Notes under the pieces: generated by a model
What the model was told of the DNA's origin: nothing
The model's input: the letters and a program-made list of their open reading frames with translations, nothing else
Database searches by the model: none
Shown here: positions 1 through 62,192 of the stretch, one piece after another
Layout of the letters: each line of letters starts with the position of its first letter
Position numbering within the stretch: the first letter of the stretch is position 1
Origin: Pseudomonadota bacterium
GTDB taxonomy: Bacteria > Pseudomonadota > Gammaproteobacteria > Eutrophobiales > Eutrophobiaceae
Direction: 5' to 3'
DNA length: 62,192 bases
Assembly: GCA_022574295.1 (NCBI GenBank)
Contig: JACZSJ010000003.1
Span: 1 to 62,192, forward strand
Made by a program: the position numbers and the translations under genes

Positions 1-480
1 GGATAGTGGTGTGTCAATTTGACTATAACCAATATTCAACCATGGGAATCCGGTGAAAATACTGGCGCGAATCAATTCTGCCAAAATCCATAGTACTGGT
101 ATGGCAATGATAAAAGTAACAATGCCTTTGTTCCCAAAAAAACGTTGATACACATAAGTTACCAAGGCAGGGTATAGCGAAAGGAATGCGACTAATGCAA
201 GGGTAATAATTATCGCACCGGCCAGATTAATGCCACCAAATATATTTATGCTGATGTGTAGCCAGTTCACGCCTATAGCAAACATACCAAAGCCAAAGGC
301 GTATCCAAATAGTCCTGCATCTCTGGGGGTGCTGTTCAGCACGGTATAAAAAAGATACGCTAGTGACAGGATAGCGATAGCAGAATAATCATAGGGTGAA
401 AAGGCCAAAGGTAAAAGTGCGCCTGACAGGAAACAGGTGGTGACTTTCAGGAGCAATCGTTTTCGCGTGTCAGTATGCAA
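1..480 (-). CDS. lnt: Apolipoprotein N-acyltransferase, N-terminal part (runs off window)
   Basis: Manual translation from TTG at 480 gives LAFSPYD...GVNWLHISI...LWILAELIRASIFTGFPWLNIGYSQ. Lies downstream of corC as in the usual gene order. Confidence 0.9.
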   Translation of the reverse strand, partial: MHTDTRKRLLLKVTTCFLSGALLPLAFSPYDYSAIAILSLAYLFYTVLNSTPRDAGLFGYAFGFGMFAIGVNWLHISINIFGGINLAGAIIITLALVAFLSLYPALVTYVYQRFFGNKGIVTFIIAIPVLWILAELIRASIFTGFPWLNIGYSQIDTPLS

Positions 481-512
481 ATGGTTGCTTAGTTATAAAT
501 GTTGAAAATAAT

Positions 513-1385
513 TTATTCAGGCGGCACTGAATCAGTGTCAGATAAATATTGTTCAATCTGGTTCATGCGCATCAAATGAATTCTTCTTTTATCCGAGCGC
601 AACACCTTAACATTAAAACCCTCAAGCTCAATACTTTCACCACGCTTTGGCACATGACCAAATGCCTTTAGAGCTAGCCCGCCTATAGTATCGAATTCAT
701 CATCACTTAGTTGTGTGTTAAAAAAATCATTAAATTCCTCGATCGGTGTCAAGGCCTTGACAGTATAGCGATTACGTCCGTGTGGTTTGATCTGATCTTC
801 ATTATCTATGTCATGTTCGTCTTCAATTTCACCCACGATCTCCTCGATTACATCTTCCATGGTGACGAGACCAGCGACACCGGAATATTCATCAATAACA
901 ATTACCATGTGATTACGGTTTGATCTGAATTCTCTTAACAGAACATTCAGACGTTTACTTTCGGGGACATAAATCGCTCTGCGCATCATGTCTTTAATAT
1001 TAAATTCACTGTTATCATGATCTGAAAAATAATTTAATAAATCTTTGGCCAGAAGAATACCTGAAATTTCATCGGTGTCACCACCTATCACGGGGAATCT
1101 TGAGTGGCCTGATTCAATAACTGTTGCCAGAATATCTTCAGGATCCGCATCATTTTTGACCACGATCATTTGTACACGTGGAATCATAATGTCTCGAACC
1201 TGCATTTCAGATACTTGCATCGCCCCTTCAATCATCGTCAATGCATCATGATCCAGCAGGTTCCTGGTTTCTGATTCGCGCAATAGTTCGATCAAGTCAT
1301 GCCTGTCTGCAGGTTTGCTTGAAAAGATGGCTGTGATTTTCTGCAGGTAGTTTGACCAACGACTGTCAGATTTACTTTTACTCAT
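513..1385 (-). CDS. corC: HlyC/CorC family CBS-domain Mg/Co transport protein
   Basis: GHSRFPV, VPESKRLNVLLREFR and DEFDTIGG motifs; follows ybeY. Confidence 0.93.
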   Translation of the reverse strand: MSKSKSDSRWSNYLQKITAIFSSKPADRHDLIELLRESETRNLLDHDALTMIEGAMQVSEMQVRDIMIPRVQMIVVKNDADPEDILATVIESGHSRFPVIGGDTDEISGILLAKDLLNYFSDHDNSEFNIKDMMRRAIYVPESKRLNVLLREFRSNRNHMVIVIDEYSGVAGLVTMEDVIEEIVGEIEDEHDIDNEDQIKPHGRNRYTVKALTPIEEFNDFFNTQLSDDEFDTIGGLALKAFGHVPKRGESIELEGFNVKVLRSDKRRIHLMRMNQIEQYLSDTDSVPPE

Positions 1386-1388
1386 GGG

Positions 1389-1871
1389 TTATCCATGTTT
1401 GAGTTGTTTGATCCGAGTGCTGAGATACGGGTTTTTGTAATTCAGTTTTTCAAGAATATTTATTTCTAGGCTTTCCATACGATCAGCCTCTTCAGGATCG
1501 ATATGATCAAAACCAGTTAGATGCAAAACACCGTGTATCACCATATGTGCCCAATGTGAATGACTACTCTTGTTTTGTTCTTTTGCCTCGCGTGCTATCA
1601 CAGGGGCACAAATAACGATGTCACCAAGCAAATCCGGTGCAATTCCTGAAATCCCTTCATTTCTAAAAGATAGCACATTTGTGGGGCCTTTGGATTTTCT
1701 CCATTGTTCGTTAAGTTGAGTCCCTTCCGCCTCATCGACGATGCGTATGGTTAATTCAGCATTTTCTTTCAGATTTTCTAATGCTGTTTCCGTCCAATAT
1801 CTGAATTGTTTCTCGTCAGGTAAATCAGACATTTCTTTTATTGCGTATTGCACGTCTACTTCAATGGTCAT
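1389..1871 (-). CDS. ybeY: rRNA maturation endoribonuclease YbeY
   Basis: PTNVLSF and HMVIHGVLHLTGFDH zinc motif. Confidence 0.95.
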   Translation of the reverse strand: MTIEVDVQYAIKEMSDLPDEKQFRYWTETALENLKENAELTIRIVDEAEGTQLNEQWRKSKGPTNVLSFRNEGISGIAPDLLGDIVICAPVIAREAKEQNKSSHSHWAHMVIHGVLHLTGFDHIDPEEADRMESLEINILEKLNYKNPYLSTRIKQLKHG

Positions 1872-2857
1872 TAGCGTTGATTGTTTTGCTCATGTCTTTC
1901 GTAAGCATTCAATATTTTAGCGACAAGCGGATGTCGAACGATATCTCTCGACTTGAAGAAGGTAAAACTAATGTCGTCTTCCTCTTTGAGGACATCTATT
2001 ATATGGCGCAGGCCTGAATCCTTACCACGAGGCAGATCAATTTGGGTAATATCACCGGTGATAACAGCAGTTGATGCAAAACCAATGCGGGTAAGAAACA
2101 TTTTCATCTGTTCAATCGTTGTGTTCTGGGCTTCATCCAGAATCACAAAAGACTCATTGAGTGTCCGTCCGCGCATAAAGGCAAGAGGCGCAACTTCAAT
2201 GACATTACGTTCTATATATTTGGCTACTCTCTCGAAGCCCAACATTTCATATAGGGCATCGTAGAGCGGTCGTAGATATGGGTCGATCTTCTGAGTAAGA
2301 TCTCCAGGCAAAAAACCGAGTTTTTCACCGGCCTCAACCGCAGGACGTACCAGAACAATACGACGTACACGATCCTGTTCCAGGGCAGCAACAGCGCAGG
2401 CAACTGCAAGATAGGTTTTACCGGTACCTGCCGGACCAATGCCAAAACTCACATCATGGTTGGTAATATTTCTTAAATAGTGCCGTTGGTTTGGGCTTCT
2501 TCCTCTGATGACACCATGCTCTGTTTTAATGTTTGACTCAGAATCTTCATCTTCATCAACTTCCTGGTCGATGCTTGTGTCTTGTAAGTGAAGATGTACT
2601 TTCTCAGGTGACAGCGTTTCCGTTGCTGTCATCTCGTAGAGTGATTGCAAGATATGTTCTGTAATATTAACAGATTTTTTTGTACCGATAATGTGAAAAG
2701 CATTTCCCCGGCTATTAATCTCAACACCCATCCTTCTTTCAATATGCCGCAGATTTTTGTCTAATGGGCCACAAAGATTTGCCAGGCGGTTGTTGTCTGC
2801 CGGTTCCAGATGAAGATCTGTTGATCTTGTATGTAAGGTATCAGGTGAAGCGTTCAA
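1871..2857 (-). CDS. ybeZ: PhoH family ATPase (YbeZ)
   Basis: GPAGTGKTYLA, RPAVEAGEKLGFLPG and ILDEAQN motifs. Confidence 0.95.
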   Translation of the reverse strand: MNASPDTLHTRSTDLHLEPADNNRLANLCGPLDKNLRHIERRMGVEINSRGNAFHIIGTKKSVNITEHILQSLYEMTATETLSPEKVHLHLQDTSIDQEVDEDEDSESNIKTEHGVIRGRSPNQRHYLRNITNHDVSFGIGPAGTGKTYLAVACAVAALEQDRVRRIVLVRPAVEAGEKLGFLPGDLTQKIDPYLRPLYDALYEMLGFERVAKYIERNVIEVAPLAFMRGRTLNESFVILDEAQNTTIEQMKMFLTRIGFASTAVITGDITQIDLPRGKDSGLRHIIDVLKEEDDISFTFFKSRDIVRHPLVAKILNAYERHEQNNQR

Positions 2858-2862
2858 GTAGT

Positions 2863-4233
2863 TTAAAGAGCTGATTGTTGTAAAGGTTGTTCAGACGTAC
2901 GGTCGGGTGTTTGTTGCAATTCGGCTCGTAAAGAATTTGGCAGTGCTTTTGTAATTAGCACGTCAGTAAATTCACCGATGAGTGATTTTGGCCCAACAAA
3001 ATTCACAGTACGATTATTTTCAGTTTTCCCTCGTAGTTCATAGACATTCTTTTTGGAAAACCCTTCGACTAAAATCCGTTCTGTTTTGCCGACCATGCTA
3101 CGACCAATTTCCATTGCCATCGCATTGATCCTGGTTTGCAGGATACTCAAACGTTCTTTTTTTGTTTCCATTGGAACATCATCATTGAAAGAAGATGCTG
3201 GGGTTCCTGGGCGCTTGCTGTAAATAAAGCTGAATGAATGATCAAAGCCAATTTCGGCGATCAAATTCATGGTTGCCTCAAAATCATCGTCAGTTTCGCC
3301 AGGAAAACCAATAATAAAATCTGAAGATAAACTGATATCGGGCCTGATTTTGCGCAATTTTCGTATTTTGGATTTATATTCCAGTGTGGTGTGTCCTCTT
3401 TTCATCAGACCAAGTACACGATCCGAGCCACTTTGAACAGGTAAGTGTAGATGGTTTACCAGCTCAGGTACCTTTGCATAGGCCTCAATCAATCTATTCG
3501 AGAATTCAACAGGATGAGATGTCGTATAGCGAATACGCTCTATGCCTTCAATTACTGCAACATATTCGATCAGCAGCGCAAGATCCGCAGTTCCGCCCTG
3601 ATGCATCTCACCTCTGTAGGCATTTACATTCTGGCCTAACAAATTAATTTCCCGGACGCCTTGCTCTGCAAGTTCAACTACCTCATTGATAACATCGTCG
3701 AATGTTCGGCTAATTTCTTCACCACGTGTATAAGGTACAACACAGAACGTACAATATTTGCTGCATCCTTCCATAATGGAAACAAAAGCAGTCGGACCTT
3801 CTGCACGCGCCGCAGGTAAACAATCAAATTTTTCTATCTCGGGGAAGGAGATATCTATGACCGGATTTTTATTTTTCATTACATCTTCAACCATCTCCGG
3901 AAGACGATGTAATGTTTGTGGACCAAATATTATGTCGACATAGGGGGCACGTTCAAAAATATCAGCACCTTCCTGGCTTGCGACGCAGCCACCCACGCCG
4001 ATCAACAAATCTGGGTTATTATCTTTATATGGTCGCCAGCGACCTAGTTGAGAAAAGACTTTTTCCTGGGCTTTTTCACGAATCGAGCAGGTGTTGAGCA
4101 GAATGATATCCGCTTCCTCGGGCTTGTCTGTCTTGATCATGCCATGAGATTCAGCAAGGACATCAAACATCTTGGCCGAATCATACTCGTTCATCTGACA
4201 ACCCATTGTCTGGATAAATAATTTACGACTCAT
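2863..4233 (-). CDS. miaB: tRNA-2-methylthio-N6-dimethylallyladenosine synthase
   Basis: [18 protein letters not shown], radical SAM motif CSKYCTFC and C-terminal TRAM domain. Confidence 0.97.
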
Positions 4234-4591
4234 ATACAGTTTCGTGAAAATATATTCATGAATAGAGGGGGGTGAACTAAACTACACTGTCTTGTACTGC
4301 ATTTCCAGCATAATTATTACTTATTTAACAATAGCTTGGAAGGTTTTAGAAGGAAATGTAAGCTATTGGCAACCATTATTTGTGTGCAGTTTGGGTTTTT
4401 TTGGCATTTACCAATGTCTGGAAGGTCAGATGTAAAAGTTGTCTTTGAATGCTGGACGTTTATTTAGATTATAATTTGTCGAGGAAAAATCCGTGGCGAA
4501 GTAAGGAAATAGAAGTTATATCATGATGATAGCATAAGCTGTTTTGCACCCAGAATATCTCAATACTGAAAAATAACTGAGCTCATTTATT

Positions 4592-5284
4592 TTGGAATAT
4601 TTCACAAAAGCATTCGTTGTCGCGGTCAAATCAATCCTGGCATTTGATCATGAGCTTTATTTCGTCGTTTTCACTTCACTGAAGATTTCATTTGCATCTG
4701 TAATTATTGCATCCATATTTTGTGTTCCTCTGGGATTGTTAATTTCATCGAGAAAGTTCAAAGGCAAGGTATTGTTACAAAGTATTTTAAACACATTGAT
4801 GGCATTACCAACTGTAGTGGTTGGTTTATTGCTCTACGGTATTCTGGGAAGGAATGGACCGCTTGGTGGTTTCGGTTTGTTATATACACCTTCAGCGATG
4901 ATTATTGGTCAGTGTATCCTGATAGCACCTGTCGTATTAAATCTAGTCGTGGTCGCTGCAAGTAGTGCAGATCCTAGAATTAAACTTGCCAGCATGGCGC
5001 TGGGTGCTGATCGTTATCAGCGTGGTGTTATTTTTGTGGGAGAAATCAGGTTTGCCCTGATGGCTGCGATTGTAATGGCCTTTGGCAGAGCCATTGGTGA
5101 GGTCGGTATTGCCATGATGGTTGGTGGAAATATTGAGGGTTATACGCGAACCATGACGACAGCCATCGCGCTTGAAACCAGTAAAGGTGATTTTGAATTT
5201 GCCATGGCACTGGGAATTCTTCTACTAATTATTGCTTTTATAGTTAATTTTTTCCTGCAAAGACTGCAGCGATTTTCAAAATGA
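4592..5284 (+). CDS. tupB: Tungstate-type ABC transporter permease (TupB-like)
   Basis: LMALPTVVVGL, FGRAIGEVG and GGNIEGYTRTMTTAIALETSKG motifs. Confidence 0.85.
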   Translation: MEYFTKAFVVAVKSILAFDHELYFVVFTSLKISFASVIIASIFCVPLGLLISSRKFKGKVLLQSILNTLMALPTVVVGLLLYGILGRNGPLGGFGLLYTPSAMIIGQCILIAPVVLNLVVVAASSADPRIKLASMALGADRYQRGVIFVGEIRFALMAAIVMAFGRAIGEVGIAMMVGGNIEGYTRTMTTAIALETSKGDFEFAMALGILLLIIAFIVNFFLQRLQRFSK

Positions 5285-6276
5285 ATTCAGCATACGAATT
5301 AATTGATGTTAAATATGAATATGATGGCCTGGTGGCATTGAACATTGATCAATGCCAGATACATGCAAATAAAACAACTGCACTTTTGGGCCCGAATGGT
5401 GCTGGGAAAAGCACCTTGCTGAATATTCTGGCCTTTGTTTTTAAAGCCTCCTCCGGCAAAGTCAGGTTTTTTGGAAAACGTTGTGAGCATGAATCAACTT
5501 CGGCCATACGAAGGCGGATAGCTTATGTCCAACAAAACCCTTATTTATTCAATGATACAGTAATGAAGAATGTTGAACTTGGATTGAAATTAAGAGGTGT
5601 TAATAAAAAAGACAGATATCAAAGCACCATGATGATGTTTGAAAGGTTAGGACTTGGAGATCTGGCATCCCGCAGGGCACATGAATTATCAGGCGGGGAA
5701 ATACAAAAAGTTGCGATTGCCAGGGCGATGGTGTTAGAAGCAGAGGTTCTTCTGCTTGATGAACCATTCACGTATCTGGATAAGCGGTTTGTGAAGGATT
5801 TTGAGAATTTAATCCTTGATAATCGCCGAACTGGCAACCAAACAGTCATCTTCAGTACGCATGATCAATTACGTGCCCAAGTATTGGCAGATGATATATT
5901 TAGCATGCTTGCAGGCCGTTATGTGCCATCTTCAATTGTAAATTTGTATTCGGGCAAACTGCTTCCTGACAAAAATATATTTGAAACGGCAGAATTGAAG
6001 ATAAATGTCCCTGAGAATTTAACAGATGGCGAACACATTGCGATTGAATCAACGCAGATCGTGTTATCCAAAGAACAGCTTTCATCGAGTATGCGTAATA
6101 GTTTTCATGGCAAAATCAGGTCGTTACATGAGGACAATGGGCAGATACAGGTGACCATTGAGGCAGGAGAGGTATTTCAAATTATCATCACGAAGGCAGC
6201 GCTTGATGAAATGAAAATCAATGTTGGTGAAGCGGTTTGGTTAAGTTTTAAGTCTTCTGCAATCAGTGTATTCTGA
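5281..6276 (+). CDS. tupC: Tungstate/molybdate ABC transporter ATPase with C-terminal TOBE domain (TupC-like)
   Basis: GPNGAGKST, LSGGE and LLLDEP motifs plus SSMRN...FKSSAI TOBE/mop tail; overlaps tupB stop (ATGA). Confidence 0.8.
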   Translation: MNSAYELIDVKYEYDGLVALNIDQCQIHANKTTALLGPNGAGKSTLLNILAFVFKASSGKVRFFGKRCEHESTSAIRRRIAYVQQNPYLFNDTVMKNVELGLKLRGVNKKDRYQSTMMMFERLGLGDLASRRAHELSGGEIQKVAIARAMVLEAEVLLLDEPFTYLDKRFVKDFENLILDNRRTGNQTVIFSTHDQLRAQVLADDIFSMLAGRYVPSSIVNLYSGKLLPDKNIFETAELKINVPENLTDGEHIAIESTQIVLSKEQLSSSMRNSFHGKIRSLHEDNGQIQVTIEAGEVFQIIITKAALDEMKINVGEAVWLSFKSSAISVF

Positions 6277-6303
6277 TGCTTGAAATCAGACACAGGCAAG
6301 CAT

Positions 6304-7132
6304 ATGGAACAGGAGATTCAGCAAATACAAAACTATAGTTGATATTCTTAACGAGTTGGCCGTGAATTATGGGTTCCAGGTATTCGGTGCAATCATCATT
6401 CTGCTAATTGGTTGGCAGATTTCCAGGTGGGTTGCCGGGATCGTTCTGAATCTATGTCAGTGAGCAAAGCTGGATATTACGCTGGCAAAATTCTTTGCGG
6501 GCATTGCCAAATCACTTGTTATTATTTTTGTGGTCATTGTTGCCCTGGGAAAATTCGGCATAACCATTACACCTCTTGTTGCTGCATTGGGTGCAGTTGC
6601 CTTTGGTAGTGCTTTGGCATTACAGGGCCCGCTTTCGAATTATGGTTCTGGACTTACCATAATTCTGACTAGGCCATTTGTCGTTGGTGATACGATAAAA
6701 AATCAGAATGTTATTGGAATTGTTGAGGAGATCAAACTTGCTTATACATGGCTGATTACTGAGGATGGAGAGCGCATTACGATCTCCAATAACAGGATAA
6801 TTGGTGAGATATTACATAACAGCTATGCAAATTTGATTGTTGAAGCATCAATAGGTATTTCTTATGAGAGTGATACCGAGGAGGTAGTTGCAATAATCCT
6901 GAAGATACTTGAAGGTTCAACTACTGTTGTCAAAGTCCCGGAACCACAGGTCGGTATTGAGCGGTTTGGTGAGTCAGCTATTATTATTGGTGTTCGCTAC
7001 TGGGTTTCGACGAAGCAGTATTACCATGTCATGTATAGAGTGAACTAGGCAATCTACTCTGTATTGAAAGAGGCGAACATCGTCATTCCATTTCCAAGGC
7101 AGGATATTCGTCTTGTCGATGGTAAGGTATGA
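6304..7132 (+). pseudogene. mscS: Small-conductance mechanosensitive channel pseudogene
   Basis: ATG at 6304, frameshift near 6330, in-frame TGA at 6461 and in-frame TAG at 7046. The frame continues to the typical IPFPRQ tail and keeps the ALQGPLSN and RPFVVGD motifs. Confidence 0.85.
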
Positions 7133-7181
7133 TAAAATATTATATGGGTATTTTGGAAACTGGCTTACAAGAGAGGAAAGC

Positions 7182-7397
7182 ATGGGCGAAGATGATAAAA
7201 CAATAGCCAAGACGCTATGGTCAGAGACATTAATTGATATGCTAATCGCGTCATTGAAGGCAAATAAAGCTGATGTACAAATTAAAGGGTTGCTTAAAGA
7301 ATGCAAACAGAAAGGATTTAAAGCAAGCTATCTGACGGAGAAGGTCAGAAAAGAATTGGACCAAGCTGCTGCTTCGAGAATAAAAAGATTAATGTAA
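7182..7397 (+). CDS. Small hypothetical protein (71 aa)
   Basis: ATG preceded by GAGAGGAAAG RBS; helical, lysine-rich sequence. Confidence 0.65.
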   Translation: MGEDDKTIAKTLWSETLIDMLIASLKANKADVQIKGLLKECKQKGFKASYLTEKVRKELDQAAASRIKRLM

Positions 7398-7442
7398 TAC
7401 AAAAGATGTCCCTGATCAGCGGTTGTTTTTTTTAGTTACTTA

Positions 7443-7468
7443 TGAACCACCGACCCCAGCGTTATGAG
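7443..7468 (-). repeat. 26-bp duplicate of an internal tRNA-Met segment (att-like)
   Basis: tgaaccaccgaccccagcgttatgag is identical to 9020-9045. Confidence 0.9.
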
Positions 7469-7684
7469 CTTGAACCGAGAATATTGACTATTAACTAAAA
7501 CAGTCACTTATGGTACACCTTCTGTATTAAGACCCTGTTCAATAGGGGTTCACTTATGGTTCACCCCCTGCCTCAGTCTGGCACAAAATAAGCACAACTG
7601 TGCGTTTGCTATTCAGCGAAAGCGGACACTGGCTTTTATAATCAGGAATTCTTTTTTACTCGGTTATACGAAGGAAATATATTT

Positions 7685-8833
7685 TTAACGACCACCGACA
7701 GGTAAAGTCAGTGTCGGTCCTTTAGCCTCAGATTGCCCGGCTTGCAAACTAAAAAGTTGTTGTATAAGCAAAAAAGATGATTTTGTTTGCAGATCGTCAT
7801 CAGCGATATAAAACCAGTAGCCGCGATAAGGGACAGAAATATATGCATTTTCCGGGAGCTCTTTACTTGAATAAATAACGAAGTGCTTCCCCGCAGGCGT
7901 ATTATCCCAGTTAAATTCATTACCCTCTTTAGTTTTTGTCACTGTAACCAGACCTGTCTCCTTTTGCTCATCAGGAACTTTGATATTTTGAGATAAATAG
8001 AAAAGCACACTCATAACAGAACGCACACGCAAACTGATAACGTTGGGATATTTGTTCAGAAAATCTGATGAGATGATGACCTTATGATCAATAGCTGTTA
8101 TTCCCAATAGTAACTGAAGCTCCTTACCTTCATTTTCAAGATCTATATTTTCCGGCCGATTTTCAGGGAAAAATTGCATGATCAATTCAGGTTGTTTCTT
8201 ATCAACATGCTCAACTTTATCTACCTGAATATTTAGTCCAATTTCCATCATTCCTTCTCTTTGCAAGTGTCGAAAAATTTCCAGGGCACGTACAAAATCT
8301 TCATAGTTTTTTGGCTCAAGATCTGGTGTAGGACCTGAAGCACTGGGTACATTATAAAGGCCATTCATACGTTCTATCGTTATGCCAAACACACGTTCAA
8401 TGTTCCAGCCAGACTGGGTCATAACCAATACGGCTTCAAGTGATATTGATGAAAGAACACTTTTTAAGAAGTCTTCACCCCGAAGAGGTGTATAAGAAAT
8501 AGTTGGGCTTTGAGAATATTCAATTCCTATGCCTGGTTGAATAACGTTACCCCCAGGTCCCAGATCAATACTCGAATTAACATGAGCTGAAGTTGATATT
8601 CTTGGAGATACAGTAATGCTGCTAATCTCAAGAAATGCAGGTTGTTCACGGTACCTCAATCGAACAAGGTTAATTAACATTTGTTCGCTTAGCGTTTCAG
8701 AAATGGATTTATTGTAGGCCGGGTGGGTTTTTTCCAAGGTCTTGGGGCCAAAGCTAGATTGACAACCCGTTGAGATAAACACAATTAAAGAATAGACAAA
8801 ATAACTTTTATAAATTTTAAAATATTTTCCCAT
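7685..8833 (-). CDS. Hypothetical lipoprotein
   Basis: 382-aa ORF with basic/hydrophobic N-terminus ending ISTGC (lipobox-like). Confidence 0.8.
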   Translation of the reverse strand: MGKYFKIYKSYFVYSLIVFISTGCQSSFGPKTLEKTHPAYNKSISETLSEQMLINLVRLRYREQPAFLEISSITVSPRISTSAHVNSSIDLGPGGNVIQPGIGIEYSQSPTISYTPLRGEDFLKSVLSSISLEAVLVMTQSGWNIERVFGITIERMNGLYNVPSASGPTPDLEPKNYEDFVRALEIFRHLQREGMMEIGLNIQVDKVEHVDKKQPELIMQFFPENRPENIDLENEGKELQLLLGITAIDHKVIISSDFLNKYPNVISLRVRSVMSVLFYLSQNIKVPDEQKETGLVTVTKTKEGNEFNWDNTPAGKHFVIYSSKELPENAYISVPYRGYWFYIADDDLQTKSSFLLIQQLFSLQAGQSEAKGPTLTLPVGGR

Positions 8834-9000
8834 AAATTGACCGCCAAATAATCATGCACTAAATGCACTGGTTATTTAATTTGTTTTATTTTCAATCAAA
8901 ATTATATAAGACTACATGCTAATTGTATCGCTAGATTTAGCATTTTGAACTTTACTACCCGGTGAAAGCGTATATTGATTAAAGATATTAAGGTAATGTA

Positions 9001-9077
9001 TGGTGGCTATGGGTGGACTTGAACCACCGACCCCAGCGTTATGAGTGCTGTGCTCTAACCAGCTGAGCTACATAGCC
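9001..9077 (-). tRNA. tRNA-Met (CAT, elongator type)
   Basis: GGCTATGTAGCTCAGCTGGTTAGAGC...CTCATAA...GGTTCAAGTCC...ATAGCCACCA cloverleaf. Confidence 0.95.
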
Positions 9078-9102
9078 ATATTGTGAAACTCGCGGAAGCG
9101 GG

Positions 9103-9131
9103 ATTTTCCTGTTAGTACAGAGTTTTGTCAA
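9103..9131 (-). promoter_or_regulatory. Putative sigma70 promoter of tRNA-Met
   Basis: TTGACA-17 nt-GAAAAT followed by a GC-rich discriminator, just upstream of the tRNA. Confidence 0.5.
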
Positions 9132-9139
9132 GGGGCCTG

Positions 9140-9775
9140 TTATCGTGTGCCATATACAACGATGGTCTTGCCCGATGCCGTAATTAGATGATTTTCCTCA
9201 AGACTTTTAAGTACCCGCCCGACCATTTCCCTTGAGCAGCCTACGATACGCCCAAGTTCCTGACGTGTTATTTTAATTTGCATACCATCTGGATGGGTCA
9301 TGGCATCAGGTTCTTTGCACAGATCTAACAATGTCCTTGCGACTCGTCCCTGAACATCTGTAAAGGCCAGATCACTAACCTTACGGCTGGTCTTCCTTAA
9401 TCTGAATGCAAGCTGTGAGGCAATATCGAACAACAATTTAGGGAAAAGATCTTGAAGTGATTTCAGGCGCTCGTAGCTGATTTTTGCTATTTCACATTTT
9501 GTTTTGGCGCGGACAATTGCACTGCGTTTATGTTCTTCATCAAATAGACCTATCTCCCCAAAATAATCTCCAGGGTTGAGATATGCCAGGACAATTTCTT
9601 TCCCCTTAACATCTTCTACAATAACGGTGACAGAACCCTTAATGATATAGTAAAGATCTGTACTTGGGTCACCTTCTCTAATAATGATACTTTTTTTGGG
9701 ATATTCTTTTTGGTGACAATGTTCAAGAAAGTGTTCAGTTGTCCTGTCTATTGTTTGATAGATATTAGTACTCAT
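9140..9775 (-). CDS. crp: cAMP receptor protein (Crp/Vfr)
   Basis: GEIGLF and RSA cNMP pocket, [29 protein letters not shown]. Start may instead be TTG at 9790. Confidence 0.95.
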
Positions 9776-9891
9776 AAACACTTTTCCCAATTCAATGATA
9801 CATGGTCTTAGAGTTCCCCTTCAAAAGGGTTCTTGGTGAATGGTGAACTATGTTACTCTTTTTCTAGTAAATCAACCAGTTGGAGAGGTAA

Positions 9892-10311
9892 ATGGAGACA
9901 CAAATTAAATGGGTAGGCAATGCGGCATTCATTGGCAGGGCATCAAGTGGACACACTGTTATTATGGATGGCCCAGCAGAAGGAGGAGGCCGAAATCTTG
10001 GTCCAAGACCAATGGAAATGCTGATACTCGGTATGGGAGCTTGCAGTACCTATGATGTTGTTTCAATTTTAAAGAAGTCACGCCAGGATATAACTGATTG
10101 TGAAATAAAGATAACATCAAAGCGTGCAGAAAGTGACCCAAAGGTATTTACAGATATTCAACTCCACTTTGTTGTGAGTGGCCACAATCTTAAGCAAAAA
10201 CAGGTTGAGCGTGCCATCAAGCTTTCAGCAGAGAAATATTGCTCTGCCTCAATTATGCTGGGTGCAACAGCGAATATCACACACGATTTTGAAATAATTA
10301 ATGTAGATTAA
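9892..10311 (+). CDS. OsmC family protein (YhfA-like)
   Basis: RPMEMLILGMGAC and AEKYCSAS motifs; divergent from crp. Confidence 0.92.
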   Translation: METQIKWVGNAAFIGRASSGHTVIMDGPAEGGGRNLGPRPMEMLILGMGACSTYDVVSILKKSRQDITDCEIKITSKRAESDPKVFTDIQLHFVVSGHNLKQKQVERAIKLSAEKYCSASIMLGATANITHDFEIINVD

Positions 10312-10700
10312 TCGGAATGAAGAGGATCATCATATATTTCGACACTAACCAGGTCGCCATCTTTAGCTTTCGATAACAACTTCACATCAGTAAGAGATTG
10401 ACCCCATATATTGGTTTGTGCAGCCAGACGGATTTCATTTCCCTGTGAAACAGGGGTAGGGCCAAAACCAATGGCAATACAACTTCCTTCTACCCAAAAG
10501 GCAAGCTCACCTGCTTCAATAATATCCTTTGCATCGAATTCTTTTGATGCGCTGATCGGTGTGTCAAAATAGACTTCGTCACCCCAAGTATTCACAATGG
10601 AAGTGAAAGGTACATGCTTTAGTATTTCTTTTGCTGTTGGTGTATCCAGTAATTCAGCTATCAGTGAAATTGGCCCAATTCTTAAAATTAGTTTTTCCAT
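10308..10700 (-). CDS. Cyclophilin-like fold protein
   Basis: TWGDEVYF, GELAFW and IGFGPTP motifs. Confidence 0.8.
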   Translation of the reverse strand: MEKLILRIGPISLIAELLDTPTAKEILKHVPFTSIVNTWGDEVYFDTPISASKEFDAKDIIEAGELAFWVEGSCIAIGFGPTPVSQGNEIRLAAQTNIWGQSLTDVKLLSKAKDGDLVSVEIYDDPLHSD

Positions 10701-11340
10701 TCAATTGTTTATTTATCAGTTTGGCTACTGGTCCTGACGCAATTTCACGTAGTAACATCACTTTGCTGTTGGTGTTTGTTTTTCTATATATATGTTTTAG
10801 GTGTGTTCGTACAGTCGAGACGCAGATGTTCAATGCGTTGGCGGTACTCTTTAACTCCGGATACTCCATAAGCATAGTCATGACTCTGATTTCGGCAGGT
10901 GTTAGTTTATATGTTTCTCCTAGAACTTTTCCTATAGATGCTCCTTTAAGGTTTTTGTTAACCATTTTTTGTTTTGAGTTTATTGCAAATTCAATTGTTG
11001 TTTTGAGGTCAGATTCTCTGAGCGGCTTGTTAATGAAGCCCGCGGGATTGACTATCTTTGCTCTTCTTAAGGTTTTGCTGTCTGAATATGCGGTAACAAA
11101 TACGATTGGAATATTCATATGCTTGCTGATTGCCAGGGCAGCATCAATTCCGTCCGCGCCTTCACCAAGCCTGATATCCATTAATACAAGATCGGGTTCC
11201 ATATCTCTGGCCATATGAATGGCTTCTTTGGCTGATGAGGCAATACCGGGGACATTGTAACCAAAATTGTTGAGATGAAGCTGCATGATAGAAGCCGTTG
11301 TACGATCATCATCAACGATTAAAATATTTTTTTTGGACAT
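10654..11340 (-). CDS. Response regulator (REC plus LuxR-type HTH)
   Basis: ILIVDDD, LVLMDI, FVTAY and KP in the REC domain; LTPAE...STVRTHLKHIYRK HTH. Confidence 0.88.
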   Translation of the reverse strand: MSKKNILIVDDDRTTASIMQLHLNNFGYNVPGIASSAKEAIHMARDMEPDLVLMDIRLGEGADGIDAALAISKHMNIPIVFVTAYSDSKTLRRAKIVNPAGFINKPLRESDLKTTIEFAINSKQKMVNKNLKGASIGKVLGETYKLTPAEIRVMTMLMEYPELKSTANALNICVSTVRTHLKHIYRKTNTNSKVMLLREIASGPVAKLINKQLNGKTNFKNWANFTDS

Positions 11341-11470
11341 CCGTAAGTATTAGTAGCAATCAAATGTTCATGCATTCTACTATATGAAATTGATCAGATG
11401 TTATTCACCCACCCTATTTGGGGTAGGTTTTGATCAAAATAATTGACCAATCAGCTTAAATATAGATGAA

Positions 11471-11743
11471 TTAAATATTTTTTGGGTGTTCAGCCCGTTG
11501 TATATAAAATTTAAATAAATCTGTCGCTTCATCTATATTCAACAACTTGTGATTGGTCCTGGCACAATACGCCTCAAAATCAATCACTGAGTGCGGATCA
11601 GTCGCCTCAACATAAAGTATTTCGCCTGGTTGCATCTTGTTCAGTAATACTTTGGTCTTCAATATCGGTAAAGGGCAATTTAGACCTTTGGCATCTAAGG
11701 TTTGATCTTCTTTAATGGTCATTGCCGAATTGTCGTTATTCAT
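11471..11743 (-). CDS. TusA/SirA family sulfur carrier
   Basis: LDAKGLNCPLP and ATDP motifs. Confidence 0.9.
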   Translation of the reverse strand: MNNDNSAMTIKEDQTLDAKGLNCPLPILKTKVLLNKMQPGEILYVEATDPHSVIDFEAYCARTNHKLLNIDEATDLFKFYIQRAEHPKNI

Positions 11744-11819
11744 TGGATTTACGGTTTTTATGCGATAGCGCTTAGTTTACTTCGCCCTTATAAATATTTC
11801 TGCATCATGTTGCAAAATA

Positions 11820-11838
11820 TATGTTATATTATAACATA
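11820..11838. promoter_or_regulatory. Zur box
   Basis: Palindrome TATGTTATA-T-TATAACATA matches the proteobacterial Zur consensus (ATGTTATAnTATAACAT) and lies just upstream of zur-znu. Confidence 0.85.
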
Positions 11839-11874
11839 ACAAAATAATAAATATCTAATAAACAACCACATAGC

Positions 11875-12387
11875 ATGCGAAAAACGAATGTAATTACGCC
11901 TTTCAAGAAATTGAGCCACGTGCATCAGCAATGTGCTGATTCGGCATTATCCGTGGCGGAGGAGACTTGCAATTCGCGTGGTGTGCGTTTAACCAAATTG
12001 CGTAGGAGGGTGTTGGAACTTGTTTGGAGTAGTCATGAACCAATCAAGGCTTACGACATATTGGACATACTGCGTAATGAACGTAGCGGATCAGCACCAC
12101 CAACGGTTTATCGTGCATTAGAATTTTTACAGGATGAGGGAATGGTTCATAAGATTGAATCATTAAATTCGTATGTCGGTTGTGGCGCACCTGCCCATAA
12201 TCATGCCAGTCAGTTTCTGATTTGCCATTCATGCGGTGCGGTTGCAGAAATGGATGATATAGATATCAGGAATTTGATCGCCGATAAAGCTGCCGATATG
12301 GGTTTTAAAATTGATAAGGAAATAATCGAAGTGAAAGGAATTTGTTCCCAATGCAGTGGTGAATATAGCAGTGACAAAAAATGTTGA
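11875..12387 (+). CDS. zur: Zinc uptake regulator (Fur family)
   Basis: AYDILD, PPTVYRAL, HKIESLNSYVGC and two CxxC motifs. Confidence 0.92.
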   Translation: MRKTNVITPFKKLSHVHQQCADSALSVAEETCNSRGVRLTKLRRRVLELVWSSHEPIKAYDILDILRNERSGSAPPTVYRALEFLQDEGMVHKIESLNSYVGCGAPAHNHASQFLICHSCGAVAEMDDIDIRNLIADKAADMGFKIDKEIIEVKGICSQCSGEYSSDKKC

Positions 12388-12397
12388 GTACTCAGGG

Positions 12398-13270
12398 ATG
12401 CTTAGAATATTATTGTATATAGCTTTATTTGCAAGTCAGTTACTACAGGATTGTTATGCAGATAATGTCGATATAAAGAATATATTTGTAAGTATCCTTC
12501 CGCAAAAATATTTTGTTAAGAGAATTGGCGGTGAGTATGTAAATGTTTCAGTGATGGTAGGTGCTGGACAGAACCCTGCGACATACGAGCCATCACCTAA
12601 ACAAATGGTACTGTTAAATGAATCACGATTATATTTCCGGATTGGTGTTCCCTTTGAAAATATATGGATTGATGTCGTTAGAGAATTAAACCCGAAGATA
12701 AAAATAGTTGAGTGTTGTACAGAACTGACATCAATCGTGCTTGAAGAACACGCTCACGGTCATCACGATGGAGCAGCGAATGTGGCTGATCCACACATCT
12801 GGACAAGTCCTGTCAATGCGAAATATATTTCGCTTAAGATCAAAGAGGCACTGATTGAAATTCTTCCAGCTCACAAAATGGAATTAGAAGATAATTATTC
12901 AAAATTAATAAAAGACCTGACCAGGCTTGATCAGGACATCAGATTACGTCTGGCGCACCTGGATAATCGCTATATTGTTGTTTCCCACCCGTCCTGGGGT
13001 TATTACGCAGATGCATATGGTTTAATCCAGATGCCGATTGAATCAGATGGTAAGGAAGTCCGCGCGAAGTCCTTAGTAAAATTGATTGAGTTTTCGCGGT
13101 CAAAACATATAAACAGGATATTTGTACAAAAACAATTTAATCAAAGTTCTGCAATAATACTTGCAAACGAAATTGATGCGCAAGTCATCGAACTGGATCC
13201 ACTCGCTGAAGACTATATTGCCAATCTTTATCATGTGACGGATGCCATCAGCTATCATGGGTATAAATAG
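12398..13270 (+). CDS. znuA: Zinc ABC transporter substrate-binding protein
   Basis: TYEPSP, His-rich loop, DPHIWTSP and HPSWGYY. Start uncertain (12356-12398). Confidence 0.88.
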   Translation: MLRILLYIALFASQLLQDCYADNVDIKNIFVSILPQKYFVKRIGGEYVNVSVMVGAGQNPATYEPSPKQMVLLNESRLYFRIGVPFENIWIDVVRELNPKIKIVECCTELTSIVLEEHAHGHHDGAANVADPHIWTSPVNAKYISLKIKEALIEILPAHKMELEDNYSKLIKDLTRLDQDIRLRLAHLDNRYIVVSHPSWGYYADAYGLIQMPIESDGKEVRAKSLVKLIEFSRSKHINRIFVQKQFNQSSAIILANEIDAQVIELDPLAEDYIANLYHVTDAISYHGYK

Positions 13271-13281
13271 GAAAGTTGGTG

Positions 13282-14007
13282 ATGAACCCAATTATTGAGA
13301 TTGACAATGTCAGTTTTTCCTACAGTCATGTCCCCGTTGTGCGTGATATAAATCTTGTTATCCATGAGGGCGAATTTCTGGGTGTGATAGGTCCCAATGC
13401 CGGCGGGAAAAGTACACTACTTAAATTAATTCTTGGCTTGCTCAGGCCTGATGCAGGTGAAATTACTGTGTTTGGCAAGAGTCCTGACAAAGGGCGTTCT
13501 CGAATAGGTTATGTCCCCCAATATCCAGCATTCTCCAGGGATTTCCCGATCAATGTTTGTGATGTAGTACTTTTAGGCCGACTTGGAGAAACGCGTTGGT
13601 ATGGAGGATATACACAGGAAGACAGGGAGATCGCAATGGATGCGCTTAAAGCGGTTGAGATCGACAATATTTGGAATCAGAGTATTGATTCTCTTTCAGG
13701 TGGACAGTTACAACGAATGTTGATTGCTCGGGCACTCGCTTCTAAACCAGAGATTCTTATCCTTGACGAACCCACTGCGAATATAGACGTACGTGCTGAA
13801 GAGGATATCTTTGCGTTACTGAAACAATACAATGATCACATGACAATCATTGTTGTGTCACATGATATAGGCTTTATTTCAGGCTATGTTGGTCGAGTCG
13901 CATGTCTGAACCAGACACTGCTTTGCCATACTACAAGTGAAATTAACGGTAAGACCATTGAAGAATTGTATGGTGCTCCCGTCAGGATGATTCAACATGC
14001 ACACTAG
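13282..14007 (+). CDS. znuC: Zinc ABC transporter ATPase
   Basis: GPNAGGKST, GYVPQ, LSGGQ and LDEPT motifs. Confidence 0.9.
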   Translation: MNPIIEIDNVSFSYSHVPVVRDINLVIHEGEFLGVIGPNAGGKSTLLKLILGLLRPDAGEITVFGKSPDKGRSRIGYVPQYPAFSRDFPINVCDVVLLGRLGETRWYGGYTQEDREIAMDALKAVEIDNIWNQSIDSLSGGQLQRMLIARALASKPEILILDEPTANIDVRAEEDIFALLKQYNDHMTIIVVSHDIGFISGYVGRVACLNQTLLCHTTSEINGKTIEELYGAPVRMIQHAH

Positions 14008-14864
14008 TGGACATGAATCTTATGACTGAATTTTTATCTGCATTGGCAAATTATACATTTATGCAGCATGCACTTATGGCTTGTATATTGTCCAGTATCG
14101 GCTGTGGAATCATAGGTACATATGTTGTTGTTAAAAGAATAGGTTTTCTTGCGGGTGGTATCGCGCATACAGTTTTGGCTGGCATGGGCATCGCATATTT
14201 CATGGGAGGCTCCCCACTATTAGGAGCAGTTATCGCTGCTCTGTTTGCAGCTGTATTCATTAGCTTTATCAAGCTGCGCTGGAAACAACAGGAAGATATT
14301 CTGGTGGCAGCTTTCTGGTCGGTCGGAATGGCTATAGGTATATTGTTTATATCAAGAACGCCAGGTTACAGCGTTGATTTGATGAGCTTTCTATTCGGGA
14401 ATATATTGCTTGTGTCAAAATCAGACCTGATATTAATGATGATGCTCGATATCGTAACAGTAGGCATAGTCTTTTTATTTTATAAGCAGTTCATGGTGGC
14501 AGTATTTGATGAAGAGTTTGCGCGTCTTCGCGGTATAAGGATTGAAGTCTACTACACTTTACTGATGTGTATGGTCGCATTAACTGTTGTGTTGCTTATT
14601 CAAATCGTCGGGCTTATTTTAGTGATAGCGCTATTAATATTTCCAGCCGCATGTGCAGCACAGTTTTTTCATTCAATATTTAAAATGATGTTGGCCGCAA
14701 CAGCAATATGTCTACTTGCGACTGTAAGTGGTTTAGCGATTGCTTATCAGCCAGATTTGCCGGCGGGGGCCACAATCATAGTCACTGCCGGTGTATTCTA
14801 TGCAGTAGCTATAGCAAGCAGCAGATTATTGAAACAATTGCAAAAAAAATCTGTTGCAAACTAA
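14007..14864 (+). CDS. znuB: Zinc ABC transporter permease
   Basis: ABC-3 permease motifs GIAHTVLAG, FLFGNIL and FDEEFA. Confidence 0.9.
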   Translation: MDMNLMTEFLSALANYTFMQHALMACILSSIGCGIIGTYVVVKRIGFLAGGIAHTVLAGMGIAYFMGGSPLLGAVIAALFAAVFISFIKLRWKQQEDILVAAFWSVGMAIGILFISRTPGYSVDLMSFLFGNILLVSKSDLILMMMLDIVTVGIVFLFYKQFMVAVFDEEFARLRGIRIEVYYTLLMCMVALTVVLLIQIVGLILVIALLIFPAACAAQFFHSIFKMMLAATAICLLATVSGLAIAYQPDLPAGATIIVTAGVFYAVAIASSRLLKQLQKKSVAN

Positions 14865-15913
14865 GCCCTGCGTTTCTGGACGGCTTCGGCAAGCTTTCCG
14901 ATCAGGATTTCTGACTCTTCCCAGCCCAGGCAGGCATCGGTGACGCTTTGACCGTATACAAGTTCCTGACCTTCGATAATATCCTGACGGCCTGCCACCA
15001 GATGACTTTCAATCATGATACCCATTATTCGACGATCACCGGCTGCAATTTGATTAGCTACGTCCGTACCCACATCCAATTGTACTTCATATTGCTTGTT
15101 GCTATTTGCATGGCTGAAATCGATCATGATATTGGGTAATAACCCTGCTTTTTCTAATTCTTCAGCGACTTTATCAATACTTGCCGAGTCATAATTAGGC
15201 TCCTTGCCACCACGAAGAATAATATGGCAGTCTGAATTTCCTGTAGTAGAAAAAATCCCTGAATTACCTTCCTTGCGTACGGAAAGAAAATGATGGGGGC
15301 GAACTGCGGCACCAATCGCGTCAACAGCTACTTTTGTTGTTCCATCCGTGCCGTTTTTAAAACCAACAGGACATGACAGACCAGAGGCCAGTTCACGGTG
15401 TACCTGACTTTCGGTTGTCCGTGCACCAATCGCACCCCAACTGATCAAATCAGTCACATATTGAGGTGTGATTAAATCAAGATATTCTGTTCCAGCAGGA
15501 ACGCCTGATACATTAAGATCATGTAGAAGATTGCGGGCCAAACGTAGACCCTGGTTGATCTCAAAACTCCCATCCAGATTAGGATCATTAATCAGACCCT
15601 TCCAACCAACGGTTGTTCTTGGTTTTTCAAAATAAACACGCATGATAATTAACAGATCATTTGAGTATTTTTTGATCAGGAGTTTTAATCTTGAGGCATA
15701 TTCGGTTGCTGATTTTACATCATGGATAGAACAAGGCCCGGTGATGACCACAAGACGGTCGTCATCCCCGGATAAAATATCATGAACGGCCTGTCGCGTA
15801 TTATAAGTTGTTTGTGCGGCTTGTTTCGTGACGGGAATTTCTTCCAGGAGCACAGCAGGAGGTATGAGAGTTTTTATTTCATTGATGCGAAGGTCGTCTG
15901 TTTGGTATTTCAT
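14861..15913 (-). CDS. aroG: DAHP synthase, class I
   Basis: GPCSIHD, FEKPRTTVGWKG and GARTTESQVHRELASG motifs. Confidence 0.93.
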   Translation of the reverse strand: MKYQTDDLRINEIKTLIPPAVLLEEIPVTKQAAQTTYNTRQAVHDILSGDDDRLVVITGPCSIHDVKSATEYASRLKLLIKKYSNDLLIIMRVYFEKPRTTVGWKGLINDPNLDGSFEINQGLRLARNLLHDLNVSGVPAGTEYLDLITPQYVTDLISWGAIGARTTESQVHRELASGLSCPVGFKNGTDGTTKVAVDAIGAAVRPHHFLSVRKEGNSGIFSTTGNSDCHIILRGGKEPNYDSASIDKVAEELEKAGLLPNIMIDFSHANSNKQYEVQLDVGTDVANQIAAGDRRIMGIMIESHLVAGRQDIIEGQELVYGQSVTDACLGWEESEILIGKLAEAVQKRRA

Positions 15914-15973
15914 TTTTAAATCTACTTTTATTGTATAAAAATTATTTCTAGTTACTCTTGAATTAATGTTGTT

Positions 15974-16318
<345 letters not shown>

Positions 16319-16618
16319 TTATCCTGTTAAATCCATAAGGGAAGTGGCGATTATAGGCATCTTGTTGCAAGTAACAAACATAATCGTAAAATGCGCGGTT
16401 TCGAAGGTCATGTAATCGGGATATTATGGAGTGGAATAGACTATACCTTAACGATAGCAGGGTATTATCTTCCAGAGTGAATGATGATTTGGATGAGTCA
16501 GGGTCAATGGAAGCTCAGACAACAAGTTGTGCCCATCAAGAATATCATACAGGGGAATTATTTTTAAATTTCAGAATCGAAGTTGGAATAACACTAAAGA
16601 CATGACAGGATTAAAACT

Positions 16619-17257
16619 ATGATTAACGACCATAACATTGTATTCAAACTAATATTTCTGTCATCTTTATGTTTGATCAATACAGCCTGTGATGAAAGTC
16701 TCTATCCTGTTGATGTATCCGAAAAGTTTTGGAGAGCAATTAAGGACAAGGACGTAAGAGTGATACGGAAATATTCAACAGAAGACAGCTTAACGGGAGA
16801 AGAACTGAGTGAGAATATTTTGCCGCTTGATGAGATTGTATTAGGGAAAACGATTATCGATGGCGACAGTGCATGGGTTGATACGACGGTGACAATCTCC
16901 GGTGACAGACCTTTAACACTCCCATTGCGGACTGTACTGATTAGAGAAAATAAACAATGGAAGGTAGATTATGATGAAACAATAAAACTGGTGTCAAAGG
17001 AAAGTTCAGTCTCCAGAATTATCAGCAGCATAAGAAGTATGAGGGAGGATCTGACAGCAGAGCTCAGTCAGTCCATGGAAGACATACAAAAAGCAATCCC
17101 GGAAGTGAAAGAAGAGATCGAAAAAATAGAAGAGTCATTATTGGAATATGTTCCGGAGTTAAAAAAACAAATAGAGGAATTTGTAAAAGACCTTAGAGAT
17201 GCCATTGAAGGATTGAGCGAGGGGTCAGGAGAGTCAACGGAAACTACCGAGACTTAG
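16619..17257 (+). CDS. Hypothetical lipoprotein with helical C-terminal half
   Basis: Hydrophobic leader ending NTAC, LxxENKQWKV segment and acidic amphipathic tail. Confidence 0.7.
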   Translation: MINDHNIVFKLIFLSSLCLINTACDESLYPVDVSEKFWRAIKDKDVRVIRKYSTEDSLTGEELSENILPLDEIVLGKTIIDGDSAWVDTTVTISGDRPLTLPLRTVLIRENKQWKVDYDETIKLVSKESSVSRIISSIRSMREDLTAELSQSMEDIQKAIPEVKEEIEKIEESLLEYVPELKKQIEEFVKDLRDAIEGLSEGSGESTETTET

Positions 17258-17357
17258 TCTTATCATAGTTATTAACTTGGGGCTATTTACTTTATGCAGA
17301 GGGTCAACTACTCTCTAGGCATCATGAATTTATGACGCGGTCGAGGGGGTCAATGGC

Positions 17358-17864
17358 ATGAGGATTCTCAGGTTAGTTTCATTGTTTGTTATGGTTATGA
17401 TCACATCAAATGGTTGGGCTGTAGAGCCCATCGATGATCAACAAGCCATGTTCTATTATCAGATACCCTTTGGTGGAATAAAAAAGGCAGATAACTTACA
17501 CAAATTCGGCTTTCGCATTGATCGTGTCACTGTTGACAGATTGACTGGGCAATACAGTGATTCACTCACTTTTAATGATCTAATGAAAAGACCAGCTTCA
17601 TTGGATATACAGATGGGCCATCAAGGTATCGCAGCATTCAAGATGCATGGATATGATTATTTGCCCCAATTAATTAGTCAGGTTGATGATCAAGGTGGTC
17701 AGGATGGTGGGGAGAATGGCGAAGCAGATGGCCAAGAAAATGGTGAGGCCAGTAAGGCAGAAAAAAACGAAGATGATAAATATGTAAAACTTCCGGAATT
17801 AAACCAAACATCTTTTGGTCTATTGCTTGGAGTAGGTATCCTTATTATCGCAATAACTCTATAA
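17358..17864 (+). CDS. Hypothetical exported protein with C-terminal membrane anchor
   Basis: RBS GAGGGGG, signal peptide, acidic Gly-rich linker and terminal hydrophobic helix. Confidence 0.75.
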   Translation: MRILRLVSLFVMVMITSNGWAVEPIDDQQAMFYYQIPFGGIKKADNLHKFGFRIDRVTVDRLTGQYSDSLTFNDLMKRPASLDIQMGHQGIAAFKMHGYDYLPQLISQVDDQGGQDGGENGEADGQENGEASKAEKNEDDKYVKLPELNQTSFGLLLGVGILIIAITL

Positions 17865-17888
17865 CTGGGTTTGGTGGGTAGAACAGAA

Positions 17889-18155
17889 CTAGATGCCCAT
17901 ATTACTTAGAGTGACCATAATGTCATTGATGATGGCTGTTGCACGCGGGTGTTCTGTTTCAAAGTGGTTAACAGATTCCTTAAGGCCAGCCAGTAGCTCT
18001 GACTGTTTTTTGTTTTGCATCTCTGTTTCAAGACCTGATTCGATGTCCTGAAGGAGTATCTCAAGTTTTTCTTTAGGATTATCTTCGTCTGCACTCAGAT
18101 TTTTTATCTCGGCGCGTAGTTTCTCGATATCATCTCGTATTTTTTTTTCAGGCAT
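17889..18155 (-). CDS. DUF4404 family protein
   Basis: FETEHP...LSNMGI C-terminal signature. Confidence 0.85.
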   Translation of the reverse strand: MPEKKIRDDIEKLRAEIKNLSADEDNPKEKLEILLQDIESGLETEMQNKKQSELLAGLKESVNHFETEHPRATAIINDIMVTLSNMGI

Positions 18156-18236
18156 TGCAATCGTCTTTGTTATGAACCATTAGTAACATTATAGCTAGTC
18201 ATGTGGCATTGGGAATCAATTTTTAACTCTTTTAAA

Positions 18237-18313
18237 TGGTGGGCCCGGTAGGACTTGAACCTACGACCAATGGATTATGAGTCCACTGCTCTAACCAACT
18301 GAGCTACAGGCCC
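18237..18313 (-). tRNA. tRNA-Ile2 (CAT, lysidine type)
   Basis: GGGCCTGTAGCTCAG...CTCATAA...GGGCCCACCA; ileX-like sequence and position downstream of rpoD. Confidence 0.9.
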
Positions 18314-18361
18314 GAATGGAGTTGCACCGCTATTCTTGTTCCGAATCTTTACGAATCAAGT

Positions 18362-20197
18362 CTATGAATCAAGGAAGGTGTTTAGCTGTTCTGATCTTGA
18401 AGGATGTCTGAGTTTCCTTAGTGCTTTGGCTTCGATCTGGCGAATGCGTTCACGAGTCACATCAAACTGTTTGCCCACCTCTTCCAGAGTATGATCCGTA
18501 TTCATGTCAATCCCAAAGCGCATGCGCAACACTTTTGCCTCTCTAGGTGTCAGGCCGGCCAGTGCTTCCTTGGTTGAACGGCGTAAGCCTTCAAACCCAG
18601 CAGAGTCACTCGGGGCCAGGATATTAGCATCTTCAATAAAATCACCGAGATGTGAATCTTCATCATCACCAATAGGTGTTTCCATCGAAATAGGTTCTTT
18701 GGCAATCTTCAGTACCTTGCGCACCTTTTCCTCGGGCATTTCCATTCTTTCTGCAAGTTCTTCCGGTGTTGGTTCTCTACCCATTTCCTGAAGAATCTGT
18801 CTTGAAATACGATTCAGCTTGTTGATCGTTTCGATCATATGCACCGGTATTCGTATGGTGCGTGCCTGATCAGCAATCGAACGGGTAATCGCCTGGCGTA
18901 TCCACCAGGTTGCATAGGTTGAGAATTTATAGCCTCTTCGATATTCAAATTTATCAACTGCTTTCATCAAACCTATATTCCCTTCCTGAATCAGATCGAG
19001 GAATAGTAACCCACGATTGGTATATTTTTTTGCAATAGAAATAACCAGACGCAGGTTAGCTTCAACCATTTCTTTCTTGGCTCGACGAGCCTGTGCCTCA
19101 CCAATAGAAATACCCCGGTTTATTTCTTTCATATCAGTGATGGTTAAATCTGATTCACTAAACAGCACAGACAGTTTCTTCTGAATCTTTAATATTGCAT
19201 CCTGATTTTCCTTAATTGCCTGTGCATAGGGTTTTTTTGAACGGGCAATATTTTTTACCCAGGCGGTATTAATTTCATTCCCAGGGAAAGATTCTATAAA
19301 TTCCTTGCGAGGCATTTCACAATCGTTGACACAAATTCTCAAAATTTCTCGTTCCGAAGATCGGATAACACCGATAATTTCCTGTTCATTCCTGATTAAA
19401 ATATCAAAGAATTTTGGAGCAAGTTTTAAATCCAGAAAGAATTTATTCAGTTCATCCTGAAGTTCTTTTGTCTTTTTATGAGCTCTGCCATATTTCTTCA
19501 GGGCCTTAATGGTCTTTACGTAATGTTTGGCGAGTGGCTCGACTGTTACTCGTACTTCTTCAATCGATAATACATACTCTTCCTCTTCATCGTCATCTGA
19601 GTCTTCAGTCTCTTCCCTCTGAGTAGGCTGTGGTGGAACCCTGCCACTATCCGGGTAATAGGAGTGATCATGGAAACCAACAACCAAATCACTGAGCTTA
19701 TATTCTTCATTTTCAACAGCAGCATAGGCCTTTAAAAAAATATTGATTGTTCCCGGGAATGCGCAGAGTCCCGATAACACCTGAATGATGCCTTGTTCAA
19801 TACGCTTGGCGATCTTGATTTCGCCTTCGCGGGTCAATAAATCAACAGTTCCCATTTCACGCATATACATGCGGACAGGGTCAGTGGTACGGCCAAATTC
19901 ACTTTCAACACTGGCAAGTTCAGCAGCAGCTTCTGCAGCAGCCTCTTCATCAGGACCCTCGGTGCTGTCGGTCATGATGATGTCCAGATCGGGCGGGGAC
20001 TCGTATACTTTTATCCCCATATCATTAATCATATTAATGATGTCTTCGATCTGTTCTGGTTCGACAATGCCTTCTGGCAGGTGGTCGTTTACCTCGGCAT
20101 AAGTCAGATAGCCCTGTTCCTTACCTTTGGCAATCAACACTTTCAGCTGGGACTGTTCTTTATTGTTTGGGGCGGGTTGTTTCTCTAATTCTTCCAT
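18362..20197 (-). CDS. rpoD: RNA polymerase sigma factor RpoD
   Basis: Regions 1.1-4: [36 protein letters not shown]. Confidence 0.98.
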
Positions 20198-20340
20198 CGT
20201 CTGTCTAAGCCGTAGACCGTGGCCGTGTAGGCTCTTGATCTCTCTTGGTTAATAAAACGTTAAGTGATTGTTTATGAAGGGGAAAGCGTTCTCCCCAAAC
20301 GGTCAATTATAGCACAATTTCTGGCACATGCCAGTTCGAT

Positions 20341-22098
20341 TTACTCTTCTGAATTGGTGGCGGGGGTGGGATTGAGCATACTGCGGGCCTCGTCAGGATT
20401 TTTAATATCTAGTTTCTGTAAGTTTATTTTGCGCAGTTGCTTCTGGTAGTCGTGTTTTATTTTATCAATGACCTCAAATAATTCTACCTTAAGAGCTTCA
20501 GGCTCAGTGAGTAAACAATCTTCGATTGATAGTTTATTCAGACGTTCTTCATATTTACTGTCGCGCCAATGTTCTAATATACCGGCACAGGAAATTTCCG
20601 GTTTTTGATGGATGAAGGTAAGTAATTCTCGAAGAAATCCCACGCCCTTTGTTTCGATATCGCTTAAGGTACTTGGCTCAATGGTCATGCCTAATTCCGG
20701 GTTATGTAACAGTAATCTGATGGCATCGGCAACATGGCTTTTGAGCTTTTTGTTGGTTTGTGATGCTGAAACCAGATGTTGAGCTTTCGTAGATTTTACC
20801 GTTGGTTTCTTTTGATCAATCAGCTTACGAAGGCTGTCGATGCTAATACCTGTCAATTTGAAGATATCGTTGAGAAGTAATTCTTGTAATGCGCCGGCAG
20901 GAAGTACACCGACCAGTGGCATAATACCTTCTGCCAATTGGGCCAGACCCTCACGACTATCCAGGTTTGTTTCCCGTTTGAATTTATCGATCAGGTAATT
21001 TGACAGTGGCACATAATTATTCATATCCTCAAATTTTTCCCGACCATGTCTATGTACATAAGTATCCGGATCGTCACCCTCAGGCATAAACATGAAATGA
21101 ATCTGACGGCCTTCTTTCAGCAAGGGCAGGGCAATTTCCATTGAACGCCATGCGGCTTTTTGACCGGCATTATCACCGTCAAAACAAATAATGATTTGTG
21201 GGCAGACACGAAAAAGTCTTTCCAGATGATTTTCTGTGACTGCCGTACCAAGCGAAGCAACGACATTTCTTATTCCATGTTGGGCTAAGGCCAGTACATC
21301 CATATAGCCCTCAACGATATAGATACGTTCCATATCTTTAAGTTGATGACGTGCCTGAAACAGGCCATACAACTCGCGGCCTTTATGAAATATCGGTGTC
21401 TCTGGCGAGTTGAGATACTTCGGCAGGCTGTCATCAAAGACCCTGCCACCAAAGCCAATTGCCCGTCCTCGTTGATCTCGGATGGGGAAAATTATCCTGT
21501 CCCGAAATCGATCATAGTGATCACCGTTATCTTTTTCCAATATCATGCCGATTTGTGTGAGTCGCTGTTTTGCGGCATCGGAGGTACCCAGGGTATTGAG
21601 CAGGATGTCCCAGCCCGGAGGTGCAAACCCTAATTCAAATTCTTTGGCGAGTTCACCGGAGAGACCTCTTTGTTTAAGATAATCCACTGCGCGATGGGCT
21701 TCAGGAGACTCACGTAATTGTCGACAGAAGTGCCGAACAACCAGTTCCATCAATTCGTAAAGTTCAGAGTTATCTTTGGTTTTACTAAAATCGCCTTGTT
21801 CTCGTGGCACTTCAACGCCAGCGCGTGAGGCAAGTTCTTCTACAGCCTCGATAAAATCCAGTCCGCTATAATCCATCAGAAAGCTGATGGCAGTACCATG
21901 TGCCCCACAACCGAAACAGTGATAGAACTGTTTGTTCTGACTGACGGTAAATGAAGGGGTTTTTTCATCATGGAACGGACAGCACGCCTTAAAGTCTCTA
22001 CCTGCCTTTTTCAGAGCGACAGAGCTATCAACGATATCGACAATATCGATACGTGTGAGTAAATCATCAATAAAATGTTGTGGGATCAGGCCGACCAT
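20341..22098 (-). CDS. dnaG: DNA primase
   Basis: CPFHDEKTPSF, KYLNSPET, EGYMD and FDGD motifs. Confidence 0.97.
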   Translation of the reverse strand: MVGLIPQHFIDDLLTRIDIVDIVDSSVALKKAGRDFKACCPFHDEKTPSFTVSQNKQFYHCFGCGAHGTAISFLMDYSGLDFIEAVEELASRAGVEVPREQGDFSKTKDNSELYELMELVVRHFCRQLRESPEAHRAVDYLKQRGLSGELAKEFELGFAPPGWDILLNTLGTSDAAKQRLTQIGMILEKDNGDHYDRFRDRIIFPIRDQRGRAIGFGGRVFDDSLPKYLNSPETPIFHKGRELYGLFQARHQLKDMERIYIVEGYMDVLALAQHGIRNVVASLGTAVTENHLERLFRVCPQIIICFDGDNAGQKAAWRSMEIALPLLKEGRQIHFMFMPEGDDPDTYVHRHGREKFEDMNNYVPLSNYLIDKFKRETNLDSREGLAQLAEGIMPLVGVLPAGALQELLLNDIFKLTGISIDSLRKLIDQKKPTVKSTKAQHLVSASQTNKKLKSHVADAIRLLLHNPELGMTIEPSTLSDIETKGVGFLRELLTFIHQKPEISCAGILEHWRDSKYEERLNKLSIEDCLLTEPEALKVELFEVIDKIKHDYQKQLRKINLQKLDIKNPDEARSMLNPTPATNSEE

Positions 22099-22254
22099 AA
22101 TCAGAAATGAGTATACCAATAAATCTCACTGTGAATTGACTCGGGGATTTGTTCTGAGGTTTTCCTGGAATTTGCCAGGGATCGGGATAGACCATGGGTG
22201 ACACTGTTGAACTGCCTCGAGATGTGCGAGACAGGGGGTATCGTTTTTTGAAAC

Positions 22255-22701
22255 TTAGCCGAGCTGTTGTTTGACCAGAGCGCTGACCTGCCCCATATCT
22301 GCACGGCCTTGAAGACGAGGTTTCAGAATGCTCATCACCTTGCCCATGTCTTTTACAGATTCTGCTCCACTTTCAGTAATTGATTCAGCGATCAATTGCT
22401 TGATTTCGTCTTCGTTAAGTTGTGTCGGAAGATACTCCTGGATAATTTCAAGTTCGAATTTTTCTTTTTTCACCAGGTCATCGCGACCAGCCTGTTCAAA
22501 CTGCTGTATTGAATCACGAATTTGTTTTGTCATCTTATCCATAATGGCAAGTACCATCGCGTCATCCAGTTCAATCCTCTCGTCGACTTCTTTTTGTTTG
22601 AAAGCAGCCATGATTAGACGCAGGACACCCAGACGATCCTTATCTTTGCTGCGCATGGCCGCTTTGACATCGTCATTGATTCGTTGTTTGGTTACACTCA
22701 C
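22255..22701 (-). CDS. GatB/YqeY domain protein
   Basis: KQKEVD, YLP and DMGKVM...GRAD motifs. Confidence 0.93.
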   Translation of the reverse strand: MSVTKQRINDDVKAAMRSKDKDRLGVLRLIMAAFKQKEVDERIELDDAMVLAIMDKMTKQIRDSIQQFEQAGRDDLVKKEKFELEIIQEYLPTQLNEDEIKQLIAESITESGAESVKDMGKVMSILKPRLQGRADMGQVSALVKQQLG

Positions 22702-22747
22702 AGTCAGGGATCAAGTAGATTTACTTGGGGACAGGATAAAACAGAAT

Positions 22748-22963
22748 TCAGTAAAGACGGACACGTCTGTTTAATTCTTTCATGACCTTTTTCTGATGGC
22801 GTTTAACAGCTGCAGCAGCTTTGCGTTTTCTGACCTGTGTTGGTTTTTCATAAAACTCACGTTTGTGTACTTCGGCCAGGATCCCGGCTTTTTCGCAGGT
22901 ACGCTTGAAGCGACGCATCGCGATCTCAAAAGGTTCGTTGTCTCTAACTCTTACTGATGGCAT
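22748..22963 (-). CDS. rpsU: 30S ribosomal protein S21
   Basis: RRFKR and REFYEKPT motifs, ending RRVRLY. Confidence 0.97.
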
Positions 22964-23134
22964 ATAATTACCGTTCCTTAAAAATGGTTTTCGAAAGTCA
23001 TTTCTGCTGATTAAATAATTTGACCAGCTCGACCAGAAAAGCCGGTAATACTAGTGTCTGGCAGAAGAAATGCAATGATTATTAGCCTTTTGGGCTTATT
23101 TTGAGGTAAAAATACATAAAATGCGTGTGATCGA

Positions 23135-24139
23135 ATGAAAATATTAGGATTAGAAACCTCCTGCGACGAAACTGGGGTCGCATTATATGACACAGAACAG
23201 GGCCTGCTTGCCCATGCCCTGCACAGTCAGATCTCACTTCACGAAATCTATGGTGGAGTGGTGCCTGAGCTTGCCTCCAGAGATCATGTACGCAGGATTA
23301 TTCCACTGATCAGGAAAGTATTCACTGATGCGAAAGTGTCGGGCAGAGATCTGGATGGTGTTGCCTACACTGCAGGGCCAGGATTGATTGGTGCATTGCT
23401 CGTCGGTGTCTCAACAGGCCGAAGCCTTGCCTATGGCTGGAATATCCCTGCGGTGGCCGTGAATCATATGGAAGGTCATTTGTTAGCGCCCATGCTGGAA
23501 GACAATCCTCCGGAATTCCCTTTTATTGCCTTACTTGTCTCCGGTGGTCATACGATGTTGGTCAAGGTTGAAGCCGTTGGCAGCTATGAAATACTGGGTG
23601 AATCTCTGGATGATGCCGCCGGTGAGGCGTTTGACAAAACCGCTAAATTACTGGGTCTGGGCTATCCCGGAGGGCCACCATTATCGGCACTGGCAGAATC
23701 TGGAAACCCCGATAGATTCCGCTTTCCAAGACCCATGACCGATCGGCCTGGACTGGATTTCAGCTTCAGTGGACTGAAGACTTTTGCCGTGAATACTTAC
23801 AAAAAGGAAGGTGATGATGAGCAAACCAGAGCAGATATCGCCTGTGCCTTTGTGGAAGCGGTAGTTGATACCCTAGCGATCAAATGTAAGCGATCTCTAC
23901 AGCAAACCGGGATTAAGACATTGGTCGCCGCAGGAGGCGTGAGTGCGAATACACAATTAAGGGAAAGATTGAAAAAAGTTTGCCGTGATGAAGGCGGGCA
24001 GGTTTTTTATCCGAGACCTGAGTTCTGTACAGATAATGGTGCCATGATCGCCTATGCTGGCGCACTACGGTTGCAGGCAGGAGCTGAGGAAGCTTTGGGG
24101 TTTGAGGGGAGACCGCGGTGGTCGTTGGGTGAGCTGTGA
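23135..24139 (+). CDS. tsaD: tRNA t6A threonylcarbamoyltransferase
   Basis: [24 protein letters not shown] and CTDNGAM motifs. Confidence 0.97.
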
Positions 24140-24167
24140 GTTAAGTCCTGGCCAATTTTAAAAAATG

Positions 24168-24270
24168 ACTGGATCCCTGCATGGATGCGAAGGAGCAATG
24201 AACTCGCTGCTTAAAAGTGACGTGCATGGACGCACTAATCCCGCGAATTCAGGATGCACAGGAGCGGCGA
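24168..24270. repeat. Cluster of short CATGGA/CAGGA-loop hairpin modules
   Basis: gcatggatgc and gtgcatggacgcac hairpins. The second resembles the reverse complement of 44138-44176. Confidence 0.5.
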
Positions 24271-24296
24271 AATAAGATGTTAATAGAGGCAATGCC

Positions 24297-24677
24297 ATGA
24301 ATAAAGACGAACACCATTCCCCATATATTAATCACATTTCCTGGGGTCATATGGAAGTCGATGGTGTGGGAGAAGGTAAAGATTTCAAGCTTTGGCCTGG
24401 AGGTGGTCGGCAATGGGACTGGCGGGAAACCGGTACACACCATGTGCCAGGAATTCAACCCGCTGATGTTGAAGAGTTACTCAATAATGGCAGTCAGGCA
24501 ATTGTGCTGAGCCGGGGGATGTGGCTGGCGCTGCAAACATGTCAGGAGACGATAGATCTGCTTGATGAGAGAAATATTACAGTACATATCGCCGAAACCA
24601 AGGCAGCAGCAAAAATTTATAACAATTTAGTTTCGGGCGGAGAGGCTGTGGGCGGGTTGTTCCATTCGACGTGCTAA
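24297..24677 (+). CDS. Mth938/AAMDC-like protein (DUF498)
   Basis: SWG...KLWPGG..WDWRETGT.H.PGIQPADV...GGLFHSTC. Confidence 0.9.
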   Translation: MNKDEHHSPYINHISWGHMEVDGVGEGKDFKLWPGGGRQWDWRETGTHHVPGIQPADVEELLNNGSQAIVLSRGMWLALQTCQETIDLLDERNITVHIAETKAAAKIYNNLVSGGEAVGGLFHSTC

Positions 24678-24695
24678 GTATAAAAGTGGACAGAT

Positions 24696-25265
24696 TTATT
24701 TTCGAATACCTTCAATCGCAAAGATCAATTCCAGCTCTGCTGATGCAGGACCCAGGTTTTTGGTGATTCCATAATCAGCCAATGCAATCCGTGTTGTTCC
24801 TTCAAAGCCAACACGGTAGCCCCCCCAGGGATCATCGCCCTCGCCAATATATTTCACATTGATGATGATAGGCTTGGTGACGCCATGCAGTGTAAAATTA
24901 CCTTTTAATATCCCTGCACCTTCTTCATTCATCGTAAAAGAGGTACTGACAAATCTAGATTGCGGATATTTTTCGACATCAAGAAATTCATCACCTCGTA
25001 AATGCTTATCTCTTTCAGCATGATTGGAATCAATACTTTTAGTATTGATGATGATTTCAATTTTCGATGCTTCGGGATTGTTCCTGTCATAACTAAAATG
25101 ACCATCAAAATCGTTAAATCGCCCCCACAACCAGCTATAGCCAAGATGTGCAATTTTAAACTGTATAGAGGCATGCATGCCTTTTTTATCAATGACATAT
25201 TCATCTGCCACACTGTTTGTTGATACAAAGACTAACGCTAATAGTGCGGTACAAAATAATTTCAC
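24696..25265 (-). CDS. yceI: YceI family periplasmic lipid-binding protein
   Basis: HLGYSWLWGRF, ERDKHL and GDDPWGGYRVGF motifs. Confidence 0.92.
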   Translation of the reverse strand: MKLFCTALLALVFVSTNSVADEYVIDKKGMHASIQFKIAHLGYSWLWGRFNDFDGHFSYDRNNPEASKIEIIINTKSIDSNHAERDKHLRGDEFLDVEKYPQSRFVSTSFTMNEEGAGILKGNFTLHGVTKPIIINVKYIGEGDDPWGGYRVGFEGTTRIALADYGITKNLGPASAELELIFAIEGIRK

Positions 25266-25831
25266 TTAACACTCTCCTGCTGTTTCACTGGTTTTAATAT
25301 TCGAACAAGGGTCACATCCTTGTCGATAAAATGGTGCTTAAATGTAGCACAAACATGTAATACAAAAAGGAACGCCATCACATAAGCGGCTACCTCATGA
25401 ATTTCTCCTGCAATATCCGCCTGATATTTACTGAAATTAATAAACGCTGGAATATCAAACCAGCCGAATATTTCAATACTCGCGCCCCTGGCTGTAGAGA
25501 TGAAATAACCGCTAAAGCAAATCACGATTAATAAAATATAGAACAAAGAGTGGGTAGCTTTTGCCACTTGTATTTCCCACATTTTATAGGTTCGTAATGG
25601 CGCTGGTGGGTTATTACAAAATACCCAAATTAGTCGAATGAACAACAATGCAAGAATGAGCATGCCAATACTTTTATGCCACCATGGTGCAGCATTATAC
25701 CATTTACTATAATAATCAAGATCAACCATAATCTCGCCGAGGACAAATAAGCCAACGATAAGAACAGCCATTAGCCAATGTAACAATATTGTGACGATGC
25801 CATAACTATTGCTGGTATTTTTAATATTCAT
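25262..25831 (-). CDS. Cytochrome b561 (YceJ-like)
   Basis: LHWL, HKSIG and HV...KHH heme ligands; paired with yceI. Confidence 0.9.
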   Translation of the reverse strand: MNIKNTSNSYGIVTILLHWLMAVLIVGLFVLGEIMVDLDYYSKWYNAAPWWHKSIGMLILALLFIRLIWVFCNNPPAPLRTYKMWEIQVAKATHSLFYILLIVICFSGYFISTARGASIEIFGWFDIPAFINFSKYQADIAGEIHEVAAYVMAFLFVLHVCATFKHHFIDKDVTLVRILKPVKQQESVK

Positions 25832-25944
25832 AAGTTTGTTTATAGACTGTCAAAACTGCCTGAAATTCCAAATTCGAAGAATTTCTATTCATAGTGATAG
25901 GGGCCGAGGCCGACCACGATTTCCGAGATAACTTCAGAGTAAAG

Positions 25945-26631
25945 TTATTTAAGCTTTTTCTTTAGCTCTTCCAGTTCCTGATCAGTTTTGTGCATGTGAT
26001 CCAGCACAGCGTCCAGTGCATTCTGAATGGGATCGGGCATATCTTTGCTTTCAGCGTAGGCGGCAAAACCAATTTTTTTGGCCATGGCTTCACGTTGTGC
26101 AGACTTGTCTTCATCATCACGTTTTACAATCACATGGCCGGGGACACCGACGACCGTTGAACCTGGTGGTGTATCATTAACAACGACGGCATTGCAACCC
26201 ACACGTGATCCTTGGCCGATGGTGATTGGACCGAGTATTTTTGCCCCTGCACCGATAACCACATCATCTTCCAATGTTGGATGACGCTTGCCTTTGCTCC
26301 AGGTGGTACCGCCAAGGGTCACACCATGATAGATAGAACAGTTATCTCCAATCTCTGAGGTCTCACCGATGACGATGCCCATGCCGTGATCAATAAAGAA
26401 CCGTTGGCCGATTATCGCAGCAGGGTGAATCTCAATGCCTGTTAAAAATCTTGCAATATGCGCAGTCATGCGGGCGGGCAAATATAATTTCTTTTGCCAG
26501 AGCCAATGGTTGAAGCGATGGAACAAGATGGCCTGGAAACCAGGGCAGGTGAAAATTGTCTCCAGTGTGGAACGAGCCGCCGGGTCACGTTCAAAGACAA
26601 CCTGGATTTCTTCTTTTATTGTATCAAACAT
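25945..26631 (-). CDS. cysE: Serine O-acetyltransferase
   Basis: ERDPAA, GIEIHP, IDHGMG and KRHPT motifs. Confidence 0.95.
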
Positions 26632-26647
26632 AACTTTATTTACTGGG

Positions 26648-29476
26648 TTAACTTTCCTGGTTTAATTTACTGATGCGTTGATATTGCTCTTCCAGTTTTC
26701 CGATAGCGACATTATTTTCTTCCAGTCGTTCACGTTCTTTTTCAACGACATTCCCTGGTGCGCGGTCAACGAAGTTTTTATTCTCCAGCTTTTTGGCAAT
26801 GTTGTCGCTGTTCTTTCTCAGTTTTTCCAGTTCTTTTTCCAGTCTGGCAAGTTCTGCCTGTGGGTCGATCAGATCAGCCAGAGGGACCAACAGGGTCATC
26901 TTTCCCGCCAGTGCCATAGCAGCATCATCTGGGGCTTCATCAATTGTCATGATAGATTCAACGCGCCCGATTTCTTTCAAATAAAGTGTGTTCTGGTTCA
27001 ACCAGGTTTGCTCTAGTTCTGACCCGCCTTTGACCTTGACCGCCAATGACTTGCGTGGATCAATGTCCCGCTCAGCGCGAATGCGACGCACACCAGTGAT
27101 AAATGTTTTTACCCATTCGAGTTCATCTTCAGCATCTTTATCAATTTTTGATTCGTCAGGCTCAGGGTATGGCTGCAGCATAATACTGTCACCCGACTTG
27201 CCCGCCAAAGGCGCGACACGTTGCCAGCATTCCTCAGTGATAAATGGAATGATGGGGTGGTTTAGCCGCAATATTGTTTCCAGTACACGTACCAGTGTTC
27301 GTCGGGTTCCTCGTTGCGCCTGTTCTGATGTATTTTTGTCAAATAATATGGGTTTGGATAACTCCAGATACCAGTCACAGTAGTCTTCCCAGACAAACGC
27401 ATATAGTTCATGAGCCAGTAAATCGAGACGTGAACCCTGAATATGTTTTTCGACTCGAGCTTCAAGGTGTTGAAGTTTTGAAATGATCCAGCGGTCGGCC
27501 AGTGATAGTTCAACATCATCATTGTCGAGTCCGGTATCCTTATTTTCCGTCTGCATCAATACATAACGTGTTGCATTCCACAATTTATTGCAGAAGTTGC
27601 GATAGCCTTCAATACGACCAGGGCCAAAAACAATATCACGTCCGGTGGTGGCAAGTGATGCAAGGGTAAAGCGCAGGGCGTCGCACCCAAAAGCCGGGAT
27701 ACCGTCGGGGAAATTTTTCCGGGTCATCTTTTCAATGCGTTCTGACAAATGCGATTGCATTACGTCCTCAGTACGTTTATTGACCAGTGCTTCAAGGTCG
27801 ATGCCATCAATGACATCAATCGGATCGAGGACATTGCCTTTGGATTTGGACATCTTCTGGCCTTCAGAATCACGCACCAGACCATGTACGTAGACTTCGC
27901 GAAAAGGGACATCCCCCATAAATTTGATGCCCAGCATAATCATGCGTGCAACCCAGAAGAAAATAATATCAAAGCCGGTCACCAGTACCGTGGTTGGGTA
28001 ATATTTTTCCAGTTCTGGCGTTTTTTCAGGCCAACCCAATGTTGAAAATGGCCACAATGCGGAAGAGAACCAGGTATCGAGTACATCCTCATCCTGGGTT
28101 AATGGAAAATCGTCCGGCAGTTTGTTTTTCTTTCTAACATCATCGACATCATAACCGACATAAACATTACCAACTTCGTCATACCATGCGGGGATCCGAT
28201 GTCCCCACCAGATTTGTCGGGAGATACACCAGTCTTCAATATTGTTCATCCAGTCAAAATAGGTGTTTTTCCAGTTATCCGGGGTGAATTTAATATCACC
28301 ATTTTTGACTGCTTCAATCGCCGGTTTTGCCAGGGGAGCTACTTTTACATACCACTGTTCAGTGAGATACGGTTCGATGATGGCACCCGAACGATCACCG
28401 CGCGGCACCACCAGTTTGTGGTTCTCGATTTTTTCAATAAAACCGGCGGCTTCAAGGTCGGCAACAATTTGTTTGCGAGCTTCGAAGCGATCCAGACCCA
28501 TGTATTTTTCAGGGACAACATTATGAATATCTTCGCTGTTGTCACGAATTTCAGCATTGTCTGTAAAAATATTGATTAGTCCACCGTTCGGCAGGTCGAC
28601 AATGTCGGTTATATCTTTATGACGACTCCAGACCTGATAATCGTTGAAATCGTGCGCCGGTGTTATTTTTACACAGCCGGTGCCGAATTCCGGATCTACG
28701 TGTTCATCCGCAATCACCGGGATTTTACGACCAGTGAGTGGTAATTCCAGAAACTCACCCAGCAGGTATGAATAACGATCATCTGCAGGATGAACGGCAA
28801 CTGCGCAATCACCCAGCATGGTTTCAGGTCGGGTGGTTGCTACCACAACATGTCCAGCACCATTACTGCGTGGGTAGCGCATATACCACATGTAGCCATT
28901 TTCTTCTTTGGACAAAACTTCCAGATCGGAAACCGCGGTGTGTAAAACAGGATCCCAGTTCACCAGGCGTTTGCCACGATAGATCAGACCTTCATCATGG
29001 AGACGTACGAATACTTCAATGACTGCGGCTGAGAGCCCTTCATCCATGGTAAAACGTTCACGCGACCAGTCCAGCGATACACCCATGCGTCGTAATTGCT
29101 GGGTGATGGTGTTGCCGGATTCTTCTTTCCAATGCCAGACGCAGTCAGTGAATTTTTTGCGGCCGTAATCGTGGCGGGTTTTGCCTTCAGCGTTAATCAG
29201 GCGCTCGACGACCATTTGAGTGGCGATGCCGGCGTGGTCGGTACCTGCTTGCCATAGGGTGTCATCACCTTTCATGCGGTGGTAACGGATCATCGTGTCC
29301 ATGATGGTGTCCTGAAAAGCATGCCCCATGTGTAAACGACCGGTGACATTTGGCGGTGGCAGCATAATGCAGTAGGGCGAACCACTGCCTTCAGGACAGA
29401 AATAGCCTGCCTCTTCCCAAGTTTGATACCACTGGGTTTCTATGGCTTGCGGGTTATAGGTTTTTTCCATATTCAT
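26648..29476 (-). CDS. valS: Valine-tRNA ligase
   Basis: [20 protein letters not shown] and C-terminal coiled coil. Confidence 0.98.
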
Positions 29477-29625
29477 TTAATTCTGGCTTACTTTAATCTC
29501 TGGCTGTTGTTTCTAGCCGAGGGGGGAAGCCTTGAAGGACGGGCATTATGCCGTGTTTACTTGAGAAATAAAGTTGTCACATTACATTTTTCAACGAATT
29601 TAAATAAAATTATCGTTACGCTAAA

Positions 29626-30102
29626 TTACTCAAACGGTTTGTCAGGAGTATCACTATGGGATGCGGGTTTCTCAGTTTGAGTTGTTACGCTTTTTAATTG
29701 TTCTTTAAGTTCGTTGATGATACTGTCTTTGATGGTGTCCTTGAGTATGTCTACCAGAGAATCAAGTTCTTTCGACAGGTTTCGATCGACCTTATCAACC
29801 AACTCGCTCAGTCTGTCTGCGGGGAAATCCTCAATTCTATTTTCATGGTCGCTGGTCGATTCTGTTGATGTTTCGGGCTGTGCATATCGTTTTGCTTCAG
29901 CAGCATCGACAACGTCATTAAGTACGGGTATCCCAGGGTAAAGTTTGGGGGGGGAATTTGTTTCTAGAATCAGCTCTTCGAGCTCATTGATTGATTCGGC
30001 GATACCTGATTCTGAGCCTGGCGAGTGAGAAATTTCAGGACTTTCTAAGGAAGACGACTCGCCTGATTGATTGTCCTTACCCATCGTTGGATTATATATC
30101 AT
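29626..30102 (-). CDS. Hypothetical acidic protein between holC and valS
   Basis: IPVLNDVV motif plus helical C-terminus; conserved position in gammaproteobacteria. Confidence 0.7.
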   Translation of the reverse strand: MIYNPTMGKDNQSGESSSLESPEISHSPGSESGIAESINELEELILETNSPPKLYPGIPVLNDVVDAAEAKRYAQPETSTESTSDHENRIEDFPADRLSELVDKVDRNLSKELDSLVDILKDTIKDSIINELKEQLKSVTTQTEKPASHSDTPDKPFE

Positions 30103-30523
30103 GCTTGTTTAAAACGTGACCCTGGTCGCGATATTCTGCATATCGCTTGCGAGCCTGTTGTCGCTCACTTTCATTTCCGGCAACAATTTCAAGAATCCTC
30201 TCTATCTTGCCTGAATCATGTGGGATTTGATCGGCAAGGTTAATCATGATTGGTGTGTGCTCCGGTATCTGATTGCCCATGTTGCCCCCTGTGCCGATGA
30301 CAATAGGCACGTTTTCAGCGCCGTTATCTGAAACAAGACAATGGGGCAAAAAACTGATGTCTTTAAACGTCCAGAGTAAATCATCAAATGCTGTTGCCGC
30401 TGTTTCCGAACGAGTATTGATAAAAATATTGTTTCCCTGTTTCCAGACTTTCTGGATCAGCGCGCAAGCGAAGAGTTCTCGTTTCCCGCCTTCGGGGAGC
30501 ACGTAAAAATCTACCTGAGACAT
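30092..30523 (-). CDS. holC: DNA polymerase III subunit chi
   Basis: VDFYVL, DDLLW...SFLPH and ARKRY..YR motifs. Confidence 0.93.
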   Translation of the reverse strand: MSQVDFYVLPEGGKRELFACALIQKVWKQGNNIFINTRSETAATAFDDLLWTFKDISFLPHCLVSDNGAENVPIVIGTGGNMGNQIPEHTPIMINLADQIPHDSGKIERILEIVAGNESERQQARKRYAEYRDQGHVLNKHDI

Positions 30524-30545
30524 TTTACCAGGGCCATCATGATGC

Positions 30546-32048
30546 TTAACTACACCGATCAATCAGGTATTGGACCAGCATGGGTACAGGCCTGCCAGTT
30601 GCCCCTTTGTTTTTTCCGGTTAGCCAGGCCGTTCCGGCGATATCGAGATGTGCCCAGTGAAACTTTTTTGTGAATCGTGACAGGAAGCAGGCGGCGGTAA
30701 TCGTCCCCGCTTCACGACCGCCGATATTCGCCATGTCCGCAAATGGGCTATCGATCTGGCTCTGATATTCATCCCAAAGTGGCAATCGCCAGGCCCGATC
30801 CCCGGTATTTTCACCCGCATCGAGTATCTCCCTGGCCAGGGGGTCATGGTTACTGAGTAAACCTGAGGCATGTTTACCCAGCGCAACCACACAGGCACCG
30901 GTGAGTGTTGCGATATCAATCACCGCAGCAGGATCAAATCGTTCGCTGTAGGTCAGTGCGTCACACAAGATTAAACGGCCCTCGGCATCTGTATTTAACA
31001 CTTCAATGGTCTGACCAGACATGCTGGTGTAGATATCTCCCGGTCTCGTGGCTTCTCCTCCCGGCATGTTTTCAACCGTGGGTACCACGCCGATAACATG
31101 AATGGGCAGCCTCATTTCAGCGATAGCCGTGATTGTCCCGAAGACGCTGGCTGCGCCACACATATCAAATTTCATTTCATCCATGGCAGCGGATGGCTTG
31201 ATTGAAATACCACCCGTATCGAAGGTGACGCCTTTGCCCACCAGAACCACAGGTTTTTCATCTTTTTTGCCACCTTTATATTCCATGGTAATGAGTTTTG
31301 CCGGTTGGCGACTGCCTTGAGAGACGGACAGCAAAGATTCCATGCCCAGTTTCTTCATGGCTGCTTCATCAAGCACTGTTACCTTGATAGATTTTTGTGC
31401 TCTGCCCAGTTTCTTTGCCTGATCTGCCAGATATGATGGGGTGCAGATATTGGGTGGCATGTTGGCCAGATCGCGCGCCAGTGAGACACCATTGGCAATA
31501 GCAGTCCCATCTTTAATCGCGCTTTCTCCAGCAGAAAAATCCTTACGTTCAGGGATCATGAGCACAAGCTTGCGCAGTTTGTTCTTTGGCTTTTTGTTTT
31601 TGCTTTTCAGTTGATTGAATTCATATAAAGTACTTTGACTTATCTCAACAAATTGTCTTATTTTCCAGTATTCATCCTTGGAGTCATCCCCGGTTTTTAT
31701 ATTTAACTCGGTAAGACAACTAACGGCTTCTGTTGCCCCGGTTGTTTTTAATTTGTTGATACTATTTTTGACGATCTTGCGATAATGACTAGGGCTTAAA
31801 TCTTTTTCCTTTCCACAGCCGATCAGCAAGATTCTGCTAGATGAGATCCCTGGAATATCATGTAGTAAAAGTGACTGGCCAATTTTCCCATTGATGTCGC
31901 CACGTTTGAGGATATTACTAAGGTGTTTTTTGCTTGCTGAGTCGATGGCCTTGGCTGCCGTCGAAAGACGACGAGTTTCAAATAGTCCAACAACAAGACA
32001 GGCTGATCGTTGTTTTTCCGGGTTACCGCATTTGATTGTAAAATCCAT
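30546..32048 (-). CDS. pepA: Leucyl aminopeptidase
   Basis: GKGVTFDTGG, NTDAEGRL and HLDIAG motifs. Confidence 0.97.
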   Translation of the reverse strand: MDFTIKCGNPEKQRSACLVVGLFETRRLSTAAKAIDSASKKHLSNILKRGDINGKIGQSLLLHDIPGISSSRILLIGCGKEKDLSPSHYRKIVKNSINKLKTTGATEAVSCLTELNIKTGDDSKDEYWKIRQFVEISQSTLYEFNQLKSKNKKPKNKLRKLVLMIPERKDFSAGESAIKDGTAIANGVSLARDLANMPPNICTPSYLADQAKKLGRAQKSIKVTVLDEAAMKKLGMESLLSVSQGSRQPAKLITMEYKGGKKDEKPVVLVGKGVTFDTGGISIKPSAAMDEMKFDMCGAASVFGTITAIAEMRLPIHVIGVVPTVENMPGGEATRPGDIYTSMSGQTIEVLNTDAEGRLILCDALTYSERFDPAAVIDIATLTGACVVALGKHASGLLSNHDPLAREILDAGENTGDRAWRLPLWDEYQSQIDSPFADMANIGGREAGTITAACFLSRFTKKFHWAHLDIAGTAWLTGKNKGATGRPVPMLVQYLIDRCS

Positions 32049-32210
32049 AGTCTTCCTTTTGCCAGTTCGGTTGAATTTAATATATGGCCAGTATGTTAGG
32101 ATTGGGAGCCAATTTATCCATTCTATACCAATTGGCACGAAAACACTTTTATACTAATTTTTGACATTAAGCTTTGATATTTTAAGGGCGGTTTTGATGG
32201 GACAGGAAAA

Positions 32211-33320
32211 TTGATTATCAGGCGATATATCCATCGTGAAATCTTGCAGCGCCTGTTCTGGATAGCCGGTCTGTTGTTCCTGATTTACTCGAGTAACAAG
32301 TTTGTGTCTTATCTGGCCGATGCCGCCGCAGGTAAAATTTCCAGTGCCCTCGTCTTTGAGTTGCTCTGGTTAAAATTGGTATCTGTATTGCCAAAATTAC
32401 TTCCAGTGACATTATTTCTTGCTGTGATTCTCACGTATTCCCGCCTGGTCGGTGATAATGAAATGGCGATCATGTTCTCCACCGGAATAAGCAAACTGAA
32501 GCAATTAAAAATCGTATGCCTCTTTGTTGTGCCTGTTTGTATCATTGTTGCCAGCTTGTCTTTTTTTATTTCTCCCTGGGCCGAAGGCAGAATTTATGAA
32601 TTGAAAATTCAGGCCAGGCAAGATGCGGATATTACTGGAATTGCGGCAGGGCAGTTCAGGGAATTTAGCAAGGGGGACAGGGTCGTGTATGTAGAGGGAC
32701 TCTCCGATGACAAAACAGTCATGGAGAATATTTTTCTACAGGTAAGGCAACATGGAAAATTGGGTGTACTAACTGCGGACAGGGCTGTGTTTGAGATGGA
32801 TGAAGCTTCAGGAAATCGCTACATAAAATTTGAAGATGGGCACCGTTATGTCGGAGTTCCTGGCGGACTTGATTACAGAATCACAGAGTATAAGACCTAC
32901 GCGATATTGTTAGAGGCCAGTGAGGCGGTAATCAGTGCCGGTAAAAAGCTGGAGTCTATCCCGACAGCCATTTTATTTTTCTCGGATATTGCGCAACATA
33001 AGGCTGAACTACAATGGAGAATATCATCAGTTCTTTCATGCTTGCTACTGTCGTTGCTTGCAGTTTTGATCAGCCAATTACCCATTGGTGAAAAACGCTA
33101 TTCACTGATATTTGTTTCAATGCTGGTTTATTTTATTTACAGCAATCTTCTTGGTGTATCTAAAACACTATTGAAACGAGATGAAATTCCATCAATCGTA
33201 GGCTTATGGTGGGTGCACGCCTTATTAATAATAACTTTGTTGGTTCTCTATTATTTGCCTCAAATCAAACAACGATTGAAACAGAACAAGGGCATACAAG
33301 TATTGAAGGCTACTCAATGA
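32211..33320 (+). CDS. lptF: LPS export permease LptF
   Basis: YjgP/Q topology, AELQWR motif; divergent from pepA. Confidence 0.92.
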   Translation: MIIRRYIHREILQRLFWIAGLLFLIYSSNKFVSYLADAAAGKISSALVFELLWLKLVSVLPKLLPVTLFLAVILTYSRLVGDNEMAIMFSTGISKLKQLKIVCLFVVPVCIIVASLSFFISPWAEGRIYELKIQARQDADITGIAAGQFREFSKGDRVVYVEGLSDDKTVMENIFLQVRQHGKLGVLTADRAVFEMDEASGNRYIKFEDGHRYVGVPGGLDYRITEYKTYAILLEASEAVISAGKKLESIPTAILFFSDIAQHKAELQWRISSVLSCLLLSLLAVLISQLPIGEKRYSLIFVSMLVYFIYSNLLGVSKTLLKRDEIPSIVGLWWVHALLIITLLVLYYLPQIKQRLKQNKGIQVLKATQ

Positions 33321-34381
33321 AAATACTTGATCACTATATTGCGCTGACGCTGATAAAGACGACTTTGTTGGCACTGTTTTCTCTGGTGATTTTGTTTTCT
33401 TTTTTTTCGCTGGTTGATCAACTGGATTCAACGGGCAAAGGTAATTATGGGGTTTGGCAGGCCCTGTATTATGTATTTCTGACCATACCAAGATTGTCTT
33501 CTGAATTGTTTCCAATCGCTGCAGTGATAGGGAGCATGACGACACTGGGCATGTTCGCCAGACACAGTGAGCTTGCAGTAATTAGAACTTCGGGAATTTC
33601 ACAATTAAGATTTGCCTGGCCGCTGTGCAAGGGTGCCGCAATTCTCATTTTTATTTCCCTGTTAGTGGGTGAAGTTCTTTCTCCCTATACAGAAGAAACA
33701 GCTCAACATATGCGTTCAGTGGCGTTATCGGAACAAATCACCTTAAAAACGAAGTATGGATTCTGGACCAGAGACGGTCAGAGTTTTATCAATATCCGTA
33801 AGATATTGCCCGGTGACAGAGTAGAGGGCATTTATATCTATGAGTTTGATGATGCTGACAAATTGCGAACAAGTACTTTTGCCAAGCGTGCTGAATACAA
33901 GGATGAGCAATGGGTTCTTGAAGATATCAGGCAGACAGAAATCACTGATCATGGTGTCAATGTCAGACAAATGAATTTTGCGACCTGGGAGGCATTGTTA
34001 AACCCTGATGTGATCAATCTGATCATTATCAAACCACAATTCCTGTCGTTTATGGGCCTTTACAATTACATCAGTTATCTCAAGGTCAATGGCCAAAGCA
34101 GTGTCATTTACGAGCAGGCACTTTGGTTAAAAATAATTAATCCATTCTCTATCATCGTCATGGTGCTCATTGCTGTTCCATTAGTGAAAAGTTATTCAAG
34201 AATGACAGCGGTCGGGCAACGTGTTTTCCTGGGTTGTCTGATTGGTATTATCTTTCACATCATCAACCAGATCTCCGGTCATTTGGGGGTTGTCTATAAC
34301 TTACACCCTGCGCTTAGTGTAACCTTGCCTACCTTATTGATGTTGGCAGTGATTGGATGGTTGCTTCACAAATCAACATAA
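33317..34381 (+). CDS. lptG: LPS export permease LptG
   Basis: SELAVIRTSGIS and WTRDG motifs; follows lptF. Confidence 0.92.
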   Translation: MKILDHYIALTLIKTTLLALFSLVILFSFFSLVDQLDSTGKGNYGVWQALYYVFLTIPRLSSELFPIAAVIGSMTTLGMFARHSELAVIRTSGISQLRFAWPLCKGAAILIFISLLVGEVLSPYTEETAQHMRSVALSEQITLKTKYGFWTRDGQSFINIRKILPGDRVEGIYIYEFDDADKLRTSTFAKRAEYKDEQWVLEDIRQTEITDHGVNVRQMNFATWEALLNPDVINLIIIKPQFLSFMGLYNYISYLKVNGQSSVIYEQALWLKIINPFSIIVMVLIAVPLVKSYSRMTAVGQRVFLGCLIGIIFHIINQISGHLGVVYNLHPALSVTLPTLLMLAVIGWLLHKST

Positions 34382-34595
34382 TGAGACCTTTGCACGAAGC
34401 AACTTTTTCGCCATAGCCTGCGTTAATAAAGAGTCTCAAAATGCTCATTTACACTATGTAAATTGCGCTTTTTATTATGGGCATCCTGCCCTCCACCCTT
34501 CGGGTCAGCAGAGCTGTTCCAATTTGTTCCCGACAAATTGGTCAACTATTTTTGCCTTGCTCTGACAAAAAATTCACATCGTGCAAAGGTCTCAT
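34381..34595. mobile_element. MITE (~215 bp) with GAGACCTTTGCA terminal inverted repeats
   Basis: Perfect 17-bp inverted ends atgagacctttgcacga / tcgtgcaaaggtctcat; no coding capacity; nested hairpin insert at 34472-34543. Confidence 0.8.
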
Positions 34596-34630
34596 ACTTA
34601 TGAAATGCGTAATGCGTAATGCGTTATCGT

Positions 34631-35071
34631 TTATCGATTGTTTATTAATCGCGTATGGGAGAACCTGTCGTGAAAGGTAAGTTTTTTCTTGTCGAAGAAG
34701 GCCCAGATAAATCCAGATCCGAAGCAAATAAACGAAAGAATTGCCAGACAAAATCGTATGCTGGCATTACCCCATTTCAATGGACCATTCCCCTGTTTTA
34801 TTAATTTAATATGCCAGGCGCGCATTCCCAGTGTTTGGCCACCGTTCACCCAATGCCAGACAAAATATAAATAAGCGATGAGCAATAAATAAAAGTCGTA
34901 CGCAATATTATTGCTTTCGATAGATTCAAAGTCCGTAAAGTAAACCAGAACCATAGTTGCTAAAAAAAACAGAGAAAACAGCAACAAACTATCATAAAAA
35001 ATAGCTGCCAGACGCTTAGGCATGCTGGATTGTTTGTTATAAAGGTCCGTTTTTTCTGGCATATGGAACAA
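34631..35071 (-). CDS. RDD family membrane protein
   Basis: KRLAAIFYD, GQTLGMRAW and HDRFS.T motifs. Confidence 0.9.
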   Translation of the reverse strand: MFHMPEKTDLYNKQSSMPKRLAAIFYDSLLLFSLFFLATMVLVYFTDFESIESNNIAYDFYLLLIAYLYFVWHWVNGGQTLGMRAWHIKLIKQGNGPLKWGNASIRFCLAILSFICFGSGFIWAFFDKKKLTFHDRFSHTRLINNR

Positions 35072-35220
35072 AAAAGGTTGTTAGGTGACTAAATTTCAGT
35101 GAATGGTCATTTTTTATGTGCTTATTTGCCTGGTTTGTCTACACTAGCTCCAGGATTATCGTTTTGGGATCTTATGGGGATCGAGGTCAGTTGTCAGCAT
35201 GATGTGATAGGGGATATTAC

Positions 35221-36216
35221 ATGAGTGAAAGCAACGTAGTCGGAGAAAAATCAATAGTTCAGAAATCAGTAGTTCTGGATCCAATAATATTGGCCTTGTT
35301 GTTGCTGTCGTTTTTGGCGATACCCAGGGTTGCGTGGTCAGACAGGGTCAGCTTTAAACCCCCAGGTAAATTGATCGATGTGAATGGACGAAAAATGCAC
35401 ATCTATTGTATCGGTAACAAAAGTCCTACCATTATTCTGGATTCAGGCACAGGGGGGTTTTCTCTGGAATGGAAAGATATTCAGCATTCCCTGTCCCAAT
35501 ATGTACGGGTCTGTGCCTATGATCGTGCAGGTTATGGCTGGAGTGACATGGGCCCCTTACCCAGAACGACAAAAAGGATCACGCATGAGTTACACACCTT
35601 ATTACAAAATGCGGGTATCCATGGGCCCTATATCATGGTCGGGCATTCCTTTGGCGGATTTACAGCACAGTATTTTGCCAGGTATTTTAATCATGAGATC
35701 GCAGGCATTGTTCTGATAGACTCATCACATGAGGAACAGGTCTATCGACTTCCTGAAAACGGCAAAGATGTAGTCAGACGTTCCTTGCATCAGGACAGGA
35801 GTAACATGGTGACAAGGTCTGTGTTGCACGAACATTTCCCAAAAGAAGTCGCTGCAGTTGCACAACAATTAATGACCCGGTGGACAGCATTGCTGACATG
35901 GCGTGAGGAAATGGCAAATTACGCGCTTAGCTCAAGAGAACTCAGGGATGTTCATGATAGGCCAATACTGGAAATTCCCATCGTTGTGTTAACGCGTGGC
36001 AAGCGCGTTTGGCCAAATACACCTTACGGTGATGCCATGGAAACGGTCTGGAAGGAATTGCAGGATGAATTGAGTTCTTTGAATGGAAACTCGACGCACA
36101 TTATTGCTGAAAATAGTGGGCACGTAATTCATCTGGATGAACCCGAACTGGTGGTAGATGCTATCCATGATGTCCTTGATTTTGTTGAGAAGGAACTTGA
36201 CGGGCAAGGCGGTTAA
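35221..36216 (+). CDS. Alpha/beta hydrolase
   Basis: YDRAGYGWS, GHSFGG nucleophile elbow and SGH.IH motifs. Confidence 0.9.
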   Translation: MSESNVVGEKSIVQKSVVLDPIILALLLLSFLAIPRVAWSDRVSFKPPGKLIDVNGRKMHIYCIGNKSPTIILDSGTGGFSLEWKDIQHSLSQYVRVCAYDRAGYGWSDMGPLPRTTKRITHELHTLLQNAGIHGPYIMVGHSFGGFTAQYFARYFNHEIAGIVLIDSSHEEQVYRLPENGKDVVRRSLHQDRSNMVTRSVLHEHFPKEVAAVAQQLMTRWTALLTWREEMANYALSSRELRDVHDRPILEIPIVVLTRGKRVWPNTPYGDAMETVWKELQDELSSLNGNSTHIIAENSGHVIHLDEPELVVDAIHDVLDFVEKELDGQGG

Positions 36217-36242
36217 TTTTCACCAATCTGACCTATGTAAAT

Positions 36243-36351
36243 TGGCGCTCCCTACGAGATTACTCCATACATCCATGTATTCCGCCCTTCGGGCCAGCTT
36301 CACGTTGTTACGCTGTTCAAATTCGCTCCCGGCGAATTTGTCAAACTCGTG
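36243..36351 (-). repeat. Duplicated tRNA-Glu 3' fragment interrupted in its T-loop by an ~83-bp hairpin insert
   Basis: tggcgctccctacgaga[insert]tcaaactcgtg versus tRNA tggcgctccctacgagactcgaactcgtg. Confidence 0.85.
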
Positions 36352-36416
36352 AGTTCGAGGCTAGCCAATAGAAAACACCAAATTAAAAAAGAATATTATG
36401 ATATCCCTTTTCAATT

Positions 36417-36492
36417 TGGCGCTCCCTACGAGACTCGAACTCGTGTTTCCGGCGTGAGAGGCCAGCGTCCTCGGCCACTAGACGAAGGGAGC
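36417..36492 (-). tRNA. tRNA-Glu (CTC)
   Basis: GCTCCCTTCGTCTAGTGGCCGAGGAC, anticodon arm CTGGC-CTCTCAC-GCCGG, GTTCGAG, ends GCCA. Confidence 0.93.
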
Positions 36493-36655
36493 GAGTGGAT
36501 CTAAATACATTAATAACCCAACAATAACAGAATGCAATAATATCAGGTATTGGTGTTACTATGCGATCTGCTGGTCAGTACTCAACTTACATCTATTCAA
36601 ATTCCATTAACAATTTATCCCATTAGTTTCAGGAACAACTCAGAAAATTTATACT

Positions 36656-37963
36656 ATGGAGTCACCGAATCCAAAAGCAGTCGTTACCCAGCTTGTCCGT
36701 AAGCCACAGATCATTCCATCTTCAGAGCATGGAATCTGCCGGGCTGACATTAGCGAGAATGCACTGAAAGTATTATACCGCCTGAAAAATGCTGGATATG
36801 GGGCATATCTGGTTGGTGGCGGTGTCAGGGATCTGTTATTAGGACTCAAGCCCAAAGATTTTGATCTTGCAACTGACGCACATCCTGAACAAATCAGGGA
36901 GTTATTCAGAAATTGCAGACTGATTGGCCGGCGATTTAGACTCGCGCATGTGCATTTCGGCAGGGAAATTATCGAAGTGTCCACATTCCGAGCATCGCAT
37001 AATGATGCAACCGCCGGTGAGGGCCATGAAGAGGACGGCAGAATCATCAGGGACAATGTCTATGGGAAACTTGATGACGATGTGTGGCGACGTGATTTTA
37101 CTGTCAATGCCCTCTACTACAACATCGAGGATGATTCGGTTGTCGATTATGTTGGGGGAATCCAGGACATTCGGGATCGACAACTGAGACTATTAGGTAT
37201 TCCTGAAGACCGTTATCGGGAAGATCCAGTCAGGATGTTAAGAGCGGTAAGATTTGCCATCAAACTTGGTTTTGAAATCCATCCCATTTCCAGGCAGCCT
37301 ATTCGTGATTTGGCACCGCTGCTGGAGGATATTCCCGCAGCACGTTTGTTTGAAGAATTTTTGAAATTATTTATGAGTGGACACTCTGCAGAGACATATA
37401 GCTTACTGCGTGAATATGGTTTATTCGCAATCTTGTTTCCGCAAACAGAAGAAATGCTTTGTCATGGCAATGAATATATTCATAAGTTGCTGACATCTGC
37501 CTTTAAAAATACTGATAAGAGACTGGCAGAAGATAAACCGGTCACACCTGCATTTTTGCTGGCGGCATTATTGTGGGTGCCCGTCAGAAATCTGGCGAAT
37601 GACCATGAGAGTAATGGATTGTCAGAGATGGACGCCATTCATCTGGCAAGTGATGCAGTCATTTCACATCAGATAAGAAGTACTTCCATGCCCAGAAGAT
37701 TTACTCATATGGCGCGGGAAATATGGGCGCTTCAAACTCGCTTGAAAAATCGTCGTGGCAAACGTCCGTTACGGTTACTGACACATCAACGTTTTCGTGC
37801 AGCGTATGATTTTCTGTTATTACGTGAAGAAGCAGGTGAGGATCTGCAGGAGTTGGCAGAGTGGTGGACGAAGTTTCAACAGGAACACATGGAGGTACTA
37901 TTAGCCGCAAAAAAGGAACATCTAAAAAAACGGCTCAGACGTAGGCCAAAACGTTCTCGATAA
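36656..37963 (+). CDS. pcnB: Poly(A) polymerase I
   Basis: VGGGVRD, DFD, LIGRRFRLAHV and RFRAAYDFL motifs. Confidence 0.96.
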   Translation: MESPNPKAVVTQLVRKPQIIPSSEHGICRADISENALKVLYRLKNAGYGAYLVGGGVRDLLLGLKPKDFDLATDAHPEQIRELFRNCRLIGRRFRLAHVHFGREIIEVSTFRASHNDATAGEGHEEDGRIIRDNVYGKLDDDVWRRDFTVNALYYNIEDDSVVDYVGGIQDIRDRQLRLLGIPEDRYREDPVRMLRAVRFAIKLGFEIHPISRQPIRDLAPLLEDIPAARLFEEFLKLFMSGHSAETYSLLREYGLFAILFPQTEEMLCHGNEYIHKLLTSAFKNTDKRLAEDKPVTPAFLLAALLWVPVRNLANDHESNGLSEMDAIHLASDAVISHQIRSTSMPRRFTHMAREIWALQTRLKNRRGKRPLRLLTHQRFRAAYDFLLLREEAGEDLQELAEWWTKFQQEHMEVLLAAKKEHLKKRLRRRPKRSR

Positions 37964-37966
37964 TTG

Positions 37967-38173
37967 TACCCATGATACCTGGAAATGCATTTTCCATAGC
38001 ATGCCCGTTTTCATCTATGGCGGCGTTGCTAGATAACATGTTCCAGACGTTATCAACCGACTACATCCATGTAGTCGTCCTCTTTGCAGGGGACAGCCAT
38101 GCGGCATCGTCGCGCCTTGCCCTGAATGAAAATGGACGCACTCTGAACGCTGCATTTCCAGGTATCATGGGTA
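37967..38173. mobile_element. ERIC/IRU-like MITE (207 bp)
   Basis: Perfect 23-bp inverted ends tacccatgatacctggaaatgca / tgcatttccaggtatcatgggta, resembling ERIC termini (TATACCC...TGCA). Confidence 0.8.
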
Positions 38174-38217
38174 TAGAACTATAAATCAGAATCTTTTTAA
38201 AGATAATCTATTCAGAG

Positions 38218-38697
38218 ATGATTAAAGTATACATAGGGCTGGGTAGTAATCTTGATGACCCTCAAGCCCAACTGAAAAAGGCAACCGTTGCATTAGGAAC
38301 GATTCCTTCAAGCAGTGTTGTGAAGACTTCTTCTTTTTACAAAAGCAAGCCTGTTGGTCCTCAGGATCAACCTGACTATATCAATGCCGTGGTTGAGCTT
38401 GCTACAGGATTATCTGCACCTGTTTTGCTGGATTATTTGCAAGGGATTGAAAATGAACATGGTCGCCAGAGAGAGCAAAGGTGGGGGGCGAGGACGCTAG
38501 ATCTGGATATCCTGTTATTTGGTGAAGAAGTTATCCATGATGATCGTTTGGTAGTGCCCCATGTAGAAATGCATAAGCGGGGATTTGTACTGTTTCCACT
38601 GGAAGAAATTGCACCGGATTGTGTGATTCCAGATATTGGGTCAGTTCATGCATTGTTACAGCAAGTTAACACCGATGATATGGTAAAACTGGCTTAA
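38218..38697 (+). CDS. folK: HPPK (folate synthesis)
   Basis: YIGLGSNL and RWGARTLDLDIL motifs. Confidence 0.96.
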   Translation: MIKVYIGLGSNLDDPQAQLKKATVALGTIPSSSVVKTSSFYKSKPVGPQDQPDYINAVVELATGLSAPVLLDYLQGIENEHGRQREQRWGARTLDLDILLFGEEVIHDDRLVVPHVEMHKRGFVLFPLEEIAPDCVIPDIGSVHALLQQVNTDDMVKLA

Positions 38698-38700
38698 GAT

Positions 38701-39351
38701 ATGAACAGACAACACCATCCCGATTACATCGTTGTTGAAGGCCCGATAGGTGTTGGAAAAACATCATTGGCGAAGCGTCTGGCAACAACATTTAAAACAG
38801 ACCTGATGCTTGAGTTGCCTGAGGAGAATCCTTTCCTTGAGCGTTTCTATGCAGATCCGAAAACAGCAGCATTTCCAACACAACTTTACTTTCTTTTCCA
38901 GCGTACCAGGCAACTGGAAATGTTCCGCCAGGCCGATTTATTCAAACCTGTCCAGATTGCAGATTTTTTAATTGATAGAGACAAACTTTTTGCCGAAGTT
39001 ACCCTGAGTCAGGATGAATTTGATCTGTATCAGCAGGTGTACAACCGTCTGGCAGTAGAGGCGCCCATACCTGATCTGGTGATTTATCTGCAGGCACCTG
39101 TTCACATATTGCTGAATAGAATTTCAGAGCGTGGGATACACTACGAAAGACGACTCAGTGAGGACTATCTGAAAAAAATCGCCAATGCCTACATTGATTT
39201 CTTTTATCATTACAACAAATCTCCATTGCTCATTGTGAATACAGCCGATTTTGATCTGGTAAATAATACCGACAATTACACCATGCTTCTGGAACAGATA
39301 TGTCACCTAAAAACAGGTAAGCAATATTTCAACCCCAAAGAAGTCGCATGA
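38701..39351 (+). CDS. Deoxynucleoside kinase
   Basis: VEGPIGVGKT, ENPFL.RFY and PDLVIYLQA motifs. Confidence 0.92.
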   Translation: MNRQHHPDYIVVEGPIGVGKTSLAKRLATTFKTDLMLELPEENPFLERFYADPKTAAFPTQLYFLFQRTRQLEMFRQADLFKPVQIADFLIDRDKLFAEVTLSQDEFDLYQQVYNRLAVEAPIPDLVIYLQAPVHILLNRISERGIHYERRLSEDYLKKIANAYIDFFYHYNKSPLLIVNTADFDLVNNTDNYTMLLEQICHLKTGKQYFNPKEVA

Positions 39352-40145
39352 CAAAAATAAGCACAACAAGACTGGACGAAATGAAGGCGTCTGGAGAAAA
39401 AATTGTTTCCTTGACCGCTTACGATGCAAGTTTTGCAACTGTGCTTGATGAAGCAGGTATTGAAATTATACTGGTCGGTGACTCACTTGGTATGGTTTTG
39501 CACGGTGAGGACAGCACTCTGAATGTAACTATGGAAGATATGATCTATCACACCAGGCAGGTCGTGACCGGCACCAGGCATGCCATGATTGTTGTAGACA
39601 TGCCGTACAAAAGCTACCTCAATCCTGCGCAGGCCTTAAGCAATGCGAAGCGTTTGCTTAATGAAGGCGGCGCGGATGTTGTCAAACTGGAGAGAGGTGA
39701 ACAGAATATTTGTGAGATAGTTCGACATATTGTTTCTCATGATATCCCTGTGTGCGGTCATCTGGGGTTAACCCCGCAATCCATTGAAGAGTTAGGTGGA
39801 TATAAAGTACAAGGCCGGGATCCTGCTGCTGCAAAACAGATAAAACTAGATGCGCTTGCCTTGCAAGAAGCAGGCGCTTCCATGCTGGTACTTGAATGTG
39901 TGCCATCATCATTGGCGGCGAGTATTACTTCCGAACTTGGTATTCCCGTGATTGGTATCGGTGCCGGTGCAGAATGTGACGGCCAGGTTCTGGTGATTTA
40001 CGATATTCTGGGTATCTCTGGTCATCAGGCAAAATTCTCGAAGGACTTTCTCGGTGCTGCACACTCAATTCAAGATGCCGTTAAGACATATGTTTCTGCA
40101 GTAAAATCGGGTGACTTTCCAGCGATAGAACATCAATTCAGTTAA
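39348..40145 (+). CDS. panB: Ketopantoate hydroxymethyltransferase
   Basis: LTAYD, LVGDSLG, GHLGLTPQ and GIGAG..CDGQVLV motifs. Confidence 0.96.
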   Translation: MTKISTTRLDEMKASGEKIVSLTAYDASFATVLDEAGIEIILVGDSLGMVLHGEDSTLNVTMEDMIYHTRQVVTGTRHAMIVVDMPYKSYLNPAQALSNAKRLLNEGGADVVKLERGEQNICEIVRHIVSHDIPVCGHLGLTPQSIEELGGYKVQGRDPAAAKQIKLDALALQEAGASMLVLECVPSSLAASITSELGIPVIGIGAGAECDGQVLVIYDILGISGHQAKFSKDFLGAAHSIQDAVKTYVSAVKSGDFPAIEHQFS

Positions 40146-40181
40146 TGCCAAGGGTAATATCAGGGGGTAATGCACCAGTAA

Positions 40182-41024
40182 ATGTATCGGGTCACTCACA
40201 AAAAAGCACTTAGAAGTTGTGTGCGAAACTGGCACCAGGGAGGCCAGTCTGTGGCACTGGTGCCGACCATGGGTAACTTGCATGCGGGACATCTGCAACT
40301 GGTAAAACAGGCAAAGCAACTGGCCGACAAAGTCGTTGTTTCTATTTTTGTGAATCCAGGCCAATTTTCGGAAGGGGAAGATTTCGATACCTACCCGCGG
40401 ACCATTGAAGAAGATCTAAGGAATTTGGAAGAAGTTAATCCGGACATGGTATTTAACCCTGACGTGGATGAAGTCTACCCCGGTGGGGTCGAGTATGAGA
40501 CCCAGGTCCTTGTCCCCGGCTTGGACAATATTTTTTGTGGTGCATTTCGACCCGGACACTTCCAGGGGGTGGCGACGGTCGTCAGTAAACTACTGAATAT
40601 GGTTCAACCTGATATTGCCGTGTTCGGCAAAAAAGACTATCAACAATTACTGGTGATCAAAAAACTGGTCAATGATTTATGTATCCCGGTAGAAATCTTC
40701 GGCGCAGAGACCGTCAGGGAAGAGAGTGGTTTGGCATTAAGTTCACGCAATCGCTATTTAAATCAGCAGGAAAAAGACCTTGCCGCTAAACTTTATCAAA
40801 CGCTGTCAGGGATCGCGGAGGCAGTGCAGACAGGACGGGATGATTATCAACAACTTGAGGCCGATGCAGTCGAAACTCTTGAAAATAACGGGTTCAAAAT
40901 TGACTATTTAAGTATCAGAAATGCAGCAGATCTGGGGGCGCCAGCAGGGGGTGAACTGGTCGTGCTTACAGCGGCGTGGCTCGGTGAGGCAAGGTTAATT
41001 GATAATATCCAGATCAAGCGTTGA
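40182..41024 (+). CDS. panC: Pantoate-beta-alanine ligase
   Basis: PTMGNLHAGH, GKKDYQQ and ALSSRN motifs. Confidence 0.96.
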   Translation: MYRVTHKKALRSCVRNWHQGGQSVALVPTMGNLHAGHLQLVKQAKQLADKVVVSIFVNPGQFSEGEDFDTYPRTIEEDLRNLEEVNPDMVFNPDVDEVYPGGVEYETQVLVPGLDNIFCGAFRPGHFQGVATVVSKLLNMVQPDIAVFGKKDYQQLLVIKKLVNDLCIPVEIFGAETVREESGLALSSRNRYLNQQEKDLAAKLYQTLSGIAEAVQTGRDDYQQLEADAVETLENNGFKIDYLSIRNAADLGAPAGGELVVLTAAWLGEARLIDNIQIKR

Positions 41025-41092
41025 ACAGAGGGAAATTTTCCGCCATAATCCCCATTTATTACACATTATTATAAATATAACGCGTGGTTAGC

Positions 41093-41473
41093 ATGCAACT
41101 TACTGTTCTTAAAGCAAAACTTCACCAGGCCAGTGTCACACATTCAGAGTTAGAGTACGATGGTTCCTGTGCCATCGATGGTGCCTTGTTAGATAAAGCC
41201 GGGATCCATGAGTATGAACAGATCGATATCTACAACATTACCAATGGCGAACGTTTCACGACCTACGCAATTCGCGCTGAAAATAATTCACGTATTATTT
41301 CTGTCAACGGTGCTGCTGCCCACAAGGCAAACCCGGGGGATAGAGTCATCATCTGCAGTTACGGAAGAATAGAAGAAAAAGAAATATCGAGCTACAAGCC
41401 GACGCTTATCTATCTGGATCAGGACAATAATATTACGCACATCGAGGACAGTATTCCTGTCCAGGCCGCCTAG
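41093..41473 (+). CDS. panD: Aspartate 1-decarboxylase
   Basis: KAKLH, YDGS self-cleavage site, NGERFTTY and NGAAA motifs. Confidence 0.95.
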
Positions 41474-41724
41474 AAAGTTACTATATTCAGGAAGATTTTT
41501 TCTATCGTTTTCTTTGTAATTTCCTGCAGTGTAGTTTCAACTGCCGTACGTCAGCTTAATTATTACCAATACCTTCTGTATGCGTCCTCATTCATTAAAT
41601 CATTAACCACTAAATAATTATCCTGAGAGAAGTCAGGTAGGTGGTGATGTTATCTGTACTAACATGCTATAAAGTACACAACATTGATTATTGGATAAGG
41701 GATTTATATTCGTTTTTAAAAGAC

Positions 41725-42474
41725 ATGAATCATTCAACCGAAATCACAGCTGGCGTCATCATTATTGGTAATGAAGTTCTTTCGGGAAGAACTCAGGATA
41801 CAAATCTTGCCTATATGGGGAAACAACTGGATGCGCTGGGTATCAGAATAATGGAATCCAGAGTGATTCCTGATATCGAACAAATCATTATTGATACAGT
41901 GAATCATTTCCGAGCAACCTATGCCTATGTTTTTACCACAGGAGGCATTGGTCCAACGCATGATGACATTACTTCCGCTGCAATTGCGAAGACATTTCAG
42001 GTGAAACTGGAGAAGAACGCAGAAGCGGTGAGCTTGCTTGAAAAGTACTATGAGCCCGGGGGTATCAACGAAGCCCGGATGAAGATGGCACACATCCCGG
42101 AAGGTGCGAGGCTGATTGATAATCCATTGAGTGGTGCACCGGGATTTCAAATGGAAAATGTTTTCATCATGGCCGGTGTCCCGGTCATTATGCGGCTCAT
42201 GTTTGATGGAATTACAGACAGGCTCACAGGTGGTGATCCGATCATTACTGTCAATCTCGCGACCAACATCGGCGAAGGAGTATTTGCTGACGATCTTTCC
42301 AAATTACAGGATGAATACCCGGACATCAGTATCGGCAGTTATCCTTATTTCAAACAAAGGAAGCTAGGGGTGAATCTTGTCATGCGCAGTACAGATATTG
42401 AACGTCTGGCAGAACTGAAAGAAAAATTAGTCGCAATGATTACCGATCTAGGTGGCAAGATACTGGGTGCATAG
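41725..42474 (+). CDS. CinA-like molybdopterin-binding protein
   Basis: IGNEVLSGRTQDTN, GGIGPTHDDIT and IGSYP motifs. Confidence 0.9.
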   Translation: MNHSTEITAGVIIIGNEVLSGRTQDTNLAYMGKQLDALGIRIMESRVIPDIEQIIIDTVNHFRATYAYVFTTGGIGPTHDDITSAAIAKTFQVKLEKNAEAVSLLEKYYEPGGINEARMKMAHIPEGARLIDNPLSGAPGFQMENVFIMAGVPVIMRLMFDGITDRLTGGDPIITVNLATNIGEGVFADDLSKLQDEYPDISIGSYPYFKQRKLGVNLVMRSTDIERLAELKEKLVAMITDLGGKILGA

Positions 42475-42554
42475 AAGCAACGAAAACTAATAACAGTTTG
42501 ATAACAAAAAATAACCATCCTCCCGAATGGTAGACTACAGATCAATACATAAGC

Positions 42555-43883
42555 ATGAACCAGTTTGAGCAATTCTGGATTATTGCTGTCGATCTTTTCT
42601 GGGGGCTACCGCTTGTTATCTTTATTCTCGCTACCGGAATTTACTTTGCTACTATATCTCGTTTAAAACCATTAACTGGTTTCTTTCATGCCTTTGCTAT
42701 TCTGTCAGGAAAATATGACAGAAAAGATGCACCAGGGGAACTATCGCATTTTCAGGCCTTAACCGTCGCCCTTTCCGGCACAATAGGCATGGGCAATATC
42801 GCTGGCGTCGCTATTGCTATTAGTTTGGGTGGTGCAGGCGCAATCTTCTGGATGTGGGTTGCTGGCCTATTTGGAATGATCATCAAGTTTTTTACCTGCA
42901 CACTCTCCTGTTTATATCGCAAACAGGATGAAGATGGCGTTGTGCAAGGTGGTCCAATGTATTTCATAGAATGTGGCCTGGGCAAACGTTTTAAACCACT
43001 TGCGATACTCTTTGCAATGGCAGGTTTAATCGGCTGTCTGCCAATGTTTCAAGTGAACCAACTTGCTAGCATGTTACAAAATGAATTCTCGATAGCTCCA
43101 TTTTATACTGGCATAGCTGCATTACTGTTTATAGGCATCATCATAATAGGTGACGTAAAACGTGTCGGCAAAGTGACGGCAAAGATTGTCCCTTTTATGT
43201 TTTTAGCTTACGTCATCAGCAGTCTTGTTGTCATAACAATTAATTTTGATGCTGTGCCAGGAATCTTACTCGATATCTTTTCTTCAGCGTTTGGGAAAGA
43301 AGCAGTTTATGGAGGGGCAACTGGTTTAGTCTTTAAACAAGTTCTCGTGACAGGAATCAAACGAGCAATTTTTTCTAATGAAGCAGGCGTAGGTACTGAA
43401 GCATTGGCACATGGTACTGCTCAAACTAAAGAACCTGTACGAGAAGGCCTGGTAGCAATGCTTGGACCATTCATTGATACACATATCGTATGTACCTGTA
43501 CTGCATTAGTAATATTAAGTTCAGGGGTGTATACCGGAAATAGCGGTATTGTCATGACAGCTATGTCATTTAAGCAGTCATTACCTGGGTTCGGTGACAT
43601 GATTGTTTATCTTGTATTTACACTATTTGCGCTTTCAACCATGATTACGTATTCCTATTACAGTTTGAAATGTGCACGTTATCTATTTGGAAAGAATATT
43701 GGCAATAAATATATTATTATTTACCTGATTATCATTCCTATGAGTGCAATATGGACTCAGACAACAATCATTAACATTATTGACACGATGTTTGCCTTGA
43801 TGATCTTTCCTACCTTGCTTTCAACAATATTGCTCTCTGGAAAGGTAATAGATGAAATGCATCGTTATTTTGACAGTCACTGA
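42555..43883 (+). CDS. Alanine/glycine:cation symporter (AGCS)
   Basis: GMGNIAGVA, GAIFWMW, GGPMY and FSNEAG motifs. Confidence 0.92.
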   Translation: MNQFEQFWIIAVDLFWGLPLVIFILATGIYFATISRLKPLTGFFHAFAILSGKYDRKDAPGELSHFQALTVALSGTIGMGNIAGVAIAISLGGAGAIFWMWVAGLFGMIIKFFTCTLSCLYRKQDEDGVVQGGPMYFIECGLGKRFKPLAILFAMAGLIGCLPMFQVNQLASMLQNEFSIAPFYTGIAALLFIGIIIIGDVKRVGKVTAKIVPFMFLAYVISSLVVITINFDAVPGILLDIFSSAFGKEAVYGGATGLVFKQVLVTGIKRAIFSNEAGVGTEALAHGTAQTKEPVREGLVAMLGPFIDTHIVCTCTALVILSSGVYTGNSGIVMTAMSFKQSLPGFGDMIVYLVFTLFALSTMITYSYYSLKCARYLFGKNIGNKYIIIYLIIIPMSAIWTQTTIINIIDTMFALMIFPTLLSTILLSGKVIDEMHRYFDSH

Positions 43884-43929
43884 TTAGATTGTGTTGGTTA
43901 CTGATAAATAATTACTAAATCAGAGAATG

Positions 43930-44014
43930 TGGTGCCGAGGGCGAGAATCGAACTCGCACTTCCGAAGAAACCGGATTTTGAATCCGGCGCGTCTACCAAT
44001 TCCGCCACCCCGGC
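43930..44014 (-). tRNA. tRNA-Leu (CAA)
   Basis: GCCGGGGTGGCGGAATTGGTAGACGCG, anticodon arm CCGGA-TTCAAAA-TCCGG, long variable arm, ends ACCA. Confidence 0.95.
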
Positions 44015-44066
44015 AATTTGTATTGATTGTATCTTATCTTAACTTATAGCCCTGATATAAACGCAC

Positions 44067-44199
44067 GAATCCGGCGCGGTCACTGGAAAATGTGTTCCCG
44101 ACATTTTCAACCGAATACCTCCATGTATTCGTCTCGGACGTCCTGTCCTTTGTGACACTTGTGCTTCCTGCACATCGTCTACCAATGCCACCCCGGCAA
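44067..44199 (-). repeat. Duplicated tRNA-Leu 5' half interrupted by a 97-bp multi-hairpin insert
   Basis: gaatccggcgcg[insert]cgtctaccaat---gccaccccggcaa versus 43980-44016. Confidence 0.85.
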
Positions 44200-44350
44200 C
44201 ACCTGCTTGTCAGCAGGTGCGCAAGTATATGTAAACTTGGTACCGGTTAAAACCTTTTTGTTATTCCTAAGTGGACATAGGGAACAGGTTAGGAGTATTC
44301 AACTCATGTCCATATTAATCCCCTATTATTTTCTGCTACCATCGCGCCCC

Positions 44351-46500
<2,150 letters not shown>

Positions 46501-46550
46501 TAGCCCGCTTTGATTTTCGGGTAGTTAATAAATAATTGGAAACACTGGAA

Positions 46551-46877
46551 ATGCTGGATTTTTTTATTAGTAGTGCATGGGCGGCTGATGCACCTCAACA
46601 AGGTGGCATCATGAGTCTGTTGCCATTGTTTATTCTCTTTGCTGTCTTTTGGTTCTTTCTCATCAGACCGCAAATGAAGCAGGCGAAAGAGCACAAGACA
46701 ATGGTTGCGTCACTCGCCAAAGGTGATGAAGTTGTTACCACTGGAGGCTTACTTGGTAAAATTAAGGAAGTTGGTGACAATTTTATCGTGCTTGAAATTG
46801 CCAAAGAGGTTCAGGTCAAAGTACAAAAACATTCGATCTCGGCAACCATGCCCAAGGGCACAATTAAAACACTTTAG
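46551..46877 (+). CDS. yajC: Preprotein translocase subunit YajC
   Basis: FLIRPQ and GDEVVTTGG motifs. Confidence 0.95.
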   Translation: MLDFFISSAWAADAPQQGGIMSLLPLFILFAVFWFFLIRPQMKQAKEHKTMVASLAKGDEVVTTGGLLGKIKEVGDNFIVLEIAKEVQVKVQKHSISATMPKGTIKTL

Positions 46878-46881
46878 ACAA

Positions 46882-46922
46882 AAACCAGAATGGATAGCCA
46901 GAACAGGTAGCCAGAACAGGTA
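46882..46922 (+). repeat. 13-bp tandem repeat (two exact copies plus one degenerate)
   Basis: tagccagaacagg occurs twice (46895-46920), preceded by aaaccagaatgga. Confidence 0.7.
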
Positions 46923-46928
46923 AATTGT

Positions 46929-48797
46929 ATGAACCGTTATCCTTCATGGAAATATATTCTTATCCTCATTGTCATAATAGTGGGGATACTCTATGCCTTG
47001 CCAAATTTATATGGCAGTTCCCCCGCACTACAAATATCGGCCTCAAGTGCCACGGCAGAGGTCAGTGAACTGACTGAGTTGCAAGTAAACATTGCATTGG
47101 ACGATGCGGACATCGAATCGGTGTCAATGGAACTGGGCGATGGCAGACTGACTATCAGGTTTGCAGATGAGGGGACCCAGTTGCGTGCGAAGGATATTTT
47201 GCAAACAGAGCTCGGTCGTTCCCATGTGATTGCGTTGAATCTTGCACCTGATACTCCGGATTGGTTAAGAAGTCTGGGTGCTGAGCCTATGTTTCTTGGT
47301 CTTGATCTCAGAGGTGGTGTTCACTTCCTGATGGAGGTGGACATGGAGGCTGCCGTTCAAGCATCAGAGGAACGTTATGTGTCAGATATACGTACTCTCC
47401 TTCGTGAAAACAAGGTGCGCTATAAAACCATTACCCGCAATGATGAGGGTGGTTTATTGATCCGGTACCGTGATGAAGTACAAAAAATCGATGGGGAAAG
47501 GCTGATCAGGGATAATTTTCGCGATCTGGATGTGGTTGACACCGCCAGCAAAACTGAAATCGAATCACCGGAAACCAGACTGATTTTAAATCCGGATGTT
47601 GTGAAAGAAACAGAGAAGAACGCCTTACAACAAAACATTACTATACTGAGAAAGCGCGTGAATGAATTGGGTGTTGCAGAGCCTGTGATCCAGCAACAGG
47701 GTTTGAAACGTATTGTCGTGCAATTGCCAGGCGTGCAGGATACTGCACGGGCAAAGGAAATTCTTGGCGCAACAGCGACGCTGGAATTCCGCCTGGTTGA
47801 TGACGACCACTCAGTTCAGGATGCTATCAATGGCCCAGTCCCTGCGGGTTCACGTCTTTACGACAATAGAGATGGCGGCAAGATACTACTAAAGAAGCGT
47901 GTGATGTTAACCGGTGATTATATTATCGATGCAGCTTCCGGTATCGACCAACAATCCGGTGGGCCTGATGTTTCCATTACGCTGGATGGAAAAGGTGCCA
48001 AAGCAATGAGTAATGCAACACGCGATAATGTCGGCAGGCGCATGGCTGTTGTCTTTATTGAAACCAAAACGGAGACCGTGGAAGAAGACGGCGTCATGGT
48101 TAAGAAAAAGCTAAAGATCGAAGAAGTCATTAACGCTGCGACAATTCGCGAACAGTTGGGGAAACGGTTCCATATCACCGGCATAGGTTCCACGATGGAA
48201 GCACGTAACCTGGCCCTGTTATTAAGAGCTGGTGCGTTGGCAGCACCCATCGAAATTGTTGAAGAACGCACCGTTGGGCCAAGCCTCGGAAAAGACAATA
48301 TTGCCAAAGGTTTTAACTCGGTGGCCATTGGTTTTATCCTGGTGCTGATCTTCATGGCGATTTACTATCGGGTGTATGGCTTGTTTGCTGATGTCGCATT
48401 GACCCTGAACCTGGTGCTGATTGTTTCCCTGTTATCTCTATTACAGGCCACGTTGACATTGCCAGGTATTGCCGGGATTGTGTTGACAGTAGGTATGGCC
48501 GTGGATGCCAATGTATTGATCTTTGAACGTATCCGTGAGGAAATTCGTAATGGAAATTCCCCACAAGCAAGTATACATGCAGGTTATGAAAAAGCGTTTT
48601 CAACAATAATGGATGCTAACATTACGACCCTGATTGCGGCACTGGTATTGTTCAGCTTTGGGGCAGGTCCAATTAAAGGTTTTGCGGTGACATTATCTTT
48701 AGGCATCATGTGCTCCATGTTCACCGCTATTATGATGACACGCGCATTGGTCAATCTGACATACGGCGGACGTAAGTTGGACAAACTAAGAATTTAA
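46929..48797 (+). CDS. secD: Protein translocase subunit SecD
   Basis: LGLDLRGGVHF, RVNELGVAEP and AVDANVLIFERIREE motifs. Confidence 0.97.
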   Translation: MNRYPSWKYILILIVIIVGILYALPNLYGSSPALQISASSATAEVSELTELQVNIALDDADIESVSMELGDGRLTIRFADEGTQLRAKDILQTELGRSHVIALNLAPDTPDWLRSLGAEPMFLGLDLRGGVHFLMEVDMEAAVQASEERYVSDIRTLLRENKVRYKTITRNDEGGLLIRYRDEVQKIDGERLIRDNFRDLDVVDTASKTEIESPETRLILNPDVVKETEKNALQQNITILRKRVNELGVAEPVIQQQGLKRIVVQLPGVQDTARAKEILGATATLEFRLVDDDHSVQDAINGPVPAGSRLYDNRDGGKILLKKRVMLTGDYIIDAASGIDQQSGGPDVSITLDGKGAKAMSNATRDNVGRRMAVVFIETKTETVEEDGVMVKKKLKIEEVINAATIREQLGKRFHITGIGSTMEARNLALLLRAGALAAPIEIVEERTVGPSLGKDNIAKGFNSVAIGFILVLIFMAIYYRVYGLFADVALTLNLVLIVSLLSLLQATLTLPGIAGIVLTVGMAVDANVLIFERIREEIRNGNSPQASIHAGYEKAFSTIMDANITTLIAALVLFSFGAGPIKGFAVTLSLGIMCSMFTAIMMTRALVNLTYGGRKLDKLRI

Positions 48798-48831
48798 TCG
48801 TTGCCAGTCTACTTATAGTAAAATTACCAGA

Positions 48832-49767
48832 ATGAAACTTATTAAAGAAAAATTAAATATCGACTTTATGGGCAAGCGTAAACTTGCTGCGTTTTTTTCT
48901 ATCAGCCTGATGGTTATCTCTATTGCTTCCCTCGCTGTTCAGGGCTTGAATTTCGGGATTGATTTCACTGGTGGGACATTAGTCGAAGTTGGGTATGCAC
49001 AGCCAGTTGAACTTGAGAGCATTCGCAGCGCATTGGCTGCTTCAGAATTTGGTGAAGCAACAGTTCAGTCCTTTGGTAGTACCAGCGATGTGCTGATTCG
49101 TCTCGCACCGAAACAAGGTTCGAACACGGCGGATATCAGCGGTGCGATTCTTGAGTTATTGCGAGCCGGCGATCAGTCAGTAGAAATGCGACGCGTTGAA
49201 TTTGTTGGACCACAGGTTGGAGAAGAACTGACGGAAGATGGTGGCCTGGCCATGTTATATGCCTTGTTAGGCATTCTTATTTATGTCGCCTTGCGTTTCC
49301 AGATGCGTTTTTCTGTCGGCGCAATCGCTGCACTGGTGCATGATGTCGTGATTACCATTGGAATATTTTCGATTTTGCAGCTGAATTTTGACTTGACTGT
49401 ATTGGCCGCATTATTGGCGGTTATAGGTTATTCACTCAACGATACGATTGTAGTGTTTGACCGAATCCGTGAAAATTTTCATAAAATGCGCAAAGTGACT
49501 CCAGTTGAAGTCATGAATACCTCATTAAACCAGACCCTGAGTCGTACCATTATTACGTCCCTGACAACATTGCTTGTGTTGGCGGCCCTGTTCCTTGTCG
49601 GTGGTCAAATCATACATGGGTTTGCAACTGCATTGATTATCGGTGTGTTGATTGGTACCTATTCATCTATCTTTGTTGCAAGTCCGGTGACTTTGGCACT
49701 AGGTATTAGTAAAGAAGATCTAATGCCCGTTGAGAAAGAAGGCGTAGACCAGAAAAGCCACATTTAG
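48832..49767 (+). CDS. secF: Protein translocase subunit SecF
   Basis: GIDFTGG and GYSLNDTIVVFDRIREN motifs. Confidence 0.97.
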   Translation: MKLIKEKLNIDFMGKRKLAAFFSISLMVISIASLAVQGLNFGIDFTGGTLVEVGYAQPVELESIRSALAASEFGEATVQSFGSTSDVLIRLAPKQGSNTADISGAILELLRAGDQSVEMRRVEFVGPQVGEELTEDGGLAMLYALLGILIYVALRFQMRFSVGAIAALVHDVVITIGIFSILQLNFDLTVLAALLAVIGYSLNDTIVVFDRIRENFHKMRKVTPVEVMNTSLNQTLSRTIITSLTTLLVLAALFLVGGQIIHGFATALIIGVLIGTYSSIFVASPVTLALGISKEDLMPVEKEGVDQKSHI

Positions 49768-49790
49768 CTGTAAATTTTTACATAGGGGCT

Positions 49791-50963
49791 GTGAAGATGA
49801 AGATCATTGCTGATCAACAAATTCCCCATGTAGCTCAAGCGTTTTCCCAATTCGCAGAAGTGACGCTTTGTGATGGTCGTGAAATCACCGCCGAAAGCAT
49901 CCACGAAGCTGATGTTCTACTGGTTCGATCAGTCACCCCCGTCAATGTAAATTTGCTGCAGGGCAGTCATGTCAAATTTGTTGCCTCAGCTACCAGTGGT
50001 CAAGATCATATCGACAGTGATTACCTGCAGCGAAATAACATCGGTTTTGCCCATGCGAAAGGAAGTAATGCAAGGTCTGTTGCTGAATATGTTATGAGTA
50101 GTCTTTTTGTACTGGCAGATCAGCACGATTTTAAACTCAAAGAAAAAACAGTGGGCGTCATTGGCTGTGGTGAGGTGGGCTCACGCGTCATCGCCATGTT
50201 TGAGACAATGGGTGTTAGAACTATTATGAATGATCCACCACTCAAGGATGCCATTAGCAATAGTGCCAGCACTGGCGAGCAATACCGTGATCTCCGGGAG
50301 CTTCTCTCAGCAGATATTATTACCTTGCATGTGCCTATAACAGAAGGTGGCCCATATCCTACGTTAAAATTAGTCGATGCTGGTTTTCTGGATAAATTAA
50401 ATGGCGATGTGATTTTATTAAATACGTCACGCGGCAGAGTCATTGATGAAGTGGCATTAAGGGTTCATTTGGAAAGTCATCACAATATGAAAGTTGTACT
50501 GGATGTTTGGGAAAATGAACCAGACATTGATACAGATTTGCTCACACATACTGCCATAGCGACACCCCATATCGCCGGTTACAGTATGGATGGAAAACTC
50601 AGGGCGACAGAGATGATTTTTCGATCCGTGTGTGAATTCTTTAAACTCAATGCCACATGGCAAGTGGTAACAGAGTTGCCCGATGGCAGTATGCCTGAAT
50701 TAACTCTGAGTGCTGATATAGATGATGAAGATGCGATACAAATAGCGATATTGGCGAGTTATGATGTCAGGGGTGACAGTGCAGCGCTAAGATGCTTACC
50801 TGAAATTAATATTGAACAACGCGGTCGTTACTTTGATGAACTCAGGGAAAATTACCCTGTGAGAAGAGAATTTACAGCGATGATGATCAGGCTACCTGAG
50901 AGCAAGAAAGCATTGGCTGAAAAATTGAGACAATTAGGGTTTAACGTGAAATTGACGTCATGA
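49791..50963 (+). CDS. pdxB: Erythronate-4-phosphate dehydrogenase
   Basis: LLVRSVT, GSNARSVAEY, LDVWENEP and TPHIAGYS motifs. Confidence 0.93.
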   Translation: MKMKIIADQQIPHVAQAFSQFAEVTLCDGREITAESIHEADVLLVRSVTPVNVNLLQGSHVKFVASATSGQDHIDSDYLQRNNIGFAHAKGSNARSVAEYVMSSLFVLADQHDFKLKEKTVGVIGCGEVGSRVIAMFETMGVRTIMNDPPLKDAISNSASTGEQYRDLRELLSADIITLHVPITEGGPYPTLKLVDAGFLDKLNGDVILLNTSRGRVIDEVALRVHLESHHNMKVVLDVWENEPDIDTDLLTHTAIATPHIAGYSMDGKLRATEMIFRSVCEFFKLNATWQVVTELPDGSMPELTLSADIDDEDAIQIAILASYDVRGDSAALRCLPEINIEQRGRYFDELRENYPVRREFTAMMIRLPESKKALAEKLRQLGFNVKLTS

Positions 50964-51571
50964 AAACTGGATCAGAAAAGATCAGGCTTGGTTTTTTGGC
51001 ATCCGGTCGCGGCAGTAACATGTTGGCTATTATTGATAATTGCAAAGCTGGGAAACTCGATGCTGAGCCTGTCGTGGTGATCAGCAATAATGCAGATGCA
51101 GGTGCACTTGTATATGCACGTAAAGCAGGAATCCCCGCATTTCATCTCAGTAGTAACAAACATGAAGATGAATCGGTACTCGATCAGGAAATGACGGACA
51201 CCTTGAAATCACATAATATAGATTGGGTGATCCTGGCAGGTTATATGAAGATGATTGGATCGAAATTACTTGAAGAATTTCGGGGCAAGATACTTAACAT
51301 TCATCCATCTTTATTACCCAGACACGGTGGTCAGGGGATGTATGGGCTTCACGTGCATGAAGCGGTACTTGCATCGGGGGAGTCTGAAACTGGTGTCACC
51401 ATTCATATGGTGGATGGTGAATATGATCAGGGAAGGATCTTGGCGCAGGAAAAGGTTTCTGTCGAAGCGGATGATACGCCTGAATCACTAGCTGCTCGCG
51501 TATTGAAAGTTGAGCACGAGCTTTATTCGGAGACTTTGCAGGGGATTATTGAGGGCAGGATTAGTTTCTGA
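50960..51571 (+). CDS. purN: Phosphoribosylglycinamide formyltransferase
   Basis: ASGRGSN, LAGYMK, NIHPSLLP and G.TIH.V..EYD.G motifs. Confidence 0.9.
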   Translation: MKTGSEKIRLGFLASGRGSNMLAIIDNCKAGKLDAEPVVVISNNADAGALVYARKAGIPAFHLSSNKHEDESVLDQEMTDTLKSHNIDWVILAGYMKMIGSKLLEEFRGKILNIHPSLLPRHGGQGMYGLHVHEAVLASGESETGVTIHMVDGEYDQGRILAQEKVSVEADDTPESLAARVLKVEHELYSETLQGIIEGRISF

Positions 51572-51611
51572 TTCAGCCCGTCATTCCCGCATTCTCGTCA
51601 TACTGGCGAAT

Positions 51612-53194
51612 CAGGCTGTGTGAAAACTCTATCATAATAATGGAACTTTGAAGAGTGTCACTGATCAGATCTAAGAACGTCAGAACAGGATTATTACGAT
51701 GAATCATAAACGAGGTCAATCCCGCCACCAGACGACATTGTTTCCTGAAGCACTGGATGATCTGATCCCAGCTGATCATCCCGTACGAGTAGTGGATGCC
51801 TTCGTGGATTCTCTGGATTTATTGGCATTGGGGTTTGGCAAGGTGGTGCCAGCAGCAACGGGTTGTCCGCCTTATCATCCGGGTGATTTGCTGAAGCTAT
51901 ACGTGTATGGCTATCTGAATCAGGTGCGCTCGAGTCGGCGTTTGGAGAAGGAGAGTCAACGTAATGTGGAAGTATTATGGTTGGTCAATCGCCTGAGTCC
52001 GGACTTCAAGACGATTGCGGACTTTCGCAAGGACAATCGTCAAGCCATCGTCGGCACGTGCCGGGCGTTTGTTGGTTTTTGCCGGGAGCAAGACCTGTTC
52101 GGGGCGGAGTTGGTGGCCATTGACGGCTCGAAGTTTCGAGCGGTAGCGAGCAAGAAAGCGGCCTATACCCCGAAACGAATAGAGCGGGAATTAACGAAGA
52201 TAGATAAACGCGTAGAGGAATATCTGTCGGATCTGGATGAGTCCGATGCGGTGGAGCCAACGCTACCAAGGGAAGGCAAGACGACAGACGCTATCGCGGC
52301 ACTACAGGGACAACGGGAAGCGTTGCAGGCGATGGCGGTAGAGATGCAGGAAAGTGGCGAGAAACAGCAGGTCACTACCGAACCCGATGCGCGGTTGATG
52401 CGCCAGGCAGGGGGTGGAAAGGAAGTGGCATACAACGTACAAACCGCAGTGGATGCCAAACACAAACTGATTGTCAGCCATGAGGTGACCAATGATGGCA
52501 ATGATTTGAACCAACTGTATCCGATGGCCAGCGCTGCCCAGGCGGCGTTGGATGCTGAGCAGTTAACAGTGGTGGCGGACGTGGGTTATCAGAACGGCGA
52601 GCACGGGGCGGATTGTGAAGCAGCAGGGATCACTGCGGTGGTACCCAAACCGAAGCCGGTGAACCCGAAGGGCGACTTCTTCGATAAGAGCCAGTTTACT
52701 TACGAGGCGGAACAGGACCAGTACCGTTGTCCGGCAGGCGAAGTGTTGAAGGTGTATAAGACGGATCATAAAAAAAAGGTACGTCATTACAGCACATCTG
52801 CTTGTGAAGGTTGTGCACTGAAGTCGCAGTGTACGAAGAGTCGGCGGCGGACGGTCAATCGGCAATTTTATGCTGACTCGGCAGAGCGTATGCATCGACG
52901 AGCGGTTGAACAGCCAGCACTGATGCGACAGCGGGCTTGTTTGAGTGAACATCCCTTTGGGACGATAAAACGGATGATGGATAACGGGCAGTTTTTGATG
53001 CGTGGGCTTGAGAATGTCAGGGCGGAAATGGGCTTGAGTGTACTGAGTTATAACTTAAAGCGGGTAATAAACATTCTGAGTGTGGAGACCTTATGCGCAA
53101 GATTGGCGACATAGGCCAATTCATTTTTATATGAATAGATAATCTGGAGAACAGGCCTTGATGACACCAACTTTAGAAGTTTTCACACAGCCTG
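51612..53194 (+). mobile_element. IS1182-family insertion sequence (1583 bp)
   Basis: Perfect 17-bp TIRs caggctgtgtgaaaact / agttttcacacagcctg, 4-bp target duplication GAAT, and visibly higher GC than the flanks. Confidence 0.95.
51699..53114 (+). CDS. IS1182-family DDE transposase
   Basis: SSRRLE, PDFKTIADFR, AIDGSK, YNVQ, CPAG, EHPFG and YNLKR motifs. Confidence 0.95.
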   Translation: MNHKRGQSRHQTTLFPEALDDLIPADHPVRVVDAFVDSLDLLALGFGKVVPAATGCPPYHPGDLLKLYVYGYLNQVRSSRRLEKESQRNVEVLWLVNRLSPDFKTIADFRKDNRQAIVGTCRAFVGFCREQDLFGAELVAIDGSKFRAVASKKAAYTPKRIERELTKIDKRVEEYLSDLDESDAVEPTLPREGKTTDAIAALQGQREALQAMAVEMQESGEKQQVTTEPDARLMRQAGGGKEVAYNVQTAVDAKHKLIVSHEVTNDGNDLNQLYPMASAAQAALDAEQLTVVADVGYQNGEHGADCEAAGITAVVPKPKPVNPKGDFFDKSQFTYEAEQDQYRCPAGEVLKVYKTDHKKKVRHYSTSACEGCALKSQCTKSRRRTVNRQFYADSAERMHRRAVEQPALMRQRACLSEHPFGTIKRMMDNGQFLMRGLENVRAEMGLSVLSYNLKRVINILSVETLCARLAT

Positions 53195-53241
53195 GAATGC
53201 CAGTATCCAGTAATTAATATCATCATTCTTTTTAGTTTCTA

Positions 53242-53457
53242 TTTCGCCTTTAACCGGCAAGTACCTTTCTCTTGCGTGCCCAAGAGAAAGGTACGAAAGA
53301 GAAGGGCACCCGGATGTCTTACCCTTCGGGTTCCTGAATTTACCTTAATGACTAACGCGCCGTCCACAGGACTCGTCCCTGATCCGGTGGACTAAAATGT
53401 ACATCCTGTACATTTTTCGCTACTCATCAAAATAAATTCAGTAAGACATCAACGGGG
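53242..53457 (+). repeat. ~215-bp structured repeat, left copy (triplex motif plus branched hairpins)
   Basis: First 77 bp match the reverse complement of 54479-54555 at about 63/77 (hand count); contains nested internal stems. Confidence 0.85.
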
Positions 53458-53525
53458 CAGTAAGGGCAACCAAACTCTGGCAAAGTGGCATAATCATAAA
53501 GATCGGGCTATTCTAGGTTTTAACT

Positions 53526-54305
53526 GTGTTGAACTTTCTGATTCAATTTTCGTCTGCCGTTCTTAAACTCAATCGATTACTTGGGACGAGATTTGTCCCC
53601 GACCATCCAAGTAACGCATCGCCGCTTGGCAAAAGTCTCTACAATATATTTTCTCATCACAATACTGGTAACTATTTACATCGTGATTCTGAATTACAGA
53701 GAGTACGTTTTCTCATACAGAATCTGCAGGAATTGGAAAAATTTAGGCCGGATTTACTTCGTGTTTATGCTAAGAATCTTCGCAAGGCGGGTGGCTCTGA
53801 CTCTTTTTACGGTGCACGATTTGAAATAGATATAACGGCATCACTTTTGAAAAAAGGTATTTCACTAAACAAAGGTGAAAGACCAGATCTTCGGATTAAC
53901 GAATCTCAAGTATCAATTGAATGTACGAGTGTAAGATCGAGAACTGCCAAAGCAAACAAAGATTTAACATACAAGATTAACGCATCCGTATTCAAGAAAT
54001 CCAAACTTGGATATGCAAATCGCTCAATGGCATTATTCATTGATATCACTAACATTTCTCATCTAACATCTTCGTTTAATCCAGACGAATTTCGTAAGGC
54101 GGCTATCAATTGTCAAGATGAGAGTCCATTTGGAGCGCTGGTTCTACTTGTCTCACTGATGAATCACGATCTAGATAGATTTCAGACGAATTATTTGCGA
54201 ATTGATAATCCTAAAATTTCAACGGACCTTCTTACTTTTCTTAATAAATACTATTCACTTGGTAAACACAGCGTTACCGATTTTGATATTCCATTTGAAG
54301 GCTAA
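53526..54305 (+). CDS. Hypothetical protein, possible PD-(D/E)xK nuclease fold
   Basis: 259-aa AT-rich ORF with FEID...RPDL...IECT motif; start codon uncertain. Confidence 0.6.
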   Translation: MLNFLIQFSSAVLKLNRLLGTRFVPDHPSNASPLGKSLYNIFSHHNTGNYLHRDSELQRVRFLIQNLQELEKFRPDLLRVYAKNLRKAGGSDSFYGARFEIDITASLLKKGISLNKGERPDLRINESQVSIECTSVRSRTAKANKDLTYKINASVFKKSKLGYANRSMALFIDITNISHLTSSFNPDEFRKAAINCQDESPFGALVLLVSLMNHDLDRFQTNYLRIDNPKISTDLLTFLNKYYSLGKHSVTDFDIPFEG

Positions 54306-54342
54306 TCAACAGGATTAGTATCGATTGATAGTGTGTTTTCTC

Positions 54343-54555
54343 CCCCTTATATCGTGCCGAGCAGGTGAATGATTTTAAGGGCATTTGAACAGGACGTTCA
54401 AATGAGCGTAACCAAGACAGGAGTCTTGTTTACGCGACCTTAAGAAATCATGAACTTGTGAGGGAATCCGCAGGATACGATATCGGGGTGCCCTTTTTCT
54501 TCGTACCTTCTTTTTGGGCATGCAAAAAGAAGGTACTCGCCGGTAAAAGGCGAAA
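54343..54555 (-). repeat. ~215-bp structured repeat, right (inverted) copy
   Basis: Same architecture as 53242-53457 but with different stem sequences. Confidence 0.85.
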
Positions 54556-54575
54556 CCAAAACTTCATCGAAGATA

Positions 54576-54603
54576 AGATCTCTCACTTTCGTTCGAGATG
54601 ACA
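54576..54603 (-). repeat. REP-like palindrome (GTCATCTCGA...GAGATCT type)
   Basis: Reverse complement reads tgtcatctcgaacgaaagtgagagatct. Confidence 0.6.
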
Positions 54604-54658
54604 TTAGGTCGCCGTTTGGGCGAAACCAATAACTAAATGAATAATGAAGATTAAATTG

Positions 54659-54687
54659 ACTGGGTTCTGGCATTCGCCAGAACGACG
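54659..54687 (-). repeat. CGTC-type REP palindrome, inverted partner of the split REP
   Basis: Reverse complement reads cgtcgttctggc-gaat-gccagaacccagt. Confidence 0.8.
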
Positions 54688-54731
54688 AAAATCAATGAGG
54701 CCGCTTGTAGGTGCGGGAACCTACAAAACAG

Positions 54732-56189
54732 CTACTGCTGATACAACCACTTCAAAATCTCATCCTGCACCTGTGTTCCAATCCCATTCTGGATACCAGG
54801 ATAATTTTGTAAAGCAACCACCACATAATGTTTACCACTGACACTATGCACATATCCAGCCATCGCCCTTACATCATTGAGCAATCCTGTTTTAATCCTT
54901 ATTTCACCCGCAGGGACAGCCCCATTTAAACGCTTACGCACAGTACCATCAATCCCGAGCATCGGTAACGATGCCATAAATTCCGGCTGATATGGGCTAT
55001 GATATGCGTGCTCTAATAGAGCCCCCATTGTTGCAGCTGAAACTCTTGATTTACGTGATAAGCCAGAGCCATTATCCATAACGAATTCTGACGCAGGTAT
55101 TCCAATAGAGATCAGCCATTTATGAATGGCTTGTCGTCCTAATATTTTACTACCTTTGCCTTCCTTGTTTTTATGATTTTGTTTTTCTTTACCTATGGTC
55201 AACAGCAATTGTCTCGCCATCACATTATTACTATATTTATTGATGTAGGTAATGATTTCAGTCAATGGTTTCGATGTCGCAACATAGAAAGGTTTTTCTC
55301 CATTGATTCTGGTTTTCCCGACCGTCCCAGTTATTGTGCCCCCCATGTTTTCCCATAATGATTTAAATACCCCATAAACATACTGATCATTTGGCATGAT
55401 AGTACGTAATAAATTCTGGTGACCACAGGAACGTGGGTAATCTCCGGTAAATGTAATCAATGTTTGATGTCCATGTGTTGTTACATCATGTTTGATGTGA
55501 CGATGCTTTCCTCGACATCTACCTTTGGTTAATTTCACTTTGTTGTTTATCTTCATTGTTGAGGCAGGAGGATCGGCATAAATATGCAAACCATCTTTTT
55601 GCGGAACAAAATTAAATTGATGCACGCGGAAATTGACCAAAGCTGCATCAGGAAAAACATTGTATGCTCGATATGGTTTATTATCGAAGTCCGCAGGAGA
55701 ACCAGTTTCATCTTCAAACTCACCATTATCAATTAATAAATCACCCTGAATATGCTTTAAGCCTTTTGCCCGTAAGGTAAACAAAATATGCCAAAAAGCT
55801 TCTCTGACCAGAAACGGATCACCCCCACCCTGCATGATTAAATTACCATCAAGCGTGCCGTCAGAAAGTGTTCCATCAAGATAAAAATTGGTTTGCCAGG
55901 TATATGTTGGGCCGAGGAGTTCAAGACCGGCAAATGTAGTGATTATTTTAATGGTAGATGCTGGATTGCGAGGAACATCAGCATTCAGTGTTATCAACGG
56001 CTGTCGCTTATCAATTTCCTTAATGTATAAACTCAGCGATTTTTCCGGGATTTTGTAGTTCTTTAATATTTTCTGAACTGCACTCGGCAATTTATCCATG
56101 GCAGCATTTTCTGCACTGCTTGCAGAATGACTTGCTGTCATTAATGTTATGGCAAATACACTGGATAATATTAAATGGGAAAGCTTCAT
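54732..56189 (-). CDS. dacB: D-Ala-D-Ala carboxypeptidase/endopeptidase PBP4
   Basis: PASTIK (SxxK), SNN, NGSGLSR and KTG motifs. Confidence 0.95.
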   Translation of the reverse strand: MKLSHLILSSVFAITLMTASHSASSAENAAMDKLPSAVQKILKNYKIPEKSLSLYIKEIDKRQPLITLNADVPRNPASTIKIITTFAGLELLGPTYTWQTNFYLDGTLSDGTLDGNLIMQGGGDPFLVREAFWHILFTLRAKGLKHIQGDLLIDNGEFEDETGSPADFDNKPYRAYNVFPDAALVNFRVHQFNFVPQKDGLHIYADPPASTMKINNKVKLTKGRCRGKHRHIKHDVTTHGHQTLITFTGDYPRSCGHQNLLRTIMPNDQYVYGVFKSLWENMGGTITGTVGKTRINGEKPFYVATSKPLTEIITYINKYSNNVMARQLLLTIGKEKQNHKNKEGKGSKILGRQAIHKWLISIGIPASEFVMDNGSGLSRKSRVSAATMGALLEHAYHSPYQPEFMASLPMLGIDGTVRKRLNGAVPAGEIRIKTGLLNDVRAMAGYVHSVSGKHYVVVALQNYPGIQNGIGTQVQDEILKWLYQQ

Positions 56190-56338
56190 GTTATTAGATT
56201 GTTACACATGAAAGGCATTAAAGCCCAGTGCAGAAAAATTATTTTGTAATAATTTATATTCATATATCACACCTGCACACACGCCGGATGGTAATTCAAT
56301 ATCTACTATCTGAATGGACTTACTCAAGTAAGAAGTGC

Positions 56339-56430
56339 TGTCATGCTGGGGTATCCCAGCATCCAGTGATAAAGTGTCCGCGAAGCGGACTCATTCAATT
56401 AACTGGATTCTGGCTTTCGCCAGAATGACG
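56339..56430. repeat. Inverted CGTC-type REP doublet (REPIN-like)
   Basis: gtcatgctggg-gtat-cccagcatccagt ... actggattctggc-tttc-gccagaatgacg, with a central gtccgcgaagcggac hairpin. Confidence 0.85.
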
Positions 56431-56507
56431 GTTGGGAACGTGCTTAACATTCCCCTCCCCCCGAAAACAAATCTTAAGAAAATGCTTTTTCTAGTACCAT
56501 ATAAATC

Positions 56508-56526
56508 AAAACCGGGCATTGCCCGG
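56508..56526 (-). terminator. Putative intrinsic terminator after rplQ
   Basis: CCGGGC-AAT-GCCCGG hairpin followed by TTTT on the minus strand. Confidence 0.6.
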
Positions 56527-56555
56527 CTTAGTTAAAGTTTAAAAGCAGATGTTAG

Positions 56556-56948
56556 CTATGCTTCTTCAACAACGGCATCAGAATCAGCAACAGGCCTGTC
56601 CATCAACTCTACGATTGCCATGGGAGCTTTATCTCCCGTTCTGTAACCACACTTCAAGATTCGCAAATAACCACCTGGACGTTCTCTATATCTTGGGCCC
56701 AACTCGTTAAACAGTTTGCTAACGATGTCTCTATCGCGAAGACGTGAGAAAGCCAGACGCCGTTTTGCTACCGAGTCAGTCTTTGCCATTGTGATCAGAG
56801 GCTCCGCGACTCTGCGCAATTCCTTCGCCTTGGGTAAGGTCGTCTTAATTATTTCATGTTTCATCAGTGACACCGCCATGTTTCTAAACATGGCTTTACG
56901 GTGTGAACTATTGCGATTTAACTGTCTTCCACTTTTACGATGTCGCAT
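56556..56948 (-). CDS. rplQ: 50S ribosomal protein L17
   Basis: [17 protein letters not shown] and RPGGYLRI motifs. Confidence 0.98.
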
Positions 56949-57969
56949 TGTACATTCTCTCTAATGCCCCAACAGGAGCCGTTTCCTTTGACACGGTCAA
57001 ACCCTCTGGTGGCCAGTTTTCCAGGCGCATCCCCAATGAAAGACCTCGGGATGCCAGAACATCCTTGATCTCGGTGAGTGATTTCTTACCCAGATTAGGT
57101 GTTTTCAACAATTCAACTTCTGTCCGCTGTATTAAATCACCAATATAGTAAATGCTTTCTGCTTTCAAACAGTTTGCAGAGCGCACAGTCAATTCCAGAT
57201 CATCGACCGGGCGCAGCAATATTGGATCGATTTCCGGTTCTTTGACCGTACTGGCTTCAACTGCCTCTTCTGCTTCCAGATCAACAAATACAGCCAGTTG
57301 ACTGCGAAGGATCCCTGCCGCTTCACGCACCGCATCTTCAGGATCCATGGTGCCATTTGTATCAATCTCCAGTATCAGCTTATCCAGATTGGTACGTTGT
57401 TCTACACGCGCACTCTGCACATCATAAGCAACTCGACGAATTGGGCTAAATGAAGCATCCAGTTTCAATCGACCAATGGCCTGATCCTCGTCATCTCCTC
57501 CGACAACGACCGGTTTGTAACCCCGCCCTCTAACAACCTTGATCCTCATGCTTAACTCGCCTGCCTTGGTCAAATTTGCGATGACATGATCAGGATTTGC
57601 TATTTCAACATCATGATCCAGTGTGATATCACTGGCTCTGACAACACCTGCACCACTTTTTTTCAGTGTCAACATCGCTTCATCCTTGGCATGCATGGTA
57701 ATTGCTAAACCTTTAAGATTTAGAAGAATATCAGTCACATCTTCCTGGACACCCTCAATTGTGGTGTATTCATGCAGTACGTTATCAATTTCAACTTCAG
57801 TTACAGCACAACCAGGCATTGAAGAGAGTAATACACGACGAAGTGCATTACCTAATGTATGGCCAAAGCCTTTATCAAGCGGTTCGATTGTGATCTTCGC
57901 GCTGAATTCACTGACCGGTTCAACGTCAACCCGACGTGGTTTCAAAATTTCACTAAATGCTGTCGACAT
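56935..57969 (-). CDS. rpoA: RNA polymerase alpha subunit
   Basis: [21 protein letters not shown] and [11 protein letters not shown] motifs. Confidence 0.98.
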
Positions 57970-58010
57970 AATATGTTCCTATCTTTTCACTTAACCTAAT
58001 TGGCATTTAA

Positions 58011-58631
58011 CTACTTGGAATAAAGCTCAACTACAAGCTGTTCATTTATATCCGGTGGTAATTCACTTCGATCCGGTACCGATTTAAAAATTCCTTCCAT
58101 CTTTTTGGTGTCTACATCCAACCAATCAGGAAAACCTATTTGTTCCGCAATCGTTAGAGAATCCTGAATTCGAACCTGCTTCTTACTCTTTTCACGAATG
58201 GAAATAACATCTGATGACTCCACCTGATATGAAGGGATATTAACGCTATTGCCATTGACCAATATTGATTTATGGCTAACCAACTGACGCGATTCATTTC
58301 GAGTCACGCCAAAACCCATTCTGTAAACAACATTATCAAGGCGACATTCCAGGATACTCAACAGATTTTCACCCGTAGAACCCCTGCGTCTTGCTGCTTC
58401 TTTATAGTAAGAACGGAATTGTTTTTCCAGAATGCCATAGATACGACGAAGTTTTTGTTTTTCTCTCAACTGTATCGCGTAATCTGACAGTCTTCTCTGA
58501 CGCGTCCCAGTGTCACCTGGAATTTTGTCTATCTTACATTTAGAATCAATGGGTCTGGCTCTGCTCTTCAGAAACAGATCAGTCCCTTCACGTCTGCTTA
58601 ATTTACATTTTGGACCTAGATAACGTGCCAT
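58011..58631 (-). CDS. rpsD: 30S ribosomal protein S4
   Basis: [16 protein letters not shown] start and VVELYSK end. Confidence 0.98.
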
Positions 58632-58649
58632 ATTTTTACTCCATCCGCC

Positions 58650-59039
58650 TTATACACGACGTTTCTTTGGTGGACGACATCCATTATGCGGAACCGGCGT
58701 CACATCAGTAATATTGGTAATCTTCAAACCGACAGTATTCAATGCTCGCACTGCAGATTCTCTGCCAGGCCCTGGCCCCTTAATAAAAACTTCGAGGCTC
58801 TTCATGCCAAATTCCAGTGCCATTTCCCCTGCCTTTTGTGACGCAATCTGCGCTGCAAAGGGAGTGCTTTTACGTGAACCACGGAAGCCACTACCGCCTG
58901 CGGTAGCCCATGTGAGTGTGTTACCCTGACGATCAGTAATTGTGATGATTGTATTATTAAATGATGCGTGAATGTGAGCTACACCATCAACCACGGTTCT
59001 TTTAACTTTCTTTCGGCTCCTAGAGCTTGGTTTTGCCAT
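58650..59039 (-). CDS. rpsK: 30S ribosomal protein S11
   Basis: [10 protein letters not shown] and [13 protein letters not shown] motifs. Confidence 0.98.
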
Positions 59040-59060
59040 ATATTTTTAACCTGTAACTAA

Positions 59061-59417
59061 CTATTTTTTAATAAGTTTACGTGGACCTTTACGTGTCCTT
59101 GCGTTCGTTTTCGTTCTTTGGCCCCTGACAGGGAGACCACGACGATGACGAATCCCGCGATAACAACCAAGATCCAACAATCGTTTAATATTCATTGAGA
59201 CATCGCGTCTCAGATCACCTTCCAGTTCATACTTGGTTATTTCTGAACGGATCTTGTCAAGCTCGGCTTCAGTCAGCTCTCTGACTTTGGTATCTGCCTT
59301 GAGCCCCGTTGCATCACATATATCGTGGGAACGTGTACGACCAATTCCATAGACATAGGTCAATGCAATGTTCAAATGCTTGTTATCGGGTATATTTACA
59401 CCAGCTATACGCGCCAT
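59061..59417 (-). CDS. rpsM: 30S ribosomal protein S13
   Basis: [10 protein letters not shown] and [14 protein letters not shown] motifs. Confidence 0.98.
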
Positions 59418-59474
59418 TTATTGTTTTCTCCAGTTACTCTCTTAACGCTAAAATTAATCATTAACCCCATCTCA

Positions 59475-59588
59475 TTAACCCTGGCGCTGCTTATGTCTAG
59501 GATCAGTACATATGACCCTGACGACACCTTTTCGGCGTACAATTTTGCAATTGCGACAGATTTTTTTAACGGATGCCCTTACTTTCAT
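59475..59588 (-). CDS. rpmJ: 50S ribosomal protein L36 (zinc-binding form)
   Basis: Manual translation gives [37 protein letters not shown]; too short for the ORF track. Confidence 0.97.
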
Positions 59589-59615
59589 CTTTGTTCTCCA
59601 ACCAAACTATTCCAG

Positions 59616-60959
59616 TTATCTCTTCCCGTGTCTCTTCAAATTCGCTTTCTTTAACAAGGAATCATATTGATGAGACATCAAATGAGCCTGTATCTGTGAC
59701 ATAAAGTCCATCACGACAACGACGATAATCAGCAGTGATGTCCCACCGAAATAGAAAGGAACATTATATTTCACAATCAAAAACTCGGGTAACAAACAAA
59801 CCGAAGTGATATAAACAGCACCTGCTAAGGTTAATTTAGTTAACACGTTATCCAGATATGCTGCTGTCTGTTCTCCTGGCCTCATCCCCGGTATAAAAGC
59901 ACCGGACTTCTTCAAATTGTCAGCCGTCTCTTTTGGATCGAATACAATCGCTGTATAAAAGAAACAGAAAAATATAATACCGGCCGCATACATCACAACA
60001 TAAATCGGTTGCCCTGGTGACATCACGGTCGAGATATCCTGTAGCCACCTCAGCCCTTCACTCTGACCAAACCAACCAGCGATGGTTGACGGAAAAAGGA
60101 TCAAACTGGAGGCAAATATCGGTGGAATCACACCAGCCATATTCAGTTTCAACGGCAAATGACTGGATTGACCAGCATATTGCTTGCGTCCAACCTGTTT
60201 CTTTGCATAGTTAATGGTAATTCTTCGTTGGCCTCTCTCAACAAAAACGACAAAACCTGTCACTACGATTGCCAATGCAAACAGGGAAAAAACAGCCAAT
60301 AAATGCAATTCGCCCGTCCTGGCCAGTTCCATAGTACCAACAACCGCTGAAGGCAATCCTGCGACAATGCCTGCAAAGATGATCATGGAAATACCATTAC
60401 CAACTCCGCGCTCAGTGATTTGTTCGCCCAGCCACATCAGAAACAAGGTTCCTGTGACAAGTGTAGCGATCGTTGTTATCTTGAATCCAATACCCGGATC
60501 CATGACCACGGCCAGACCAGCCGCTTGCTGACTTTCCAGCAAGGTCGCTACACCAAACGCCTGAAATGTTGCCAGGAAAACCGTTCCGTAACGTGTGTAT
60601 TGCGTAATCTTACGCCTGCCCTGTTCTCCCTCTTTTTTTAGCTGTTTTAATCTTGGCTCCATCACAGTCAGCAGCTGCATAATAATAGAGGAAGAGATAT
60701 ACGGCATGATGCCCAAAGCAATGACCGACAGTCTTTGTAGGGCGCCACCTGAAAACATATTGAACATGTCCAGTATGGTCCCACTCTGCTGGTCAAACAT
60801 TGCCGCCAGTGCATTCGGATTTATTCCTGGCACAGGAATAAATGAACACACTCTAAAAACAAACAAGGCCCCCAAAAGAAACAATAGCCGTCGACGCAAT
60901 TCTTTCAGTTTTCCTAACCCGGCCAAACCTCCGGGAATTGCTGGGTTAGATGTTGCCAT
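59616..60959 (-). CDS. secY: Preprotein translocase subunit SecY
   Basis: [13 protein letters not shown] and FGGTSLLI motifs. Confidence 0.98.
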
Positions 60960-61397
60960 TTAGTCCTCTAGAATTTTTCCGCCAGCAGCTTCAATGGCCG
61001 CACGAGCGCCTTTTGTCACACCCAATCCTTTGACAGAGACTGCTTTCTCAATTTTTCCTGAAGCAATGACTTTCGCTCGCTTGATATTTTTTGAGACCAG
61101 ATTAGCCGCCAACAAAACATTCAGATCAATAACTTTAGCATCGACACTCGCAAGTTCTTGTAAACGTATCTCTGCTGTCGTGGCTGATAATCGGGAATTA
61201 AATCCTATTTTTGGAAGACGACGTTGCAGCGGCATCTGCCCACCTTCAAATCCTACCTTATGATAGCCACCTTTTCTTGACTTCTGGCCTTTATGACCAC
61301 GACCGCATGTCTTGCCAGAACCACAACCAATACCTCGGCCCACACGTTTTGCTGCGGGCTTGGACCCTGTCTGTGGTTTTAATGTATTCAGTCGCAT
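60960..61397 (-). CDS. rplO: 50S ribosomal protein L15
   Basis: [10 protein letters not shown] and [14 protein letters not shown] motifs. Confidence 0.97.
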
Positions 61398-61398
61398 T

Positions 61399-61587
61399 TT
61401 ATGCTTCCTCAACAGCCAGTAAATAGCTTACTTTGTTTATCATGCCACGATTTTCCGGTGTATCCTGGACCGTAACGGTGTGCCCAATCCGGCGTAACCC
61501 CAGACCTTTCACACATGCCTTGTGGGCGACCAGACGCCTATTGGTACTACGCTTCAAGGTGACACTTATTTGTTTCTTTTTTGCCAT
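61399..61587 (-). CDS. rpmD: 50S ribosomal protein L30
   Basis: [11 protein letters not shown] and DTPENRGMI motifs. Confidence 0.96.
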
Positions 61588-61594
61588 GTCTAAT

Positions 61595-62101
61595 CTAATC
61601 CAGTATTTCTTCAACTGATTTTCCACGTTTAGCAGCGATTGCATCCGGTGATGCGATCGATCTCAACGCATTGACAGTCGCGTGCACGACGTTTATCGGG
61701 TTTGTCGAACCAATCGACTTTGCCAGCACATTATGTACCCCCGCAACTTCAAAGACTGCACGCATGGGACCACCAGCAATGATTCCGGTACCCTCTGAAG
61801 CAGGCTGCATATAGACCTTTGCCGCACCATGGGTCCCCGTAATTGCATAATGTAAAGTCCCCTCATTCAAAGCGACTGGAGCCATATTTTTACGCGCATT
61901 CTCCATCGCTTTCTGAATAGCAATCGGTACCTCTTTAGCCTTACCTCGGCCAAAACCAACCTTGCCATTGCCATCACCAACAACGGTAAGTGCCGTAAAA
62001 CCAAATTGTCTACCGCCTTTAACTACCTTGGCGACACGATTAACGTGAACCAGCTTTTCCAGCAGATCTTCGTTTCCTGTGATTGAATCAGTAACAGCCA
62101 T
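61595..62101 (-). CDS. rpsE: 30S ribosomal protein S5
   Basis: [11 protein letters not shown] and GTGIIAGG motifs. Confidence 0.98.
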
Positions 62102-62112
62102 TTATCAAACCT

Positions 62113-62192
62113 CTAGAATTGCAAACCCTGTTCACGTGCAGCATCAGCCAATGCCTTAACGCCTCCATGCAATTTAAACCCAGAACGGTCAA
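62113..62192 (-). CDS. rplR: 50S ribosomal protein L18, C-terminal fragment
   Basis: Manual translation gives DRSGFKLHGGVKALADAAREQGLQF*; lies upstream of rpsE. Confidence 0.92.
   Translation of the reverse strand, partial: DRSGFKLHGGVKALADAAREQGLQF

Follow-up and report, generated by a model that had tools for sequence, protein, structure and literature searches.

To our knowledge, no function has been assigned to the TwoAYGGAY RNA motif since 2010. The motif (RF01731) was described by Weinberg et al. (2010; PMC2864571), and an extended Pseudomonadota form with extra hairpins, an elongated basal stem, a 3′ pseudoknot, short 5′ GMTBT repeats, and divergent doublets is presented in a preprint (Li et al., bioRxiv 10.64898/2026.09.22.753630, September 2026). 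According to the main text of this preprint, TwoAYGGAY shows copy-number swings and divergent doublets, for which no mechanism is reported; 68.4% of the doublets in Pseudomonas are divergent, with a median gap of 249 bp, and, in strain SBW25, TwoAYGGAY copies have REP arrays on their downstream side. Sponging of Csr/Rsm is proposed there, with the mechanism left open, and the main text makes no mention of integrons, attC, REPIN, RAYT, or cargo; the supplements may say more. Integron cassettes located outside integrons have been described as CALINs (Cury et al. 2016; PMC4889954), and insertions of cassettes at attG sites have been described by Loot et al. (bioRxiv 10.1101/2022.09.11.507474). 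Our literature search identified no paper naming both TwoAYGGAY and integron.

The locus described here lies between purN and dacB in a window of 62,192 nt (i.e., the whole stretch of DNA that was analyzed) from a marine methylotroph. The genome is a 2.2-Mb MAG of 175 contigs, and its contigs break at the repeats described below; public contigs were also observed to end inside these elements.

Two divergent TwoAYGGAY elements between purN and dacB

The locus presents the following features (window coordinates):

50960–51571, + strand: purN, core gene of the left flank (PF00551, E = 1.4e-54)
51612–53194, + strand: insertion sequence (IS) outside the element pair, with a 471-aa DDE transposase at 51699–53114 (PF13751, PF05598, PF01609)
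53234–53458, − strand: left TwoAYGGAY-type element (RF01731; nhmmer, 53458–53234; covariance model R1; fold z-score)
53361–53416, − strand: two terminal hairpins of the left element, with loops ACAGGAU and CAGGGAC in the RNA sense (predicted fold, Rfam alignment, stem covariation in 20 copies)
53459–53519, − strand: the left element's 5′ leader box, in truncated form (comparison of flanks; alignment of nine P-type copies)
53526–54305, + strand: accessory gene of 259 aa (ORF259), present occupant of the slot and sole long ORF between the elements
54338–54563, + strand: right TwoAYGGAY-type element, of a sub-family other than that of the left element (nhmmer, model R1, fold z-score)
54382–54435, + strand: two terminal hairpins of the right element, with loops ACAGGAC and ACAGGAG (predicted fold, covariation)
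54564–54690, + strand: 3′ trailing modules of the right element, among them ~70 additional bases and, at ~54657–54685, a small GC hairpin repeat
54732–56189, − strand: dacB-type D-Ala-D-Ala carboxypeptidase gene, core gene of the right flank (PF02113, E = 3e-83)

A first-pass annotation of the window had described the 259-aa ORF as enclosed by two inverted structured elements, and both are real, with slightly larger extents (53234–53458 and 54338–54563) than first given. Each element is ~225 nt long, and the two share one covarying fold in a back-to-back (divergent) orientation; the RNA sense of the left element runs leftwards, pointing away from ORF259, and that of the right element runs rightwards, to the 3′ end of dacB. 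The inverted repeat arms (53234–53334 and 54463–54563) extend over 101 nt and are 79% complementary, a value close to the ~82% previously counted by hand over the outer 77 bp. The inner parts had been said to differ in sequence and to keep one architecture; their sequences are indeed unlike and their folds alike, each comprising a closing stem, a small hairpin, a long stem, and two terminal hairpins with GGA loops. Model R1, which was built from a trimmed alignment of 20 copies of the genus (two of them passing the Rfam threshold) and has the right copy itself as one of its seeds, scored the left copy (53260–53458) at 197.8 bits and the right copy (54340–54537) at 200 bits, and compensatory changes were found in 51 of the 66 pairs predicted for the 20-copy alignment. 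Because this alignment contained 56 G-U versus 8 A-C cells, the outward-reading strand is taken as the folding strand. On that strand, the left element (− strand) presented an MFE of −101.1 kcal/mol (z = −7.76) and the right element (+ strand) an MFE of −90.0 kcal/mol (z = −6.68), with 0 of 200 shuffles equal or better in either case. The left element consists of a core, a 14-bp perfect 3′ hairpin (53261–53294), and a small terminal hairpin; the right element likewise carries a 14-bp perfect hairpin (54503–54536). The GGA in the terminal loops was invariant in 20 of 20 copies, and the strict CAUGGAUG is present in other copies.

The left copy matched RF01731 (53316–53462, − strand) at 44.5 bits (gathering score, 43), and the right copy showed no RF01731 match at E ≤ 10. 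The two elements are copies from different sub-families of the known multi-copy TwoAYGGAY family, arranged in a divergent doublet, and are not new. The first-pass annotation had itself held that a match to a described family of known mechanism would speak against its reading of the pair as the ends of a mobile cassette; the RF01731 match is of this kind in that the family is a described one.

Additional modules adjoin both elements. The box at 53459–53519 is common to leader-bearing (“P-type”) copies, and its homology ends just short of the start of ORF259; the full leader, 215 nt in length, was seen on contigs C69 and C86 and in several relatives. On the other side, the small GC hairpin repeat of the trailing module is found all over the genome, and the trailing module of the left element (53195–53233) resumes past the IS at ~51590–51611. 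This IS, which is single-copy in the assembly, is bounded by 17-bp terminal inverted repeats (51612–51628 and 53178–53194) with a 4-bp flanking duplication and is inserted in the loop of a small hairpin of the left trailing module; the purN–IS–element join rests on this intact split hairpin and the 4-bp duplication, not on independent reads. Consistent with the earlier description, no transposase or integrase gene was found inside the pair (ORF259 is the only long ORF there and the IS lies outside the left arm), and there was no sign of a target duplication, with 0 direct-repeat families in positions 52800–55000.

The genome carries a CsrA gene, and GGA is displayed in the hairpin loops of the elements; the terminal GGA hairpins are candidate CsrA-binding sites. 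A promoter and terminator scan of positions 53150–54750 gave results not above chance (4 promoter-like sites vs. 3.4 expected and 1 terminator-like site vs. 1.4 expected). In three RNA libraries (X19, X20, and X17), the element 5′ halves presented a depth of 61–157, compared to 0–8.6 over the ORF; these data comprise contigs only, with possible DNA carry-over, and neither the uncovered parts nor the high element depth show or exclude transcription. Two joints skipping the ORF, one from 53457 to 54343 (library X1) and one from 53211 to 54650 (library X17), were each seen in a single contig, which probably derives from another doublet.

The accessory gene and its flanks

ORF259 showed no sequence match in Pfam, PADLOC, or PDB. 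Homology searches identified 21 homologous proteins at E ≤ 1e-3, the closest being 59–73% identical, and at least 435 matching cluster representatives at E ≤ 0.001; the gene, initially called an orphan, is, as judged from sequence similarity, a member of an unnamed family. The invariant residues in this family include E118, P120, D121, E132, C133, S135, and K150. The AF2 model of ORF259 (pLDDT 88.3) presented an N-terminal helical domain and a C-terminal domain with a PD-(D/E)xK-like fold. Its best fold match was CdiA-CT (4g6v_A; Z = 9.1, rmsd 3.0 Å, 124/132 residues, over residues 74–228), followed by further chains of CdiA-CT and by BsmI and PaqCI, which are type IIS restriction enzymes (Z = 5.8–6.5 overall and 6.0–6.5 for type IIS enzymes), all of which we take to have the PD-(D/E)xK fold; a Foldseek search of PDB with the same model gave no match at E ≤ 0.001 (best E = 6.5e-3). 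The position two residues after E132, which is the normal place of the catalytic lysine, is serine/threonine-like, and the invariant K150 is located further along. The C-terminal half of ORF259 is predicted from the model to adopt a PD-(D/E)xK-like nuclease fold, and its product is predicted to be nuclease-like.

Searches with R1 found no element adjoining the gene at any of 15 ORF259-homologue loci, the one match (22.8 bits) being located 3.5 kb past the gene at locus L027, and an Rfam scan of 10 metagenome loci returned nothing relevant. Cassette recombination sites were searched with two home-made attC models (R2 and R3), whose sensitivity and E-values are rough because they derive from 5 seeds chosen by eye in the same genome. 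No attC was found for ORF259 at E ≤ 1; the best score in positions 53400–54400 was 5.5 bits (E = 1.8), and the gap between the stop codon and the element is only 32 nt. Since no attC is detectable here, the route by which ORF259 arrived is one that we infer. One homologue (L100, 54% identical) presented attC-like sites on both sides by eye, with a weak model match (E = 0.33), and looks like an integron cassette; the other 14 homologue loci showed no attC-model match. Scans for attC by regular expression plus folding were too noisy or overlooked obvious sites, and were used only to obtain three candidate seeds.

In all five relatives examined for this, what comes after purN was not dacB but DNA with homology to contig C167, and purN was absent within ~6 kb past the 3′ end of dacB in all 10 relatives; the next conserved DNA there was the gatB-side region of contig C73 (8 relatives with a contig long enough). 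The two genes are adjacent in this genome only and far apart in all relatives examined, an adjacency best explained by a genome rearrangement with a breakpoint inside the doublet. The proposal of a variable slot held, though with a mechanism other than the one first suggested: accessory genes at the site are variable and ORF259 was found in 0 of the 40 relatives searched. The right element showed orthologues at the dacB flank in full in five relatives (G008, G010, G006, G002, and G001; 71–88% identity), in part in one, and as a remnant in one, among nine assessable relatives. These orthologues present a sharp 5′ boundary, upstream of which the DNA is unrelated from genome to genome. On this sequence evidence, the right copy at the dacB flank is ancestral in the genus.

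Doublets and integron cassettes in the genus

A total of 21 strong R1 copies were identified in this genome, and all but one of the 11 genomes analyzed for the genus gave R1 matches. Among 85 matches of ≥100 bits in the 11 genomes, neighboring pairs (≤3 kb apart) were divergent in 17 of 18 cases, with one tandem and no convergent pair, so that the enrichment of inverted pairs anticipated by the first-pass annotation is far above chance; several doublets are orthologous (e.g., the C69 locus in four genomes), and the counts are therefore not independent. The median gap between paired elements is 750 bp. Doublets join a leader-bearing copy to one that comes after a short conserved box, which itself follows a GTTA core. 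Their interiors contain small accessory genes, including YefM-YoeB, an RNase_T-BRCT exonuclease, and HEPN- and PIN-like ORFs; an HNH ORF adjoins the dacB-flank element of G001, and HicAB sits between two elements on the same strand. In total, 28 of 36 slot ORFs showed no Pfam match. The “empty” C69 locus of G010 retains one copy of the small terminal hairpin, which might represent either a target or the scar of an excision.

A gene for an integron integrase was identified in this genome (TIGR02249; 402.6 bits vs. a cut-off of 265), and integrases above the cut-off were found in 4 of the 11 genomes of the genus. The integrase co-occurs with element-rich genomes and was not found in three complete genomes with 0–1 elements; it was also not found in G003 and G008, which carry 12 strong elements each and are 89% and 63% complete, respectively. 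Since the genomes are related, this co-occurrence is weak evidence. With R2 and R3, 16 attC sites were identified in the present genome, nine of them in a tandem array on contig C3 and four inside the C69 and C145 doublets. Across the genus, 58 attC sites were found, of which 12 are located ≤100 nt and 10 are located ≤20 nt upstream of an element 5′ end on the same strand; the latter ten end 0–16 nt from the element 5′ end, with one overlapping it by 5 nt, compared to a random expectation of ~0.002 by our own rough estimate (58 sites, 90 elements, ~23 Mb). Cassettes consisting of an ORF and an attC occupy the dacB slot in G001 (three), G008 (one), and G004 (one). No attC was detected in doublets C10, C49, and C52 of this genome, or at the dacB-flank ORFs of G010, G006, and G002.

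Several doublet interiors are genuine integron cassettes. Over 877 nt, the cassette of the C69 doublet shares 99.1% identity with DNA from another species, the homology breaking at the G|TT core, and the conserved ~215-nt leader stops at a GTT core-like site where the cargo begins, copies diverging beyond it. Where its route can be followed, the cargo came by integron-type recombination, as judged from these attC sites and from the G|TT junctions, rather than by the ssDNA/HUH route first proposed. No element was found in the main C3 integron array or in intI-proximal regions, and no sequence in common was found between the region upstream of the integron integrase on C117 and either the leader or any other contig. 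We also considered sRNA-Xcc1 (RF02221), presumably a possible clan relative that is carried in integron cassettes; this idea was dropped after a search of the genome at E ≤ 1 gave no match.

We lean, if only just, towards reading the locus as a TwoAYGGAY divergent doublet whose interior is a landing place for accessory genes, these being integron cassettes where the route is readable, and whose elements are not transposon ends. Under this reading, each copy would fold on the outward-reading strand to show two GGA hairpin loops and would most likely be made as an RNA binding the global regulator CsrA. The DNA at the 5′ sides of the elements (i.e., the doublet interior) would be where small accessory genes preferentially land, and these in the readable cases would be integron gene cassettes inserted by the integron integrase. 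Each cassette would comprise an ORF followed by its attC, with the last attC ending a few bases upstream of one element's 5′ end and, at the opposite end, the conserved leader of the partner element stopping at a GTT core-like site. ORF259 would be the current occupant beside the ancestral dacB-flank element, having arrived by a presumed route.

We consider it unlikely that the association is a coincidence, with selfish or regulatory repeats, accessory genes, IS, and cassettes piling up in tolerant intergenic spaces behind convergent core genes, and with the rearrangement having joined a purN-flank and a dacB-flank copy that have no functional tie to the cargo. Such passive accumulation would account for the adjacency of purN and dacB in this genome alone, for the presence of the IS and several other small repeat modules in the same space, for an ORF259 that lacks a detectable attC and whose homologues elsewhere lack a nearby element, and for hicAB moving without elements (in G001, the purN flank carries the hicAB block, and the only trace of an element detected there is a ~25-nt remnant seen by eye). 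However, the ten attC sites abutting element 5′ ends and the leader ending exactly where the cargo starts argue against it, and 17 divergent pairs with no convergent pair represent a geometry too regular for passive accumulation.

A more active role of the elements, in which the doublet is a satellite, integrase-less docking site with an attI-like site in the leader or spacer, the flanking RNAs insulate cassettes or tie their expression to Csr, and the element DNA or RNA itself takes part in capture or expression, appears distinctly unlikely to us. The consistent attC-to-element spacing, the leader that ends at a GTT core-like site, the pairing of a leader-bearing copy with a short-box copy following a GTTA core, the 305-bp gap of the cassette-free C52 doublet (near the 249-bp Pseudomonas median), and the distribution of the integrase all speak for such a role; the many doublets without detectable attC, the main integron arrays without elements, and the relatedness of the genomes that makes the co-occurrence weak speak against it. 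Tentatively, TwoAYGGAY divergent doublets may possibly be integrase-less integron docking platforms, each with an attI-like site in the spacer or leader into which an integrase encoded elsewhere would insert cassettes, giving many small, dispersed slots, each flanked by CsrA-binding structured RNAs that could work as insulators or tie slot expression to the Csr regulon.

It is very improbable that the elements are the structure-recognized ends of a non-autonomous cassette that a trans-acting ssDNA/HUH (RAYT-like) enzyme moves as a whole block, since the enriched inverted pairs around variable genes, the highly structured, multi-copy elements at which contigs break, and the possible target or scar at the empty C69 locus of G010 are set against a right element that is orthologous at the dacB flank in relatives without the ORF and without a left partner, arms of different sub-families that are alike only over the outer 101 nt, the missing target duplication, cargo that varies while the flanking elements remain (C69 locus interiors differ among G000, G001, G007, and G003), hicAB at a purN flank without a full element, and a sole Y1_Tnp gene in this genome (on C21) that encodes an IS200-type TnpA. 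Y1_Tnp genes were identified in six of the 11 genomes and do not track element number (three in G005, which has one element, and none found in G003 and G008, which have 12 each); a search of the genus for a RAYT/HUH link gave no RAYT candidate tracking the elements.

Our preferred reading of the doublet interior as a landing place links TwoAYGGAY to integron gene capture, through attC cassettes abutting the elements inside doublets of one marine methylotroph genus. It suggests the testable hypothesis that doublets serve as secondary integron docking sites, with RNAs acting on the captured genes. If true, the docking-platform reading would provide a role for TwoAYGGAY and its doublets and a new layer in integron biology. 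The findings also show where, in streamlined environmental genomes, small defence-like and toxin-antitoxin genes reside apart from the main integron array. The locus taken alone is more modest, comprising a known element pair, an accessory gene with a predicted nuclease fold, and a rearrangement junction.

Comparison with known systems

Like CsrB, RsmY, and RsmZ, the elements present GGA in hairpin loops, in a genome that encodes CsrA as a candidate for binding; unlike these RNAs, they carry two GGA loops per copy and occur as dozens of dispersed copies rather than as one to three dedicated genes. They differ from a MITE or composite transposon in that the arms are alike (79%) over 101 nt only, there is no outer direct repeat, and the right arm is ancestral. 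In REPIN-RAYT systems, REP doublets are mobilized by a domesticated HUH transposase; the elements described here are similarly inverted pairs of short, structured, multi-copy, non-autonomous intergenic repeats, but their arms are not near-identical, their spacers are long and coding, and no RAYT candidate was found.

As in the published accounts of CALINs and attG insertions, so far as these were consulted, short runs of ORF plus attC are located far from any integrase gene, the integron integrase has its gene at another place in the genome, and cassette copies cease to be homologous at the G|TT core. Unlike those described cassettes, the runs identified here keep a fixed position with respect to a structured RNA element, whose 5′ end is 0–16 nt from the last attC, and they are bracketed by a second, diverging copy of the element.

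The elements share with TwoAYGGAY two adjacent GGA-loop hairpins on a common basal stem, as well as hairpins beyond the Rfam model (here an extra small hairpin, a long stem, and 3′ hairpins), and they resemble the extended form, as characterized in the main text of the preprint, in reaching tens of copies per genome with numbers varying widely between relatives, in the excess of divergent doublets, and in the presence of 3′-side repeats. In contrast to the Rfam family, the right copy here fails the RF01731 model, and in contrast to the doublets of the preprint's main text, the median gap is 750 bp rather than 249 bp, and the gaps hold genes, several of them with attC.

The paired elements and their identity

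The first-pass annotation had described two inverted, structured copies around a single ORF, and we confirmed this arrangement: the inverted-repeat arms (53234-53334 and 54463-54563) show 79% complementarity over 101 nt, the two copies fold alike, and ORF259 is the sole long ORF between them.

Features between purN and dacB
51612-53194, single-copy IS with a DDE transposase (PF13751/PF05598/PF01609), directly behind purN
53234-53458 (-), left element
53261-53294, perfect 14-bp hairpin in the left arm
53526-54305 (+), ORF259, 259 aa
54338-54563 (+), right element
54503-54536, perfect 14-bp hairpin in the right arm

Sequence agreement between the copies is poor over their inner ~140 nt, but their folds correspond: each combines a closing stem with a small hairpin, a long stem, and a terminal pair of hairpins whose loops contain GGA. 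Predicted stabilities were -101.1 kcal/mol (z -7.76) for the left copy (- strand) and -90.0 kcal/mol (z -6.68) for the right copy (+ strand); in neither case was any of 200 shuffles as stable. At 53316-53462 (-), the Rfam TwoAYGGAY model (RF01731) scored 44.5 bits, above its gathering score (43); the right copy gave no match to this model, even at E <= 10. The host genome (G000) is a MAG of 2.2 Mb in 175 contigs (96% complete), in which an iterated nhmmer search seeded with both copies returned 40 matches, ~22 of them near full length and many at contig ends. A consensus-fold alignment of 20 copies (16 from the host and four from relatives) showed compensatory changes in 51 of 66 consensus pairs, and 56 G-U versus 8 A-C cells; this imbalance identifies the folding strand as the TwoAYGGAY-sense strand, which points outward from ORF259 at both sides. 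The covariance model built from this alignment (R1) scored the window copies at 197.8 and 200 bits and found 42 matches in the host, 21 of them with at least 100 bits. The window pair is a divergent TwoAYGGAY doublet, an already-known kind of thing.

Among the 11 genomes of the genus, R1 found the element in 10; matches of at least 100 bits numbered 21 in G000, 15 in G007, 12 each in G003, G010, and G008, six in G001, three in G002, two in G009, one each in G006 and G005, and none in G004. The 85 strong matches include 18 neighbouring pairs no more than 3 kb apart (17 divergent, one tandem, and none convergent; gaps of 53 to 1604 bp, median 750), a count that overstates independent events, given the relatedness of the genomes and the orthology of some pairs. 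At the locus represented by host contig C69, the doublet is present in G000, G001, G007, and G003.

A small GC hairpin repeat, found in the window at 54657-54685 and 56393-56430 and on many other contigs (C7, C11, C16, C74, C82, C95, and others), also contributes to the stretch that trails the elements on their 3' side. In the dacB-flank copies of G001 and G002, the second terminal hairpin houses a further hairpin module of ~52 nt.

The purN and dacB flanks

The proposed reading of the elements as termini of a cassette mobilised by an HUH enzyme was not supported. A full right-type element occupies the same place and orientation at the dacB flank in five of nine assessable relatives (G008, G010, G006, G002, and G001), while the other four show a partial copy at a contig end (G007), a decayed remnant (G004), or none (G005 and G009); the ancestral occupant of the dacB flank is the right element. 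Its 5' boundary is sharp, and the DNA upstream is unrelated in every genome. In 10/10 relatives, purN is absent within about 6 kb past the dacB 3' end, the next conserved DNA being the region of gatB (host contig C73) in 8/10 relatives with a long enough contig; purN itself is followed by DNA homologous to host contig C167 in 5/5 relatives, and the two genes lie hundreds of kb apart in three complete genomes. Since relatives keep purN and dacB apart, their adjacency is a rearrangement peculiar to G000, with its breakpoint between the two elements; an ancestral right element and neighbours found in the host alone speak against movement as a unit. The IS behind purN, bounded by 17-bp terminal inverted repeats and flanked by a 4-bp duplication, interrupts a small GC hairpin repeat at its loop, leaving one half of the hairpin on each side; judged by this split hairpin and the duplication, the purN-side junction appears genuine. 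The available public contigs end within the elements. Between the host (54338-54563) and G006 (L060:5490-5707), the element DNA is 87.6% identical but the dacB protein only 66%, which, as far as sequence comparison goes, indicates strong constraint or homogenisation among copies.

The suggested co-occurrence with RAYT/HUH genes fared no better, as Y1_Tnp genes, found in 6/11 genomes of the genus, bear no relation to element number. The host has one, a 144-aa IS200-type TnpA on contig C21; none was found in G003 (89% complete) or G008 (63% complete), which carry 12 strong elements each, and G005 has three for one element. Beside the TnpA (C21:1005-1742, L067), an ORF ends in sequence that, by eye only, resembles the beginning of a group II intron reverse transcriptase.

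Integron cassettes in doublets

Contents of doublets and related loci
C10 doublet interior (G000): 211-aa and 152-aa ORFs
C69 doublet interior (G000): 102-, 73-, and 168-aa ORFs
C145 doublet interior (G000): RNase_T-BRCT exonuclease and 160-aa ORF
C145 (G000), between two tandem copies: HicAB
C49 doublet interior (G000): 67-aa and 213-aa ORFs, the latter weakly PIN-like
C49 (G000), beside element remnants: YefM-YoeB
C52 doublet interior (G000): empty, gap 305 bp
dacB slot, G001: three ORF+attC cassettes before the element
dacB slot, G008: one ORF+attC, the attC touching the element
dacB slot, G004: one ORF+attC beside the element remnant

In 19 doublets taken from relatives, the usual content is a single small ORF, frequently membrane-like; Pfam matches at E <= 0.001 were obtained for 8/36 such small ORFs and none for the other 28/36. 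The hicAB toxin-antitoxin block (C145:295-882) is 91% identical to one at a different locus in another species, G001 (L062:2126-2723), which lies directly behind purN with a ~25-nt remnant of an element end beside it. Within the C69 doublet, 877 nt match another species (G003:C47) at 99.1% identity; the core flanks of the two species are only about 80-90% identical. This homology breaks off precisely at a G|TT core where a hairpin ends that is arranged, by eye, like an attC site (R''-L''...L'-R'). The two-gene cassette (73 and 168 aa; C69:13401-14277) is 94-100% identical to copies in G003:C47, G001:C85, and G002:C64/C77/C8/C124, against about 80-90% for core genes between these species, and this points to recent horizontal exchange.

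A genuine, complete integron integrase (TIGR02249, 402.6 bits; cut-off 265) is encoded in the host at C117:25314-26243 (-), near a contig end. Integrases above the cut-off occur in 4/11 genomes (G000, G007, G010 twice, and G001); none was found in the three complete genomes, which have 0-1 elements, or in the incomplete G002, G003, G008, and G009. We built two attC covariance models (both home-made), R2 from five sites recognized by eye and R3 from 22 R2 matches. R3 identified 16 sites in the host: nine in a tandem array (C3:6300-11626 (-), spacing about 440-1,120 bp, mostly 550-750), two each in the C69 and C145 doublets, and one each on C86, C91, and C60. The C117 integrase and the C3 array probably make up the main chromosomal integron, which the assembly has divided between contigs. 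Across the genus, R3 found 58 sites at E <= 0.001 in 11/11 genomes; 12 lie no more than 100 nt upstream of an element 5' end on the same strand, and 10 lie within 20 nt of one (gaps -5 to 16), where roughly 0.002 would be expected by chance (a rough estimate from 58 sites, 90 elements, and ~23 Mb), and the genomes behind these and the doublet counts are fragmented and related. Doublet cargo is thus, in part, integron cassettes; a "variable cargo slot", as first proposed, is supported, with integron-type cassette insertion beside the elements as a different mechanism.

At the "empty" C69 locus of G010 (C19:17412-17494, L134), one small terminal hairpin and the 3' trailing module of an element are present without an element body; this may reflect a deletion between the two terminal hairpins, or else a target that was never occupied.

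ORF259 and the proposed leader spacer

ORF259 was absent from 40/40 relatives searched and gave no match in Pfam, PADLOC, or PDB sequence searches. Its unnamed family comprised 21 proteins in a word-indexed search and 435 cluster representatives at E <= 0.001 in an exhaustive one (291 at <= 1e-10 and 51 at <= 1e-30), with homologues on contigs of Neobacillus, Geoglobus, a Dehalococcoidales bacterium, and flavobacteria, a patchy distribution of the kind usual for accessory genes. The AF2 model (pLDDT 88.3, pTM 0.87) has an N-terminal helical and a C-terminal alpha/beta domain, the latter best matching CdiA-CT of Burkholderia pseudomallei (4g6v_A; Z 9.1, rmsd 3.0 A, 124 residues aligned), followed by other CdiA-CT chains and type IIS restriction enzymes (Z 5.8-6.5), chains that presumably all have the PD-(D/E)xK fold. 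Invariant E118, P120, D121, and E132 fit a PD-(D/E)xK-like site in which the usual lysine position is not conserved; these residues and the fold matches make a nuclease-like function of ORF259 plausible.

Evidence for expression comes from assembled contigs of public runs only. In two RNA libraries, 5' halves of right-type elements reached depths of 61-157, versus 0-8.6 for the ORF259 body, and a 277-nt contig matches 53558-53834 with one mismatch; a DNA run showed an element/ORF259 depth ratio of ~7 (119 vs. 16.3). These depths are a weak hint of element transcripts, with DNA carry-over or other element copies as alternative sources. A promoter and terminator scan gave nothing above chance.

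Element copies split by their 5' flank into two types. P-type copies have a conserved leader box 5' of the element; the full leader (about 215 nt) includes a 45-codon ORF-like stretch starting MKIPHI and ends in a hairpin and then a GTT core-like site, beyond which the copies diverge completely. Leaders are seen, for example, at C69:12780-12925 and C86:7635-7818 in the host and at L119, L123, and L125 in relatives; the leader may encode a peptide or serve as a promoter region or attI-like site. D-type copies have a short conserved box just 5', directly after a GTTA core. The two types are paired in the C52, C69, and apparently C145 doublets, the order in C69 being P element, leader, cassette, attC, cassette, attC, 14 nt, and D element.

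In the window, the left element is P-type with its leader cut to the first ~60 nt (53459-53519), leader homology running out a few bases short of the GTG codon at which ORF259 begins; 32 nt separate the end of ORF259 from the right element. Both slot junctions read G|TTTT (by eye), which is compatible with, and far from proof of, integrase-type joints. Neither R2 nor R3 matched the slot at E <= 1 (best 5.5 bits). No element was found beside ORF259 homologues (0/15 loci). One homologue, 54% identical (L100), has attC-like sites just before and after it by eye, with a weak model match (E 0.33); the attC model had no match at the other 14 loci.

The main text of a recent preprint (bioRxiv 10.64898/2026.09.22.753630, 24 September 2026) reports that Pseudomonadota TwoAYGGAY RNAs hold structure outside the Rfam model, have flanking repeats, and range in copy number per genome from zero to about 200; it terms their expansion "mobile-element-like", without a settled mechanism. 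The words integron, attC, and cargo are absent from that main text, and our literature search found no paper naming both "TwoAYGGAY" and "integron". The preprint also cites a proposal that AYGGAY loops bind Csr/Rsm proteins; the host carries a CsrA gene on C73. Divergent pairs are given there as 68.4% of doublets (2,164/3,166), with a median spacing of 249 bp. Our observations suggest that the basic doublet would be two elements with a ~250-300-nt leader between them, and that cassettes may enter this leader spacer; such a spacer fits both the 305-bp gap of the C52 doublet and the published Pseudomonas median.
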